DNA from: Clostridia bacterium
GTDB taxonomy: Bacteria > Bacillota > Clostridia > TANB77 > CAG-508
Direction of reading: 5' to 3'
DNA length: 64,000 bases
Assembly: GCA_022795075.1 (NCBI GenBank)
Contig: JAAWGB010000001.1
Span: forward strand, 16,383 to 80,382
Below the pieces are notes generated by a model. The model made no database searches. It had not been told where the DNA came from and saw only the letters and a program-made list of their open reading frames with translations. How positions within the stretch are numbered: position 1 is the stretch's first letter; the number at the start of each line of letters is the position of its first letter. Both the position numbers and the translations under genes were made by a program. This document shows positions 1-64,000 of this stretch, in pieces.

Positions 1-1238
1 TAACACCACCTCTTGAGCCAATACAACCTCAGCCATTAGAACAAGAAACATTTTTACCAAGTTTTGAGGAAGAAAAAGAAGAAGATAGCATGATGTTACC
101 AGGATTTGAAGAAGATGAAGAAGATACGATATTACCAGGCTTAGGTAATGAACAACAAATGGACCAACTAGAACCAACCTTAGATTTTTCAGAACCAGTT
201 TTATCAGCACAGCCACAACCAATACAACCAGAGCCAATTTTATCACAACCTCAACCTAGCATGGTAAATAATAGTTATGATAGTTATAATCATAATCCAT
301 ATCATCAAAATAGTATGGTTTCAGAGGAAGAAAACTATGAAGAAATTGATTTAACAAATTTATTAACACCAGACAAAAAAATAGTTACTTTTGTAGGAAC
401 AAGCAAAAATGGAACTTCATTTATTGTCAATAATGTAGCAGAATTATTATCTTCTATTGGCATTAATGTTGCCATTTTAGATACAACTCAAAATAGAAAT
501 TCTTATTACATTTATACCAAAAATGAAGAGGCATTAAGAGAAGTTGCAACACATAGTATAGAAAGACTTTCACAAGGTGTTGCCAATGGAATTAGTGTCA
601 ATAAAAATCTTACTGTATATACTTCTTTACCAAATGAAGAAGATAAAATTAATCATGTGGATAAAATATTAGAAACTTTATTACAAAAACATTCTTTAAT
701 ATTAATTGATACAGACTTCCAAACACCACTTGGTTATTTCAAACAATCACAAGAAACCTACTTGGTACAAAGTATGGATATTTTAACCATACAACCACTT
801 ACCGCATTTTTAAAAGAATTAAAAGTAAAAAATATACTAGATGAGAGAAAATTAAGAATCGTATTAAATAAAGTAGTAAAAATAAGAGGAATTAAAGATT
901 CAACTATTATAGGTGGTATTGCATTTTATAATGATCCAGCCATGTCTTTTATGACAGAACTATTTGATAGAGATAGAATTAAATATGTTTCTATACCATT
1001 TGAAGAAGAAACCTATATAAAATATTTAGAAGGAATCATTGAATGTGAAATTTCACAAAAAGGATATTCTAAAGTATTTTTACAAACATTAAGACAGTTA
1101 GGAAATATGATTTATCCAATTGTAACAACAACTGGTAAAAATAATAAAAACTATCAACCACCATCTGCACAAAAAAATGGTGAAGGCAATTTTTCTTCTA
1201 GTATGAATGATACATTAAATAAAATGAGAGGTTTTTAA
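1..1238 (+). CDS. Hypothetical protein (5' partial). N-terminus is a Pro/Gln/Glu-rich low-complexity region; C-terminus is a ParA/MinD-like fold with a degenerate Walker A.
   Basis: The ORF frame is open back to position 3, so the gene starts upstream of the window. The C-terminal domain resembles a ParA/MinD/CpaE-type ATPase, but its P-loop reads GTSKNGTS and lacks the conserved Lys. Confidence 0.45.
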   Translation, partial: TPPLEPIQPQPLEQETFLPSFEEEKEEDSMMLPGFEEDEEDTILPGLGNEQQMDQLEPTLDFSEPVLSAQPQPIQPEPILSQPQPSMVNNSYDSYNHNPYHQNSMVSEEENYEEIDLTNLLTPDKKIVTFVGTSKNGTSFIVNNVAELLSSIGINVAILDTTQNRNSYYIYTKNEEALREVATHSIERLSQGVANGISVNKNLTVYTSLPNEEDKINHVDKILETLLQKHSLILIDTDFQTPLGYFKQSQETYLVQSMDILTIQPLTAFLKELKVKNILDERKLRIVLNKVVKIRGIKDSTIIGGIAFYNDPAMSFMTELFDRDRIKYVSIPFEEETYIKYLEGIIECEISQKGYSKVFLQTLRQLGNMIYPIVTTTGKNNKNYQPPSAQKNGEGNFSSSMNDTLNKMRGF

Positions 1239-1267
1239 GGAACATAAAAAGAGGAGGGAAATAAACT

Positions 1268-2398
1268 TTGATAATAGCAGTTGTAATAATTTTAGTCATA
1301 ATTGTAGGAGCCTTAGTTGTATACAACATAAATATTCATAAAAAAATACGAAAATTTCAAAACATGAATCAAAAAGTTAACAATTTATATGTTGTTCAGG
1401 ATTTTATGAATGCAATAGGAGAAACATCATCAGTAGAAGATAAAATCAAAAAAATAAATGACATTTTGATTGAAAGATATGAAATTAAATATTCAACCAT
1501 TGTCGTATTTGATGGAGCAGAATATCAAGTAAAAGCTTCTAATGTTGACCCAAAACATTGGAATGCCCTAAAAATGCTACAAAATATTGATATGTTTAAA
1601 GATAGTATACAATCTGCAACCCCTAAATATGTAACTGTAAACAATGAAAATGAAAGACTTCCATACCAAGAAATGGAATTTGGAAGAGCAAAATCAGCCA
1701 TCTTTTTCCCTCTTTATATCGATAATGTATATATTGGATATTGGATTATGGAAAGCGGAACACCGCATGACTTTGATAATGTAGATATTACTGTATTAGA
1801 AGTTATTAAAGAAAATATTGTTTCTGTCTTAAAAACAGTTGTACATCAAAAAACATTAGAATCAATTGTAAGAAAAGATTTATTTACTGGTTTATATTCA
1901 GAAGAATATTTATATGGAGAAGGAAAGAAAATAATTGACCAATATACCATATCAACTATGTGTATGTTCAAAATTATTAATATACAAGATATTAATACAA
2001 GGTATTGTAGAGAATTGGGGAATAAAGTTATCACAAAAATTAGTCAATATATTGCCCAAAATTTATCACAAGATTACGTATTTGTAAGATATATGGGTCC
2101 TAAATTTGTCATTGCATTTTCAGGAGTAGAAGCAGATGGTGTAGCAGACTTTTTAAATGATATAAAAGAAAAAATAGAAACCATGCCAATAGAATTAACA
2201 CAAGAAGAAAGACAGCAATTACACTTAGAAGCAAGAACAACTTCAAGAGGAGCAAACTGTAAAGATGTAGCTATACCAAAATTAAATTTTGCAATATCTT
2301 CTTATTACAAGGGAACAGGCTTAGATGAAGTATTAAAGAAATTAGAAGAATACTTAGACAATGCACCAAAAACAGAAAGTGATATAACCAATATATAA
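1268..2398 (+). CDS. Membrane-anchored degenerate GGDEF-domain protein, probably inactive as a diguanylate cyclase
   Basis: TTG start follows the RBS aaagaggaggg. There is an N-terminal TM helix. The GGDEF fold has DLFTGL and the (I/D)xxFKxIN region, but the signature GG(D/E)EF is replaced by MGPKF. Confidence 0.5.
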   Translation: MIIAVVIILVIIVGALVVYNINIHKKIRKFQNMNQKVNNLYVVQDFMNAIGETSSVEDKIKKINDILIERYEIKYSTIVVFDGAEYQVKASNVDPKHWNALKMLQNIDMFKDSIQSATPKYVTVNNENERLPYQEMEFGRAKSAIFFPLYIDNVYIGYWIMESGTPHDFDNVDITVLEVIKENIVSVLKTVVHQKTLESIVRKDLFTGLYSEEYLYGEGKKIIDQYTISTMCMFKIINIQDINTRYCRELGNKVITKISQYIAQNLSQDYVFVRYMGPKFVIAFSGVEADGVADFLNDIKEKIETMPIELTQEERQQLHLEARTTSRGANCKDVAIPKLNFAISSYYKGTGLDEVLKKLEEYLDNAPKTESDITNI

Positions 2399-2461
2399 TA
2401 TAAGCCATAAGGAATTGAAAAGTAGCAAGGCAATAGAAAAAGGAAAAAGGAGGAGCTAAAT

Positions 2462-2719
2462 ATGGAATTTGACAAAACCATGCATTTTGAAGTAGAAAGA
2501 GAAGAAAACTTAAAATGTAGAGAAATACTAAAAGAGGTATATGAATCATTAGTAGAAAAAGGATATAATCCAATTAATCAAATTGTTGGATATATTTTAT
2601 CAGGTGATCCAACTTATATTACCAGTCATAATGATGCAAGAAACAAAATAAGAGCAATTGAAAGAGATGAACTACTAGAAAAAATGGTAAAAGATTATAT
2701 AGGAATAGATGAAAAATAA
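2462..2719 (+). CDS. ireB: IreB-family regulatory phosphoprotein (UPF0297)
   Basis: 85 aa with the highly conserved [17 protein letters not shown] motif. It sits immediately upstream of ruvX, as in other Firmicutes. Confidence 0.85.
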
Positions 2720-3146
2720 TATGAGAATGTTAGGAATTGATTATGGAGAAGCACGAGTAGGAATAGCCATAACAGACCCTTTAAATATTACTGTTCAAGG
2801 ACTAGAAACGATACAAAGAAATGGCTCAGATAAAGTAGTTTTAAAAAGATTAGATGAAATTTTAGAACAATATGAATTGAGCACAATCGTAGTAGGAATG
2901 CCTTTGAACATGAATGGAACAATATCCGAAAGAGCCCAAATAACCGAAAAATTTGTCCATAAATTAAAATGTAAATATAATCAAATAAAAATAGAAACAG
3001 TAGATGAAAGATTAACAACAGTAGAAGCCCATAAAACAATGAATTTTTTAGATGTCAATAAGAATAAAAAAAGAAATATAGTAGATACTATATCTGCAAC
3101 CTATATCTTAGAAACATACTTAAATAAGCAAAAAGATAAAAATTAG
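2709..3146 (+). CDS. ruvX: Holliday junction resolvase-like protein RuvX/YqgF
   Basis: [16 protein letters not shown] is a YqgF N-terminus. The true start may be the internal Met at 2721 or 2727. Confidence 0.8.
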
Positions 3147-3227
3147 AAAATTCATTGAAAAATAATTTTAAATAGGTTATTATATTAAATATAAATATAA
3201 TGAACAAAAATTGAAAGGAGAAAAATA

Positions 3228-3536
3228 ATGGAAGAAAACTTTGAAGGAGAAGAACTAGATAATATCGTAATATTAAATGATGAAGAAGGAAATGAAGTAA
3301 AATTTGAATTTTTAGATTTAGTAGAATTAGATGATGAAGAATATGTAGTATTACTACCAGTTACAGAAGAAGGAGAGGAAGAAGAAGGAGAAGTAGTTAT
3401 CTTAAAAGTGGAAGATACTGATGATGAAAATGCTGAAGAAGAATCTTATGTAAGTATTGAAGATGAAGAAATTTTAAATAAAGTGTTTGAAATATTTAAA
3501 GAAAAATTCAAAGATGATTTTGATTTTGTAGATTAA
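3228..3536 (+). CDS. DUF1292 (UPF0473) acidic protein
   Basis: A highly acidic 102-aa protein conserved downstream of ruvX in Firmicutes. Confidence 0.75.
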   Translation: MEENFEGEELDNIVILNDEEGNEVKFEFLDLVELDDEEYVVLLPVTEEGEEEEGEVVILKVEDTDDENAEEESYVSIEDEEILNKVFEIFKEKFKDDFDFVD

Positions 3537-3545
3537 TAGAAAACC

Positions 3546-3572
3546 AAAAGGCGGATTTTTCCGCCTTTTTAT
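3546..3572 (+). terminator. Rho-independent terminator
   Basis: GC stem aaaaggcgg/ccgcctttt with loop attttt, followed by a T-run. Confidence 0.7.
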
Positions 3573-3639
3573 ACAATACTAAACACATAAAAAATAAAGA
3601 ATTTAGATAAAAAGAAAATAGAAAAAGGGAGGAAAACAA

Positions 3640-4131
3640 ATGAAAAACTTTTCAACATGGTTATTAGTTATGTTTATGGCAATGTTTTGGGTGCTAAGAA
3701 TTATCATAGCAGTTAGTTACGAATTAGGAGGAAGTTTTGGAGGAATTGAACCATTTAATCAAACAATGGAAATTATCCTGTTATTTGTTGTATTAGCTTG
3801 TATGATATTAATCGTAAAAAGAAAAATGATTGGAGCGTTAGTTTATTTATTAGGTTATGGAATGTATTTTGGAACGAGTCTAGTAAATGGAATGATAACC
3901 ATAACATCTGATACAGCTGAAATTAGTGTTTCTAGTATGGGGGCTTATTTAGGAACTTTTATATCATTAATTGGAATTGTTATTCCTTTAGCCGTGTTAT
4001 TTGATTTATTGTTAGATAAAAATAGAAAAGCGAATCCAAAAGACAAGAAAACAGACTGGTTTTACAAAAATGAACAATTTGACAGAAAAATGGATGACCG
4101 AGCAGATAAAAATAATTATAGAACCATGTAG
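3640..4131 (+). CDS. Hypothetical integral membrane protein
   Basis: Several predicted TM helices and an RBS gggaggaaaac. No recognisable family. Confidence 0.5.
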   Translation: MKNFSTWLLVMFMAMFWVLRIIIAVSYELGGSFGGIEPFNQTMEIILLFVVLACMILIVKRKMIGALVYLLGYGMYFGTSLVNGMITITSDTAEISVSSMGAYLGTFISLIGIVIPLAVLFDLLLDKNRKANPKDKKTDWFYKNEQFDRKMDDRADKNNYRTM

Positions 4132-4447
4132 TTATATATGGTTCATTTACATATTTAGTAGTAATATGAAAAAGAAACGAAAAAATCTGTCATATCAAGA
4201 AATAATAGTTTAAATTATAAAGACATAGATGAAGTAAAACAAATTGAAAGTAAAGATGCTGATAATAAAATGGAAAATAATATGAATATCAACTGGTAAA
4301 GTCTGATTTTAGCAAAACCATCTGAAAACCTTGAAAAATAAGCAGTTTTTTTAAATAGCTTTTTACATATTTTAATAAAAAATGAGGTGAAAGAGGATAA
4401 AAAATAAAATTATTGAAGTTCAAGATATAAATATAAATGTAACAAAT

Positions 4448-5788
4448 ATGAACGAAAAGGATTATATTTGTATTTCTGATATTGCAAAAGTCAAAAGTGA
4501 TAAATCCCGAGTAGCTGTTGTTATAAGAAATTGGTTGCGTAATAGAAGTACATTAGATTTTTTAACTGCTTGGGAGGAATTGTACAATCCAAATTTTAAA
4601 GTGTTCGAATCTGAACACTTTAGAAAGCAAGTAGGCTTATTAACTTTTACACCAAGTGTTACACAATGGTGTGAGAAGACAAATGCAATTGGTATGTATT
4701 CCAAATTAGGTAAATATGGTGGAACTTATGCACATAAAGATATTGCATTTGGATTTGCATCAGCAATTAGCCCTGTTTTTAAATTATATTTAATAAAAGA
4801 ATTTGAGAGATTAAAAGATTTAGAAAATAAAAACAGAGAATGGGATGTAAAGAGAATTTTAACAAAAAATAATTATTTAATACATACTGATGCAATTAAA
4901 AATTACATATTACCAGATAATGATTTTTATAAAAATAGAGAATGGTTGAAATATGCTGAAGAAACAGATATCTTAAATGTTGTCATTTTTAATACGACTG
5001 AAAAAAAGTGGAGAGAACTTAATTCTGATTTAGCAAAAAATTCTAATGTTAGAGATTATGCAACAATTAATGAACTAACAGTATTATCAAATTTAGAATC
5101 GCATAATGCAGAATTGATTAAAGAAGGAAAAAGTAAGGAAGAAAGATTTGAGATATTAAGTAAAATTGCTAAATATGAGCTAGAGATACTTAACAATTCA
5201 GAGAAAATAAAGTTGTTAGGAAGTAAAAATAATGTATTATTAATTCATGGATTTAATGGAATACCAAAAATATTTAATTATTTCAAAAAAGAATTAGAAA
5301 ATAAAGGTTATAATGTGATTTTACCAAATTTTCCACTAAGAGAAGAGATAGAAATAGAAGGGTATTTTGAAGTATTTAATAAATATAAAGGGATATTTAA
5401 TGATAATCTAATTGTAATTGCACATTCAATAGGAAATCCAATGTTTATAAAATATATATCCAAAAATAATTATAAGATTGGAAAATATGTTAGTTTAGCT
5501 GGATTTTCGGAAGCATATTATAATGAAGGAAAAGATGATTTGAATGAAAAAGTTAAATTAACAGTATTAACTGATAAGGAAAAAAAAGATGCAATCAGAC
5601 AAATTAATGAAAAATACTCAATATATAGCGATGATGACCATATAGTGCCTTTTAATTTATTAGAAAAATATTGTAGAGATATTGAATCAAAGCCTATACT
5701 GATAAAGAGTATTGGACATATGGGAAAAAAGAGTGGATTAGAAACGTTACCAGAAGTAATAGATTTAATTGATAATAATAGCTTATGA
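4448..5788 (+). CDS. KilA-N (APSES-type DNA-binding) domain fused to a serine-hydrolase/YdeN-like alpha/beta-hydrolase domain
   Basis: N-terminal residues 1-130 (ISDIAK...NWLRNRSTLDFLTAWEELYNP) are a KilA-N domain. C-terminal residues 260-446 (LLIHGFNG...IAHSIGNP...DDDHIVP) are an alpha/beta-hydrolase of the Ser_hydrolase type. Confidence 0.6.
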   Translation: MNEKDYICISDIAKVKSDKSRVAVVIRNWLRNRSTLDFLTAWEELYNPNFKVFESEHFRKQVGLLTFTPSVTQWCEKTNAIGMYSKLGKYGGTYAHKDIAFGFASAISPVFKLYLIKEFERLKDLENKNREWDVKRILTKNNYLIHTDAIKNYILPDNDFYKNREWLKYAEETDILNVVIFNTTEKKWRELNSDLAKNSNVRDYATINELTVLSNLESHNAELIKEGKSKEERFEILSKIAKYELEILNNSEKIKLLGSKNNVLLIHGFNGIPKIFNYFKKELENKGYNVILPNFPLREEIEIEGYFEVFNKYKGIFNDNLIVIAHSIGNPMFIKYISKNNYKIGKYVSLAGFSEAYYNEGKDDLNEKVKLTVLTDKEKKDAIRQINEKYSIYSDDDHIVPFNLLEKYCRDIESKPILIKSIGHMGKKSGLETLPEVIDLIDNNSL

Positions 5789-5818
5789 GGAAAGTAATAA
5801 TAAAAGGAAGTGAAATTA

Positions 5819-6736
5819 ATGAATAATAACGAAGAAAAGTTACCAAAAGTCAATATCAACTGGTATCCTGGACATATGGCAAAAACAAGAAGACAAATAG
5901 AAGAAGATTTAAAAATAATAGATGTAGTAATCGAATTGTTAGATGCACGAATACCAATATCTAGTCAAAATCCTAATATAGCTAATATTATCAAGAAAAA
6001 GAAAAAAATTGTGGTATTGAATAAATGTGATTTAGCAGATGAAAAGCAAAATCAGTTGTGGATACAATATTTTGAAAAAAAGGGAATCATAGCAGTATTA
6101 ACAGACTCAAATTCTGGAAAAGGAATTGACCAATGTATTAGAAAAATAGAAAGTATGATGAATACAGATATGCAATTACAAGCTAGTAAAGGAAGAACAG
6201 GAAGAAAGATAAGAGCAATGATATTAGGAATTCCTAATGTAGGAAAATCTTCTTTTATTAATCGAATTTCAAAAAGAACAACAGCTGGAGTAGGAAATAA
6301 GCCAGGAGTAACCAAACAAAAGCAATGGATAAGAATTAATGACAAAATAGAACTGTTAGATACACCAGGAGTATTATGGCCAAAATTTGAAAGTGAGGAA
6401 GTAGCACTAAATTTAGCCTTTACAGGAACCATCAAGGAAGATATATTAGAAAGAGTAGATATTGCTTATTATCTAACTAAATTTTTAATTGAAAATAATC
6501 GAACCCTATTATGTGAAAGATATAAAATAACCGAAGAATTTATAACAAAAAAGATGTCACAACAACAACTAGAAAATGAGAATATTTATGAAATAATGCT
6601 TGAAATAGGAAAGAAAAGAGGATGTATTATTTCTGGCGGAAATATAGATGAAGAGAAGACAGCAAGAATTTTATTAGATGAATTTAAAAATGGAGTAATT
6701 GGAAAAATAACAATAGAATCACCAATTAACAGATAA
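5819..6736 (+). CDS. rbgA: Ribosome biogenesis GTPase A (YlqF)
   Basis: Signature WYPGHMAK plus the G motifs DARIP, NKCDL and GIPNVGKSS. The ATG at 5819 is preferred over the GTG at 5810 because of the RBS aaggaag. Confidence 0.85.
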   Translation: MNNNEEKLPKVNINWYPGHMAKTRRQIEEDLKIIDVVIELLDARIPISSQNPNIANIIKKKKKIVVLNKCDLADEKQNQLWIQYFEKKGIIAVLTDSNSGKGIDQCIRKIESMMNTDMQLQASKGRTGRKIRAMILGIPNVGKSSFINRISKRTTAGVGNKPGVTKQKQWIRINDKIELLDTPGVLWPKFESEEVALNLAFTGTIKEDILERVDIAYYLTKFLIENNRTLLCERYKITEEFITKKMSQQQLENENIYEIMLEIGKKRGCIISGGNIDEEKTARILLDEFKNGVIGKITIESPINR

Positions 6737-6759
6737 AATATTAAATAAAGGAAGTAATA

Positions 6760-7290
6760 ATGGAAGAATGGATAAATTTTAATAGACCAGAAGAGGAAGT
6801 TAATTTACTATCTCCACTTACATGGGCATATGTTGGAGATTGTGTATATGATTTATATATAAGAACGAAATTAGTCAATCAAACAAACTTAAAACCGCAT
6901 AAATTGCATATTGAAACAATAAAATATGTCAAAGCACGAAGTCAAGCAAAAATTCTTGAAACAATACAGGAGCAATTAACAGAAGAAGAAAAAAATATCG
7001 TAAGACGTGGCAGAAATGCCGAAAGTCATCATTTGCCTAAAAATTCAAATGTTCAAGAATATAAATATGCTACAGCTTTTGAGGCTTTAATTGGCTATTT
7101 ATATTTAACCAAAAAATCAAAAAGATTAAAAGAGATTTTAAATTTTGTAGGGGACAATTGGGGACGGTTCTTGATTGCTCCTTTTTTTGTGTGTAAACTG
7201 GCACTTGGAATTTTCCTTCCCTTAGCTTGGGGAGATGCTTGCAACTTTAAGGGTATAGTAATTTTAAAACTTAGATTCGCTTCAAGCTAA
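6760..7290 (+). CDS. mrnC: Mini-ribonuclease 3 (Mini-III), with the ORF running on into a repeat arm
   Basis: LTWAYVGDCVYDLYIR and EALIGYLYL are Mini-III motifs. The last ~45 codons (from ~7150) lie inside the foldback-repeat arm, so the native C-terminus was probably altered. Confidence 0.75.
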   Translation: MEEWINFNRPEEEVNLLSPLTWAYVGDCVYDLYIRTKLVNQTNLKPHKLHIETIKYVKARSQAKILETIQEQLTEEEKNIVRRGRNAESHHLPKNSNVQEYKYATAFEALIGYLYLTKKSKRLKEILNFVGDNWGRFLIAPFFVCKLALGIFLPLAWGDACNFKGIVILKLRFASS

Positions 7291-7520
7291 TTTTCGAAAA
7301 ACTTCTAAATTTATTTTATGGCACCCTTTCAAAACAAGTTTTGAACATTTTCCATAAAATAAATTAAGAATTTTTATCTCAATTACTTTCGATTCATCTA
7401 AGTTTTAAAATTACTATACCCTTAAAGTTGCAAGCATCTCCCCAAGCTAAGGGAAGGAAAATTCCAAGTGCCAGTTTACACACAAAAAAAGGGGCAATCA
7501 AGAACCGTCCCCAATTGTCC
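7152..7520 (+). repeat. Palindromic foldback repeat, copy 1 (arms 7152-7277 and 7396-7520; core ~7278-7395)
   Basis: The ~126-bp arms are inverted copies of each other with a single mismatch. The core is shared with the copies at 10.7, 33.8 and 52.9 kb. Confidence 0.85.
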
Positions 7521-7584
7521 TAAAAAATTAGAATAGTAGTTGACGAAAAGAAAAAAAAGTGATATAAGTAATAAGTACGAAAAA

Positions 7585-7659
7585 GGCCCCTTGGTCAAGC
7601 GGTTAAGACGCCACCCTCTCAAGGTGGAATCATGGGTTCGATTCCCGTAGGGGTCACCA
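7585..7659 (+). tRNA. tRNA-Glu (anticodon CTC)
   Basis: Cloverleaf GGCCCCT...GGGGTCACCA with encoded CCA. The anticodon loop is CTCTCAA. Confidence 0.85.
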
Positions 7660-7771
7660 CAATATATTTGGAATTGATAAATAAAAATTAAAAGGGAGTA
7701 GCTTTTTGGTTACTAATCAACAGTCGCGATATGAAAATATCTGGTTAGTAAGGCTATATTAGTCAAGCAAG

Positions 7772-7810
7772 ACTTTTAAAAGGATAATAGTTCCTTTTAA
7801 AAGTTTTTTT
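7772..7810 (+). terminator. Rho-independent terminator
   Basis: 12-bp stem acttttaaaagg/ccttttaaaagt followed by a T-run. Confidence 0.6.
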
Positions 7811-7907
7811 GTTAAACAAAGAATAGTAAAAGAAATACAGAATCGTAAATATAAGAAGTATAATAACAAGCAAAAGCGTAAAAAATATAAAAAAGGAGTG
7901 GTTTAAT

Positions 7908-10634
7908 TTGGAAAACAAAAAATGGTATAACCAAGAAATAAAAGAAGTGGAAACACAATTGCACACAGATCAAGAAAAAGGATTAGGAGCAGAAGAAGTA
8001 AAAAAAAGACAAGAAAAATATGGATTTAACCAATTAAAAGCTGCTAAAAAGAAAACATTATGGCAAAGATTTGCTGACCAATTTAAAGATTTTTCTATTA
8101 TTGTATTAATTATAGCAGCTGTTGTATCAGGTGCAGTTGGTATTGCAGAAGGAGAAGGAATAACAGATACCATTATTATTTTAATTGTAGTTGTAATAAA
8201 TGCTATAATTGGAGTAACACAAGAATCAAAAGCAGAAAAATCATTAGAGGCATTGCAAAAATTAACTGATCATGCTTCAAAAGTAATTAGAAATGGAGAA
8301 GTTAGTGTGATACCAGCCAAAGAACTTGTACCAGGAGATATAGTAGTATTAGATACAGGAGATTATATTCCAGCAGATTTAAGAATTATTGAGGCAATCA
8401 ATTTAAAATCACAAGAAGCTTCTTTAACAGGAGAATCTGTTCCAGTTGAGAAAAATATGGAAAAAATTGAAGAACAAGAAATTGGAATAGGTGATAGAGT
8501 AAATATGTTGTTTTCTTCTAGTTTGATTACTTATGGTAGAGGAAAAGGAATTGTTGTAGAAACAGGAATGACAACAGAAGTTGGAAAAATTGCAGGAATG
8601 ATAAATCATACAGAAAAACAGGAAACACCACTTCAACAAAAATTGAACAAATTAGGAAAAACTTTAGGTGTAGCTGCTTTATCAATTTGTGTCTTTATTT
8701 TTATCATAGGGTTGTTACAAGGAAAAGAGCCAATTCATATGTTTATGACAGCAGTCAGTCTTGCAGTAGCTGCGATTCCAGAAGGATTAGTAGCAGTATC
8801 TACCATTGTATTAGCCATTGGCGTACAAAAAATGGTCAAGAAAAATGCAATTGTAAAAAGATTGCCAGCAGTTGAAACTTTAGGAAGTGCAACAGTAATT
8901 TGTTCCGATAAAACAGGAACTTTAACACAAAACAAAATGACAGTAGAAAAAATATTTATTAACAATCAAACCAAAGAATTACAGAATGTAAAAGAAATCA
9001 ATGAAGATATTAATAAATTAGTATATGCCAATATGCTATGTAATGACACAAAAATATCAAAAGATGGAAGTTTAACAGGAGATCCAACTGAAACAGCTTT
9101 AGTAGATATGGCTTTTAAACTAGATTTTGACCCAAGTATCTATGATAGGACTCCGCGTTTAAATGAAATTCCATTTGATTCAGACAGAAAATTAATGACA
9201 ACTGTTAATGAACAAAATGGAAAATATATCGTTTATACCAAAGGTGGTGTAGATGAATTATTAAAAAGATGTAACAGCTATTTATTAAATGGAGAAATTA
9301 AGCAAGATATAGAAAATTATGCTAATCTTATCAAAGAACATAATGAAAATATGGCAAAAGAGGCATTAAGAGTTTTAGCCTGTGCCTATAAAGAAATCAA
9401 TCATAAGCCAACCAAAGAAGAAATGGATAACCTAGAAGATAATTTAGTATTTATTGGTATGGTAGGAATGATTGACCCACCAAGAGAAGAAGCAAAAGTG
9501 GCAGTTGAAAAATGCAAAACAGCAGGTATAAAAACAGTTATGATTACAGGAGACCATAAAATTACAGCAACAGCTATTGCCAAAAAATTAGGAATCTTAG
9601 AAAAAGAAGAAGAGGCAATTACAGGCTTAGAACTTGAGAAAATGTCTGACGAAGAATTAGAAAAGAAAGTTAGAAAATATTCTGTTTATGCTAGAGTATC
9701 ACCAGAACATAAGGTTAGAATTGTAAAAGCATGGCAAAAAAACGGAGAAATCGTCGCTATGACAGGAGATGGCGTAAATGATAGCCCAGCTTTGAAAACA
9801 TCTGATATAGGTTGTGCGATGGGAATGGTAGGAACAGATGTTGCCAAAGAAGCAGCAGATGTTATTTTAACAGATGATAATTTTGCAACAATTGTTTCTG
9901 CGGTAGAAGAAGGACGAAGAATCTATGATAATATATTGAAGGTTATTCAATTTTTATTATCTAGTAATGTGGGAGAAATTGTGGTATTATTTTTAGCAAC
10001 ACTTTGTACACCACTGTTTGCTAAATGGTTTGGTATTACAGATAGTTCTCATTTAGAAATTTTATTGCCTATTCATATTTTATGGATAAACTTAGTAACC
10101 GATACGTTACCTGCTTTAGCGTTAGCTTTTGACCCAGCCAGTACAGATATTATGAAAAGAAAGCCAACCAAACCAGGAAAAGGAGTCTTTACAAAAGGAA
10201 TGACTTGGCGTGTAGTTTATCAAGGTGCCATGATAGGTCTATTAACATTAGTAGCTTTTATGATTGGTTTAGCAAGTACCCATACACCAATTGATGGATT
10301 GTCTTTGGATGAATCCAAAATAGAAGTTGGGCAAACTATGGCATTTGTGACATTAGCTTTGTCTGAATTAGTACATGTGTTTAATGTAAGAAATAATAAA
10401 AAATCAATCTTTAAAACCAATATATTTAGTAACCTGAAATTAATTGGGGCAATTATAGTTTCAGCAGCTTTGATGTTTGTTATTCTTGCTATACCAGCAT
10501 TAAGGGAAATTTTTAGTATTCCTGTACTTCCAAAGCAAAATGTGATAGAGTTAATTGGATTGATTTTTGCACCAGTTGTTATAGTAGAGATTGTTAAATT
10601 ATTGAAAATTAATAAAACAAAAGATGAAGAATAA
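7908..10634 (+). CDS. Calcium-translocating P-type ATPase (PMCA/SERCA-type)
   Basis: Motifs DKTGTLT and TGDGVNDSPALK, ten TM segments, TTG start with RBS aaaaggagtgg. Confidence 0.85.
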   Translation: MENKKWYNQEIKEVETQLHTDQEKGLGAEEVKKRQEKYGFNQLKAAKKKTLWQRFADQFKDFSIIVLIIAAVVSGAVGIAEGEGITDTIIILIVVVINAIIGVTQESKAEKSLEALQKLTDHASKVIRNGEVSVIPAKELVPGDIVVLDTGDYIPADLRIIEAINLKSQEASLTGESVPVEKNMEKIEEQEIGIGDRVNMLFSSSLITYGRGKGIVVETGMTTEVGKIAGMINHTEKQETPLQQKLNKLGKTLGVAALSICVFIFIIGLLQGKEPIHMFMTAVSLAVAAIPEGLVAVSTIVLAIGVQKMVKKNAIVKRLPAVETLGSATVICSDKTGTLTQNKMTVEKIFINNQTKELQNVKEINEDINKLVYANMLCNDTKISKDGSLTGDPTETALVDMAFKLDFDPSIYDRTPRLNEIPFDSDRKLMTTVNEQNGKYIVYTKGGVDELLKRCNSYLLNGEIKQDIENYANLIKEHNENMAKEALRVLACAYKEINHKPTKEEMDNLEDNLVFIGMVGMIDPPREEAKVAVEKCKTAGIKTVMITGDHKITATAIAKKLGILEKEEEAITGLELEKMSDEELEKKVRKYSVYARVSPEHKVRIVKAWQKNGEIVAMTGDGVNDSPALKTSDIGCAMGMVGTDVAKEAADVILTDDNFATIVSAVEEGRRIYDNILKVIQFLLSSNVGEIVVLFLATLCTPLFAKWFGITDSSHLEILLPIHILWINLVTDTLPALALAFDPASTDIMKRKPTKPGKGVFTKGMTWRVVYQGAMIGLLTLVAFMIGLASTHTPIDGLSLDESKIEVGQTMAFVTLALSELVHVFNVRNNKKSIFKTNIFSNLKLIGAIIVSAALMFVILAIPALREIFSIPVLPKQNVIELIGLIFAPVVIVEIVKLLKINKTKDEE

Positions 10635-10673
10635 AGTGTACTTCTAGTTAAAGAATGTAAGACTAAATACGAA

Positions 10674-10867
10674 CACTGTCAACTTGAAAGTTTATCTAAA
10701 AAGAAGACAGTGAATTGAAAGTAATTTTTGATAGAAATTCTTCATTCATTTTATGGAAAATGTTCAAACTTGTTTTGAAAGGGTGCCATAAAATGAATTT
10801 AGAATTTCTTCGAAAATTAGCTTGAACGAACTGTCTTCTTTTTTAGATAAACTTTTAAGTTGACAGT
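10674..10867 (-). repeat. Palindromic foldback repeat, copy 2 (inverted relative to copy 1)
   Basis: ~37-bp imperfect inverted arms (tgtcaacttgaaagtttatctaaaaagaagacagt) flank the core shared with the other copies. Confidence 0.85.
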
Positions 10868-10923
10868 TTTGGGTAAAAAGTGATAAAAATTAAGAAACAA
10901 GAAAATAAAAGGAGGAAAAATAA

Positions 10924-12498
10924 GTGAACGACAAATTTTATGTAACTACACCAATTTATTATCCAAGTGGGAGATTCCATATAGGAACAGCCTATACAAC
11001 AGTTTTAGCAGACAGTATTAAACAATACCATAAACTAAAAGGTGAAGAATCTTACATGCTAACAGGAACAGATGAACATGGGCAAAAGATAGAAAAAAAA
11101 GCAAAAGAGGCGAATAAAACACCAAAAGAATATGTAGACGAAATGGCAAAAATGGCAAAAGAATTATGGGCTAAAATGGAAATAGAATATGATGATTTTA
11201 TCCAAACAACGGAAGAAAGACATGAAAAAATTGTACAAAAGATATTTGACCGATTTATGGAACAAGGAGATATTTATAAAGGAGAATATGAAGGCTGGTA
11301 TTGCATCCCTTGTGAGACTTTTTTTACCGAAACACAGCTAGTAGATGGAAAATGTCCTGATTGTGGTAGAGAAGTAGGATTAATGAAAGAAGAATCTTAT
11401 TTCTTTAATATGAAAAAATATGCTAATAGATTGTTAAAATATTATGAAGAACATGCCGATTTTATTAAACCAGAATATCGAAAAAATGAAATGATAAATA
11501 ACTTTATAAAACCAGGATTGGAAGATTTATGTGTAACAAGAACTTCATTTGATTGGGGAATTAAAGTATTAAAAGACCCAAAACATGTTATATATGTATG
11601 GTTAGATGCTTTGACAAACTATATTACTGCATTGGGATATTTATCAGAAGATGACCAAAAATTCAAAAAATATTGGCCAGCAGATTTACAAATTGTAGGA
11701 AAAGATATTGCAAGATTTCATTTAATTTATTGGCCTATTTTTCTAATGGCATTAGATTTACCATTACCAAAAACGATTTTGGTACATAACTGGATTATGA
11801 TGAAAGATGGCAAGATGTCTAAATCAAAAGGAAATGTAATTTATCCAGAAATCTTAATAGAACGATATGGTTTAGATAGTGTTAGATACTTTTTATTAAG
11901 AGAAATGCCAGTTTCACAAGATGGGATATTTTCACCAGAAGCTTTTGTAGAAAGATATAATTTTGATTTATGTAATGACTTAAGTAATCTTTTAAATCGA
12001 ACAGTATCTATGGTAAATAAGTATTTTGAGGGAAATATTCCTCTTTATAATGGAACACCAAATGAGGTTGATAAAGATTTAGAAGAATATGCTTTATCAC
12101 AAATAGAGAAATTTGATGAAAAATGGAACAATTATGAAATAGCCACTAGTATTCAAGAAATATGGAATCTAGTTGCTAGAACTAACAAATATATTGATGA
12201 AACCATGCCATGGGCTTTAGCCAAAGAAGAACAAACAGAAAAGTTAAAGGCTTGTATGTATCATTTGGTTGAGAATTTAAGAAAAATAGCAATTTTAATC
12301 AAACCATTTATGAAAGATACAGCAGATAATATTTTTAGACAATTAGGAATTCAAGAAGAGAAAATGAAGAATTGGGAAAATTTAAAAATATATGACAAAA
12401 TAGAAAATAGTAAGGTAATTGAAAAAGGAGAGCCTATTTTTATGAGATTAAAGGCAGAAGAAGAAGTAGAATTTTTAAAAAATATTATGAAAAAATAA
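10924..12498 (+). CDS. metG: Methionine--tRNA ligase
   Basis: GTG start. Motifs HIGTAYT and KMSKS, with a CxxC zinc knuckle. Confidence 0.9.
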   Translation: MNDKFYVTTPIYYPSGRFHIGTAYTTVLADSIKQYHKLKGEESYMLTGTDEHGQKIEKKAKEANKTPKEYVDEMAKMAKELWAKMEIEYDDFIQTTEERHEKIVQKIFDRFMEQGDIYKGEYEGWYCIPCETFFTETQLVDGKCPDCGREVGLMKEESYFFNMKKYANRLLKYYEEHADFIKPEYRKNEMINNFIKPGLEDLCVTRTSFDWGIKVLKDPKHVIYVWLDALTNYITALGYLSEDDQKFKKYWPADLQIVGKDIARFHLIYWPIFLMALDLPLPKTILVHNWIMMKDGKMSKSKGNVIYPEILIERYGLDSVRYFLLREMPVSQDGIFSPEAFVERYNFDLCNDLSNLLNRTVSMVNKYFEGNIPLYNGTPNEVDKDLEEYALSQIEKFDEKWNNYEIATSIQEIWNLVARTNKYIDETMPWALAKEEQTEKLKACMYHLVENLRKIAILIKPFMKDTADNIFRQLGIQEEKMKNWENLKIYDKIENSKVIEKGEPIFMRLKAEEEVEFLKNIMKK

Positions 12499-12613
12499 GT
12501 ATAATTTTTGCCTGTATTGACAGGAAAAGGAAGATATGTTAAAATTATGTAAAGTTGAATATTCAACTGAGTAGGAAAAGGAAGGGTAGCATTAAGGAAA
12601 GGAGACTGCGTAA

Positions 12614-12887
12614 TATGAAAATGGACATGATACTCTATGAAAATGAAAAAATAAATCTACTCGTAGAAGAGAACGAAATACTCCCTGTGGCAGTGTTTTT
12701 AAAAATGATTTTGAAGGCATTTTATGCAGGCTTAGAGGCATCAAAAAGTGCTGGAGAATTAAGTGCTCAATATGAGCTTGGCACTTTTATAGCAAAGCAA
12801 TTTATGAAAGAAAAAGAGGGATTTAATGACTATATAGGCTTAGTTGAAGCTCTCAAAAAAGAGATTGAAAAAATTATAATAGCATAA
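12614..12887 (+). CDS. Hypothetical small protein
   Basis: ORF with RBS aaaggagact 7 nt upstream of the ATG at 12614. No recognisable family. Confidence 0.4.
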
Positions 12888-12930
12888 TAAATTCACAATG
12901 CTATCCTTCCTAGAAATTCGACCTTTTATG

Positions 12931-12958
12931 ATGAGAGGTCTTTTTTCGTATATATAAT
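12931..12958 (+). terminator. Putative rho-independent terminator
   Basis: Short stem gacct/aggtc followed by tttttt. Confidence 0.4.
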
Positions 12959-13109
12959 TATTTTAAGAATATAAGTACATTACTTTTCATTTATAATTTT
13001 AGCTTATTGATACAATATGACAATATTTATAAATTTTTTACAAATAAGACTACAAAAAATAAAAAAAATAGTATATAATAGAGAAAAATAAATAAAAAGG
13101 ATGTAAAAA

Positions 13110-14012
13110 ATGCTAAGAGATGATATATATAAAATATCAATAAACGAAAAACACTTAAACACAAAAAAAATAGCCATATTAGTATTAATAATAATCGTAG
13201 CAATTGGGCTTGTCATGATAGCAAACAACTCAATAGAAATCATCAAACAGCATAAAGTATATGAGCAATACGAAACACAATTAAAAGTATTAGCCAAACA
13301 AGAAGAAGACAAGCAAATAGAAAAAGAAAAAAAGAAACAAGAAAAAATACCACAACTAACACAAGAAGGAAAAAACAATATAGAAAATATATATCGTTCA
13401 GAAACCAAAAGAGCCTTTTTGACATTTGATGATGGCCCATCTACTGTAACACCAACCATATTGGACACATTAAAAAAAGAAAAAGTAAAAGCTACTTTTT
13501 TTGTTTTAGGGTCTAGAGTAAAAGCCATGCCAGAAACCGTAAAAAGAATCTATGAAGAAGGGCATTATATAGCTAACCATGGATACTCACATTCTTATTC
13601 TGACATTTATATTTCACCACAAGCTGTATTAGATGAATTCAATCAATGCAATGATGCTGTAAAAGATGCAATTGGAGTACCAAACTACCATTCCCATTTA
13701 TTTAGATTTCCAGGAGGATTACTTGGGGGAAAATATGCACAAATAAAAAGCGAAGCAAAAGAGCTATTATTACAAAATGATATTGTACATGTAGATTGGA
13801 ATGCACTAACAGGAGATGCCGAAACGGCCAACCCAACCATTGAATTTGAGATGGAAAGATTACAACAAACAGTAGAAAACAAAAATAGTGTGGTAATATT
13901 GATGCATGATGCCCAAGCAAAAGCAGTAACAGCAGAGGCATTACCACAAATTATTTGTTGGCTACGAGAAAATGGATATGAATTTAAGAATTTTTATGAA
14001 ATTATAAAATAG
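13110..14012 (+). CDS. Polysaccharide deacetylase family protein (NodB homology domain) with an N-terminal TM anchor
   Basis: Motifs TFDDGP, HGYSHS and LMHD are typical of CE4 deacetylases. Confidence 0.8.
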   Translation: MLRDDIYKISINEKHLNTKKIAILVLIIIVAIGLVMIANNSIEIIKQHKVYEQYETQLKVLAKQEEDKQIEKEKKKQEKIPQLTQEGKNNIENIYRSETKRAFLTFDDGPSTVTPTILDTLKKEKVKATFFVLGSRVKAMPETVKRIYEEGHYIANHGYSHSYSDIYISPQAVLDEFNQCNDAVKDAIGVPNYHSHLFRFPGGLLGGKYAQIKSEAKELLLQNDIVHVDWNALTGDAETANPTIEFEMERLQQTVENKNSVVILMHDAQAKAVTAEALPQIICWLRENGYEFKNFYEIIK

Positions 14013-14026
14013 AAGGAGAGAGAACT

Positions 14027-16348
14027 TTGCCTAAGAAGATAGAAAAAAATGTAAGCATCGAAGAAAAATTAGAATATCTTGGCTTAAATTTAGGAAAAAT
14101 ACCAGCAAGTATAAAAAAAATAGAGCCATTAGAATATAGAATTCCTAAATTTTATGATGAAAAACAATATAAACAGTATCGCTATATTCCAATTAAAGAC
14201 ATACAAATTCTATTATCACCAACCAATCGTCTAGATGAAATAGAAGAAAAATATAAAAAAGCCAGTCCATTAGCAGACTATTTAGACAGTAAAAGTGAAA
14301 GAAATATATTAAAATATACTACATTTTTAAATATGTTAAAAAAGGTAAAAATTAGTGAAATTGAAAAAGTAGAAGAAGAACAAACAAACTTAAGTAGGAA
14401 AATACCATTTAAAGTGAAATTTGAAGGAAATTATTTATGGCAAATTTACTACTCAGAAAATACGAATAAATATTTTATGTTAGTACCAACTGAAGATACT
14501 AACTATGCTACCTTTTTTTATCTACTAAAAAAACAATTAGAAAAAAGAAGAGTAGGAAAAATTTTTGTACCAATTAGAAATATTGGATATAGCCAAGAAT
14601 ACCTAAAAAAATCACAATTTGAAGATATCGAAAACTTTTTATGGTTATTTACGAAAGACTGGCCACTGGTTTATGAAGTATATGATAAAAATGACGAACT
14701 AAGTATACAAATTATTGGAGAAACAGAAGTATATGAAAAAATAAAAAGTCCTTATCGAATAAGATTAAACAGTAAAGAGGAGGCGACACAATTTTACAAA
14801 CTCATAAAAGCCATGTTCATTTTGCAAACAGAATTGCCACATTACTTTAAATTTAAAACGAATATTGGTAAAACAGGAGAAATCGAGTTTTATATGGAAG
14901 ACAGGCAAATAGAATATGAAACGATTGGACAATGGATAAATGAAGAATGTAAAATTGGAAAAATAAAAATTCAAGAAGTAAGAGAAATAATAAGAAATAG
15001 TAAAAGAAAATTAGAGAACCTAAAAGAAGATATAGCTTTGCAAGAAATAGAATATTTAACAAAAGAAAAACAAATTTCTACCTTTTTGGAATGTAAAAAA
15101 TCCTTTTTTGGAAAATTCAAATATTATTTTAAATATAGTAAAAAGAAAAATAAAGGAGAAATTCTACAAAAAGTAGAAGTAGAAGAAGTAGAAAAGGTAG
15201 AAGAAGGAGCAAAAAATGAAATTCCTCAAAATGTAGAAGGAAAAAAGAGAAGAAAAAAAGAAATGGCAGAAAAAGAGAATTACACAATTGAAGAATTAAT
15301 TGATATTTACAAAGAATTTGAAAAATTAGAATATATACTAAAAAATATCATGCTAGATATGAATAGCCTAAAATTAAAAAGAAAAAACATGGCGAAGAAA
15401 ATTGAAAATGCAACCTTGTTTATAGAAGAAATAGATAGTCATAAAAAAAGTATCTTTGAATTTTGGAAATACAGTAATAAAGATGCCATGGCAACCTTAC
15501 CAGAAGGAGAACAAGAAGAAATTAACCTTAGAAAAAAAATTACCAAAGTTTTTGATTATGAAGAAGACCTTGAAAAATTTGGAAAAACCATGGATAAGAT
15601 ACAAAGAAGAGTACTAACCAAACAAGAAACAGATAGTATTTATATTACTTCTACCAATTTAATAGATATCTTAAACCGCGTAAAAAATAATGAAGTAGGT
15701 CCAAAGGATATAACAGCTAGTTTAAGAGAACTAAAAAAACAGGCAATAGAAGAAAAGTCCTTAACAGCAACAGATGAGTTTGATATTTTTGGAGGAATGG
15801 TACAAGATATGTCTAAAGTATCTAAAATTAAAAATAAAAGACACCGAGAAATTGCAAAAGATAAATTTTCAATTTTAGATATTACAAAAGAAACAAAATC
15901 AATTGGCTATAAATTAGCCTTAGAAAATGTAATAGAAAATGTAAAAGAGGCATTAAAAAAAGTAGTTACATCAGAAGACGTGCCAGTTTATAAAGCCATC
16001 CAAGATGAACTTTTGGATGAAAAACAAATTAATGTTTTTGATATGAATCCAGAAGAAGAAATGAAAGAGGCAATAAGAGAAGGAAAATCAAAAATTAATT
16101 TTTATAAGATTAATTTAAAAAGAGGCTCAAACGCCATTAGTTTTACCAATCATATTTTTTATGATAATTTGAATAAAACCTTACCACTTGGTCAAGATTT
16201 ATCTACCAAAGTTTTAGTAGATGTAGCAAAATTAAATATGGAATTGAAAGAAAAAACATCTTTTAAAATGGTAGATTTAGAAAAGGACAATGATTTTTCA
16301 ACCATTATTATAAAAACAATTCGTGTATTTGAATATACTAGCGTATAA
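14027..16348 (+). CDS. Large (773-aa) lysine/glutamate-rich protein of unknown function with predicted coiled coils
   Basis: Long ORF with a TTG start, tightly coupled to the deacetylase gene. No recognisable domain. Confidence 0.5.
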   Translation: MPKKIEKNVSIEEKLEYLGLNLGKIPASIKKIEPLEYRIPKFYDEKQYKQYRYIPIKDIQILLSPTNRLDEIEEKYKKASPLADYLDSKSERNILKYTTFLNMLKKVKISEIEKVEEEQTNLSRKIPFKVKFEGNYLWQIYYSENTNKYFMLVPTEDTNYATFFYLLKKQLEKRRVGKIFVPIRNIGYSQEYLKKSQFEDIENFLWLFTKDWPLVYEVYDKNDELSIQIIGETEVYEKIKSPYRIRLNSKEEATQFYKLIKAMFILQTELPHYFKFKTNIGKTGEIEFYMEDRQIEYETIGQWINEECKIGKIKIQEVREIIRNSKRKLENLKEDIALQEIEYLTKEKQISTFLECKKSFFGKFKYYFKYSKKKNKGEILQKVEVEEVEKVEEGAKNEIPQNVEGKKRRKKEMAEKENYTIEELIDIYKEFEKLEYILKNIMLDMNSLKLKRKNMAKKIENATLFIEEIDSHKKSIFEFWKYSNKDAMATLPEGEQEEINLRKKITKVFDYEEDLEKFGKTMDKIQRRVLTKQETDSIYITSTNLIDILNRVKNNEVGPKDITASLRELKKQAIEEKSLTATDEFDIFGGMVQDMSKVSKIKNKRHREIAKDKFSILDITKETKSIGYKLALENVIENVKEALKKVVTSEDVPVYKAIQDELLDEKQINVFDMNPEEEMKEAIREGKSKINFYKINLKRGSNAISFTNHIFYDNLNKTLPLGQDLSTKVLVDVAKLNMELKEKTSFKMVDLEKDNDFSTIIIKTIRVFEYTSV

Positions 16349-16383
16349 AACTTTAAATTTGATAAATAGTAATTAAAAAAATT

Positions 16384-16487
16384 ACAATGTTACCTATCTA
16401 AAAAATAGAAAAAAGAAAAACTGCGAATTGAAAGTAATTGAACGAGCAGTTTTTCTTTTTTCTATTTTTTAGATAAGTAACATTGTG
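16384..16487 (+). repeat. Short member of the foldback repeat family. It carries only the conserved end segment and has 41-bp perfect inverted arms.
   Basis: Arm acaatgttacctatctaaaaaatagaaaaaagaaaaactgc, centre gaattgaaagtaattgaacga, then the reverse complement of the arm. The centre and the tatctaaaaa tract match copy 2. Confidence 0.6.
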
Positions 16488-16553
16488 AAGAAAAAGAACG
16501 AAAAAACACCCTTTGCATATAATAAATTAAATAATTGATAAAGGGGGGTTATT

Positions 16554-17812
16554 GTGAAAAGAAGAAAACGAATTTTTTTGGTTATCTTTATGATTTTGAC
16601 CTTTTTATTTTTTGCAGATATCAATCTAACATATGCCTTAACGCCTAGTTCCAATCCACAATATGAAGGAATTGATGTTAGTAATTGGCAAGAATACATA
16701 GATTACAGGCAAGTGGCACAAAGTGGAATTAAAGTAGTATATATTAAATCAAGTCAAGGAAGTAACATTAAAGATGCTTATTTTGATATCAACTATGAAA
16801 ATGCTAAAGCAAATGGACTAAAAGTAGGGTTTTACCATTTTTTAACGGCAACCAATACACGGAGAAGCGGAGCAAGAAGCACAATTTTTTGCTTCTGTTA
16901 TAGCTGGCAAACAACCTGATTGTAAACTGGTAATGGATTATGAAGTTTTCGGTGGAGTTAGCAAAGAAGAATCCAATCGAATTGCTGAAGTCTTTTTAGA
17001 AACAGTAAAAAGACTAACCAACAAAGAGGTAATTGTATATAGTGATTTATCTAATGCACGTGACCGATTTGGAAGAGAAATAGCAGATAATTATGAATTA
17101 TGGATTGCCTATTATGGCGATTATAATAATTTAAGAAATGTAGAAACTAGTTGGGAAAGATGGATTGGTGTGCAATATACGGATAGAGGATATGTACCAC
17201 GGAATTAGAGGGAATGTAGATAGAGATTTATATACAGAAAATATATTTTTATCTGACACAAGTGAGATTCCGAATACAGATAATCCAAATGACAATATCA
17301 ATACTCAAACCATTTTTTATACCATACAAAGAGGAGATACATTATCAGGAATTGCTAGTCGATATGGAACAACTGTACAGGAATTAGTGGATATTAATAA
17401 TATTACAAATCCGAATTTGATTTATCCAGGAGAAACGATAAGAATTTCGACAAATTCAACAGTGCATGGGTCAGAAACAAGAGGAACAGGAAGTATTGTA
17501 TATACTGTACAAAGAGGAAATACCTTATCTCAAATAGCCAATACATATGGTGTCACAGTTGCTCATATTGTAGAATTAAATCATATACAAAACCCAAATT
17601 TGATTTATCCAGGTCAAAAATTAAGAATTACAGAGAGTTCAAATACTAATTTAAATTCAGTGATACAAAACAATTATTATACAGTGCAAAGAGGGGATAA
17701 TTTATCTAATATAGCCCAAAGATATGGGGTTTCAGTTCAATATTTAGTTAATTTGAATGGTATTCGTAATCCTAATTTGATTTATGTTGGACAAATGATT
17801 AAAGTTTCGTAG
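16554..17812 (+). pseudogene. GH25 muramidase (lysozyme) with a signal peptide and three C-terminal LysM repeats, interrupted by two +1 frameshifts
   Basis: GIDVSNWQ...GFYHF is a GH25 motif. The frame shifts at ~16860 and ~17200, both reading cacgga where cagga restores the frame. There are three LysM repeats (YTVQRGDTLS...). Confidence 0.75.
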
Positions 17813-17939
17813 GCAATTTTGGTTTTAAAGTTTTGTTTTTTGAAGTTTCAAAAAATGAAACTTTATTTGTTTTGGGATTGAAAAATATGAAAATATATAA
17901 TATAATAGTGACATAATTTTTAGGAAGGATGTTGAGAAT

Positions 17940-18566
17940 ATGGCTTATTCAGAAGAAATAAAAGAGGAAGTAAAGAAAAGGCTAGCTAAAGGAGAAAAAC
18001 CAAAACAAATTAGTGAACAAACAGGAGTTAGTGTACCAACTATTTATAATTGGAAAAGACAATTTGAGCAATTCAATCAAGAATCAATAGAGAAATGTGA
18101 AGAAGAGAAAATAAGTAAGATGCAAGAGAAAGTAATAACAGAAGATAAACAAGTTCAACAATATTGTATAACTGCTACAGAAAAAGAACAAGAGGAAAAC
18201 AAGCAAAGTATTGGAAAACAAGAAAATAATACTAATTCCCAGTTTCAAAATGAGAAAAAGAATTTTAAAGAAAGAATACGAGTAGAACAAAATACAAGTA
18301 ATATAGAAAATAGTCGAGATAACATGAAAAAAATTTCAAATCGCTATTTGGGAATAATGGATTTTTTATTAGAAAAGAGAAATGACATTTATGCAAAAAT
18401 GCAATCAGAGAATTATAACATCCAAAAAGAAGGAATTTCGCAATGGGATTTGATGGAAGGTTTAATAGAAAAGGTTAACAAAAACAAAGATGATAAACAA
18501 TGTATCAATCAATTATATGAAAAAATTTTACAATTGAAAGAAAAGGAAAATGGAATGAATCGATAA
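17940..18566 (+). CDS. HTH-domain protein. The N-terminus resembles the IS3-type transposase OrfA HTH; the remainder is Gln/Asn/Glu-rich.
   Basis: YSEEIKEEVKKRLAKGEKPKQISEQTGVSVPTIYNWKRQ resembles the HTH_Tnp_1 domain. There is no transposase catalytic domain. Confidence 0.45.
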   Translation: MAYSEEIKEEVKKRLAKGEKPKQISEQTGVSVPTIYNWKRQFEQFNQESIEKCEEEKISKMQEKVITEDKQVQQYCITATEKEQEENKQSIGKQENNTNSQFQNEKKNFKERIRVEQNTSNIENSRDNMKKISNRYLGIMDFLLEKRNDIYAKMQSENYNIQKEGISQWDLMEGLIEKVNKNKDDKQCINQLYEKILQLKEKENGMNR

Positions 18567-18644
18567 AATTAAAAAAAAATCTAGACAAGGTAAAAAATAT
18601 GTGCTAATATATAGAAGTACATATTTTTTGTGCTTTTAATATTT

Positions 18645-18731
18645 GCCGGTGTGCTGGAATTGGTAGACGGGGCAGACTCAAAATCTGTTGTCAGCAATGG
18701 CGTGTGGGTTCGAGTCCCACCACCGGCACCA
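18645..18731 (+). tRNA. tRNA-Leu (anticodon CAA)
   Basis: 87 nt with a long variable arm. Anticodon loop is CTCAAAA, and the 3' end is ACCA. Confidence 0.85.
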
Positions 18732-18750
18732 ATTGTAAATTATTGCAGAT

Positions 18751-20234
18751 TTATCTTTCTAAATTTATAATTTTAGTTGCCACTTTTTCAATAAATGTTT
18801 CATCGTGTTCTACAAAAATAAGAGTAGGTTTGTAATTTAAAATAGTATCTTCTATCTGTATTCTTGTTAATATATCAATATAATTCAAAGGCTCATCCCA
18901 TATATAAATATTGGCTTGTTCTGATATGCTTTTTGCAATTAAAACCTTTTTCTTTTGACCTTCGCTCATATCTTGTATATAGGTATCAAAATCTAATTTA
19001 GAGAATCCCATTTTTGTTAACATTGCTTTAAATATGCTTTCATCTATTTTATTATCTTCAGCAAAAGTTTTTAAATTTCCTTTCAAATTTTCTGTATTTT
19101 GTGATACATAAGAGATTTTCAAATCATTTGCTATTTTAAATTCTCCATTATATTGTATTTCTTTTTCTATAATAAGTTTTAGTATACTTGATTTTCCAAT
19201 TCCATTTTTTCCAATTATTGCAACTCTATCTTCATTATTTACTTCAAATGAAATAGGCTTAAATAGTAGTTGTTCATTGCACTTTATCTGAAATTTATTT
19301 ATTAAAACTAATGGATTTTTATTATTTTTTAAAGGAATGATTTTTAAATCTTTATTTCTATCTATATTTTTTAATAAATTAGCTTTTTTATCGATTGCTT
19401 TTTGAGTTCTTTGTTCCATAACTTTTGAACTTTTCATCATTTTAGTAGCCTTATGTCCTACATATCCTTTGTCTATTGTAGTTTCTGAATTGTATTTTTT
19501 ACTTTTTCTTTTTTCTGCTTCATTTGACCATTTTGCAGAATTTTTGGAGGCAACTTCAAGCCTATTTATATCTTTTTGTAACTTTTTATTTGTTATTTTT
19601 TCAAAATTATCTTGCTTATCCTTATTTTCTTTCCAAGATGAAAAATTTCCTTGCTTAATTTCAATATTAGTATTATTTATAGCAATTATATGATTTACAA
19701 CCTTATCTAAAAAAAATCTATCGTGGGAGACGACTATAAAACCATTTTTCTTTTTTAAATAACTAACCAAAGTATTTCTTGTTTCAATATCCAAATGATT
19801 GGTTGGCTCATCTATAAGTAAAAAATTGTTATCTTTTAAAAATAGACTTATTAAAAGTATCTTTATTTGCTCTCCACCACTTAATAAATTAAAATTTCTA
19901 TATAATATTTCTGTATTGATATCTAGTAAATTTAATTCTTTTATAATTTTCCAATCTTCAATATTTGGAGCAATTTCTTTTACTATTTTTATTGACATTC
20001 TATTTTTGTTTGTTACTTCAAAAGGAAAATAATCAACATCAACATTTTTCGATATTGTGCCTTTATATTCATATTTTCCTTGCAATAAATTTAAGAATGT
20101 AGTTTTCCTTTACCATTTCTACCAATTAACCCTAATTTCCAATCAGTATCGATATTAAATGATACATCTTCAAATATATTGTTATAACTTCCATCATATC
20201 CGAAAGTTAAATTATTTACACTTATTAAAGACAT
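18751..20234 (-). pseudogene. ABC-F family ATPase (ARE/Lsa-like, two NBDs with a linker), frameshifted in the first Walker A motif
   Basis: The ATG at 20234 has a GGAGG RBS. MSLISVNNLTFGY...GLIGRNGKGK then drops out of frame at ~20103 (one A missing in ggaaaa[a]ct) and resumes as TTFLNLLQGKYEY. Two LSGGE/MSEGQ signatures are present. Confidence 0.7.
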
Positions 20235-20596
20235 AACTCCTCCTATTTAAACAAAAATTTGTAATTTTTTATTTTAATATGAATACTTATTTACGACAAA
20301 AACTTGAGCATTTGCCATAGCTAATACATTTATCATAATCTATTTTTGGTGATTTAAAATTTTTTATGACTTAATGATACAACTGGCAAACATCTATAGC
20401 TGAGCATTTATGATTTTTAGGGCAATTCACGATTACTATTTGTACAAATAAATGGTAGCATAAATTGATATGTTTTTCAACGAATTAAGATATTTTTTTG
20501 AAGAGGATTAATAAAAAAATCAATAAAAATCAAATGAAAGATTGTATAATTTGAAAAAAAAGTGTAAAATAATAAAAAAGAAAGGAAAGTGATAAA

Positions 20597-21136
20597 ATGG
20601 AATTAAAGGGAAGTAAAACCGAGCAAAATTTAATGGAGGCATTTGCAGGAGAATCTGGAGCAAGAAATAAATACACTTACTTTGCAGGCAAAGCTAAAAA
20701 AGAAGGATATGAGCAAATAGCAGCATTATTCCAAGAAACAGCAGACAATGAAAAAGCACATGCAAAAATTTGGTTTAAACTATTGCAAGGAGGAGACATC
20801 CAAGGAACAGCAGAAAATTTAAAAGCAGCAGCAGAAGGCGAAAACTATGAATGGACTGATATGTATGATAGAATGGCAAAAGAAGCCAAAGAAGAAGGTT
20901 TTGACCATATTGCCTATCTATTTGAAGAAGTTGCCAAAATAGAGAAAGAACATGAAGAAAGATTTAAAAAATTATTAGAAAATGTAGAAGATGGATTAGT
21001 ATTTAGTCGTGATGGAGATAAAATTTGGAAATGTAGAAATTGTGGACATATAGTAATTGGAAAACAAGCACCAGAGATTTGTCCAGTATGTGCCCATCCA
21101 AAAGCATATTTTGAAATAAAAGCAGAAAACTATTAA
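20597..21136 (+). CDS. rbr: Rubrerythrin
   Basis: Ferritin-like diiron domain with a C-terminal rubredoxin CxxC...CxxC. Confidence 0.9.
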
Positions 21137-21177
21137 TCGTGCAGAGTTAAATTTAAGAAATATACGAGTAAACGAAA

Positions 21178-21228
21178 GAAATAAGAAAGATTTGCTAAAT
21201 ATGTTTAGCCCTTTCTTATTTTTTGTTT
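21178..21228 (+). terminator. Rho-independent terminator
   Basis: Stem aataagaaag/ctttcttatt followed by a T-run. Confidence 0.55.
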
Positions 21229-21311
21229 GAAAAAGTGCGAAATTTATTGCAATTTTTGGCAATATTAAGTATAATAAAGAAAGAAATTTGTACATAAAAA
21301 AGGAGAGCAAC

Positions 21312-22061
21312 ATGCCTAAATTTTTTATAACCAATCAAAACATAGAAAATAAGCAAATAATCATAATAGGAAATGATGTAAACCATATAAAAAAGGTACT
21401 TCGAAAGAAACAAGGAGAATGTATAACCATATGTAACAAAGACACATCGAAAGACTATTTATGTGAGATTTTAAAATTAGAAGAAAAAGAAATAACCTGC
21501 CGAATTGTACAAGAATTAGAAAGTGATGCAGAATCCAATGTACAAATTAGTATTTGGCAAGGCTTGCCAAAAGCAGATAAAATGGAATTAATCATTCAAA
21601 AAGCAGTAGAATTAGGATGTTATGATATTACGCCAATAGAAATGAGAAGATGTGTAGTAAAACTAAATGACAAAGACAAAAAGAAAAAGCAAGAACGTTG
21701 GCAAAAAATAGCAGAAGTAGCAGCCAAACAAAGCGGTAGAAACCGAGTTCCAGTTATTCATAACACCATTTCTATAAAAGATATTTGTAAGCTATGCCAA
21801 GAATATGATAGAGTAATTGTAGCATATGAAAAAGAAAAAGAAAATAAACTAAGATATGAATTAGAAAAAATAAAGCTAGTTAATAATCGTAATTGGAAAA
21901 TTGCCATTTTAATAGGACCTGAAGGTGGAATAGATGAAACAGAAATAGAAGAATTAAAAAAAGAAAATGTTAAAATTGTAACATTAGGCAATCGAATTTT
22001 ACGAACGGAAACAGTGGCATTTAATTTACTAAGTATCATTATGTATGAACTAGAAAAATAA
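21312..22061 (+). CDS. rsmE: 16S rRNA (uracil1498-N3)-methyltransferase
   Basis: MPKFFI start after the RBS aaaaaggagag. C-terminus GPEGG...LGNRILRTETVA. Confidence 0.8.
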   Translation: MPKFFITNQNIENKQIIIIGNDVNHIKKVLRKKQGECITICNKDTSKDYLCEILKLEEKEITCRIVQELESDAESNVQISIWQGLPKADKMELIIQKAVELGCYDITPIEMRRCVVKLNDKDKKKKQERWQKIAEVAAKQSGRNRVPVIHNTISIKDICKLCQEYDRVIVAYEKEKENKLRYELEKIKLVNNRNWKIAILIGPEGGIDETEIEELKKENVKIVTLGNRILRTETVAFNLLSIIMYELEK

Positions 22062-22091
22062 AAGATTTAGGATAAAGGAAGGAAAGAAAAA

Positions 22092-22769
22092 ATGGTAACA
22101 GACTTAATACAAAAGGAAGAAAACCAAGCAAGTAATAGAAAAATTCCTAAGGAAGTTTCACAAGAAATTTTAAAAAAAATAGTTAGAAATCTCTTAGAAG
22201 CAATTGGAATCATGTTTTATTTTATCCTATTAAACTTAGCTTATTTGAATATGAAGCAAGAAAGATTAGTAGGAGATATAAAAGTATTTGCAGGAGCTTT
22301 TTTAGTAATTGGTATGCTATTTTTAGAAAAATCTTATAAAAAAGATAATGGCAGTCTTGCCATAACAGGAATAGAATTCTTGTTTTTGTCCTTACATAGT
22401 TTATCAATCATGCATGTAATTACTTTATTTAAATATGATTTTAGATTTTACTTATTAACTTCTTCTTATTTGTTTTCTATTTACTATGTATTAAAAGCAA
22501 TTATCTTATATACTAAGGAAAGAAAAGAATATTTAAATAGTTTAAGTGATATTTCCGAAATTGTAAAAAAAGAAGAACCAATCAAAAGAGAAGCCAAAAA
22601 AAGAAAAGAAGAGCTTGAAGAGGAAGAAGATAAAATGCAACTAGAAATGATTGGTCAAAACGAAAAAGAAATAAAACAAGAAAAGCAAGAGGATTTTGAG
22701 AAAACGAAACAAGAAGAAAAAGCAAAACGAAAGAAAAAGAATGTTAAAAAAAGAGGTAAGAAAAAATGA
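22092..22769 (+). CDS. Hypothetical membrane protein with a Lys/Glu-rich C-terminal tail
   Basis: Four predicted TM helices. No recognisable family. Confidence 0.45.
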   Translation: MVTDLIQKEENQASNRKIPKEVSQEILKKIVRNLLEAIGIMFYFILLNLAYLNMKQERLVGDIKVFAGAFLVIGMLFLEKSYKKDNGSLAITGIEFLFLSLHSLSIMHVITLFKYDFRFYLLTSSYLFSIYYVLKAIILYTKERKEYLNSLSDISEIVKKEEPIKREAKKRKEELEEEEDKMQLEMIGQNEKEIKQEKQEDFEKTKQEEKAKRKKKNVKKRGKKK

Positions 22770-23641
22770 TGAAAAGTATGACAGGATATGGTAAAGCTAA
22801 TTTAGCCAAAAGCGAAAGAGACTATCTAGTAGAAATAAAAAGTGTCAATCACAGATATTTAGATATTTCGGTCAAAATGCCAAGAGTGCTTAGTTATTTA
22901 GAAGAAGACGTAAAAAAAGAGATTGCCAAACAAGTAAAAAGAGGAAAAATTGATGTTTTTATTACTTTTCAAAATAACCAAATAGAAGGAAAAGAGATAA
23001 AAATTAATCATGAAATAGCCAAAATTTACATTGATGAATTAAAGAAATTAGCCAAACAAGAAGATATTTTGGCCAATATTGAAGTAACAGAAATATCCAA
23101 ACTTCCAGATGTTTTGGTCATTCAAAATAATCAAGAAGATGAAACCATAAAAAATGAATTATTAGAAGTAGTGAATCAAGCAACAAATAAATTAGTACAA
23201 ATGCGAACTACAGAAGGAAACAAATTATCAGAAGATTTATTGACTAGAATACAAGTTATTCAAGAAAAAGTAGAACAAATATCTTCACTTTCTACTGGAC
23301 TTATTGAAGAATATGTAGTAAAATTAGAGGGTAGAATAAAGGAAATACTAAAAAATAACGAAGTCGATCCAGCAAGACTGGCACAAGAAGTTGTGATATA
23401 TGCAGATAAATGTTCAGTTGAAGAAGAAATAACTAGATTAAAAAGCCATTTATCACAATTTAGAAAACTTCTAAATGCTACTGATGCTATTGGCAAAAAA
23501 TTAGATTTTATCATTCAAGAAATGAATCGAGAAACTAACACCATTGGCTCAAAAGCAAATCATTTAGAAATTACCAATCATGTAATTGATATAAAAACAG
23601 AACTAGAAAATGTTAGAGAACAAATACAAAATATCGAATAG
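22766..23641 (+). CDS. yicC: YicC/YloC family protein
   Basis: MTGYGKA...VNHRYLD N-terminus. The conserved yicC-remA-gmk-rpoZ neighbourhood is present. Confidence 0.85.
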   Translation: MMKSMTGYGKANLAKSERDYLVEIKSVNHRYLDISVKMPRVLSYLEEDVKKEIAKQVKRGKIDVFITFQNNQIEGKEIKINHEIAKIYIDELKKLAKQEDILANIEVTEISKLPDVLVIQNNQEDETIKNELLEVVNQATNKLVQMRTTEGNKLSEDLLTRIQVIQEKVEQISSLSTGLIEEYVVKLEGRIKEILKNNEVDPARLAQEVVIYADKCSVEEEITRLKSHLSQFRKLLNATDAIGKKLDFIIQEMNRETNTIGSKANHLEITNHVIDIKTELENVREQIQNIE

Positions 23642-23704
23642 TTTTAAATGATTTTATGAAATAACAATTCGTTTTAAAACCTAGATAAAAGAAGGAGGGA
23701 AAAG

Positions 23705-23962
23705 ATGCAATTAGTCAATATAGGATTTGGAAATATTGTATCATCAGAAAGAATTGTAGCCATTGTAAGTCCAGAATCTGCACCCATTAAAAGAATGGTG
23801 CAAGAGGCTAAAGATAATAAAACAGCAGTAGATGCAACCTATGGAAGAAGAACAAGAGCGGTTTTAATTATGGATTCTGGTCATATTATATTATCAGCTG
23901 TTCAACCAGAAACAGTAGGAGGTAGAATTGATAAATCTATCTCACAAGAATTTGATAAATAA
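23705..23962 (+). CDS. remA: Extracellular matrix/sporulation regulator RemA (DUF370)
   Basis: [10 protein letters not shown]...[11 protein letters not shown]...[10 protein letters not shown] matches RemA almost residue for residue. Confidence 0.85.
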
Positions 23963-23980
23963 AAGAAAGGGAGTATAAAA

Positions 23981-24172
23981 ATGATTGTAAAACCAACAGT
24001 AGGTCAATTATTAACAAAAGCACAAAACAGATATGAATTAGTTATTGCAACAGCAAGAAGAGCAAGACAAATTGCAGCAGGAGATGAAGCAAAAACCAAG
24101 GCAAAAGAGGAATCACCTGTAACTTTAGCTGCTAATGAAATCGCAGAAGGGAAGGTAACAATAACATGTTAG
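23981..24172 (+). CDS. rpoZ: DNA-directed RNA polymerase subunit omega
   Basis: 63 aa with NRYELVIATARRARQI. Confidence 0.75.
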   Translation: MIVKPTVGQLLTKAQNRYELVIATARRARQIAAGDEAKTKAKEESPVTLAANEIAEGKVTITC

Positions 24173-24741
24173 TCATATTATCTGGTGTAGCAGGAGCAGG
24201 AAAAGATACCATAAAAAAAGAACTAATAAAAAGGATGGAAAACGTAGAATCACTTCCATCTTTTACTTCACGTCCCATACGTGAAGGAGATATAGAAGGA
24301 CAAACCTATAATTTTGTAAGTAAAGAAGAATTTGAAAAAATGATTGAAAATCAAGAATTCTATGAATATGATATTCATCATAACCAATATTATGGAACTT
24401 CTAGAAAATTACTAAACGAAAAAATGAAAAGTGGTAAAATAATTGTAAAAGATATTGATGTAAATGGAACCGAACATTTAAAAGAATTACTAAAAGAAGA
24501 CACAAGAGTAGTTACTGTTTTTTTAAGAGTGCCAAAAGAAGAATTAAAAAGAAGACTAGAAGAAAGAGTAGACAAGCCTAGCCCAGCAGAAGTAATATTA
24601 CGACTAAATCGATTTGATTACGAAGAATCTAGAATTAATTTATATGACTATGTATTAAAAAATGATGACTTAGAAAAAACGGTTCAAATTATTGAAGCAA
24701 TTATAGAAAATGAACAAAAAATGGAAACAAAAAAGAGGTAG
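24166..24741 (+). CDS. gmk: Guanylate kinase-like protein
   Basis: P-loop LSGVAGAGKDT, TSRPIREGDIEGQTYNFVS and YYGTS fit a GMP kinase fold. The P-loop is atypical. Confidence 0.6.
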   Translation: MLVILSGVAGAGKDTIKKELIKRMENVESLPSFTSRPIREGDIEGQTYNFVSKEEFEKMIENQEFYEYDIHHNQYYGTSRKLLNEKMKSGKIIVKDIDVNGTEHLKELLKEDTRVVTVFLRVPKEELKRRLEERVDKPSPAEVILRLNRFDYEESRINLYDYVLKNDDLEKTVQIIEAIIENEQKMETKKR

Positions 24742-24744
24742 CTT

Positions 24745-25683
24745 ATGGAAAAGAAAATATTAATAACAATCATACAAGAACTTTGTGAAGAAATGAATAT
24801 TAAAATGGAAAAATTATCGTATGGTTGGATTCTCCAGCTTTCAAAAGATGGCAAAGTAAGGCATATTTTAGACTATCTTTTTGATAACAATTCAATAGCA
24901 AGTGGAAAAATTGCAGCAGATAAATATGCTACCTATGAAGTTTTACAATCTCAAAACATACCAATTATCCAATATACCATGATATTTAATCCAAGTTTAA
25001 GAGGAGAATTGATTCCGAAAGAAGGGATTTGGAATACAGTTGCAACAGAATTTTCAAAATATGGAAAATTAGTTGTAAAACCAAATGATGGCTCAACAGG
25101 AAAAGGAATTAAACTTTGTCAAACTCTAAGAGAAGTAGAAATTGCCATTCACAATTTATTTAATGAGCAGCACAAATCTGTCAGCATTTGTCCTTATTAT
25201 GATATTCAAACAGAATTTAGAACATTTTTCTTAAATGGTGAAATTCTATGTATCTATAAAAAAATAAAGCCTTTTGTAATCGGTGATGGCAAAACAAGAT
25301 TAAAAGAGTTAATAGAAGAATTAGATTTGCCCAATAAGGATGTTAGAGAAGAAAACTTACATAGATTAGATTTAAATTATGTACCCAAGGAAGATGAGAA
25401 AATGGAAATTTCTTGGAAACATAATTTAAGTGGTGGTGCTACCCCAAAAATATTACAAAAAGGGGAGTTATATAAAAAAGTGGAACAGCTAGCCATACAA
25501 GCTGGAAAAGCTATGAATATGAACTTTACGACGATTGATATTATCCAAACAGTTGATGATAAATTATATGTTATGGAGATGAATTCTGGGGTTTGTGGAG
25601 ATATTTTTGCTCAATCAGTAGAGGGTGGTTATGAGATAATGAAAGAAATATATAGAAAAGCATTAAAAGCTATGTTTGAATAA
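24745..25683 (+). CDS. ATP-grasp domain protein
   Basis: KPNDGSTGKGI plus the C-terminal E..N motif are typical of the ATP-grasp fold. It occupies the slot usually held by coaBC. Confidence 0.5.
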   Translation: MEKKILITIIQELCEEMNIKMEKLSYGWILQLSKDGKVRHILDYLFDNNSIASGKIAADKYATYEVLQSQNIPIIQYTMIFNPSLRGELIPKEGIWNTVATEFSKYGKLVVKPNDGSTGKGIKLCQTLREVEIAIHNLFNEQHKSVSICPYYDIQTEFRTFFLNGEILCIYKKIKPFVIGDGKTRLKELIEELDLPNKDVREENLHRLDLNYVPKEDEKMEISWKHNLSGGATPKILQKGELYKKVEQLAIQAGKAMNMNFTTIDIIQTVDDKLYVMEMNSGVCGDIFAQSVEGGYEIMKEIYRKALKAMFE

Positions 25684-25701
25684 GAGTATAGAGGAGAAAA
25701 A

Positions 25702-28002
25702 ATGGTAGCAGAAATAATCATCAATCGAACAGCTAAGAAATTAAATAGAACTTTTGATTATGAGATTCCTTCTGAATTAGAAGGACTTATTTTTGTTGGA
25801 AGTAAAGTATTAGTACCATTTGGAAAAGGAGAAAAATTAGAAGAGGCTTTTGTAGTAGGACTAAAAGAAAAAACTAATTATTCTAATGAAATCAAAAAAA
25901 TAGCCAAGTTAGAAGAACAATTAAAAGATGAGCAAATAAGTTTGGCTAAATGGATGGCAAAAAGATATTTTTGTAATGTTTCAGATTGCATCAAATTAAT
26001 GTTAACACCTGGTACTAGAACGAAAAATAAAGAAAAAAGAATACAAGACAAAACAATTAGCAGTGTCATGTTAGGAAAAGACAAACAAGAAATAGAATTA
26101 GCTATTGAAACAGGAAAAATTAAAACAGATAAACAAAAAAAAGTGATTTCTTTTGTTAAAAATAATGAAGGAGTAACCATACCAGAAATTGAACTGTGTA
26201 CCAATACAAGTAGAGCAATAGTAAATACTTTAATCAAAAATGGTTATTTGAAAGTGGTAGAACAAACCATTAAAAGAAACCCATTACAGTTAAAAAATGA
26301 AAATGACATTCAAAAAATAGAAAAAACGAAAAAACTAACCTTAACAGAAGAGCAACAAAATGCTTATCAAAAAATAGAACAAAAAATGAAACAAAATGTT
26401 TATCAATCTTTTTTACTATATGGAGTAACAGGTTCTGGAAAAACAGAAATTTATTTACAAATTATAGAAAAAGCATTAAAACAAGAAAAAACAGCAATTT
26501 TATTAGTACCAGAAATATCACTTACCCCACAAATGTTAGACCGATTTATTGCTAGATTTGGAAAAGAAGAAATTGCAGTTTTACATAGTAAATTATCAAT
26601 GGGAGAAAGACATGATGAATGGGAACGAATTCGAGAAGGAAGAGCTAAAATTTTAATAGGAGCAAGATCTGCCATATTTGCACCAATGGAGAAAATGGGA
26701 ATTATTATAATAGATGAAGAACATGATAGTTCTTATCAATCTGAATCAAATCCAAAATATGATACCAAAGAAGTAGCCAAAAAAATAGCCAAACAAAATA
26801 ATTGTCCATTGGTATTAGGAAGTGCAACACCTGATATGGAAACTTACTATTTGGCAACAGAAGAAGGAAAAAATAAAGAAGGCATAGAACAAAGTAAGAC
26901 ACAAGAAATAGAAATATTAAAATTAACGAAAAGAGCCAATCAATCATCTATGCCAAGTGTACAAGTAGTGGATTTAAAACAAGAACTAGTAAATGGTAAT
27001 CGTTCGATGTTAAGTATGGCTTTATACACAGCTATTGAAACGAATTTAAAGGAAAAAAGACAAACCATTTTATTTTTAAACAGAAGAGGGTATTCCACTT
27101 TTATTATGTGTAGAAATTGTGGGTATACTGTAAATTGTAAAAACTGTAATATTAGTATGACTTACCATAGTTACGAAAAAAAGTTAAAGTGCCATTATTG
27201 TGGACAAGAGGAGAAAGTTGTAACCATTTGTCCAGTATGTCAGAGTGATAAAATTCGTTATTTTGGAACAGGCACACAAAAGTTAGAGCAAGAAATACAT
27301 AAACAATTTCCACAAGCTAAAACAATTCGCATGGATATTGATACAGTAACTAAGAAAAATTCACATGAACAAATTTTAAATCAATTTAAAAATGAAAATA
27401 TCGATATATTAATAGGAACACAGATGGTTGTAAAAGGACATCATTTTCCAAATGTTACCTTAGTTGGTGTAATTGCAGCAGATAGTTCCTTAAATATGGA
27501 TGACTACCAAGCAAATGAAAGAACCTTCCAAATTTTAACACAAGTAGCGGGAAGAGCTGGAAGAGAGAATTTGCAAGGAAAAGTAATCATACAAACTTAT
27601 AATCCTGAAAACTTTACGATTCAATGTGCTAAACAGCAAAATTATGAAAAATTTTATGAAACCGAAATTGCCTTGCGTAAACAGTTGAAATATCCACCAT
27701 TTTGCGATATAATAATGGTGAATTTTAATAGCTCATCAGAAAACGAAATACAAAAAATAAGTAATTGGGTCTATCAATCTTTAAAAAGCAAATTAAAAGA
27801 AGAAACATTTCGTATTTTTAAACCAATGCCAGCACCAATTGACAAAATACAAAATCGATACCGTTGGAGAATTGTTATAAAAGGGAATATGACCCAAGAA
27901 GCAAATGAGATTTTTCACCAATGTTTGAAAGAATTTTATCATAAAAACGTGAAAACAACAAGAATGACAATTGATGTACAGGGCTTGGGAGAAAGAATTT
28001 GA
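25702..28002 (+). CDS. priA: Primosomal protein N' (replication restart helicase PriA)
   Basis: GVTGSGKTE, DEEHD, and Cys-rich zinc-binding motifs. Confidence 0.9.
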   Translation: MVAEIIINRTAKKLNRTFDYEIPSELEGLIFVGSKVLVPFGKGEKLEEAFVVGLKEKTNYSNEIKKIAKLEEQLKDEQISLAKWMAKRYFCNVSDCIKLMLTPGTRTKNKEKRIQDKTISSVMLGKDKQEIELAIETGKIKTDKQKKVISFVKNNEGVTIPEIELCTNTSRAIVNTLIKNGYLKVVEQTIKRNPLQLKNENDIQKIEKTKKLTLTEEQQNAYQKIEQKMKQNVYQSFLLYGVTGSGKTEIYLQIIEKALKQEKTAILLVPEISLTPQMLDRFIARFGKEEIAVLHSKLSMGERHDEWERIREGRAKILIGARSAIFAPMEKMGIIIIDEEHDSSYQSESNPKYDTKEVAKKIAKQNNCPLVLGSATPDMETYYLATEEGKNKEGIEQSKTQEIEILKLTKRANQSSMPSVQVVDLKQELVNGNRSMLSMALYTAIETNLKEKRQTILFLNRRGYSTFIMCRNCGYTVNCKNCNISMTYHSYEKKLKCHYCGQEEKVVTICPVCQSDKIRYFGTGTQKLEQEIHKQFPQAKTIRMDIDTVTKKNSHEQILNQFKNENIDILIGTQMVVKGHHFPNVTLVGVIAADSSLNMDDYQANERTFQILTQVAGRAGRENLQGKVIIQTYNPENFTIQCAKQQNYEKFYETEIALRKQLKYPPFCDIIMVNFNSSSENEIQKISNWVYQSLKSKLKEETFRIFKPMPAPIDKIQNRYRWRIVIKGNMTQEANEIFHQCLKEFYHKNVKTTRMTIDVQGLGERI

Positions 28003-28118
28003 AATTTTTTAGTTGCTCAAAAATAAATGAATGGCGAGTTAAGTCTTTTAATTGGTTTTTATATTTTAATTTAAAATTAGAGCGTTTTGGATGAGGCAAA
28101 GAGAAAAGGAGTAATAAA

Positions 28119-28601
28119 ATGGCAATTCGAAATTTGAGATTAGAAGGAGACGAAATTTTAAAAAAGAAATCAAGAGAAGTAGAAGTAATTGATGAAAAAA
28201 TACAAACTTTAATAGATGATATGATTGAAACCATGCATAAATATAATGGAGTAGGTCTTGCAGCTGTACAAGTAGGGATTTTAAAAAGAGTCATTGTAAT
28301 TGATTTATATGATGATAAAGGTCCTATTGTATTAATCAATCCTGTTATTATAAAAACAAAAGGAGAACAAGAAGTAGATGAAGGATGCTTGAGTTTTCCC
28401 AATCAATTTGCTAAAGTGATAAGACCAGAAGAAGTGGTGGCAGAATACACCAATACAGAAGGAAAAAGAATGAAAGTAAAAGCAAAAGAACTGCTGGCAC
28501 AAGCTATCTGCCATGAAATCGATCATCTAAATGGAGAAGTTTTTATGGATAAAATTATACCAGGTACATTAGAGTATATAGAATCTGAAAAAAATGAATA
28601 A
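28119..28601 (+). CDS. def: Peptide deformylase
   Basis: GVGLAAVQ, EGCLSFP and HEIDHLNG. Confidence 0.9.
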   Translation: MAIRNLRLEGDEILKKKSREVEVIDEKIQTLIDDMIETMHKYNGVGLAAVQVGILKRVIVIDLYDDKGPIVLINPVIIKTKGEQEVDEGCLSFPNQFAKVIRPEEVVAEYTNTEGKRMKVKAKELLAQAICHEIDHLNGEVFMDKIIPGTLEYIESEKNE

Positions 28602-28834
28602 TACCGAAACTGTCAAAGTAAATATATAGTTTTAGTAAAGAAAGAGGATGTAAAAATGGAAGAAATAGAACTAAAGTTAGGTTTGATGTTGAAATAGCAG
28701 AAGAGAAGAAAGAAAAAATTAGAGAATATATAGACTTATGTTTTGAAATATATAGAAAAGAAACCATATCAGAATCGGAATTATTATTTTTAAGACAAGC
28801 ATTTGAAAAAGTAGCAATTAGTTATGAAGATATA

Positions 28835-29395
28835 GTGAAATATACACAAATGTGTCTTGCTATAGAAGAATATACACAAGGCTTAAGTATGCTTAGAAGT
28901 AGACATGGAAGAAATGAAGTAACCATTTCAAAAGAAAAAGAACAAACCTTGCAAAAATTCGAAAATTACTTAAGAAAAACATGCAAACTACAACAAGCAA
29001 TGGAAATCATAAACAGAGGAAATACAAATGCACAAGCAATTTCTGAAACAACAGGATTATCAAAAGACGAAATCAATATTTTTAAATTAAAACTATTTAA
29101 AAAGCCAATCAAATTATTGAATATAGAACAACGAGAAAAGGTGATAGAATTGTTATTGCAAGATAAAAATCCTAAGATGATACAAGAAAAATTACAAATA
29201 AGTGATTTTGAAATGGAAGATATAGAAGAACAAGCTATATATAGAAGAATAAATTCAACAAAAAGAGATGGAGAAACACAAGTAAAACAAGATAGTAGAA
29301 TAAGAATAGTAGTATTAGCAACCAAATTAGGAATCAAAGCCCCACACATTGCTAAAATATTAAAACAAACTAATCGGAGAAGAAGTCAAAAATGA
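28835..29395 (+). CDS. Hypothetical protein, possibly longer at the N-terminus
   Basis: GTG start as tracked. The frame is open and protein-like back to 28622, and a strong RBS+ATG at 28656 sits in another frame. The true gene is probably 28656..29395 with a -1 frameshift near 28683. Confidence 0.4.
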   Translation: MKYTQMCLAIEEYTQGLSMLRSRHGRNEVTISKEKEQTLQKFENYLRKTCKLQQAMEIINRGNTNAQAISETTGLSKDEINIFKLKLFKKPIKLLNIEQREKVIELLLQDKNPKMIQEKLQISDFEMEDIEEQAIYRRINSTKRDGETQVKQDSRIRIVVLATKLGIKAPHIAKILKQTNRRRSQK

Positions 29396-29559
29396 CATAA
29401 AAAAAGCAACAGAAGTGGGATTGATAAAAGAAAATGAATGGCAAGGAATTAAATTAATGGAAGACTTTATGCCAAACAAAATTAGGCAAAAACAAATATA
29501 AAAAATACAAAGGAAGGAGAGTATGGTCATTTTAAACTTTCATACCATACAAAAATAAT

Positions 29560-30519
29560 ATGAAAATTATATTTATGGGAACACCAGACTTTGCCAAAGA
29601 AAGCCTAAAGGCAATCTATGAAGCAAAATACAATATTGTAGGAGTTGTAACCAATATCGATAAACCACGAGGAAGAGGCATGAAATTGCAACCATCAGAA
29701 GTTAAACAATATGCCTTAGAAAAAGGACTAGAGGTGTATCAACCCCAAAAAATAAAAGGAAACCAAGAATTGATAGAAGAAATCAAGAAATTAAAACCAG
29801 ACGTAATTTGTGTAGTTGCTTATGGTAAATTACTACCAAAAGAAATTCTAGAAATTCCACCATATGGTTGTATCAATGTACATGCTTCTTTACTTCCTAA
29901 GTATAGAGGAGCAGCACCAATTCAATGGGCTATTTTAAATGGAGATAAAACAACAGGAGTTAGTACTATGTATATGGACGTAGGAATGGATACAGGAGAC
30001 ATTATTTTAAAAGAAGAAGTTCAAATAGAGGATGATGAAACAACAGGAGAATTATGGGATAAGTTGGCTAAAATAGGTGGAGAACTATTAGTAAAGACAC
30101 TAGAGCAATTAGAAAAAGGAATGGCACCAAGAAAAAAGCAAGGAGAAGATTTTACAGTAGCACCTATGCTTACCAAAGAAATGGCTAAGATTGATTGGGA
30201 GCAAAAAGATGCACTAGAAATAAAAAATCTAGTTAGGGGACTTAGTCCATTTATGGGAGCTTATACGTATTTGAATGGAAAGAAAATTAAATTTTGGAAA
30301 GTTGCTGTAGCAACAGCAGATGAAATAATGGCAAATGGTATGGAAATTTTTAAAAATGGAACCGTTATTGTTTCTGATCCAAAGGATGGAATTTTTATTA
30401 AAACCAAAAATGGAATTTTGAAAGTGCTAGAAATACAAGGAGAAAATGCTAGAAGAATGCCCATACAGGATTTTTTAAGAGGAAATAGGATTGATGAATT
30501 TGAAGTATTTGGATCATAA
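29560..30519 (+). CDS. fmt: Methionyl-tRNA formyltransferase
   Basis: MKIIFMGTPDFA and HASLLPKYRGAAPI. Confidence 0.9.
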   Translation: MKIIFMGTPDFAKESLKAIYEAKYNIVGVVTNIDKPRGRGMKLQPSEVKQYALEKGLEVYQPQKIKGNQELIEEIKKLKPDVICVVAYGKLLPKEILEIPPYGCINVHASLLPKYRGAAPIQWAILNGDKTTGVSTMYMDVGMDTGDIILKEEVQIEDDETTGELWDKLAKIGGELLVKTLEQLEKGMAPRKKQGEDFTVAPMLTKEMAKIDWEQKDALEIKNLVRGLSPFMGAYTYLNGKKIKFWKVAVATADEIMANGMEIFKNGTVIVSDPKDGIFIKTKNGILKVLEIQGENARRMPIQDFLRGNRIDEFEVFGS

Positions 30520-30621
30520 AATTTTTTTTGGTAAAAATAGTTGTAAAAATGGCTAAAGATTGATATACTTAAATACGAAAATTAAGTATATCAATTTTTG
30601 ATATACAAAGGAGGAATAAAA

Positions 30622-31068
30622 ATGAGTGAAGAAAATCAAAATCAAGGTGAAATAGTAGAATTAGAAGAAGAAATAAAAACAGAAAATGAAGGAATACAAA
30701 TATCCAATGATGTAGTAGCAGTTATTGCTGGAGTAGCAGTATCAGAAGTAGCAGGTGTAGCAGGAATGGCAGGAGGATTTGCAGGAGGTATTACAGAAGT
30801 TTTAAGTGGAAAGAAAAACTTAGCAAAAGGAATTAAAGTAGAAGTAGATGGAACCCAAGCTAAAATTGATGTAAACATTATAGTAGAATATGGTTCAAGA
30901 ATACCAGATGTAGCTTTTGAAATTCAAAATCGTGTAAAAAAGGCAGTAGAAAGTATGACAGGACTAAAAGTAGAAGAAGTTAATGTACATGTACAAGGCG
31001 TTAACACCGATCATGCCAAAGAAGAAAAAGAAGAAGAAACGACAGAACAAAATGAAAGTGAAGAATAG
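30622..31068 (+). CDS. Asp23/Gls24 family envelope stress response protein
   Basis: Asp23 domain. ATG at 30622 follows the RBS aaaggagg. Confidence 0.75.
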   Translation: MSEENQNQGEIVELEEEIKTENEGIQISNDVVAVIAGVAVSEVAGVAGMAGGFAGGITEVLSGKKNLAKGIKVEVDGTQAKIDVNIIVEYGSRIPDVAFEIQNRVKKAVESMTGLKVEEVNVHVQGVNTDHAKEEKEEETTEQNESEE

Positions 31069-31141
31069 AAAGATAAAACAATCAATGTAATTTAGTTTGA
31101 CAGTATGGGGAAAAGTGTAAAATATAGTAGGAGGAAATGAA

Positions 31142-31696
31142 ATGAAAATTTTAGAAAAAATCACACTAATTATTTATTCTAATATCATGTTAATCTTATC
31201 AGTTGTTCTATGTTTATTAGTATTTGGTTGGTTAGATATAGGACTAGTAGGAAACATTGTAACCAAAATAATAGTTGGAGAAACATCTGGAAAAATACTA
31301 TTAGGAGTAAGTGTTGCATTTATTTTATTATCCATAAAATGTATCTTTTTTGATACTACATCAAGAGAACAAATAAAAGAAAGACAAGGCGTTCTTTTAG
31401 AAAACGAAAGCGGAAAATTGATGATATCAAAAGAAACCATAGAAAATTTAGTCAATTCAGTTGCATTAAATTTCCAAAGTGCAGAAGATGTGATAACAAA
31501 AGTAGAATTAGATAAAGAAAATAATGTAAAAGTATTTGTCAACCTAATTGTAAATGAAGAAGCCATTATTAAAGACTTATCGGCTAACCTTCAAGCAAAA
31601 ATAAAAGAAAAGATAAAAACAGCAACAGATTTAGAAGTAAAAGAAGTTAATATTACAGTAAAAAAAGTAGCACCAACTGAAAAAGAAACCGAATAA
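31142..31696 (+). CDS. Alkaline shock response membrane anchor protein (AmaP-like)
   Basis: N-terminal TM hairpin followed by an Asp23-like fold, next to asp23. Confidence 0.5.
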   Translation: MKILEKITLIIYSNIMLILSVVLCLLVFGWLDIGLVGNIVTKIIVGETSGKILLGVSVAFILLSIKCIFFDTTSREQIKERQGVLLENESGKLMISKETIENLVNSVALNFQSAEDVITKVELDKENNVKVFVNLIVNEEAIIKDLSANLQAKIKEKIKTATDLEVKEVNITVKKVAPTEKETE

Positions 31697-31815
31697 AATA
31701 ATTAGCAAAATAACGCTAATCCTGTAAACGAAAACGAGTTTTCATTTACAAGTAAAACCTTTTAATTTTTAATATAAAAGAACTTAAAAAACGAAAAAAG
31801 GAAAGTGATTAAAAA

Positions 31816-32016
31816 ATGAATTTAAAAGAATTTTGGAACCAATACAAAGGAGCAATAATAGGAATTGTAGTAGCAATATTAATTTTAATAACAAGATTAC
31901 ATGACTTAATTTTGGCTATTGTAGTAATTGTATTAGGAGCTTTAGTTGGAAATTATGTACAACAAAACAAAGAAGATGTAAAAACAAAATTAAAGGCATT
32001 TATTGATAAAATGTAA
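31816..32016 (+). CDS. DUF2273 small membrane protein
   Basis: 66 aa with two TM segments. Usual partner of the asp23/amaP operon. Confidence 0.6.
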   Translation: MNLKEFWNQYKGAIIGIVVAILILITRLHDLILAIVVIVLGALVGNYVQQNKEDVKTKLKAFIDKM

Positions 32017-32084
32017 GAATATTATTGCAAATTAATATAGAAAACTTTATCAATCATGATAATTGTTTAAAGAAAGGGAAAAAT

Positions 32085-32489
32085 ATGAATAGAACTGCTA
32101 TCAGAGAACAAGCCTTTAAATTAATCTATAGTTTAGAAATACAAAAACAAGATAACAAAGAAGAAGCAATCGATTTATATATGGAAAGTAATGAAATTAC
32201 CGATATCAATGTAAAAGAATATATGACAGATGCCATATTAGGAATTGAAAAAAACGAAAAAGAAATTACTAAGCAAATTGAAACAAATCTAAAATCAGAT
32301 TGGAAACTCGAAAGAATATCTAAAATAGATTTGGCTATTTTAAAACTTGCTATTTATGAAATAAACTATACCCAAATTCCCTATAAAGTAGTCATCAATG
32401 AGGCAGTAGAATTAGCCAAAAAATATGGAGAAGATGCGTCTAAAAACTTTGTAAATGGAATATTAGCAAGTGTTGTAAAAGAGAAATAG
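32085..32489 (+). CDS. nusB: Transcription antitermination factor NusB
   Basis: MNRTAIREQAFKLIY start. The ATG at 32085 follows the RBS agggaaaaat. Confidence 0.85.
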   Translation: MNRTAIREQAFKLIYSLEIQKQDNKEEAIDLYMESNEITDINVKEYMTDAILGIEKNEKEITKQIETNLKSDWKLERISKIDLAILKLAIYEINYTQIPYKVVINEAVELAKKYGEDASKNFVNGILASVVKEK

Positions 32490-32499
32490 AGGAGAAAAT

Positions 32500-33693
32500 A
32501 TGAAATATGCACAAATGGCAATTACCGTTTCTGAATTAAATCAATATATAAAGAACAAAATAGCACAAGACGAATATTTAAATAATGTTTTAATAAAAGG
32601 AGAAATTTCAAATTTTAAAAATCATTATACAGGTCATATGTATTTTACTTTAAAAGATGAAAACTCACTTATTAAATGTATTATGTTTAAGTCTTATGCC
32701 CAAAAATTAAACTTCATGCCAAAAGATGGAATGAAGGTATTTCTTTTTGGTGGGATATCTGTTTTTGAAAGAGATGGTGTTTACCAAGTTTATGTAAAAG
32801 CAATGGAAGAAGATGGAGTAGGCGATTTATATGCTAAATATCAAGAATTAAAAAACACATTAGAAAAACAAGGGTTATTTGACGAAGAACATAAACTACC
32901 AATACCAATGATGCCAAAAGTAATTGGTGTTTTAACTTCTCAAACAGGTTCTGTTATTCGTGATATTATAAATGTGTCAACAAGGAGAAATCCAAATGTT
33001 GTTCTTCGCTTGTTACCAGTTCCTGTACAAGGAGAAGGAGCAGCTCAAAAAATTGCAGAAGGAATTCAATTTATGAACCGAAATAAATTAGCAGATGTGC
33101 TAATTTTAGCAAGAGGAGGAGGCTCTTTAGAAGATTTGTGGCCTTTTAATGAAGAAGTGGTGGCCAATAGCATTTATCACTCAGAAATTCCAATTATATC
33201 AGCAGTTGGTCATGAAACAGATTTTACCATAGCAGATTTTGTAGCAGATTTACGAGCACCTACACCATCAGCAGCTGCTGAATTGGCAGTACCCAATATT
33301 TATGAGGTAAAACAAAAAATAGTAGCCTATGAAAATCGATTGCGTCAATCTCTTATTAAAAAAGTTCAAGTGATGAAATTAAGATATGAAAAAAGTATGT
33401 CAAGTTTTGTATTTAAAGAACCTACACGCAGAATACAAGAAAATTATATTAGAATTGATAACTTTGTCAAGCAATTGGAAAATTTGATGAAAACGAAACA
33501 AGAAAAGGAAAAAAATAGATATGGCAAATTAGTAGCTAAATTAGATGCTTATAGCCCTTTGAAAACTTTGGCAAGAGGCTATACAATCACCCAAAAAGAA
33601 GGAAAAATTATTACTAAAAAAGCAGAACTAAATACAGGAGATTTGATAGATATTAGATTTGAAGATGGGCAAGCAAAAGCAAAAGTACAGTAA
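32500..33693 (+). CDS. xseA: Exodeoxyribonuclease VII large subunit
   Basis: OB-fold N-terminus followed by an ExoVII_L catalytic domain (ARGGGS, GHETD). Confidence 0.9.
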   Translation: MKYAQMAITVSELNQYIKNKIAQDEYLNNVLIKGEISNFKNHYTGHMYFTLKDENSLIKCIMFKSYAQKLNFMPKDGMKVFLFGGISVFERDGVYQVYVKAMEEDGVGDLYAKYQELKNTLEKQGLFDEEHKLPIPMMPKVIGVLTSQTGSVIRDIINVSTRRNPNVVLRLLPVPVQGEGAAQKIAEGIQFMNRNKLADVLILARGGGSLEDLWPFNEEVVANSIYHSEIPIISAVGHETDFTIADFVADLRAPTPSAAAELAVPNIYEVKQKIVAYENRLRQSLIKKVQVMKLRYEKSMSSFVFKEPTRRIQENYIRIDNFVKQLENLMKTKQEKEKNRYGKLVAKLDAYSPLKTLARGYTITQKEGKIITKKAELNTGDLIDIRFEDGQAKAKVQ

Positions 33694-33731
33694 AAAGGTA
33701 AAACAATTTTTAATTTAGCAAGTTACGAAAC

Positions 33732-33925
33732 CTGTCAACCTAAAAGTTTATCTAAACAAGAAGATAGGTTCGGTCAAGATAATTTTCGAAGAACTTCTAA
33801 ATTTATTTTAGGGCACCCTTTCAAAACAAGTTTGAACATTTTCCATAAAATAAATTAAGAATTTCTACCTCAATTACTTTCTATTCACTGTCTTCTTGTT
33901 TAGAATAAACTTTTAGGTTGACAGT
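33732..33925 (+). repeat. Palindromic foldback repeat, copy 3, inserted between xseA and xseB
   Basis: ~35-bp inverted arms related to copy 2, plus the conserved core. Confidence 0.85.
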
Positions 33926-33979
33926 ATTGATAAGAGAAAGATAAATGAAATAAATGTAAATAAGAAGGAGGGAAAAATT

Positions 33980-34198
33980 TTGAGTAAAAGTTTTGAAGAA
34001 CAAATGGAGCAATTAGAAAAAATTGTAGAAGAACTAGAAAAAGGAGAACTAAATTTAGAAGAATCTGTTTCAAAATTTGAAGAAGGAATTAAAATTTCTA
34101 AACAATGTAATCAAACATTAGAAGAATCAGAGAAAAAAATAACCATTTTAGTTAACCAAGATGGAGAAATAAAGGAGGAAAACTTCGAAACAACATAA
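33980..34198 (+). CDS. xseB: Exodeoxyribonuclease VII small subunit
   Basis: TTG start with RBS aaggaggg. MSKSFEEQMEQLEKIVEELE. Confidence 0.85.
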   Translation: MSKSFEEQMEQLEKIVEELEKGELNLEESVSKFEEGIKISKQCNQTLEESEKKITILVNQDGEIKEENFETT

Positions 34199-34230
34199 AT
34201 GAAATATGAAAAAAGGAGAGAAAAGCAAAC

Positions 34231-34671
34231 ATGAATGACTTTATCACATTTATACAAAACAAATATATTTATGTACCATTCTTTTTATGGTTTGGGATAC
34301 AATTATTTAAATTATTTTATGATTTAGTTACCACCAAAAAATTTAATTTCAAAAGAATTATGGGAGCAGGAGGAATGCCAAGTTCACACTCAGCAGTAGT
34401 AGCAGGGTTAGCAACCCTAATTGGAAAATATGAAGGAGTAGGAACCCCTATTTTTGCATTAGCTTTAATTGTAGCATTTGTAGTTATGTATGATGCTTGT
34501 GGAGTAAGAAGAGCAGCAGGAAAGCAAGCAAGTTTACTAAACAAATTAATTGAAACACCAGGTCTAACAGGTGTACAAGTTTCAGAAAGATTAGTTGAAG
34601 TATTAGGACATACACCCATTCAAGTATTTGTAGGAGCATTAATAGGATTAATAGCAGGATTAACTATATAA
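34231..34671 (+). CDS. Divergent PAP2 family protein (DUF212)
   Basis: GGMPSSHSA motif in a membrane protein. Confidence 0.6.
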   Translation: MNDFITFIQNKYIYVPFFLWFGIQLFKLFYDLVTTKKFNFKRIMGAGGMPSSHSAVVAGLATLIGKYEGVGTPIFALALIVAFVVMYDACGVRRAAGKQASLLNKLIETPGLTGVQVSERLVEVLGHTPIQVFVGALIGLIAGLTI

Positions 34672-34700
34672 AATAAATGAAATAAAAAGGAGGAATTAAC

Positions 34701-36365
34701 ATGACAGATATAGAAATAGCAAGAAGTACAAAATTAGACAACATAGTAGATATAGCAAAAAAAGTAGGAATTCAAGAGGAAGATGTAGAACCATATGGAA
34801 AATACAAAGCCAAAATATCCGAAAAAGTTTACCAAAACTTACAAGACAAGAAAAACGGAAAATTAATATTAGTAACAGCAGTTAATCCAACCCCCTTAGG
34901 AGAAGGAAAAACTACCATATCCATAGCAGTAGCAGATGGCTTAAGAAACATTGGTAAAAATTCAATCCTAGCCTTAAGGGAACCATCTTTAGGACCAGTA
35001 TTTGGTATTAAAGGAGGAGCAACAGGAGGAGGAAGAGTACAAATTGCACCAATGGAAGACATTAACTTACACTTTACAGGAGATATTCATGCCATAACAG
35101 CAGCTAACAACTTATTAGCTAGCCTGATTGATAACCATATTTATTTTGGAAATGAACTAGGATTTGAAAAAATTGTATGGAAAAGATGTGTAGACTTAAA
35201 TGACAGACAATTAAGAGAAGTAGAAACTGGTTTATCAGGAGAAAAAAGAGTTGTGCCAAGACATGATAAATTTGACATAACTGTAGCTTCAGAAGTAATG
35301 GCAATCGTATGTTTAGCAACTGATTTAAAAGACTTAAAAGAAAAATTAGGAAACATATTAATTGGTTACAACAAACAAGGAGAACCAATTTATGCTAAAC
35401 AATTAAAAGCAGAAGGAGCTATGACGGTTTTATTAAAAGATGCCTTAAAACCAAACTTAGTACAAACTTTAGAACATACACCAGCTATTATTCATGGAGG
35501 ACCATTTGCCAATATTGCACATGGATGTAATAGTATTACAGCTACAAAATTGGCCTTAAAATTAGGAGATTATGTCATAACAGAAGCAGGATTTGGAGCA
35601 GACCTAGGGGCCGAAAAATTTATAGACATCAAATGTAGAAAAGCAGGAATCAAACCAGATGCAGTTGTATTAGTAGCAACCATAAAAGCTATTAAATATC
35701 ATGGAGGAGTAGAAAAAAACAAAATACAAGAAGAAAATATCGAAGGAATTGAAAAAGGAATCGATAATCTATATCGCCATATTGATAACCTAAAAAACAA
35801 ATTTGGATTAAATGTTATAGTAGCCTTAAACAGATATGTACAAGATACCGAAAAAGAAATCCAATACTTACAAGAAAAACTGGCTAAAAAAGGTGTCGAA
35901 TTAAGTTTAGTAGAAGGTTGGGCAAAAGGTGGAGAAGGAGCAAAAGATATTGCCGAAAAATTAGTCCAACTAACACAAAAAGAAGAAAAAGACTTTTCTT
36001 ATATGTATGAATTAGAAGATTCTATCCAAACCAAAATTGAAAAAATTGCAACTAAAATCTATGGAGCAAAAGGAGTAGAATTTTCAGAAGAAGCACTTAC
36101 AGAAATTAAAAAAATAGAAGAATTAGGATATGGGAAATTTCCAGTATGTATAGCCAAAACACAATATTCATTTTCAGATGATGCTAAAAACTTAGAATGT
36201 AAAGGAGATTATAATATCACTATAAGAGACATTCAGTTAAAAACAGGAGCAGGATTTGTAGTAGCATTAGCTGGAAAAATTATGACTATGCCAGGACTTC
36301 CAAAAGTACCATCAGCAGAAAGCATCGACATAGATGAAAACGGAGAAATTGTAGGAATCTTTTAA
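34701..36365 (+). CDS. fhs: Formate--tetrahydrofolate ligase
   Basis: Full-length 554 aa with PLGEGKTT and the conserved C-terminus. Confidence 0.9.
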   Translation: MTDIEIARSTKLDNIVDIAKKVGIQEEDVEPYGKYKAKISEKVYQNLQDKKNGKLILVTAVNPTPLGEGKTTISIAVADGLRNIGKNSILALREPSLGPVFGIKGGATGGGRVQIAPMEDINLHFTGDIHAITAANNLLASLIDNHIYFGNELGFEKIVWKRCVDLNDRQLREVETGLSGEKRVVPRHDKFDITVASEVMAIVCLATDLKDLKEKLGNILIGYNKQGEPIYAKQLKAEGAMTVLLKDALKPNLVQTLEHTPAIIHGGPFANIAHGCNSITATKLALKLGDYVITEAGFGADLGAEKFIDIKCRKAGIKPDAVVLVATIKAIKYHGGVEKNKIQEENIEGIEKGIDNLYRHIDNLKNKFGLNVIVALNRYVQDTEKEIQYLQEKLAKKGVELSLVEGWAKGGEGAKDIAEKLVQLTQKEEKDFSYMYELEDSIQTKIEKIATKIYGAKGVEFSEEALTEIKKIEELGYGKFPVCIAKTQYSFSDDAKNLECKGDYNITIRDIQLKTGAGFVVALAGKIMTMPGLPKVPSAESIDIDENGEIVGIF

Positions 36366-36474
36366 AATGCTATCAAAAAAAGAGTTGCTAAAAAATTCGC
36401 CCATTTGGCAATTTCTAGCAACTCTTGCTAGCTTAAACAGTTAATAAAATAAATGTAAAAACAGAGGAAAAGAA

Positions 36475-37680
36475 ATGGGAGAAAAATTTGAAAAACTAAA
36501 AGAAGAAAATAAAATATTAGTGATGTTAGCCTTTTTTAGCATATCAATAGGATTATGGACAAATTTTAAACAATTATGGTTACAAGATAATAGCTTAAAT
36601 GTAACAAGAGTAAGCCAGATTTTAAGTATATCTGGTTTGTTTTGCGTAATAGCTTTAATTATATTTTCAAAAAAACTTACTTTAAAAAATATTAAAAAAG
36701 TTATAACGATATCTATACTTTTAAAAACAATCAATCTAATTTTGCTAGCAACTTTAAATCATACAGGGTATAAAATGATTATTGAAATAGTAACAATATT
36801 AGATGCAGTTTTAGAAAATTTAATTATTATTAGCATTTATCCACTTATTGTAACAATTAAAAAGGAAAATACACTGTATAGTAAAAGAAAATTAGTAGAA
36901 TATTTATTTAAAGATATAGGAATTTTAGTAGGTGGTATATTCATTGGAAAAACAATAGCAGGATTTACAATAAATTATAATGTATGTTTGTTGATTTCAA
37001 TTTTATTTTTAATTCTATCTTTTGTTACAATATTAAATATAAAAACAAAAGTAGAAGAAGAAAAAAATAGCAATCTGAAAGAACCTTTAAGTTATATGAT
37101 AAAGGACAAAATACAAAGAAATTATTTGGGGTATGTGTTGATTTCTGAAACTGCTATGAATACGGGATTAGGCCTAAAAATGTTGATGCTTACTAATCAA
37201 CTTAGTTTTTCAGATGGAAATGCAACCAATTATTTGTTACTAATTGGTTTAATAGCAGATGTAGTTGGAATTTTAGCTTTAAAATATTTTACACCTAAGA
37301 ATTCTTACGTAACTGTAACGATAAAATTTGGTATTAGATTTTGGCTATATTTCATGGCATTTTTATCTAACAGTTTAGTAAGTTGTTTCATAGCAATGAC
37401 ATGGTCTATCTTAATTTCAACTGCTTATGAAAATGTAGTAGATGCCCCTTATATTAATCGTATTCCAAATGAATATCAACTTGTTTTTACCAATTACCGA
37501 TATATCGTAAAAGCAATTGGAACTTCTATTGGTCTATTTTTTGCAGGAATTGTTTATCCATTTGGAATTCCTAATATGCTTGGTTTATCAGCATTTTTTA
37601 TGATTTTTCAAATGATTTATGCGTATTACTTAGTTTACTTAAGAACCACCCAAAACCTTGCTAAAAATAAAAAAATATGA
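36475..37680 (+). CDS. Polytopic membrane protein (MFS-like transporter)
   Basis: ~12 predicted TM helices. Confidence 0.45.
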   Translation: MGEKFEKLKEENKILVMLAFFSISIGLWTNFKQLWLQDNSLNVTRVSQILSISGLFCVIALIIFSKKLTLKNIKKVITISILLKTINLILLATLNHTGYKMIIEIVTILDAVLENLIIISIYPLIVTIKKENTLYSKRKLVEYLFKDIGILVGGIFIGKTIAGFTINYNVCLLISILFLILSFVTILNIKTKVEEEKNSNLKEPLSYMIKDKIQRNYLGYVLISETAMNTGLGLKMLMLTNQLSFSDGNATNYLLLIGLIADVVGILALKYFTPKNSYVTVTIKFGIRFWLYFMAFLSNSLVSCFIAMTWSILISTAYENVVDAPYINRIPNEYQLVFTNYRYIVKAIGTSIGLFFAGIVYPFGIPNMLGLSAFFMIFQMIYAYYLVYLRTTQNLAKNKKI

Positions 37681-38003
37681 TAAATTTTAATTATAATAGT
37701 TTATTAAAAATTTATGGCTAAAATAAACAAAAAATATTAATTTTTCAAAATTTATGAGATTTTGAATGCGACCAAAACAGCTCTAAAAATGATTAAAATA
37801 AAGCTATGAAGGGTCCTGTTTTCGGGTAGTAGTCATAGCTTTATTTTTAGCATTTTTTAACGTCGTGAAGGGTAGCCGAAAAATCCAATAAATTTTGAAA
37901 AATCAATATTTTTGTAAATTACCAATTTAAAATATTAAATGGTAATTTTTATTAACCAAATAGATAATAACAAAATCTACATAAACCAAAAGAGAGGAAA
38001 CCA

Positions 38004-39743
38004 ATGAAAAAGAAAAATAATAACCACCCAATATTTGCAGATGAAATAAAAAGAACCTTTCCCATTTATGCGTTAGGAATGGTTTTTCATGTTATTTGTA
38101 TTTATATACTCTATAAAATACCAAGCATTATAGGAGAAATATTAGACTTATTACTAGCAGGAAATGCCGAAAAAGAAGTCATAATGAATCAAGTATATCG
38201 ACTAATATTTTATTCTATCATCATGATTATTCCGAGAATTTTATACCGAGTACTTTATTTTAGAAGAGCTAGAATATCAGATACCTATTTAAGAAAAAAA
38301 GTAGTCGAACACTTACAATATGTCAAACCAGAATATTATGACAAAGAAGAAAAGGGAGCTTATTTAGCCTATTTATCAAACGAAATATTGATGATCCGCA
38401 AATTTTTGGGTAATGTATTTTTTTATGTAACAAGATTAATTTTAGCCCCTATTATTGGAATACTAATGATAGGAGAACATGTTAATCCTATCTTGGCATT
38501 AAGTGTTGTGCCATGTTTGCCAATTGCCATAATATGGATTATTCAACTATACAAAAAATTAAATGAAAAAATAGAAAAAGCGAGAGTTGTAAATGTAGAA
38601 TTATCAAATACCATTGAACAAAATACATCAGGATTTTCACTTATTAAATTATACAATGAACAAAAACACCAAAAAGAAAAATTTCAAGAAACGAATCAAA
38701 AAGCCTATATAGCAGACTATGAAATTGGTGTTATCAAAAATAAAATTAGTAATGTTATTAATATCTTATATGCAGCTTGTTACTGTCTAGGATTTGGAAT
38801 AGGTGTTTATTTGATACAAAAAAATACCATTACTATAGGAGATTTAACAGTTTACATTTCTTGCATAAGTGTAGCTTTATCAGAAATTACCAATTCGATT
38901 GAATCTTTACTAAATGGGATTGCTTATTTTAAACAAGCCAAAAAAAGATATAACTATTTTTTCAACCTAGATACTTACAAACAAGAAGGAAAAGAATTAC
39001 AAGAAATTGAGAAAATAGAAGTTAACCATTTAACATATTGTTATTCAGAAAATATGAAACCAGTCCTTCAAGACATTTCTATGGAGATTTTAAAAGGAGA
39101 AAAAATAGGAATTGTTGGGCAAATAGGAGCAGGAAAAACAACTTTAATGAATATTTTAGCAGGTTTTTATGAAGTACCAAATCAAACCATAAAAATAAAT
39201 GGAATAGATATACAAGAATATAGTAGAGAAAGCATTTTCAAAAAAATTGGATATGCCATGCAAAAAAGTATCATTTTGGATGAAAATATCAAAAATAACA
39301 TTGATATGAAACAAGAAAAAGAAGAAGAGACCATCAAAAATATTATTGCGAAATCAGAATTATTAGAAGATGTTGAAAAAATGGAAGAAAAATTAGAAAC
39401 CAATTTAGGAGAAAATGGTTCTAAAGTCTCAGGAGGGCAAAAACAGAGAATTCAAATTGCAAGAACGCTATTAGAAACAAGAGAAGTTAATATTTTTGAT
39501 GATAGTTTATCAGCTTTAGATAGTAAGACCGAAAAAAAGGTTTTACAAGCAATTGAGCAAGAAGTAGGAGCCAACATATTAATTGTTGTTTCTAACAAAA
39601 TTAGTATGATGAAAAACATGGATAAAATTTATGTATTGGTTGAAGGAGAAATACAAGATATGGGAACCCATGAAGAATTATTACAAAACAATTCATTATA
39701 CCAAGAATTAAGCCAATATGAAAGAGAGGGGGAAGAGTTATAA
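38004..39743 (+). CDS. ABC transporter permease/ATP-binding protein (exporter half-transporter)
   Basis: N-terminal 6-TM domain, Walker A GQIGAGKTT, signature VSGGQKQR. Confidence 0.8.
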   Translation: MKKKNNNHPIFADEIKRTFPIYALGMVFHVICIYILYKIPSIIGEILDLLLAGNAEKEVIMNQVYRLIFYSIIMIIPRILYRVLYFRRARISDTYLRKKVVEHLQYVKPEYYDKEEKGAYLAYLSNEILMIRKFLGNVFFYVTRLILAPIIGILMIGEHVNPILALSVVPCLPIAIIWIIQLYKKLNEKIEKARVVNVELSNTIEQNTSGFSLIKLYNEQKHQKEKFQETNQKAYIADYEIGVIKNKISNVINILYAACYCLGFGIGVYLIQKNTITIGDLTVYISCISVALSEITNSIESLLNGIAYFKQAKKRYNYFFNLDTYKQEGKELQEIEKIEVNHLTYCYSENMKPVLQDISMEILKGEKIGIVGQIGAGKTTLMNILAGFYEVPNQTIKINGIDIQEYSRESIFKKIGYAMQKSIILDENIKNNIDMKQEKEEETIKNIIAKSELLEDVEKMEEKLETNLGENGSKVSGGQKQRIQIARTLLETREVNIFDDSLSALDSKTEKKVLQAIEQEVGANILIVVSNKISMMKNMDKIYVLVEGEIQDMGTHEELLQNNSLYQELSQYEREGEEL

Positions 39744-39775
39744 AAGAAATTGTAAAAAAACACCTAAAAACTTTT

Positions 39776-41389
39776 TTGGGAATTAGTGTGATATTAATTA
39801 TATGCAATATTTTTGGAACCATTCACCCTTTTGTAATGAAGAAAATTTTAGAAGTGGACATTCAGTCTGATGGTGTACAAATGATTTTAATACAATTAGT
39901 TGCACTCTATGTAGGAATCCATGTAGGTTATGCTTTTCTAAAGAATGTAAGAAATATTCAAATTAATAAACTGATGGCAAAAGTAGTAAGAGATATTCGA
40001 GAAACTTTATTTGATAAAGTATTAACATTCAAAATGAGAACCTTTGAAAAATACAATTCAGCACAACTCTATACAAGACTAACAGATGATATCAACCAAT
40101 TAGGAACCATGTTTATGGGAGCCTTAAATGTAGTCGTCAATAATGTTATCTATTTAATTTTTATGGTTATTATGATGTTTTTTGCTAATATTTCATTAGC
40201 ATGGATAGGATTAGCAACAATTTGCTCCATTGGGTTATCAACTAAAAAATTTACGAAACTATTAGGAAACTATACACAAAAATTCATGAAAAAAAGAGAT
40301 GAAGAAAACAAAAGATTTTCAGAATTTTTTAACAGAAATAAATTAACCTATTTATACCAATTACAAGAAAGAAATATAAAGGAAGTCAATTATTTATTGG
40401 ATAAAGAATTGCAAGCAAGAAAAGGTTATATTTTATTACAAAGTTTTACCTATTGGACCTTAACACTTTTAGAGGCTTTAGGAATTTATGCTGTTCTTTA
40501 TTATGCCCTAAATATCAATGTATCCATATCAATTGGTAGTATTTATTTAATATTATTTTATATCAAAGAATGTAGAGGTCCTTTAAATGAAATATGCAAT
40601 CAATTAGAAGAAATTCAAAATTGTATGGTATCTTACCAAAGAATTGCAGAGGTTTTGAAAGAAAAAAATCCAGAGAACTTAAGTAGTGGAGAAGAAGTAG
40701 AAACCGTAAAAGGAGATATTGAATTTCAAAATGTATGGATGAAATATGAAAAAGAAACCGTTTTAGAAAATGTATCTTTTCTAATAAAAGAAGGATCGAA
40801 AGTAACCATTGCTGGAAGAACAGGAGCAGGAAAATCAACTTTAGTAAATGTTTTAATGAAAATGTATGATATTCAAAGTGGAAAGATATTAATTGGTAAC
40901 AAAGATATTCATAAAATAGCTACCAAAAGTTTAAGAAACAATATTTCTTATATCTCGCAAAATCCTTATATTTTTGCAGATACCCTAAGAAATAACATTC
41001 GATTAGGAAACCAAAATATAACAGATGAGCAAATTATGAATTTAGTCCAAGAAATAGGAGTAAATCCACTACTTGAAAAATTGCCACAAGGATTAGATAC
41101 CACTATTAAAGCTAATGAAATGTCTTATGGAGAATTGCAAATAATTGCTTTTATACGTGCTATTTTGCACCAAGCCAATATTTATATTTTTGATGAGCCA
41201 ACATCTAATATTGACTTAAAAACAGAAAATATGATTCAAAAAATCATTGACCATATTTCCAAAACAAGTACAGTACTAATTATTGCACATAGAAAATCGA
41301 CCATTGCAAGTTCCGATAAAATTATTTATTTAAAAAATGGAAAAGTAGATAGGATAGTTAATAAGGAGAAAAACAGTGAATTATTATGA
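39776..41389 (+). CDS. ABC transporter permease/ATP-binding protein (partner half-transporter). Start is uncertain.
   Basis: GRTGAGKST and the ABC signature. The frame is open upstream to 39722 (KEIVKKHLKTF) with no ATG, so the start is either the tracked TTG or a non-canonical upstream codon. Confidence 0.7.
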   Translation: MGISVILIICNIFGTIHPFVMKKILEVDIQSDGVQMILIQLVALYVGIHVGYAFLKNVRNIQINKLMAKVVRDIRETLFDKVLTFKMRTFEKYNSAQLYTRLTDDINQLGTMFMGALNVVVNNVIYLIFMVIMMFFANISLAWIGLATICSIGLSTKKFTKLLGNYTQKFMKKRDEENKRFSEFFNRNKLTYLYQLQERNIKEVNYLLDKELQARKGYILLQSFTYWTLTLLEALGIYAVLYYALNINVSISIGSIYLILFYIKECRGPLNEICNQLEEIQNCMVSYQRIAEVLKEKNPENLSSGEEVETVKGDIEFQNVWMKYEKETVLENVSFLIKEGSKVTIAGRTGAGKSTLVNVLMKMYDIQSGKILIGNKDIHKIATKSLRNNISYISQNPYIFADTLRNNIRLGNQNITDEQIMNLVQEIGVNPLLEKLPQGLDTTIKANEMSYGELQIIAFIRAILHQANIYIFDEPTSNIDLKTENMIQKIIDHISKTSTVLIIAHRKSTIASSDKIIYLKNGKVDRIVNKEKNSELL

Positions 41390-42207
41390 GAGCCTAAACA
41401 AACTAATTGATACCATAGAAGAAAATTTAGAAACACAAATTGATTATAATGATTTAGCAAAGGTAATAGGAACATCATCTTATACCATGCAAAGGATTTT
41501 TGCTTTTTTGGTAGGTATCACAGTAACGGAATATATTAGAAAAAGAAGATTAAGCAAAGCAGCAGAAGATTTGAAAAGAACCAATCAAAAAATTATTGAT
41601 ATAGCTGTAAAATACCAATATGATTCTCCAGTATCATTTACACGGTGCCTTTAAAAAAATGTATGGACAATCGCCAACTAACTTTAGAAAAAGCAATACG
41701 AAAATAATCTTTTTTCCAAAAATAGAATTTGATTTAGCCATAAAAGGAAAAAGTGAATTAAAATATCGAATAGTAGAAAAAGAAGAACAAATTTTTTATG
41801 GAAAGACAACAGGAATAATAGCCGATACAGATAAAAAAGCTATACAGAATTTGTATCAAACTTTAAAAAAAGATGGAACAATCGATTTTATGGTAAACAA
41901 TAAAAAAGGAAAAGAATGTTATTATGGAATTTATGAACCAATTTATGAAAAAGGTATGTATACGCAAAAAGGCAAATACTATGTTTTAAGTAAAACACCT
42001 CGTGAAGACTTTGTAGAAGTAAAACTTCCAAAAGCTAAATGGGCCTGTTTTAGTGTACCAAATAAAAGACAAAAAAATATTGTAAAAATAGGTAAGCAAA
42101 TTTATAATAACTGGTTACCTGATTCACATTATTATTTAACAGAAGTTTATTTAGAGTGGGAAATCTATTATGAAGATTATTGTGAAATTTGTATAACAGT
42201 GGAATAA
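41376..42207 (+). pseudogene. AraC/Rob-type regulator (HTH_AraC N-terminus plus GyrI-like effector domain), +1 frameshifted at 41641-41645
   Basis: YDSPVSFTR then a frame change, then AFKKMYGQSPTNFR. The sequence reads cacggtg, and removing one base restores the consensus. Confidence 0.65.
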
Positions 42208-42242
42208 AAACTTAATAAAATTGATACCAAAAAAATAAAGTA

Positions 42243-42284
42243 AAAAACTCTTATTAGCGATATAGTCTAATAGGAGTTTTTTAT
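42243..42284 (+). terminator. Rho-independent terminator
   Basis: aaaaactcttattag/ctaataggagtttttt. Confidence 0.6.
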
Positions 42285-42547
42285 AGGATAGGAAAGGTTA
42301 CAATTTACTAAGTTGATTTTTTATAAAAGTTTATATAATTTTTTCTAAAGTAACTCCCAATATCGAACAGTCTGTAATTGCATAACAGACTGTAACTCAT
42401 CGGTCCCCCCGAATGTTACTTTATAAAAAATATATAAACTTTTTGATTAAAATAATAGAACAGTAAATTGTAACTAGGAAAGTTCTCTGAACTTTCTATC
42501 ATATAAAATGTTTCAAAAAATCAGAAATGTTGTAAAAGAAGGAAGAA

Positions 42548-44225
42548 ATGATGAAAGTTTTGAAAGGTAGCAAAAAATATATGATAGTATTAATAATATT
42601 AAGTTGTATCTATTCGTATTTTAGTTTACAAATTGCTGTTTATATTAGTTATGCCATAGATGGCTTACTATTTCATAATAGGAACCAAATTCCTAGTTAC
42701 TTAAGTCAAATAATAAAAGGAGATACCATAAAAGGATTGCTCGTATTAGGTGTAATCATGATAAGTATAAATGCAATCATTGCAATTGTAGGGTATATTA
42801 GACAAAGAGTAACAACCTTATTTTCCTTAAAGATCAGTTCAACAATAAAAAAGAACTTGTATGCTCATATATTAAATTTAAAATATCAAAGTTATCAGTC
42901 TTATAGTAAAGTAGAAATGTTACAAAGAGCTAATGATGATGCACAAGAATATGCCAATTTTTATAAAGTGCAGTTTAATTTAATGTTAGATATTATTTCT
43001 TTAAGTTTTTTTGTTATAACGCAAAGTATCGTTTTTAGTATCTCGATTACTATATATTTAATAATAACTATTACTATTATGATATTATTTGCTTTTTGGT
43101 ATTATCGAAATATGATGCTAGTATTAGAAAAAGTTATTGTTAAAAAGAAGAAAATGTTGGGAGCAATTATAGATAATGTTAATCAATTCAAATTTACTAG
43201 AATTTATAATCGACAAAAAGCAGAAGTACAGAAATATAAAAAATTAAACAAAGATTATACAGAAGAAGACATTAGACTGGTAAAATTAATTTTATTTTAT
43301 GAAATTATTAGTGAACACATTACTTATTTAAAATCTCCAATTATCTATCTATTGGGCGGAATTTCAATTATGAAGGGAACTATGACTATGCGGTACATTA
43401 ACTGCTTTGTTGTTATTTGCCACTAATATACTAAATACTATCTATTCATTTGGAGAAAATTTGGAAGAAATTAATAACTTTTTAATCATAAAACAAAAAA
43501 TCAAAAAACTAATGGATTTGGAAGAAGAAAAAAATGACAATCATTTTTATGATTTAAATGGAGATATAAGATTTCATAATGTTTCGATAGAAATTGCCAA
43601 AAAGAAAATTGTGTCAAACCTAAATTTAATAATTAGAAAAGGTGAAAAAGTAGCGATTTTTGGAGAAAACGGAAGTGGTAAGACAATGCTTGCTAAAGCT
43701 ATTTTGAAGTTAATTCCATTAAATGGTAATATTTACTTAAATTATCACAATAATAAAGAATTAAATCAATCTAACATACATGAGTATATTGATTTTATTC
43801 AAGGAGAAGTTGACTTATTTACAGGAACAATATGGGATAATATCGTGTTGAACCATTTAGCAACAGAAAAGCAATTGATAAAAGTATTAAAAGAAGCGGA
43901 AATTTATGAAGAAATTAAACACTTTGAAGAAGGTTATCAAACAACTGTAGGAGAAAAAGGTGTTAAACTATCTGGCGGACAAAAGCAAAGAATTTTAATT
44001 GCAAGAGCTTTGATGAGAAATAAGCCAATTATGATATTTGATAATGCTTTTTGTAAATTGGACAACCAAACCGCTAATAAGATTTTTGAAACATTAAGAA
44101 CCAAGTATCCTAAAACAACTATGATTTTTATTACTCATAAGCAGGAGATAAAAAACTATGTGGATAATATCTTAGAATTATCGAATAGAGGATTAAAACT
44201 ACCAAAAAAGGAAGGAATAAAATGA
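42548..44225 (+). pseudogene. ABC transporter permease/ATP-binding protein, +1 frameshift at 43391
   Basis: TMD then NBD. ...IMKGTMT[frameshift]GTLTALLLFATNIL. The sequence reads atgcggtac, where atggtac restores the frame. Confidence 0.7.
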
Positions 44226-45873
44226 AAGAAAAACATAAATTAAAACAGTTTCAAATGATGTATCAAGATGTAGGGTATCATAAAAAATTTATAGTTTTGT
44301 TTGTATTAATTATTGTAGCAACTATATTAGAAATTATAACCGTTCCTCCTATTATTAAACAAATACTAGATATAGAAATACCACAAAAAAATGTACAAGG
44401 TTTTATCGTTTTAATAATCATCTACATTTTTATGATATTGGTACAAGGTTATATGGTATTAAGGCATTGTGAAATGAGATGTTTTTTATCAAGAAAAATA
44501 AAAAGAGATTTAAGAAATCGAATTTTTGAAAAATTGCAAAAAGTGAAAGCTAAATTTTTTGATGATCATGAAACAGGAATGATTTTACAATTTTTACAAG
44601 ATGATTCCCAAAATGCTGGACAATTGTTTCCAATTGTTACAACAGAAATGTTTATAATGGGGTTGATTCGATTTTCTATTATTTCGATATTTCTATTATT
44701 TGTTAATTTAAAAATAGCACTTATCATTTTGTCATTATACTTAATAGGATTGCTTATTACTTTATTTTTCAATAGTAAGACAATGAAAAAACTAATAGAA
44801 ATTAGAAAGGTTAATATGGCTGTATATACCACTATCAATGAAGGAATACAAAATTATTTAACCATAAAAACATTAGGAATTATCCATGAGAAGGTTAAAG
44901 ATTTAGAAAGTAAATTAGAAAAATATAATTATGAAAATAGAGAACTAGAAAAAATAATTAGTACCTATCATACAATATTTTCTTTTATTACATCTCTTTC
45001 AACAGTTGTTGTTATTTATTTTGGTGGCATGAATGTTATACAAGGAATGATGACTTATGCACAAATTATGCTAATGATAGATTATTCGGAATATTTGGAA
45101 TTTGAATTTAGTTGGTTTACAAGACATTTAACAGATTTTAATCAATGTTTTTTAGCATATTTAAAAATTTTAGAATTACTAGAAACCGCAGAGGAAGAAG
45201 ACTTAGATAAAGGAAAAGAATTAGTCGATAAAATTACGCATATTGAATTTGATAAAGTATCATTTTCCTATCAATCTACCAAAAAAAATATTGAAAATTT
45301 TTCCTTGCAAGTAACAGAAAATGAAAATGTTGCTTTAATTGGTAAAACAGGAGTACGGAAAAACAACAATTATCAATTTGTTAGAGAGATTATATGAACC
45401 ACAAGAAGGAGAAATTCGTATGAATCAAAAGGATTATAGAGAATATAGTATTGCTTCCATTCGTAAGAAAATTGGCTATATCATGCAAGAGGTGCAAATT
45501 GTACCAAATACGATTATCGATAATATGAAATATGTTAATCAAAAAATAACAAAAGAAGAAATTATGGATATATTTAAAACTTTAAAATTACATGAAAAAA
45601 TTATGTCTTTGCCAAAGGGATATTATACGAATATTTATGAAGATTCAACTATTCTTTCGACAGGAGAAAAGCAGATGATAAGTTTTGCTAGAATTATGGC
45701 CATGTCTCCTGATATTGTTATTTTAGATGAGGTTACTTCTGATTTGAGTTGGGAAAATGAGAAATTAATAAAAAATGCCATGGATTCAGTCATGAAACGG
45801 TAGAATTACTTTTATGATTGCACATAGATTATCTGCTATTGAAAAATGTGACAAAATTATAGAGATAAATTAA
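44222..45873 (+). pseudogene. ABC transporter permease/ATP-binding protein, two +1 frameshifts (45356 and 45788)
   Basis: GKTGV[cgg]KTTIINLLERLY restores the Walker A motif GKTGVGKTT when one C is removed. MK[cgg]... restores ...MKGRITFMIAHRLSAIEKCDKIIEIN* ending at 45873. Confidence 0.7.
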
Positions 45874-45876
45874 ATC

Positions 45877-45905
45877 CCGACACATCTATGTGGTGTGTCG
45901 AGATT
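45877..45905. terminator. GC-rich hairpin between convergent genes (bidirectional terminator candidate)
   Basis: cgacaca...tgtgtcg stem with flanking T/A runs. Confidence 0.45.
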
Positions 45906-45949
45906 TAATTTTCTTCCTCACTTGTTGAAGAACTTGGAGGAGGTATAAT

Positions 45950-46198
45950 TTACTGCTGTTTCATCAGGCCTTTTAACCTTTCTGACATTTCTAAAAGTTC
46001 CCGCTGCTCGTCCTTGCGGGCCATTCCTATTATCTGCTGTTGTGAGATATCGCCCAATGTTATGATATTAAATTTTGGGGGAATGTGTTTTGATTTTCCT
46101 GTGTTAGATGATATAACAATTCCTACCCCACAAAGTTCGCCCCGATTGTTCTGCTCAATAAGCTGGTCAAAAATTTCTCTAAGTTCTTTTTCTTTCAT
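45950..46198 (-). CDS. Hypothetical 82-aa protein
   Basis: ORF on the minus strand with RBS aaggaggttttttt. No recognisable family. Confidence 0.45.
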   Translation of the reverse strand: MKEKELREIFDQLIEQNNRGELCGVGIVISSNTGKSKHIPPKFNIITLGDISQQQIIGMARKDEQRELLEMSERLKGLMKQQ

Positions 46199-46392
46199 AA
46201 AAAAACCTCCTTATACTTGTGAATTTTCTAGCATAACCATATTATAGCAAAATTTACATAAAAAGTCAAATGAAGAAAAACATAACCAAACTCTTGTTTT
46301 TAAAAAAGAAATATAGTATAATAAGAAATGTGAGAAAAAAGTTGCCAAAGCAGACATATCTTTTTGGCACAAATAAAACAGGGGGAAAAAAG

Positions 46393-49228
46393 ATGAATGA
46401 TAAAATTACAATAAAAGGGGCAAAAGAACATAATTTAAAAAATATAAATTTAGAAATACCAAGAGATAAATTAGTTGTCATTACTGGTCTTTCAGGATCA
46501 GGAAAATCAAGTTTAGCATTTGATACTTTATATGCAGAAGGGCAAAGAAGATATGTAGAGAGTTTATCTTCTTATGCTAGGCAATTTCTTGGGTTAATGG
46601 AAAAACCAGATGTAGAAAGAATTGACGGATTATCACCTGCCATTTCCATTGACCAAAAAACAACTTCCAAAAATCCACGTTCAACAGTAGGAACCGTAAC
46701 AGAAATTTATGATTATATCCGTTTACTATATGCAAGAATTGGGGTTGCCTATTGTCCAAACTGTCACAAAAAAATAGAAAAACAAAGTATTGATCAAATT
46801 ATTGACAATATCATGAGTTTAAAAGAAGATACTAAAATACAAGTATTAGCACCAGTAGTAAGAGGACGAAAAGGAGAATTTACCAAACAATTAGAAGGCT
46901 ATCAAAAAGATGGTTTTGTAAGAGTTAGGATAGATGGAGAAATTTACGAATTAGGGGAAGATGAGATTGTTTTAGACCGAAAGAAAAAACATGATGTAGA
47001 ATTAATAGTAGATAGATTAGTCATTAAAAAAGATATGGTAAGCAGATTAACCGAATCAGTTGAAATTGCATTAAAACATGCTGATAAAATGGTTTTAATT
47101 GATATTGTGGGACAAGAACCAGTTTTATATAGTTGTAATTATGCGTGTTCAGAATGTGGCTTTAGCTTTCCAGAATTAACGCCAAGAATGTTTTCTTTTA
47201 ACAATCCATTTGGTGCTTGTCCAACTTGTACAGGGATTGGATATTTAATGAAAATGGATGAAGATTTAATTATTCCTGATAAAAATAAAACCCTATATGA
47301 TGGTGTAAAAGCCTTTGGTTCAAGTACCATGAAAAAAGGCGATACTATGGCAAAGATGTATTTTGAAAGTATTGCTAAATATTATGATGTTACAATTAAA
47401 AACAAAAAAATTAAAGATTTACCAAGATGGTTTATGGAAAAAATCTTATATGGTACAGGAGAAGATGAAATTGATTTTGAATACTCTTCTTATGCAGGAG
47501 TTAGAAAATTTAAAGCACCATTTGAGGGGGTATTACCAACATTAGACAGACGTCACAGTGAAACCAAATCACAAGGAATGCGAGACTTTTATGAAATGTA
47601 TATGAGCAATTCTCCTTGTTATTCTTGTCATGGAGCAAGATTAAAACCAGAGATATTATCCATAAAAATAGGTGACAAAAATATTAATGAACTAACAGAT
47701 ATGTCAATCAATAAAATAAAAGAATACTTAAACAATTTAAGCCTAACGAAAACACAAGTCATGATAGCAGAATTAATCTTAAAAGAAATTGACCAAAGAT
47801 TACAATTTTTAATGGATGTAGGTTTAGAATATTTGACTTTATCAAGAAATGCAGGAAGTTTATCAGGAGGAGAAGCACAAAGAATTCGTTTAGCTACACA
47901 AATTGGATCAGGACTAACAGGAGTATTATACATTTTAGATGAACCAAGTATAGGATTACATCAAAGGGATAATGACAAATTATTAGCAACACTTAAAAAA
48001 TTAAGAGATATAGGAAATACTTTGATAGTAGTAGAACATGATGAAGACACCATGTATGCAGCAGACCAAATAATTGACATTGGACCTGGAGCAGGAACCC
48101 ATGGTGGACAAGTTATGGCACAAGGAACAGCTGAAGAAATTAAGCTAATAGAAGGTTCTGTTACAGGACAATATTTAAGTGGTAGAAAACAAATAGCTGT
48201 ACCGAAAAAAAGAAGAAAATATACCAAAACAAAAGTAATTGAGGTACAAGAAGCAAGTGAAAATAACTTAAAAAATATTAGTGTAAAATTCCCATTAGGT
48301 GTATTTACTTGTGTGACAGGAGTTTCAGGTTCACGGAAAATCTACATTGGTCAATGAAGTATTATATAAAACAGTTGCAAAAGAATTAAATGGATCCAAT
48401 GAAAAACCAGGGAAATGTAAAGGCGTAAAAGGGTTACAAAATATTGATAAAATTATTAATATAGACCAATCTCCAATAGGAAGAACACCACGTTCTAATC
48501 CAGCAACTTATACAGGTGTATTTGATTTAATTAGAGATATTTTTGCAGCAACTGAAGAAGCTAAAATAAGAGGCTATCAAAAAGGTAGATTTAGTTTTAA
48601 TGTAGCAGGTGGAAGATGTGAAAGTTGTAATGGAGATGGTGTGCATAAAATTGAAATGCACTTTTTGCCAGATATCTATGTACCATGTGAAGTTTGTAAA
48701 GGAAAGCGTTATAATCGAGAAACATTAGAGGTAAAATATAAAGGAAAAACCATTGCAGACGTTTTAGATATGACAGTTGAAGAGGCATTAACATTTTTTG
48801 ATAAGATACCAAAAATCAAACAAAAAATACAAACTTTGCATGATGTAGGTCTTAGTTATATAAAACTAGGTCAGCCATCAACAACTTTATCTGGAGGAGA
48901 GGCACAAAGAGTAAAACTAGCTACAGAATTATCCAAAAGAGCAACTGGCAAAACGTTATATATTTTAGATGAACCGACTACAGGTTTACACATTGCCGAT
49001 GTTCACAAATTGGTAGATATTTTACAAAGATTAGTTGATACAGGAAATACCATTATAGTAATTGAACATAATTTAGATTTGATAAAAACATGTGACCATA
49101 TTATTGATTTAGGACCAGAAGGTGGCGACAATGGTGGAGAAATTGTAGCAATTGGTACACCAGAACAAATCTGTACCAATGAAAGAAGTCATACAGGCAA
49201 GTTTTTAAAGAAATATTTAGAAAATTAA
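46393..49228 (+). pseudogene. uvrA: Excinuclease ABC subunit A, +1 frameshift at 48334
   Basis: Start MNDKITIKGAKEHNLKNI with RBS gggggaaaaaag. ...CVTGVSGS[cgg]... restores [17 protein letters not shown] when the C is removed. Confidence 0.85.
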
Positions 49229-49338
49229 AAAACAAAATTTAGGATAAAAATTGATAAAAACTATCCAAATCGTCCATAATAAAGAAAAATGAAGTTGAAA
49301 TTTAACTTTATGTAGTAGTATGGAAGAGGAGGAAAAAC

Positions 49339-50271
49339 ATGTTTAATTTTAGAACAGACTTAGCCTGTGAAAGAAAAGAAATTTATCAAAAAGCTAATCA
49401 ATTAGAAGAAATTGATGGAATTGAAACCCAGAAAGAAGAAATTAATGAAAACCTAAAAGTAGAAAGAGTAAAAATAACCAATGAAAATGGCGAAAAAGCA
49501 ATTGGAAAACCAATTGGAAACTACATTACAATAGATATTAAAAAACTAAAAATAGCACAAGATGAAGAAATACAAAAAGCAGCTGAAATTTTAACAAAAG
49601 AATTAAAAGAAGTTGTAGGAAAACATATTGATACCCAAGGAGAAATCTTAGTAGTGGGCTTAGGAAATATTTATGTAACACCAGATGCCTTAGGACCAAA
49701 AGTTATCAACGAAATAGAAGTAACAAGGCATATTATTAATTATTTGCCACAATATGTAGAAGAAGGAACTAGAATGGTAAGTGCTATATCGCCAGGAGTA
49801 TTAGGAACAACAGGAATTGAAACTGTTGAAATTTTAAAAGGAATTGTAGAAAATACAAAACCAAAACTAGTTATTGTAATTGATGCTTTGGCCTCTCGTA
49901 GCATTGAAAGAATTAGTAGTACAGTTCAGATATCTGATACAGGAATTGTACCAGGTGCAGGGGTAGGAAATAAGAGAAGTGAAATTAGCCAAAGCACTTT
50001 AGGAATACCAGTTGTAGCAATTGGAATTCCAACTGTTGTAGAAACTGCGGTATTGGTTAATGATTGTTTAGATTTATTCATTGAAAAGCTGCAAAATGAA
50101 GCGAAATCAAATGATTATCTCAATCAAATGAAACAAGAAGATAATTATGAGCAGATAAAAGAGGCTTTAGTACCAAAAGATTATAATCTAATTGTAACGC
50201 CAAAAGAAATAGACGATTTAATTGAAAACATGAAAGACATTGTAGCTGGTGGAATTAATGGAGCTATGTAA
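49339..50271 (+). CDS. gpr: Germination protease (spore protease GPR)
   Basis: N-terminus RTDLACE and full-length similarity to GPR. Confidence 0.85.
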   Translation: MFNFRTDLACERKEIYQKANQLEEIDGIETQKEEINENLKVERVKITNENGEKAIGKPIGNYITIDIKKLKIAQDEEIQKAAEILTKELKEVVGKHIDTQGEILVVGLGNIYVTPDALGPKVINEIEVTRHIINYLPQYVEEGTRMVSAISPGVLGTTGIETVEILKGIVENTKPKLVIVIDALASRSIERISSTVQISDTGIVPGAGVGNKRSEISQSTLGIPVVAIGIPTVVETAVLVNDCLDLFIEKLQNEAKSNDYLNQMKQEDNYEQIKEALVPKDYNLIVTPKEIDDLIENMKDIVAGGINGAM

Positions 50272-50397
50272 ATAAAAAAAGTATTGCATGAATCTTGCAA
50301 TACTTTTTTTGTGTGTTATAATAGAAGGGGGAGTAAAATCAAAAAATTCACATTTTACATCATAAAATGTGATTAGCTAAAAAGGAGAAAGAAAAAC

Positions 50398-50838
50398 ATG
50401 CAAAATTCAGTGAAAGAAATTAATGTAGAAACAAGAACATTAGAGCAATTATTAAAAGATTTACGAGAAGAGAAAAAATGGACATATGTTCATATTGTAG
50501 AAGAATTAAATAAATTAGGTTTAGTAGTTGATGAAAAAACAGTGAAAAAATGGGAAGTTGGTTTAGAATATCCCAAAATAGAGGAAATCTATAAATTATC
50601 AGAATTGTATTTTGTACCAAGTGAAAAATTTGTTATGGCTAAAACCAATAGTTATCAAGAAGGCTTGGCAACCATACATGCAACATTTATAAAATGGATT
50701 TGTTATATAACAGGAATTTCTTTAAAAATTGGTTATATTGCTTTTTATGTTATTATTTCAATAGCATTATTAGTAGCACTTTCATTTTTTATTGAAAACT
50801 TAAATAAAGTAGTAGAAATAGGAAAAGAAAATATATGA
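50398..50838 (+). CDS. Hypothetical protein with an HTH-like N-terminal region and a C-terminal TM segment
   Basis: ORF with an RBS. Has a hydrophobic stretch. No recognisable family. Confidence 0.4.
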   Translation: MQNSVKEINVETRTLEQLLKDLREEKKWTYVHIVEELNKLGLVVDEKTVKKWEVGLEYPKIEEIYKLSELYFVPSEKFVMAKTNSYQEGLATIHATFIKWICYITGISLKIGYIAFYVIISIALLVALSFFIENLNKVVEIGKENI

Positions 50839-51002
50839 ATTTTAGAACGATAACAGTTTTCTTATAAAAATTGTCTAAAAATGTTGCAAAAAGGATTTTG
50901 TTAAGATATAATCACAATAGAAAAATAAAAGTGCTGTTAGTTTGAAAAAATTGTAAATATTTATTTTTTTGAACAAAATAAGCCAAAGAAAGGGGAATAT
51001 AA

Positions 51003-51752
51003 ATGGAAGAAAACAAAAAGGAAACAAAACCAGTAGAACCAACAGAAGAAAAGAAAGTAGAAGCAGTAAAAGAGGAAAAAATGGAAGAAAAAAAAGTAGA
51101 TAAAGTAAAAGAAGAACCAAAAAACGAAATAAAAAAGCAAGAACCATCCAAAGCTACTAATAAAAAAGTAGAACCAACTAAAAAGGTGAAAGTAGAAAAC
51201 AGCAAAAAAACTAATAACAATACTATTATAATCGGAGTTGGAGTGCTTATTGTAGTGGCAGTTGCTATTATAATTAGTATGGTATTCATGAAACCTTCTC
51301 CTAAAAAGGCAGTAGAGGATTCATTTAATCAATTAAAAGCAGGAACTTATGCACAAGAAATGTTGGCTGGAATTATGCAAGGGGAAGACAATGTAGAAGC
51401 AGAAGCACAAAAATTATGTTTTGAAAAATTACAATGGAAAGTTTTAAGTGAAAAAGAAGAAGGAGAAACAGCAAAAGTTGAAGTAGAAGTTACCAATAAA
51501 GATTTTCAAACAATCATGTCAAATTATATGCAAAAAGCATTAAAAGCAGCATTTAGTGGAAACACAAACCAAGATGAAATGTCAAATTATCTAATGGAAG
51601 AATTAAGAAATGAAGAAGTTCAAACAGTAACTAATACACATACCTTAACATTACAAAAGCAAGATGGAAAATGGGAAATTACAGATGAAGAAACATTTGT
51701 AAAAGCTGTATTACCAGGTTTGTATGAAGCAATCAGTGCATTTAGTAAATAA
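51003..51752 (+). CDS. Hypothetical membrane-anchored protein (Lys/Glu-rich N-terminus, one TM, globular C-terminal domain)
   Basis: ORF with RBS aaaggggaatat. No recognisable family. Confidence 0.45.
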   Translation: MEENKKETKPVEPTEEKKVEAVKEEKMEEKKVDKVKEEPKNEIKKQEPSKATNKKVEPTKKVKVENSKKTNNNTIIIGVGVLIVVAVAIIISMVFMKPSPKKAVEDSFNQLKAGTYAQEMLAGIMQGEDNVEAEAQKLCFEKLQWKVLSEKEEGETAKVEVEVTNKDFQTIMSNYMQKALKAAFSGNTNQDEMSNYLMEELRNEEVQTVTNTHTLTLQKQDGKWEITDEETFVKAVLPGLYEAISAFSK

Positions 51753-51785
51753 AATGTTTCCAAAATATTGAAAATGTGTTAAAAT

Positions 51786-51845
51786 AAAAACAAAATTCCA
51801 CAAACATACTAAGAATGTTCAGAATGTGGAATTTTTGTTTTTTTA
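51786..51845. terminator. Hairpin terminator shared by convergent genes
   Basis: aaaacaaaattccaca ... tgtggaattttgtttttttt. Confidence 0.5.
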
Positions 51846-52672
51846 TACAATTGACAAATATTGCAATCACTACATAAATTAACTTTATTTTCAAATACTA
51901 ATTGTAAAGTATTAATAAATTCATCCATGTAATCATCAACTAGATGAATATAAATCTTTTTGGGTAGTAAAGTGAGTAATGTATTTAGGATATAATCATT
52001 AGTAGAAAAAGTAATATCACTTAGATATTTAGCTTTAAAAATATCATCATTTACTACTATCAAATTTTTATTCTCATCTAATAAAAACGATTCTGAAGAC
52101 GAAAACACAATATGCACTAATTCACAACCATAATCTTGTGAATTAATATACAATTTTAATAAAGAGATAAATTCCAAATACTCTTTTTCTATAACAAAAT
52201 GATTAACAGCATCTGTAACAATTGTGTCAAGAAAAGAAGAATAACTTTTTAACCTAAAATTAACAAAGCCATTTAATACAATTGACTTATGAACTTGCAA
52301 AAATTGATAAAAAACGTTATATAACATTTTAAACTTTTTATCAAAAAGATTTGAAAAATCATCAGCCATAATATCAAAGCAAGTTGCTAAAATTTTATTT
52401 CTTTCAATTGTATCAAAATAAAAATAATTTTGTAATATCAAGCGTTTTAGCAAATCTTCTTCTAGTTCGTCAATTACTAAAAAAGCTAAAATAGATGAGA
52501 CTTTAGACAAAAAAAGAGAATCGTTGTTACCCCAATAATGAATGATAACATTTTTATAAGCTTTAAATTCGTTTTCAGAAAAACAAATATTTTCTAATTC
52601 TAAGTTTTGAAATTCATTTAGTAGATATTTTATTAAATCAGAATTATTTGTCTTTATACATAGTGATCTCAT
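51809..52672 (-). CDS. Putative sporulation protein YtxC-like
   Basis: Size, composition and motif pattern resemble the YtxC family. Weak call. Confidence 0.4.
   Translation of the reverse strand: MRSLCIKTNNSDLIKYLLNEFQNLELENICFSENEFKAYKNVIIHYWGNNDSLFLSKVSSILAFLVIDELEEDLLKRLILQNYFYFDTIERNKILATCFDIMADDFSNLFDKKFKMLYNVFYQFLQVHKSIVLNGFVNFRLKSYSSFLDTIVTDAVNHFVIEKEYLEFISLLKLYINSQDYGCELVHIVFSSSESFLLDENKNLIVVNDDIFKAKYLSDITFSTNDYILNTLLTLLPKKIYIHLVDDYMDEFINTLQLVFENKVNLCSDCNICQLYKKTKIPHSEHS

Positions 52673-64000: not shown

What the first reader, a model, noticed from the sequence alone, without database searches (positions are those of the whole stretch)
4448..5788. KilA-N DNA-binding domain fused to a serine alpha/beta-hydrolase
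The N-terminal ~130 aa are a clear KilA-N/APSES-type domain, typical of phage and conjugative-element proteins. The C-terminal ~190 aa are a YdeN/RBBP9-like serine hydrolase (LLIHGFNG, AHSIGNP, DDDHIVP). A coiled-coil linker joins the two. KilA-N is usually fused to nucleases, ANT/Bro domains or nothing at all. A hydrolase partner is unusual. It hints at a DNA-tethered esterase/lipase-like effector or a defence- or anti-defence-related protein.
Basis: partly seen in the sequence, partly recalled or inferred. Interest (0 to 1): 0.55.

Follow-up and report, generated by a model that had tools for sequence, protein, structure and literature searches.

The report
KilA-N protein fused to serine hydrolase
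An uncultured gut bacterium has a real, selectively maintained gene that joins a mobile-element DNA-binding protein (an untested candidate phage-defence gene) directly to a small serine hydrolase. The combination is rare, limited to about five related species, and its function is unknown.

Summary
The ORF at 4448..5788 is real, and both domain calls hold. Pfam gives KilA-N at 62 bits and Ser_hydrolase PF06821 at 33 bits. The hydrolase domain matches the YdeN structure 1UXO with TM 0.82, and the Ser-Asp-His triad is intact.

Two corrections apply:
- The "coiled-coil linker" is the conserved helical second half of a ~275-aa KilA-N family. PADLOC calls this family PDC-S22, an untested phage-defence candidate.
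- The CDS probably starts 51 nt upstream, at a near-cognate ATA (4397) behind a strong ribosome-binding site.

The fusion is not an artefact. It is identical in nine independent assemblies and intact in five species-level lineages. dN/dS is 0.08-0.25 on all three parts. It arose once, at the exact point where KilA-N homologues stop being alike. That point is the edge of a variable gene slot upstream of rbgA, which also hosts serine-recombinase elements.

In sister species the same KilA-N gene is followed, overlapping its stop codon, by a separate and only 29%-identical PF06821 hydrolase. This hints at a functional pairing. No other KilA-N+hydrolase protein appeared among the best hits from 1.84 billion representatives, or in the phage and plasmid collections.

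Verdict: a new domain architecture built from known parts. It is moderately interesting, and its mechanism is inferred only.

The parts
4360..4383 (+). Conserved upstream motif TTTTTACATATTTTAATAAAAA. It may be a promoter or leader element.
   Evidence: Near-identical sequence precedes the fusion genes in L009, L011, L029 and L039. Its function is inferred. The promoter scan was not above shuffles.
4384..4389 (+). Ribosome-binding site GAGGTG, 7 nt upstream of the conserved start position.
   Evidence: The same GAGGTG or GGAGGTG lies at the same spacing in nearly all homologues.
4397..4399 (+). Probable true start codon ATA (near-cognate). The CDS would be 4397..5788, 463 aa.
   Evidence: Across distinct homologue contexts this position holds ATG (21), TTG (4), GTG (3), ATC (2) or CTG (1). 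Including these 17 codons extends the KilA-N HMM match from position 14 to position 5 and raises the score to 65.7 bits. This is an inference, not shown.
4448..4450 (+). First ATG of the mechanical ORF. It corresponds to Ile19 of the homologues.
   Evidence: No Shine-Dalgarno-like sequence precedes it.
4397..4840 (+). KilA-N domain (aa 1-148 of the 463-aa protein).
   Evidence: Pfam PF04383 scores 65.7 bits on aa 10-140. Between fusion lineages dN/dS is 0.10-0.35. aa ~17-90 exists in two allelic types, and the window carries the type seen in standalone genes such as L016.
4841..5230 (+). Conserved helical C-terminal domain of the PDC-S22 / PHROG 2657 family (aa 149-278). This is not a linker.
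   Evidence: It is covered by the PDC-S22 and phrog_2657 profiles. It has no Pfam family. pLDDT is 70-93 for aa 180-270. dN/dS is 0.07-0.2 between the more diverged lineage pairs; the near-identical pairs (dS about 0.05 or less) give higher, noisy ratios of 0.43-0.76.
5213..5236 (+). Fusion junction: ..K-L-L-G | S-K-N-N-V-L-L... The TTG at 5213 is a possible internal start.
   Evidence: The junction is identical in all five fusion lineages. KilA-N homologues diverge right after ..KLL. The codon AGT occupies the place of the standalone hydrolase's ATG. TTG is kept in all five fusions, against TTA in two standalone genes. Its use as a start is untested.
5231..5785 (+). YdeN/RBBP9-type alpha/beta serine hydrolase domain (aa 279-463).
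   Evidence: Pfam PF06821. 1UXO sequence hit at E 2e-9. Foldseek gives 1uxo TM 0.82 and RBBP9 TM 0.70-0.76. dN/dS is 0.08-0.21.
5426..5428 (+). Catalytic nucleophile Ser344 (Ser327 in 446-aa numbering), in AHSIG.
   Evidence: It aligns with YdeN Ser71 (PMC7034887). AHSIG is present in 120 of 121 homologues.
5636..5638 (+). Catalytic acid Asp414, the last D of SDDDH.
   Evidence: It is the only Asp invariant in the S-x-x-D-H motif across 121 homologues, and it aligns with the YdeN DD motif.
5717..5719 (+). Catalytic His441, in IGHMG.
   Evidence: G-H-[MI] is present in all 121 homologues, and it aligns with the YdeN GGHF motif.
5819..6736 (+). rbgA/ylqF ribosome-biogenesis GTPase, 30 nt downstream and probably co-transcribed. 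It marks the fixed right edge of the variable slot.
   Evidence: No terminator-like site lies between the two genes. rbgA is downstream of all seven fusion loci, immediately downstream in six of them, and downstream of many standalone KilA-N genes. In L010 two small ORFs follow the fusion.

Best explanation
The gene encodes one translated three-part protein. The parts are a KilA-N DNA-binding domain, the conserved helical domain that always accompanies it in the PDC-S22 family, and a catalytically competent YdeN/RBBP9-type serine hydrolase joined with no linker.

Origin. The fusion arose once. It formed at the 3' edge of a highly conserved KilA-N gene that sits upstream of rbgA. The gene slot directly behind this KilA-N gene is variable, and its occupant usually overlaps or abuts the KilA-N stop codon. 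A deletion joined the KilA-N frame to the start codon of a hydrolase in that slot. Afterwards, recombination exchanged the N-terminal KilA-N segment in the window's lineage.

How it most likely works (inferred). The KilA-N module recognises DNA or a mobile-element or phage-associated target. The hydrolase acts as its attached enzymatic partner on a small ester or amide substrate. In sister species the same pairing is achieved by two overlapping genes. Expression is probably kept low by a near-cognate start codon.

Shown: the architecture, its integrity, purifying selection, single origin, rarity and context. Inferred: the start codon, functional coupling, and any defence role.
For: Domains.

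Real and intact:
- The protein is on nine contigs, and the eight loci compared are 100% identical to the window.
- The frame is open in seven loci representing five lineages.

Selection: NG86 dN/dS is 0.08-0.25 for most between-lineage comparisons of all three segments, rising to 0.35 for the window's swapped KilA-N segment. Near-identical pairs give noisy ratios. Two lineages that both lack a canonical start give 0.10 for the KilA-N domain.

The hydrolase cannot be made alone from an ATG. There is no in-frame ATG between aa 100 and the catalytic Ser.

Single origin at the cassette boundary: the junction DNA is identical in all fusions, and homologues diverge after ..KLL.

Variable slot behind KilA-N. 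Its occupants include:
- a PF06821 hydrolase
- an ASCH+APH kinase
- a SWIM protein
- DUF6870
- His_Phos_1, NUDIX and CYTH proteins
- large serine recombinases

Second, independent pairing: a separate PF06821 hydrolase, 29% identical (E 1e-16), overlaps the KilA-N stop codon in 10 of 80 metagenome loci from at least five species. These include L074, the genome most like the window by RbgA identity.

Triad conserved in 120 of 121 homologues.

Mobile-element and defence association of the KilA-N module.
Against: - No experiment exists for PDC-S22 or for any bacterial PF06821 enzyme, so both halves have unknown biochemical roles.
- Both halves are abundant as standalone genes. Standalone copies of the window-type hydrolase show no KilA-N within 10 kb in 22 of 27 species-representative loci. 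Coupling is therefore not obligatory.
- The slot's other occupants are a mixed bag of small enzymes, not typical toxic effectors. Only a few match defence models, and weakly.
- The window's start codon is ATA, which is rarely used. Translation of the full length is inferred from selection, not observed.
- The KilA-N domain was modelled poorly (pLDDT below 50), so no inter-domain geometry is available.
- dS estimates in a 28% GC genome are rough.
Confidence: 0.5

Rival explanations
1. Neutral "frozen accident". Two unrelated accessory genes that happened to be neighbours in a recombination hotspot were fused by a small deletion. Each half keeps its own independent function, and the physical link means nothing mechanistically.
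For: - Both halves are common as standalone genes, and mostly not next to each other.
- The slot behind KilA-N holds many unrelated genes.
- The hydrolase family also fuses with GNAT, NUDIX and membrane segments.
- The overlapping stop/start layout means that a one-base change can create a fusion.
- The fusion is confined to a small clade.
Against: - The same Pfam family (PF06821) occupies the slot twice independently, once fused and once as an overlapping separate gene.
- The fusion has been kept intact under purifying selection in five lineages whose flanking RbgA is only 54-75% identical to the window's.
- The fusion's dS against L011 (0.40) is less than half that of the flanking genes (0.84-1.02). 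This suggests it has been passed between lineages as a unit.
Confidence: 0.33
2. The KilA-N module is not a defence protein. It is an accessory or regulatory DNA-binding factor of integrases, or an anchor or attachment gene for serine-recombinase elements. The hydrolase is simply cargo that landed at the attachment point.
For: - The KilA-N gene overlaps a large serine recombinase gene by 4 nt in the ~60%-identity group; 15 loci in that group carry a recombinase-family gene directly downstream.
- It is followed by a small recombinase in Photorhabdus pPAU1.
- It sits directly upstream of tyrosine integrases in phage EW and the Javan satellites.
- Serine-recombinase elements lie between KilA-N (or the hydrolase) and rbgA in L021 and L074.
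- In L060/L061, KilA-N is joined in frame to a recombinase fragment.
Against: - The window and most close relatives have no recombinase nearby.
- The KilA-N protein is far more conserved than the adjacent RbgA (dN 0.086 against 0.68, with saturated dS). That is unusual for a mere attachment target.
- PDC-S22 was defined from copies embedded in restriction, BREX and DISARM loci.
Confidence: 0.12
3. Decaying gene. Loss of the canonical start codon means that the KilA-N part is no longer translated. The ORF is then a pseudogene, or only a remnant that expresses the hydrolase from an internal start such as TTG 5213.
For: - Near-cognate codons (ATA, CTG, ATC) sit at the start position in 3 of 5 fusion lineages, against about 1 of 29 standalone contexts.
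- P0002 has a 5-aa deletion in the helical domain.
- TTG at aa 273 is conserved in all fusions.
Against: - No stop codon or frameshift occurs in any of seven loci.
- dN/dS is 0.10 for the KilA-N domain between L010 and L011, which both lack canonical starts.
- The strong ribosome-binding site is retained at the correct spacing.
- TTG 5213 has no clear Shine-Dalgarno sequence.
Confidence: 0.05

Closest known systems
PADLOC PDC-S22 (single-gene phage defence candidate) = PHROG 2657 'transcriptional regulator' = NCBI 'KilA-N domain-containing protein' of ~275 aa
   Same: aa 2-276 match the whole PDC-S22 profile (E 1.7e-107) and phrog_2657 (E 7e-48). Homologues at 42-63% identity occur in phages, satellites, plasmids and ICEs.
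   Different: Family members are standalone ~275-aa proteins, and none seen carries a hydrolase. PDC-S22 itself is an untested guilt-by-embedding candidate. Here the gene sits in a chromosomal slot upstream of rbgA.
BstA (prophage-encoded abortive-infection protein, Owen et al. 2021)
   Same: [quoted passage not shown] It is encoded by a prophage.
   Different: No PADLOC model other than PDC-S22 matched at E up to 1. BstA is from Gram-negative bacteria, and its KilA-N similarity is detectable only by remote-homology methods. It has no hydrolase. This is an analogy only.
B. subtilis YdeN (PDB 1UXO) and human RBBP9 (PF06821 / DUF1234 serine hydrolases)
   Same: - Same fold (TM 0.82 and 0.70-0.76).
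- Same length class (~185 aa).
- Same Ser-Asp-His triad positions.
   Different: Only 17-22% identity. The substrate of YdeN is unknown to me. RBBP9 is an aromatic aminopeptidase (PMC8866121). Whether this enzyme cleaves esters or amides is unknown. Neither has a DNA-binding partner.
Two-gene arrangement KilA-N + separate PF06821 hydrolase in sister species (e.g. L074 6001-6855 / 6848-7387)
   Same: It has the same KilA-N family and the same Pfam family of hydrolase with the triad kept. The order is the same and the position upstream of rbgA is the same. The stop and start codons overlap.
   Different: There are two polypeptides. The hydrolase is only 29% identical to the window's. A serine-recombinase element follows it.
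Other fusions of this hydrolase family: GNAT+hydrolase (P0270), hydrolase+NUDIX (P0322), membrane segment+hydrolase (P0347)
   Same: The hydrolase domain is the same, at 48-52% identity, joined end to end with another domain.
   Different: The partners are enzymes or membrane anchors, not a DNA-binding module. I assigned the partner domains from sequence motifs, not from a profile search.

Membership tests
KilA-N domain (Pfam PF04383) | Profile match above Pfam's gathering score over most of the domain. | tested here: met
   62.4 bits on the 446-aa ORF and 65.7 bits (HMM 5-105 of 107) on the 463-aa version, against a cut-off of 23.8.
KilA-N domain (Pfam PF04383) | DNA binding by the domain. 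| not testable with these tools
   The domain was modelled with pLDDT below 50. There is no solved homologue by sequence.
PADLOC PDC-S22 / PHROG 2657 | Full-length match to the family profile (KilA-N plus the helical C-domain). | tested here: met
   PDC-S22 at E 1.7e-107, profile 3-275 of 281. phrog_2657 at E 7.2e-48, profile 19-242 of 243.
PADLOC PDC-S22 / PHROG 2657 | Single-gene, standalone architecture of ~275 aa. | tested here: not met
   Here a 185-aa hydrolase is attached at the C-terminus.
PADLOC PDC-S22 / PHROG 2657 | Protection against phage. | not testable with these tools
   The source paper lists PDCs as untested candidates (10.1101/2024.01.29.577857).
YdeN-like serine hydrolase (Pfam PF06821) | Profile match above the gathering score. 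| tested here: met
   33.5 bits against a cut-off of 22. The match covers HMM 54-171, and the N-terminal part is picked up by Abhydrolase_1. The 1UXO alignment spans aa 262-442.
YdeN-like serine hydrolase (Pfam PF06821) | Compact alpha/beta-hydrolase fold closest to YdeN/RBBP9. | tested here: met
   Foldseek's top hits are 1uxo (TM 0.82, rmsd 2.9 over 190 columns), then the RBBP9 entries. pLDDT is about 80-95 across most of the domain.
YdeN-like serine hydrolase (Pfam PF06821) | Ser-Asp-His catalytic triad. | tested here: met
   Ser344 aligns with YdeN Ser71. Asp414 and His441 lie in conserved motifs. The triad is conserved in 120 of 121 homologues. This is at sequence level only; geometry was not measured.
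YdeN-like serine hydrolase (Pfam PF06821) | Hydrolytic activity and substrate. | not testable with these tools
RBBP9 is an aminopeptidase, and I know of no defined substrate for YdeN.
BstA abortive-infection family | Sequence membership (profile match). | tested here: inconclusive
   No PADLOC family other than PDC-S22 matched at E up to 1. I did not verify that a BstA model is in that library, and I had no BstA sequence to compare.

The most novel reading that the evidence does not exclude
The PDC-S22 KilA-N protein is the constant recognition or adaptor subunit of a modular two-part system. Its second part is an interchangeable enzyme encoded in the overlapping 3' slot. Occupants seen there include PF06821 hydrolases, an ASCH-kinase, and SWIM, NUDIX and CYTH proteins.

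On this reading, the window's fusion is a "Rosetta stone" showing that KilA-N and a serine hydrolase act as one physical unit. This could be a new kind of mobile-element defence or addiction module with a non-nuclease, non-NADase effector. The weak start codons in three fusion lineages would then reflect toxicity of the linked form.
Probability: 0.2. Interest if true: 0.7.

Novelty: new variant of a known kind. Interest (0 to 1): 0.45.

Why it matters
KilA-N proteins are among the commonest uncharacterised proteins of phages, satellites, plasmids and genomic islands. Only BstA has a tested function in bacteria.

A naturally occurring, selectively maintained fusion to an enzyme with a readable active site gives a handle on the family. 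The same pairing occurs as two overlapping genes in sister species. Together these suggest what KilA-N/PDC-S22 proteins work with, and they offer a simple mutational test (Ser344Ala).

The comparative data also expose an unusual locus. An extremely conserved KilA-N gene is anchored next to the ribosome-biogenesis GTPase gene rbgA, and it borders a fast-changing gene slot used by serine-recombinase elements.

If the coupling is not functional, the case remains a tidy example of how overlapping stop/start junctions in hotspots create new multi-domain proteins.

Tried and rejected
1. Assembly artefact or chimera. Rejected: the protein is on nine contigs and the eight loci compared are identical to the window.
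2. P0003 and P0004 (289 aa) as evidence of a decayed KilA-N half. Rejected: the frames are intact. The gene callers simply could not use the CTG and ATC starts.
3. A second KilA-N or hydrolase copy in the window. None found.
4. First mixed alignment, A1. The KilA-N sequences were misaligned onto the hydrolase, so it was discarded.
5. First AlphaFold run on A2. pLDDT was 45.9 and the model was unusable. The second run, on A4, gave a usable hydrolase and helical domain but not the KilA-N domain. No inter-domain inference was made.
6. Fold or sequence identification of the helical domain. There is no Pfam family and no PDB sequence homologue for the module profile. The Foldseek lists were filled with hydrolase hits.
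7. NCBIfam gave no hit.
8. Rfam found only two tRNAs in the window.
9. The promoter and terminator scan was no better than shuffles.
10. Close relatives of either hydrolase type in IMG/VR. None found.
11. A genome with the window-type hydrolase as a separate gene directly after KilA-N. Not found: the closest standalone copy (86% identical, L055) follows an ABC-ATPase gene.
12. The literature holds nothing on a KilA-N+hydrolase protein. The only paper mentioning PDC-S22 is a survey.
13. A profile scan of metagenomes with alignment A3 failed for lack of conserved stretches, so a single protein was used instead.
Full report
**1. The observation**

The ORF listing finds a 446-aa ORF at 4448..5788 on the + strand.
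- Pfam scores its N-terminus as KilA-N (PF04383, 62.4 bits against a cut-off of 23.8, aa 3-123).
- Pfam scores its C-terminus as Ser_hydrolase (PF06821, 33.5 bits against 22, aa 318-442). Abhydrolase_1 picks up the first strand at aa 262-296.
- The only significant solved relative by sequence is B. subtilis YdeN (1UXO, E 2e-9).
- The protein occurs on nine contigs from different sequencing runs and one NCBI MAG (GCA_949037765.1), always in the same gene order. The eight of these loci that I compared with the window are 100% identical in DNA over up to 7.2 kb.

So the fusion is in the sequence, at the stated coordinates, and it is not an assembly chimera.

**2. Two corrections to the description**

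*The linker.* The stretch called a coiled-coil linker (aa ~130-260) is not a linker.
- PHROG 2657 (a 243-position profile) covers aa 2-260.
- PADLOC's PDC-S22 model (281 positions) covers aa 2-276 at E 1.7e-107.
- Hundreds of standalone proteins of 275-295 aa are 79-89% identical to exactly this part. More distant ones, at 36-61% identity, keep the same length.
- In the better AlphaFold model this region is a confident helical domain (pLDDT 70-93 for aa 180-270). Its last helix ends four residues before the first hydrolase strand. It has no Pfam family and no solved sequence relative.

*The start.* The ORF's ATG at 4448 corresponds to Ile19 of the homologues and has no ribosome-binding site.
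- Seventeen codons upstream, 7 nt after GAGGTG, the window has ATA (4397-4399). At that position distinct homologue contexts have ATG (21), TTG (4), GTG (3), ATC (2) or CTG (1).
- Including these codons extends the KilA-N match from HMM position 14 to position 5 and raises the score to 65.7 bits.
- I therefore take the CDS to be 4397..5788 (463 aa). This is an inference.

**3. How widespread the fusion is, and whether it is alive**

- The first homology search returned only one other full-length fusion (P0002, 84% identity) and two 289-aa "hydrolases" carrying a piece of the helical domain (P0003, P0004).
- Reading their contigs showed that the whole KilA-N frame is open in those too. The gene callers had skipped it because the start is CTG (L011) or ATC (L010).
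- A scan of GTDB species representatives with the hydrolase half added L028, L029, L030 and L039.
- In all there are seven loci from five species-level lineages, each with an intact frame and an identical junction. rbgA and mini-RNase III lie downstream in all seven, directly downstream in six; in L010 two small ORFs follow the fusion.
- Nei-Gojobori dN/dS between lineages is mostly 0.10-0.35 for the KilA-N domain, 0.07-0.2 for the helical domain and 0.08-0.21 for the hydrolase. Near-identical pairs, with dS of about 0.05 or less, give noisy ratios of up to 0.76 for the helical domain.
- The KilA-N value is 0.10 between L010 and L011, which both lack a canonical start. The N-terminal domain is therefore evidently translated.
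- The hydrolase cannot be made on its own from an ATG. No in-frame ATG lies between aa 100 and the catalytic serine.
- Ser344, Asp414 and His441 sit in motifs conserved in 120 of 121 homologues, and Ser344 aligns with YdeN Ser71.
- Foldseek places the domain closest to YdeN (TM 0.82) and then to human RBBP9. RBBP9 is now known to be an aromatic aminopeptidase (PMC8866121).

**4. Rarity**

A full HMMER search of 1.84 billion cluster representatives gave 6,543 hits. None of the best 150 matches both halves.
- The hydrolase family does fuse with other partners. From sequence motifs these appear to be GNAT, NUDIX and a membrane segment.
- The KilA-N module sometimes carries other C-terminal extensions.
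- In the phage and plasmid collections the module is common at 42-63% identity, but no record covers 80% or more of the query.

**5. What the KilA-N module is**

- PDC-S22 is one of 145 phage defence candidates. They were proposed because copies are embedded inside BREX, DISARM or type I restriction loci, and they are explicitly untested (10.1101/2024.01.29.577857).
- In Staphylococcus phage EW and in Streptococcus satellite phages, the homologue lies between the repressor and the integrase. Both flanking genes are on the same strand as it. From general knowledge of temperate phages, this is where lysogen-expressed exclusion genes usually sit.
- In Photorhabdus pPAU1 it is followed 8 nt later by a small recombinase. 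In a Streptococcus agalactiae conjugative element it lies next to the transfer genes.
- The one characterised bacterial protein of similar layout is BstA, a prophage abortive-infection protein with a KilA-N-like N-domain. No PADLOC model other than PDC-S22 matched here, so BstA is an analogy, not a family assignment.

**6. The locus**

In related uncultured gut Clostridia/Bacilli MAGs the standalone KilA-N gene sits upstream of rbgA.

*Conservation.* The KilA-N gene is far more conserved than rbgA.
- KilA-N is 77-90% identical between genomes whose RbgA is 37-75% identical.
- For L013 against L014, KilA-N has dN 0.086 with dS 1.78, while RbgA has dN 0.68. This indicates strong long-term constraint, not just recent transfer.

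*The variable slot.* A metagenome scan (80 loci) and my ORF analysis show that the gene directly 3' of KilA-N is variable and usually overlaps or abuts its stop codon. The occupants are:
- a PF06821 hydrolase
- an ASCH+APH kinase
- a SWIM protein
- DUF6870
- a 109-aa unknown protein
- His_Phos_1, NUDIX and CYTH proteins
- in the ~60%-identity group, a large serine recombinase overlapping by 4 nt

*Mobile elements.* Serine-recombinase elements lie between this region and rbgA in L021 and L074.

*The window-type hydrolase as a standalone gene.* It occurs in such elements beside RhuM, Bro-N and Abi_2 genes. It also occurs directly upstream of rbgA without KilA-N, and elsewhere.

*The junction.* KilA-N homologues are alike up to ..EKIKLL and differ after it. 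The fusion junction (KLL-G|S-KNNVLLIHG) lies exactly there, and AGT occupies the place of the hydrolase's ATG. The fusion therefore formed at the cassette boundary, once.

*Later exchange.* The window's KilA-N segment aa ~17-90 is of a different allelic type from the other fusions. Nucleotide identity to them is 63-74% there and 86-98% downstream. It matches standalone L016 at 87-98% throughout.

*Age.* Against L011 the fusion has dS 0.40, while six flanking genes have 0.84-1.02. The gene therefore looks younger than its surroundings, which is consistent with transfer or recombination between lineages.

**7. Is the pairing meaningful?**

The strongest hint is a second, independent pairing.
- In 10 of the 80 loci, from at least five species, a separate 179-184-aa PF06821 hydrolase starts inside the last codons of the KilA-N gene. 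These include L074, whose RbgA is the most similar to the window's (76.5%).
- This hydrolase scores 77 bits on PF06821 and keeps the triad. It is only 29% identical to the window's (E 1e-16).
- Two distant members of one uncommon family occupy the same slot behind the same gene, one fused and one translationally coupled. This is what a functional partnership would look like.

Against this, the slot also holds unrelated genes. In addition, 22 of 27 species-representative loci with the window-type hydrolase have no KilA-N within 10 kb.

I put functional coupling at about even odds and a neutral fusion at about one in three.

**8. Start codons**

Near-cognate codons (ATA, CTG, ATC) occupy the start position in three of five fusion lineages. 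The three codons differ, so these are three separate events. Among standalone contexts it is roughly one of 29. By my hand calculation, a hypergeometric tail on 34 contexts gives P of about 0.006, ignoring phylogeny.

With the ribosome-binding site retained and protein-level constraint intact, this looks like down-tuned translation rather than decay. A possible internal TTG start at 5213, kept in all five fusions, cannot be excluded.

**9. Verdict**

The object is a new domain architecture made of known parts, limited to a handful of uncultured gut species, and its mechanism is inferred only.

Its main value is as a lead into the function of the very common but uncharacterised PDC-S22 KilA-N family. 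It also points to an unusual hyper-conserved gene and variable slot next to rbgA.

Noticed in passing
window 4397-5230 compared with L013 7001-7843, L014 7001-7852, L016 5745-6602: The standalone KilA-N gene upstream of rbgA is far more conserved than rbgA itself. It is 77-90% identical where RbgA is 37-75% identical. For L013 against L014, KilA-N has dN 0.086 with dS 1.78 (dN/dS 0.05), while RbgA has dN 0.68. This is unexpected for a mobile-element-type protein.
   Followed up: partly
window 4445-4670 (aa ~17-90 of the KilA-N domain): This segment exists in two sharply different allelic types. The window and L016 carry one type. L009-L011, L039 and L074 carry the other. Nucleotide identity between the types is 63-74%, against 86-98% downstream. 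This indicates recombination and perhaps a specificity-determining region.
   Followed up: partly
L062-L141 (for example L067 6827-8101, L078 6827-7297, L074 6833-7387, L131 5100-6812): The gene immediately 3' of KilA-N usually overlaps or abuts its stop codon and is highly variable. Occupants are an ASCH+APH kinase, a SWIM protein, a PF06821 hydrolase, DUF6870, NUDIX, CYTH and His_Phos_1 proteins, or a large serine recombinase. The layout looks like a cassette slot.
   Followed up: partly
L060 1898-2524 and L061 8001-8627 (IMG/VR contigs): KilA-N aa 10-217 continues in frame into sequence that matches the middle of the L074 serine recombinase (..ARSHIEADMYFENIFPALNIRFIS..), about 5 kb upstream of rbgA. 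This may be a deletion or recombination product, or a misassembly.
   Followed up: no
L142 3010-4298 (Parabacteroides distasonis record NZ_OY725801.1): A 51%-identical KilA-N homologue lies directly after ybeY, another ribosome-maturation gene. This echoes the rbgA adjacency seen here and may be coincidence.
   Followed up: no
window 6760-7290: The mini-RNase III ORF is 176 aa here but 118-146 aa in related loci. It has a C-terminal extension (..GRFLIAPFFVCKLALGIFLPLAWGDACNFKGIVILKLRFASS) that runs toward the tRNA at 7585-7656.
   Followed up: no
L009 3207-4101, L028 7198-8051, L029 10595-11483, L039 10661-11528: In several fusion-bearing MAGs or contigs the rbgA gene is split into two or three pieces. 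These may be frameshifts or assembly errors. In the window and in L011 it is intact.
   Followed up: no
L011 4215-7266: In one fusion-bearing relative, five extra accessory genes sit between the conserved membrane-protein gene and the fusion. They are dUTPase_2, HD, AAA_33 kinase, glyoxalase and DUF5680. The window has only 265 nt there, so the region upstream of KilA-N is also variable.
   Followed up: no
window 18001-20000 and 52001-54000: GC skew and AT skew drop to about zero or below in these two 2-kb bins, while the rest of the window is uniformly positive. These are probably minus-strand genes or inserted DNA.
   Followed up: no

Follow-up and report, generated by a model that had tools for sequence, protein, structure and literature searches.

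A foldback repeat of a dispersed Clostridia family between xseA and xseB: a probable lineage-specific insertion into an operon

Introduction

The genes for the two subunits of exonuclease VII (ExoVII), xseA and xseB, are separated by 286 nt in the 64-kb window analysed here (the whole stretch of DNA studied, whose positions are used throughout), and a long foldback repeat lies in the space between them. This raises the question of how the gap came about and whether the repeat does anything for the expression of the two subunits. A sequence-only reading of the locus had left two answers side by side, namely a processing site or attenuator in the transcript and a recent insertion. Here it is proposed, with a probability of roughly two in three, that the gap results from a lineage-specific insertion of a non-coding foldback of ~200 nt into a short spacer, that the insertion is tolerated, and that the operon is read through.

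Results

The xseA-xseB locus

The large subunit gene xseA (397 aa; 32500-33693, plus strand) matches the Pfam family Exonuc_VII_L (1.6e-95) and has an N-terminal OB fold, and the small subunit gene xseB (72 aa; 33980-34198, plus strand), which begins with TTG, matches Exonuc_VII_S (4.7e-19). Both genes are therefore real, and the end of xseA at 33693, the start of xseB at 33980 and the 286-nt spacing given earlier are exact. The gene directly upstream is nusB, and a DUF212 gene and fhs follow downstream; the G+C content of the window is 28%.

The foldback element in the gap, referred to as copy 3, spans 33722-33936 (plus strand, core in plus orientation), with a predicted hairpin of -73 kcal/mol and a score of 157 bits against the covariance model R1. 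The strict palindrome corresponds to 33732-33924 (reported as a 195-nt hairpin), with weaker pairing continuing out to 33722-33936. The earlier statement that a repeat fills the gap is thus right as to the repeat, which is a true copy, but not as to the filling, because the element occupies ~195-215 of the 286 nt. What remains on the left (33694-33721, plus strand) aligns loosely to the 5' part of the 87-nt spacer of a relative (L013), and what remains on the right (33937-33979, plus strand), as read from the sequence, includes the xseB ribosome-binding site AGGAGG (33966-33971); both can be taken as remnants of the ancestral spacer. The sequence AAGGAGGGAAA ahead of the TTG start is conserved in L013, and the xseB start in the relatives is a TTG at the same position, or GTG in L017/L018. 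Neither the AGGAGG nor the TTG of the window is touched by the element.

Folded as RNA, the gap gives one long hairpin on the plus strand (MFE -74 kcal/mol, z = -6.2) and an MFE of -75 kcal/mol on the minus strand (z = -7.8), and none of 200 shuffles folded as well. The left outer arm of copy 3 (33732-33767, plus strand) pairs with the right outer arm (33888-33924, plus strand) through a perfect 20-bp helix and a 16-bp helix in which one pair is G-T. The end of the right arm is GTTGACAG, which brings an outward-facing TTGACA to 33918-33923. Between the arms lies the conserved core (33768-33887, plus strand), delimited from the alignment A3; it has three asymmetric internal loops of fixed sequence, and its apex (33820-33836) is the stem-loop TTCAAA-ACAAG-TTTGAA.

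The same 286-nt gap is found in two independent public assemblies (L006, L008), and five short-read contigs with an identical xseA break within the element. These Logan contigs end 148 nt past the xseA stop codon in four of the five cases (L007, L009-L011) and 78 nt past it in the other (L012). The identical gap and the breaks inside the repeat argue together that the gap is not an assembly artefact, and such breaks are the behaviour expected from a genuine repeated palindrome. As it fragments short-read assemblies, the family is probably under-represented in MAG-based collections.

Other copies and distribution of the family

Five copies of the element, including copy 3, are present in the window, and copies 1, 2, 3 and 4 share a core of ~120 nt at 88-94% identity. 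Copy 1 (7152-7520, plus strand), with 125-nt arms that are complementary at 124 of 125 positions, sits on the last codons of a mini-RNase III gene, upstream of a tRNA promoter. Copy 2 (10672-10870, minus strand), in which the core is inverted, has a P-type ATPase gene on one side and metG on the other; over ~200 nt, arms included, its identity to copy 3 is 89%. The arm sequence of copy 3 is common to copy 2 and partly to the mini copy and to L021, and it is absent from copies 1 and 4. The mini copy (16384-16486, minus strand), with 41-nt arms, has lost the apical ~100 nt and keeps just the base of the core (GAATTGAAAGTAATT|GAACGA); the covariance model matches it with 46.5 bits (E = 1.5e-8). 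Copy 4 (52819-53064, plus strand) lies between two minus-strand genes, has outer 61-nt arms that are 100% complementary (61/61), and its locus is also present in the JGI contig L020. An (ATT)n microsatellite to the left of copy 4 (52780-52803) has eight units in the window and seven in L020.

In copies 1 and 3 the core has the same sense as the flanking transcription, whereas in copy 2, copy 4 and the mini copy it runs against it. All copies whose flanks were checked are intergenic, close behind a stop codon, and most of them lie between co-directional genes. Also, the mini-RNase III ORF (6760-7290) reads ~45 codons into the left arm of copy 1, giving a protein of 176 aa as compared with 128-138 aa in relatives; in one relative (L031) the frame stops at a TGA within the same arm, in a different frame.

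Beyond the window, a 19-mer scan of the GTDB genomes, which are representative genomes evidently lacking the species of the window, found two true loci in uncultured Clostridia (L003, L005) and three chance matches. Three further loci came from a scan of JGI metagenomes: L019, with two copies in 2.8 kb, L020 and L021. The element was absent from the viral contigs scanned, and BLAST found none in plasmids and phages. A profile of the translated core retrieved nine spurious small proteins, the contigs of which gave more divergent copies. In all, ~15 distinct copies are known, all from MAGs and metagenome contigs. The Rfam scan of the window passed the gathering threshold for only two tRNAs, leaving the element without a family, and E-value scans of copies 1 and 3 returned nothing but plant miRNA models of the generic long-hairpin type, with scores far under the threshold. 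This is apparently a repeat family of an uncultured low-GC Clostridia clade that has been undescribed so far.

Public gene catalogues call 'proteins' of 37-69 aa across the element (P0121-P0129, for example at 10001-10168 of L022), since one frame of the core is open (..NFRRNSKFILWHPFKTSLNIFHK..). These predictions are almost certainly spurious ORFs, although they can serve as handles for finding copies. A peptide or toxin gene in the core was considered and rejected: the 12-codon frame concerned (MAPFQNKFEHFP) lacks its ATG in copy 3 and carries a frameshift in copy 1.

Empty sites and age of the insertions

The comparison of the xseA-xseB spacing in related genomes gave three lengths. The gap is 24 nt in L015/L016 (XseA 87% identical), 87 nt in L013/L014 (from two samples; XseA 93% identical), where it contains neither a hairpin nor the element, and ~205 nt in L017/L018 (XseA 84% identical), where a different foldback is present. 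No copies of the element were found in the syntenic DNA of these relatives (~21 kb each). Removing the 195-nt hairpin from the window would leave 91 nt, near the 87 nt of L013, and the spacer ends align. The suggestion of a recent insertion is supported by these empty sites and by the length left after removal. The accompanying statement that xseA and xseB are normally adjacent or overlapping describes this clade, with spacers of 24 to 87 nt, but is not universal.

As for age, the window and L013, its nearest relative, agree at only 61% of the four-fold degenerate sites of xseA, and copy 3 is 89% identical to copy 2, which makes copy 3 younger than the split from L013. Insertion of the core into a pre-existing palindrome was rejected for copy 3, since the L013 spacer has no hairpin.

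An empty site is also available for copy 1. In L034, whose mini-RNase III is 86% identical, the tRNA promoter follows the end of the gene without interruption, and the window has ~390 nt added at this point, which include the core and both arms of copy 1. These arms were thus inserted DNA and not duplicated local flank. In three contigs of a closer relative (89%; L031-L033), the copy 1 arm starts at the same place and the contigs break 32 nt into it; these 32 nt of distal arm are identical to the window (32/32), against 65-69% identity at the four-fold sites of the two adjacent genes. With empty sites for both copies 1 and 3, the element shows the insertion polymorphism of a small, non-coding, multi-copy element.

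No consistent direct repeat of fixed length, as a target-site duplication would leave, flanks the eight copies inspected; the copy 1 empty-site comparison gives a possible degenerate duplication of ~10-14 nt, which is ambiguous. Terminal inverted repeats conserved across copies were not found, the outer ends being different, and neither transposase, recombinase, invertase nor Y1/HUH (RAYT) domains were detected in the 48 of 57 window ORFs scanned. With no conserved termini, consistent duplication or transposase, it is the distribution of the copies that speaks for a mobile element. Capture of inverted local flank was rejected as the origin of the arms for copy 1, from the L034 empty site, and for copies 2 and 3, which have the same arms at different loci; flank capture at a donor site could still have supplied them.

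Family anatomy and covariation

The description of the core is based on alignment A3, with 11 copies, in which the ~120-nt core has 75 invariant columns. Covarying helices separate the three asymmetric internal loops, each fixed in sequence and with non-complementary sides: the basal loop TTCGnTC/TCnATTC (TTCGTTC/TCAATTC), the middle loop TTCGA or TTCGT/ACCTC, and the loop below the apex, CACCCT/CATTTT. Four versions of the apical stem occur (TTCAAA/TTTGAA, TTCGC/GCGAA, CACG/CGTG and TTCATG/CATGAA). Over 55 pairs, 93.6% of the cells are paired and 28 pairs show double changes; none of 500 shuffles reached the observed covariation, and pairing falls to 41-58% in a control in which the partners were slid.

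In contrast to the core, the outer arms, of 20-125 nt, differ among copies and are common only within subfamilies, one comprising copies 2, 3, the mini copy and partly L021, and a separate one comprising copies 1 and 4. The outer ends read GGGGACAATTGG in copy 1, TTTTCTTCAAGAG in copy 4 and CTGTCAAC in copies 2 and 3, and they are different again in L003, L005, L019 and L021, so that the shared part of the family is the centre only. Within one copy, however, the two arms are almost perfectly complementary. The arms of copies 1 and 4 are homologous at ~66% identity, and each of their ~20 differences has its compensating change in the opposite arm.

G-T and A-C mismatches are nearly equal in number (27 and 29), a weak test given that many of the mismatches belong to the shared loops, and on the transcribed strand G-U and A-C number 23 and 22. 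The equal counts, together with the occurrence of both orientations, give no sign of selection on one RNA strand.

Conservation of orthologous copies

An orthologous copy with homologous arms is present between nrdD and nrdG in two species, at 10005-10121 in L022 (also in L023-L026) and at 9826-9942 in L027 (also in L028). The two genes form a pair that needs joint expression. The cores of these copies are 93.2% identical, compared with 60.7% at the four-fold sites of nrdD, and outside the copy the spacer cannot be aligned. Where stem positions differ, the change is compensated, and the apical stem has switched to CACG/CGTG. The persistence of this copy indicates that such elements can stay in operons for long periods while evolving far more slowly than neutral sequence. 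An insert that is just tolerated would be expected to drift, and conservation of orthologues far above the neutral level therefore points to selection, conversion or very recent spread. This conservation and the invariance of the three asymmetric loops are left unexplained by the account of a tolerated insertion.

The same observations bear on a rival explanation, in which the element is a structured RNA or ssDNA selected by the host (a processing, stability or protein-binding hairpin) and, by lying within the two-gene operons xseA-xseB and nrdD-nrdG, sets the expression ratio of the two cistrons. Strong covariation in all four helices, internal loops that are invariant in sequence across species, and orthologous copies conserved well above synonymous sites speak for such a function, and the placement of the checked copies behind stop codons, mostly between co-directional genes, agrees with it, as do the REP and ERIC precedents for effects on mRNA stability (PMC3184786). 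However, the element occurs in both orientations relative to transcription, so that the conserved loops would differ in the RNA, and the transcribed strand has no bias of G-U over A-C. In addition, the nearest relatives manage xseA-xseB with 24-87 nt and no copy, an unrelated foldback occupies the same spacer in L017, and one copy disrupts the end of a coding sequence. Taken together, host selection for a regulatory hairpin is considered an unlikely explanation of the gap.

A wider reading of the same conservation, proposed here tentatively and with considerable doubt, is that the element is a functional hairpin module, recognised as ssDNA or RNA through its three invariant loops, and that hairpin-templated propagation or maintenance regenerates one arm from the other. 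Such a process would explain at once the conserved centres, the copy-specific complementary arms and the conservation above neutrality.

Signals for transcription and the state of the operon

The sequence-only reading had proposed a search for a promoter inside the repeat, which came back empty: the consensus scan found no promoter-like site in the gap, and none is shared across 12 copies. The remaining candidate signal is the TTGACA of the right arm (33918-33923), ~60 nt upstream of xseB, which copy 2 repeats upstream of metG; promoters have been described in Correia elements and further repeats (PMC3184786). A promoter that faces outward and drives xseB, uncoupling it from xseA and splitting the operon, would nevertheless need a -10 hexamer, and none that is acceptable, with A2 and T6, occurs 16-18 nt past TTGACA, the candidates being ATAAAT, GATAAA and TAAATG. 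With the scans of the gap and of the 12 copies also empty, this explanation is very improbable.

A transcription terminator or attenuator between xseA and xseB is suggested by the very stable stem, 38 nt past the xseA stop codon. However, the stem of copy 3 is A+T-rich and is followed by TATTGATAAG and not by a T run (GACAGTATTGATAAG), and the consensus scan of 33694-33979 finds no terminator-like site. Since xseB has no detectable promoter of its own, termination here would silence the essential partner subunit, and the same element persists between nrdD and nrdG. The probability of a terminator is accordingly judged to be a shade lower again than that of an xseB promoter.

The least probable of all is that the core is an inverton, flipped between its inverted arms to make downstream expression phase-variable: inverted repeats of 20-125 nt surround the core, which has opposite orientations inside near-identical arms in copies 2 and 3, but it has no promoter-like site, stands in one orientation in all seven independent assemblies of the xseA-xseB locus (7/7), and is accompanied by no invertase or recombinase in the 48 of 57 window ORFs scanned, while the arms are palindromic, so that the orientation of the core relative to them is uninformative on flipping.

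The lack of a terminator or promoter in the element, the intact translation signals of xseB and the persistence of the nrdD-nrdG copy make it a reasonable inference, drawn from the sequence, that the element must be tolerated in the xseA-xseB transcript, as had been supposed. The processing site or attenuator that was also suggested finds no specific support in the sequence.

Discussion

A tolerated insertion and its possible consequences

In the preferred explanation, a foldback repeat of a dispersed Clostridia family would have inserted into an ancestrally short xseA-xseB spacer. Because the element brings neither terminator nor promoter and the ribosome-binding site of xseB is intact, the two genes would probably still be co-transcribed, and the transcript would carry a very stable hairpin. 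Its basal helices of 20 bp and 16 bp (36 bp, near-perfect) make a plausible substrate for a double-strand-specific RNase, by analogy with REP, ERIC and MITE repeats in transcripts (PMC3184786). The insertion would be tolerated and not recruited, and its effect on ExoVII is probably small and post-transcriptional, through cleavage or an altered stability of the two halves. For ExoVII itself the insertion should have little consequence, as the subunit genes and the translation signals of xseB are intact. The event is of an ordinary sort; what is unusual is the element, whose structure is strongly conserved.

The arms probably stay complementary through processes acting on the DNA, either intrastrand template switching or conversion at quasi-palindromes, a reading suggested by the near-perfect arms and the rarity of wobble intermediates; alternatively, the arms could be kept up by selection for a single-strand hairpin needed in mobility. 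Template switching at quasi-palindromes is known to make imperfect repeats more perfect (PMC7202029). It would account for the ~20 compensated positions at which copies 1 and 4 differ in their arms; however, it is a mutational process and does not explain why the three asymmetric loops of the core resist correction. ExoI and ExoVII have been reported to abort template-switch events at quasi-palindromes (bioRxiv 10.1101/2020.10.27.357855). A foldback inside the ExoVII operon is nonetheless a curiosity, as nothing links ExoVII activity to the element.

The unrelated foldback in the L017/L018 spacer and the occurrence of both orientations suggest that the xseA-xseB spacer is permissive, having taken up different foldbacks on two occasions, and is not the seat of a dedicated regulatory device.

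Comparison with known repeats

Among the known systems, compared by architecture and with no claim of homology, ERIC is the closest, and the resemblance is one of kind. Like ERIC (~127 nt), the element is an imperfect palindrome of ~120-130 nt, most conserved at its centre and with longer and shorter variants, and it is found at transcribed intergenic positions in either orientation, so that architecture and placement both agree. ERIC has been described as having terminal inverted repeats and a flanking TA, and has been reported to alter the stability of flanking mRNA (PMC3184786). Other MITE-like repeats, too, are co-transcribed and can alter mRNA stability (PMC3184786). The element differs from ERIC in the phylum in which it occurs, in lacking the terminal inverted repeats and the flanking TA, and in the extension of its core by 20-125 nt of copy- or subfamily-specific, almost perfectly complementary arms.

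REPINs are G+C-rich, are known mainly in Proteobacteria and are mobilised by RAYT transposases. They are extragenic long hairpins in which compensatory changes are common and, in part of their length, structure outweighs sequence, and they remain in lineages for long times, features that the element shares (PMC3116915), with compensatory maintenance of its hairpin seen in 28 of 55 pairs and in none of 500 shuffles. A REPIN, however, consists of two invariant REP ends, inverted around a less conserved spacer (PMC3116915), and the topology of the element is the reverse, with an invariant centre and variable ends. Also, no RAYT (Y1 transposase) gene is present among the scanned window ORFs (48/57).

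MITEs are defined by conserved terminal inverted repeats and by target-site duplications matching those of a parent IS. Like the MITEs Correia, RUP, bcr1 and Nezha, the element is small, non-coding, multi-copy and intergenic, with presence or absence between relatives. Occasional fusion to ORF ends and co-transcription with neighbours, described for MITEs (PMC3184786), are also ascribed to the element. Unlike a classical MITE, it has termini that differ among copies and no consistent duplication, and without conserved termini, a consistent target duplication and a parent IS it is not assigned to that class. The element is a small palindromic intergenic repeat with an unusual layout of conserved centre and variable arms.

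What makes the family distinctive is the combination of an invariant asymmetric core, covarying stems and arms that differ from copy to copy. If the conservation of the orthologues reflects function, it would offer a tractable structure-selected DNA or RNA hairpin in uncultured gut-type Clostridia, and a natural experiment on the way in which long palindromes stay perfect. If the reading as a hairpin module were true, the family would be a replicator or cis-element of a new class in Clostridia, defined by its structure and topologically the inverse of the REPINs.

Other foldbacks and split genes

The foldback in the xseA-xseB gap of L017 (11215-11365) belongs to a second, unrelated family, with a relative in the window at 42314-42523, between an AraC/GyrI-like gene and an ABC transporter gene. 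The window sequence matches the L017/L018 foldback at 90% over 40 nt and at 79% over 53 nt, and the family likewise folds into a hairpin, whose islands (CTCCCAATATCG/CTCATYGGTYCCCC) are asymmetric and whose apex varies in length. Homology between the L017 foldback and the element in the same gap of the window was considered and rejected, the local alignment being no better than shuffles. A third foldback in the window (37730-37913) has 34-nt arms (91% complementary) and a 116-nt centre with a nested 25-bp hairpin (37785-37857); no other copy was present among the sequences compared.

The distal arm of copy 1 contains a motif (7152-7185), GGGGACAATTGGGGACGGTTC..TTGCTCC, which is found as a single non-inverted copy after priA in L015 (85% over 34 nt). 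In the same relative, a foldback of its own, with arms containing GGGACGGGG, lies between def and fmt; the L015 positions concerned are 5761-5793 and 6359-6470. The arms of copy 1 may have come from a different repeat family.

Several genes of the window appear as adjacent or overlapping ORFs (16554-17208, 41376-42207, 42548-45803 and 46270-49228), including those for a GH25 lysozyme, an AraC-HTH/GyrI-like regulator, two ABC transporters and uvrA. The priA and ABC genes of L015 are likewise split. These split genes may correspond to assembly indel frameshifts or to real pseudogenisation.
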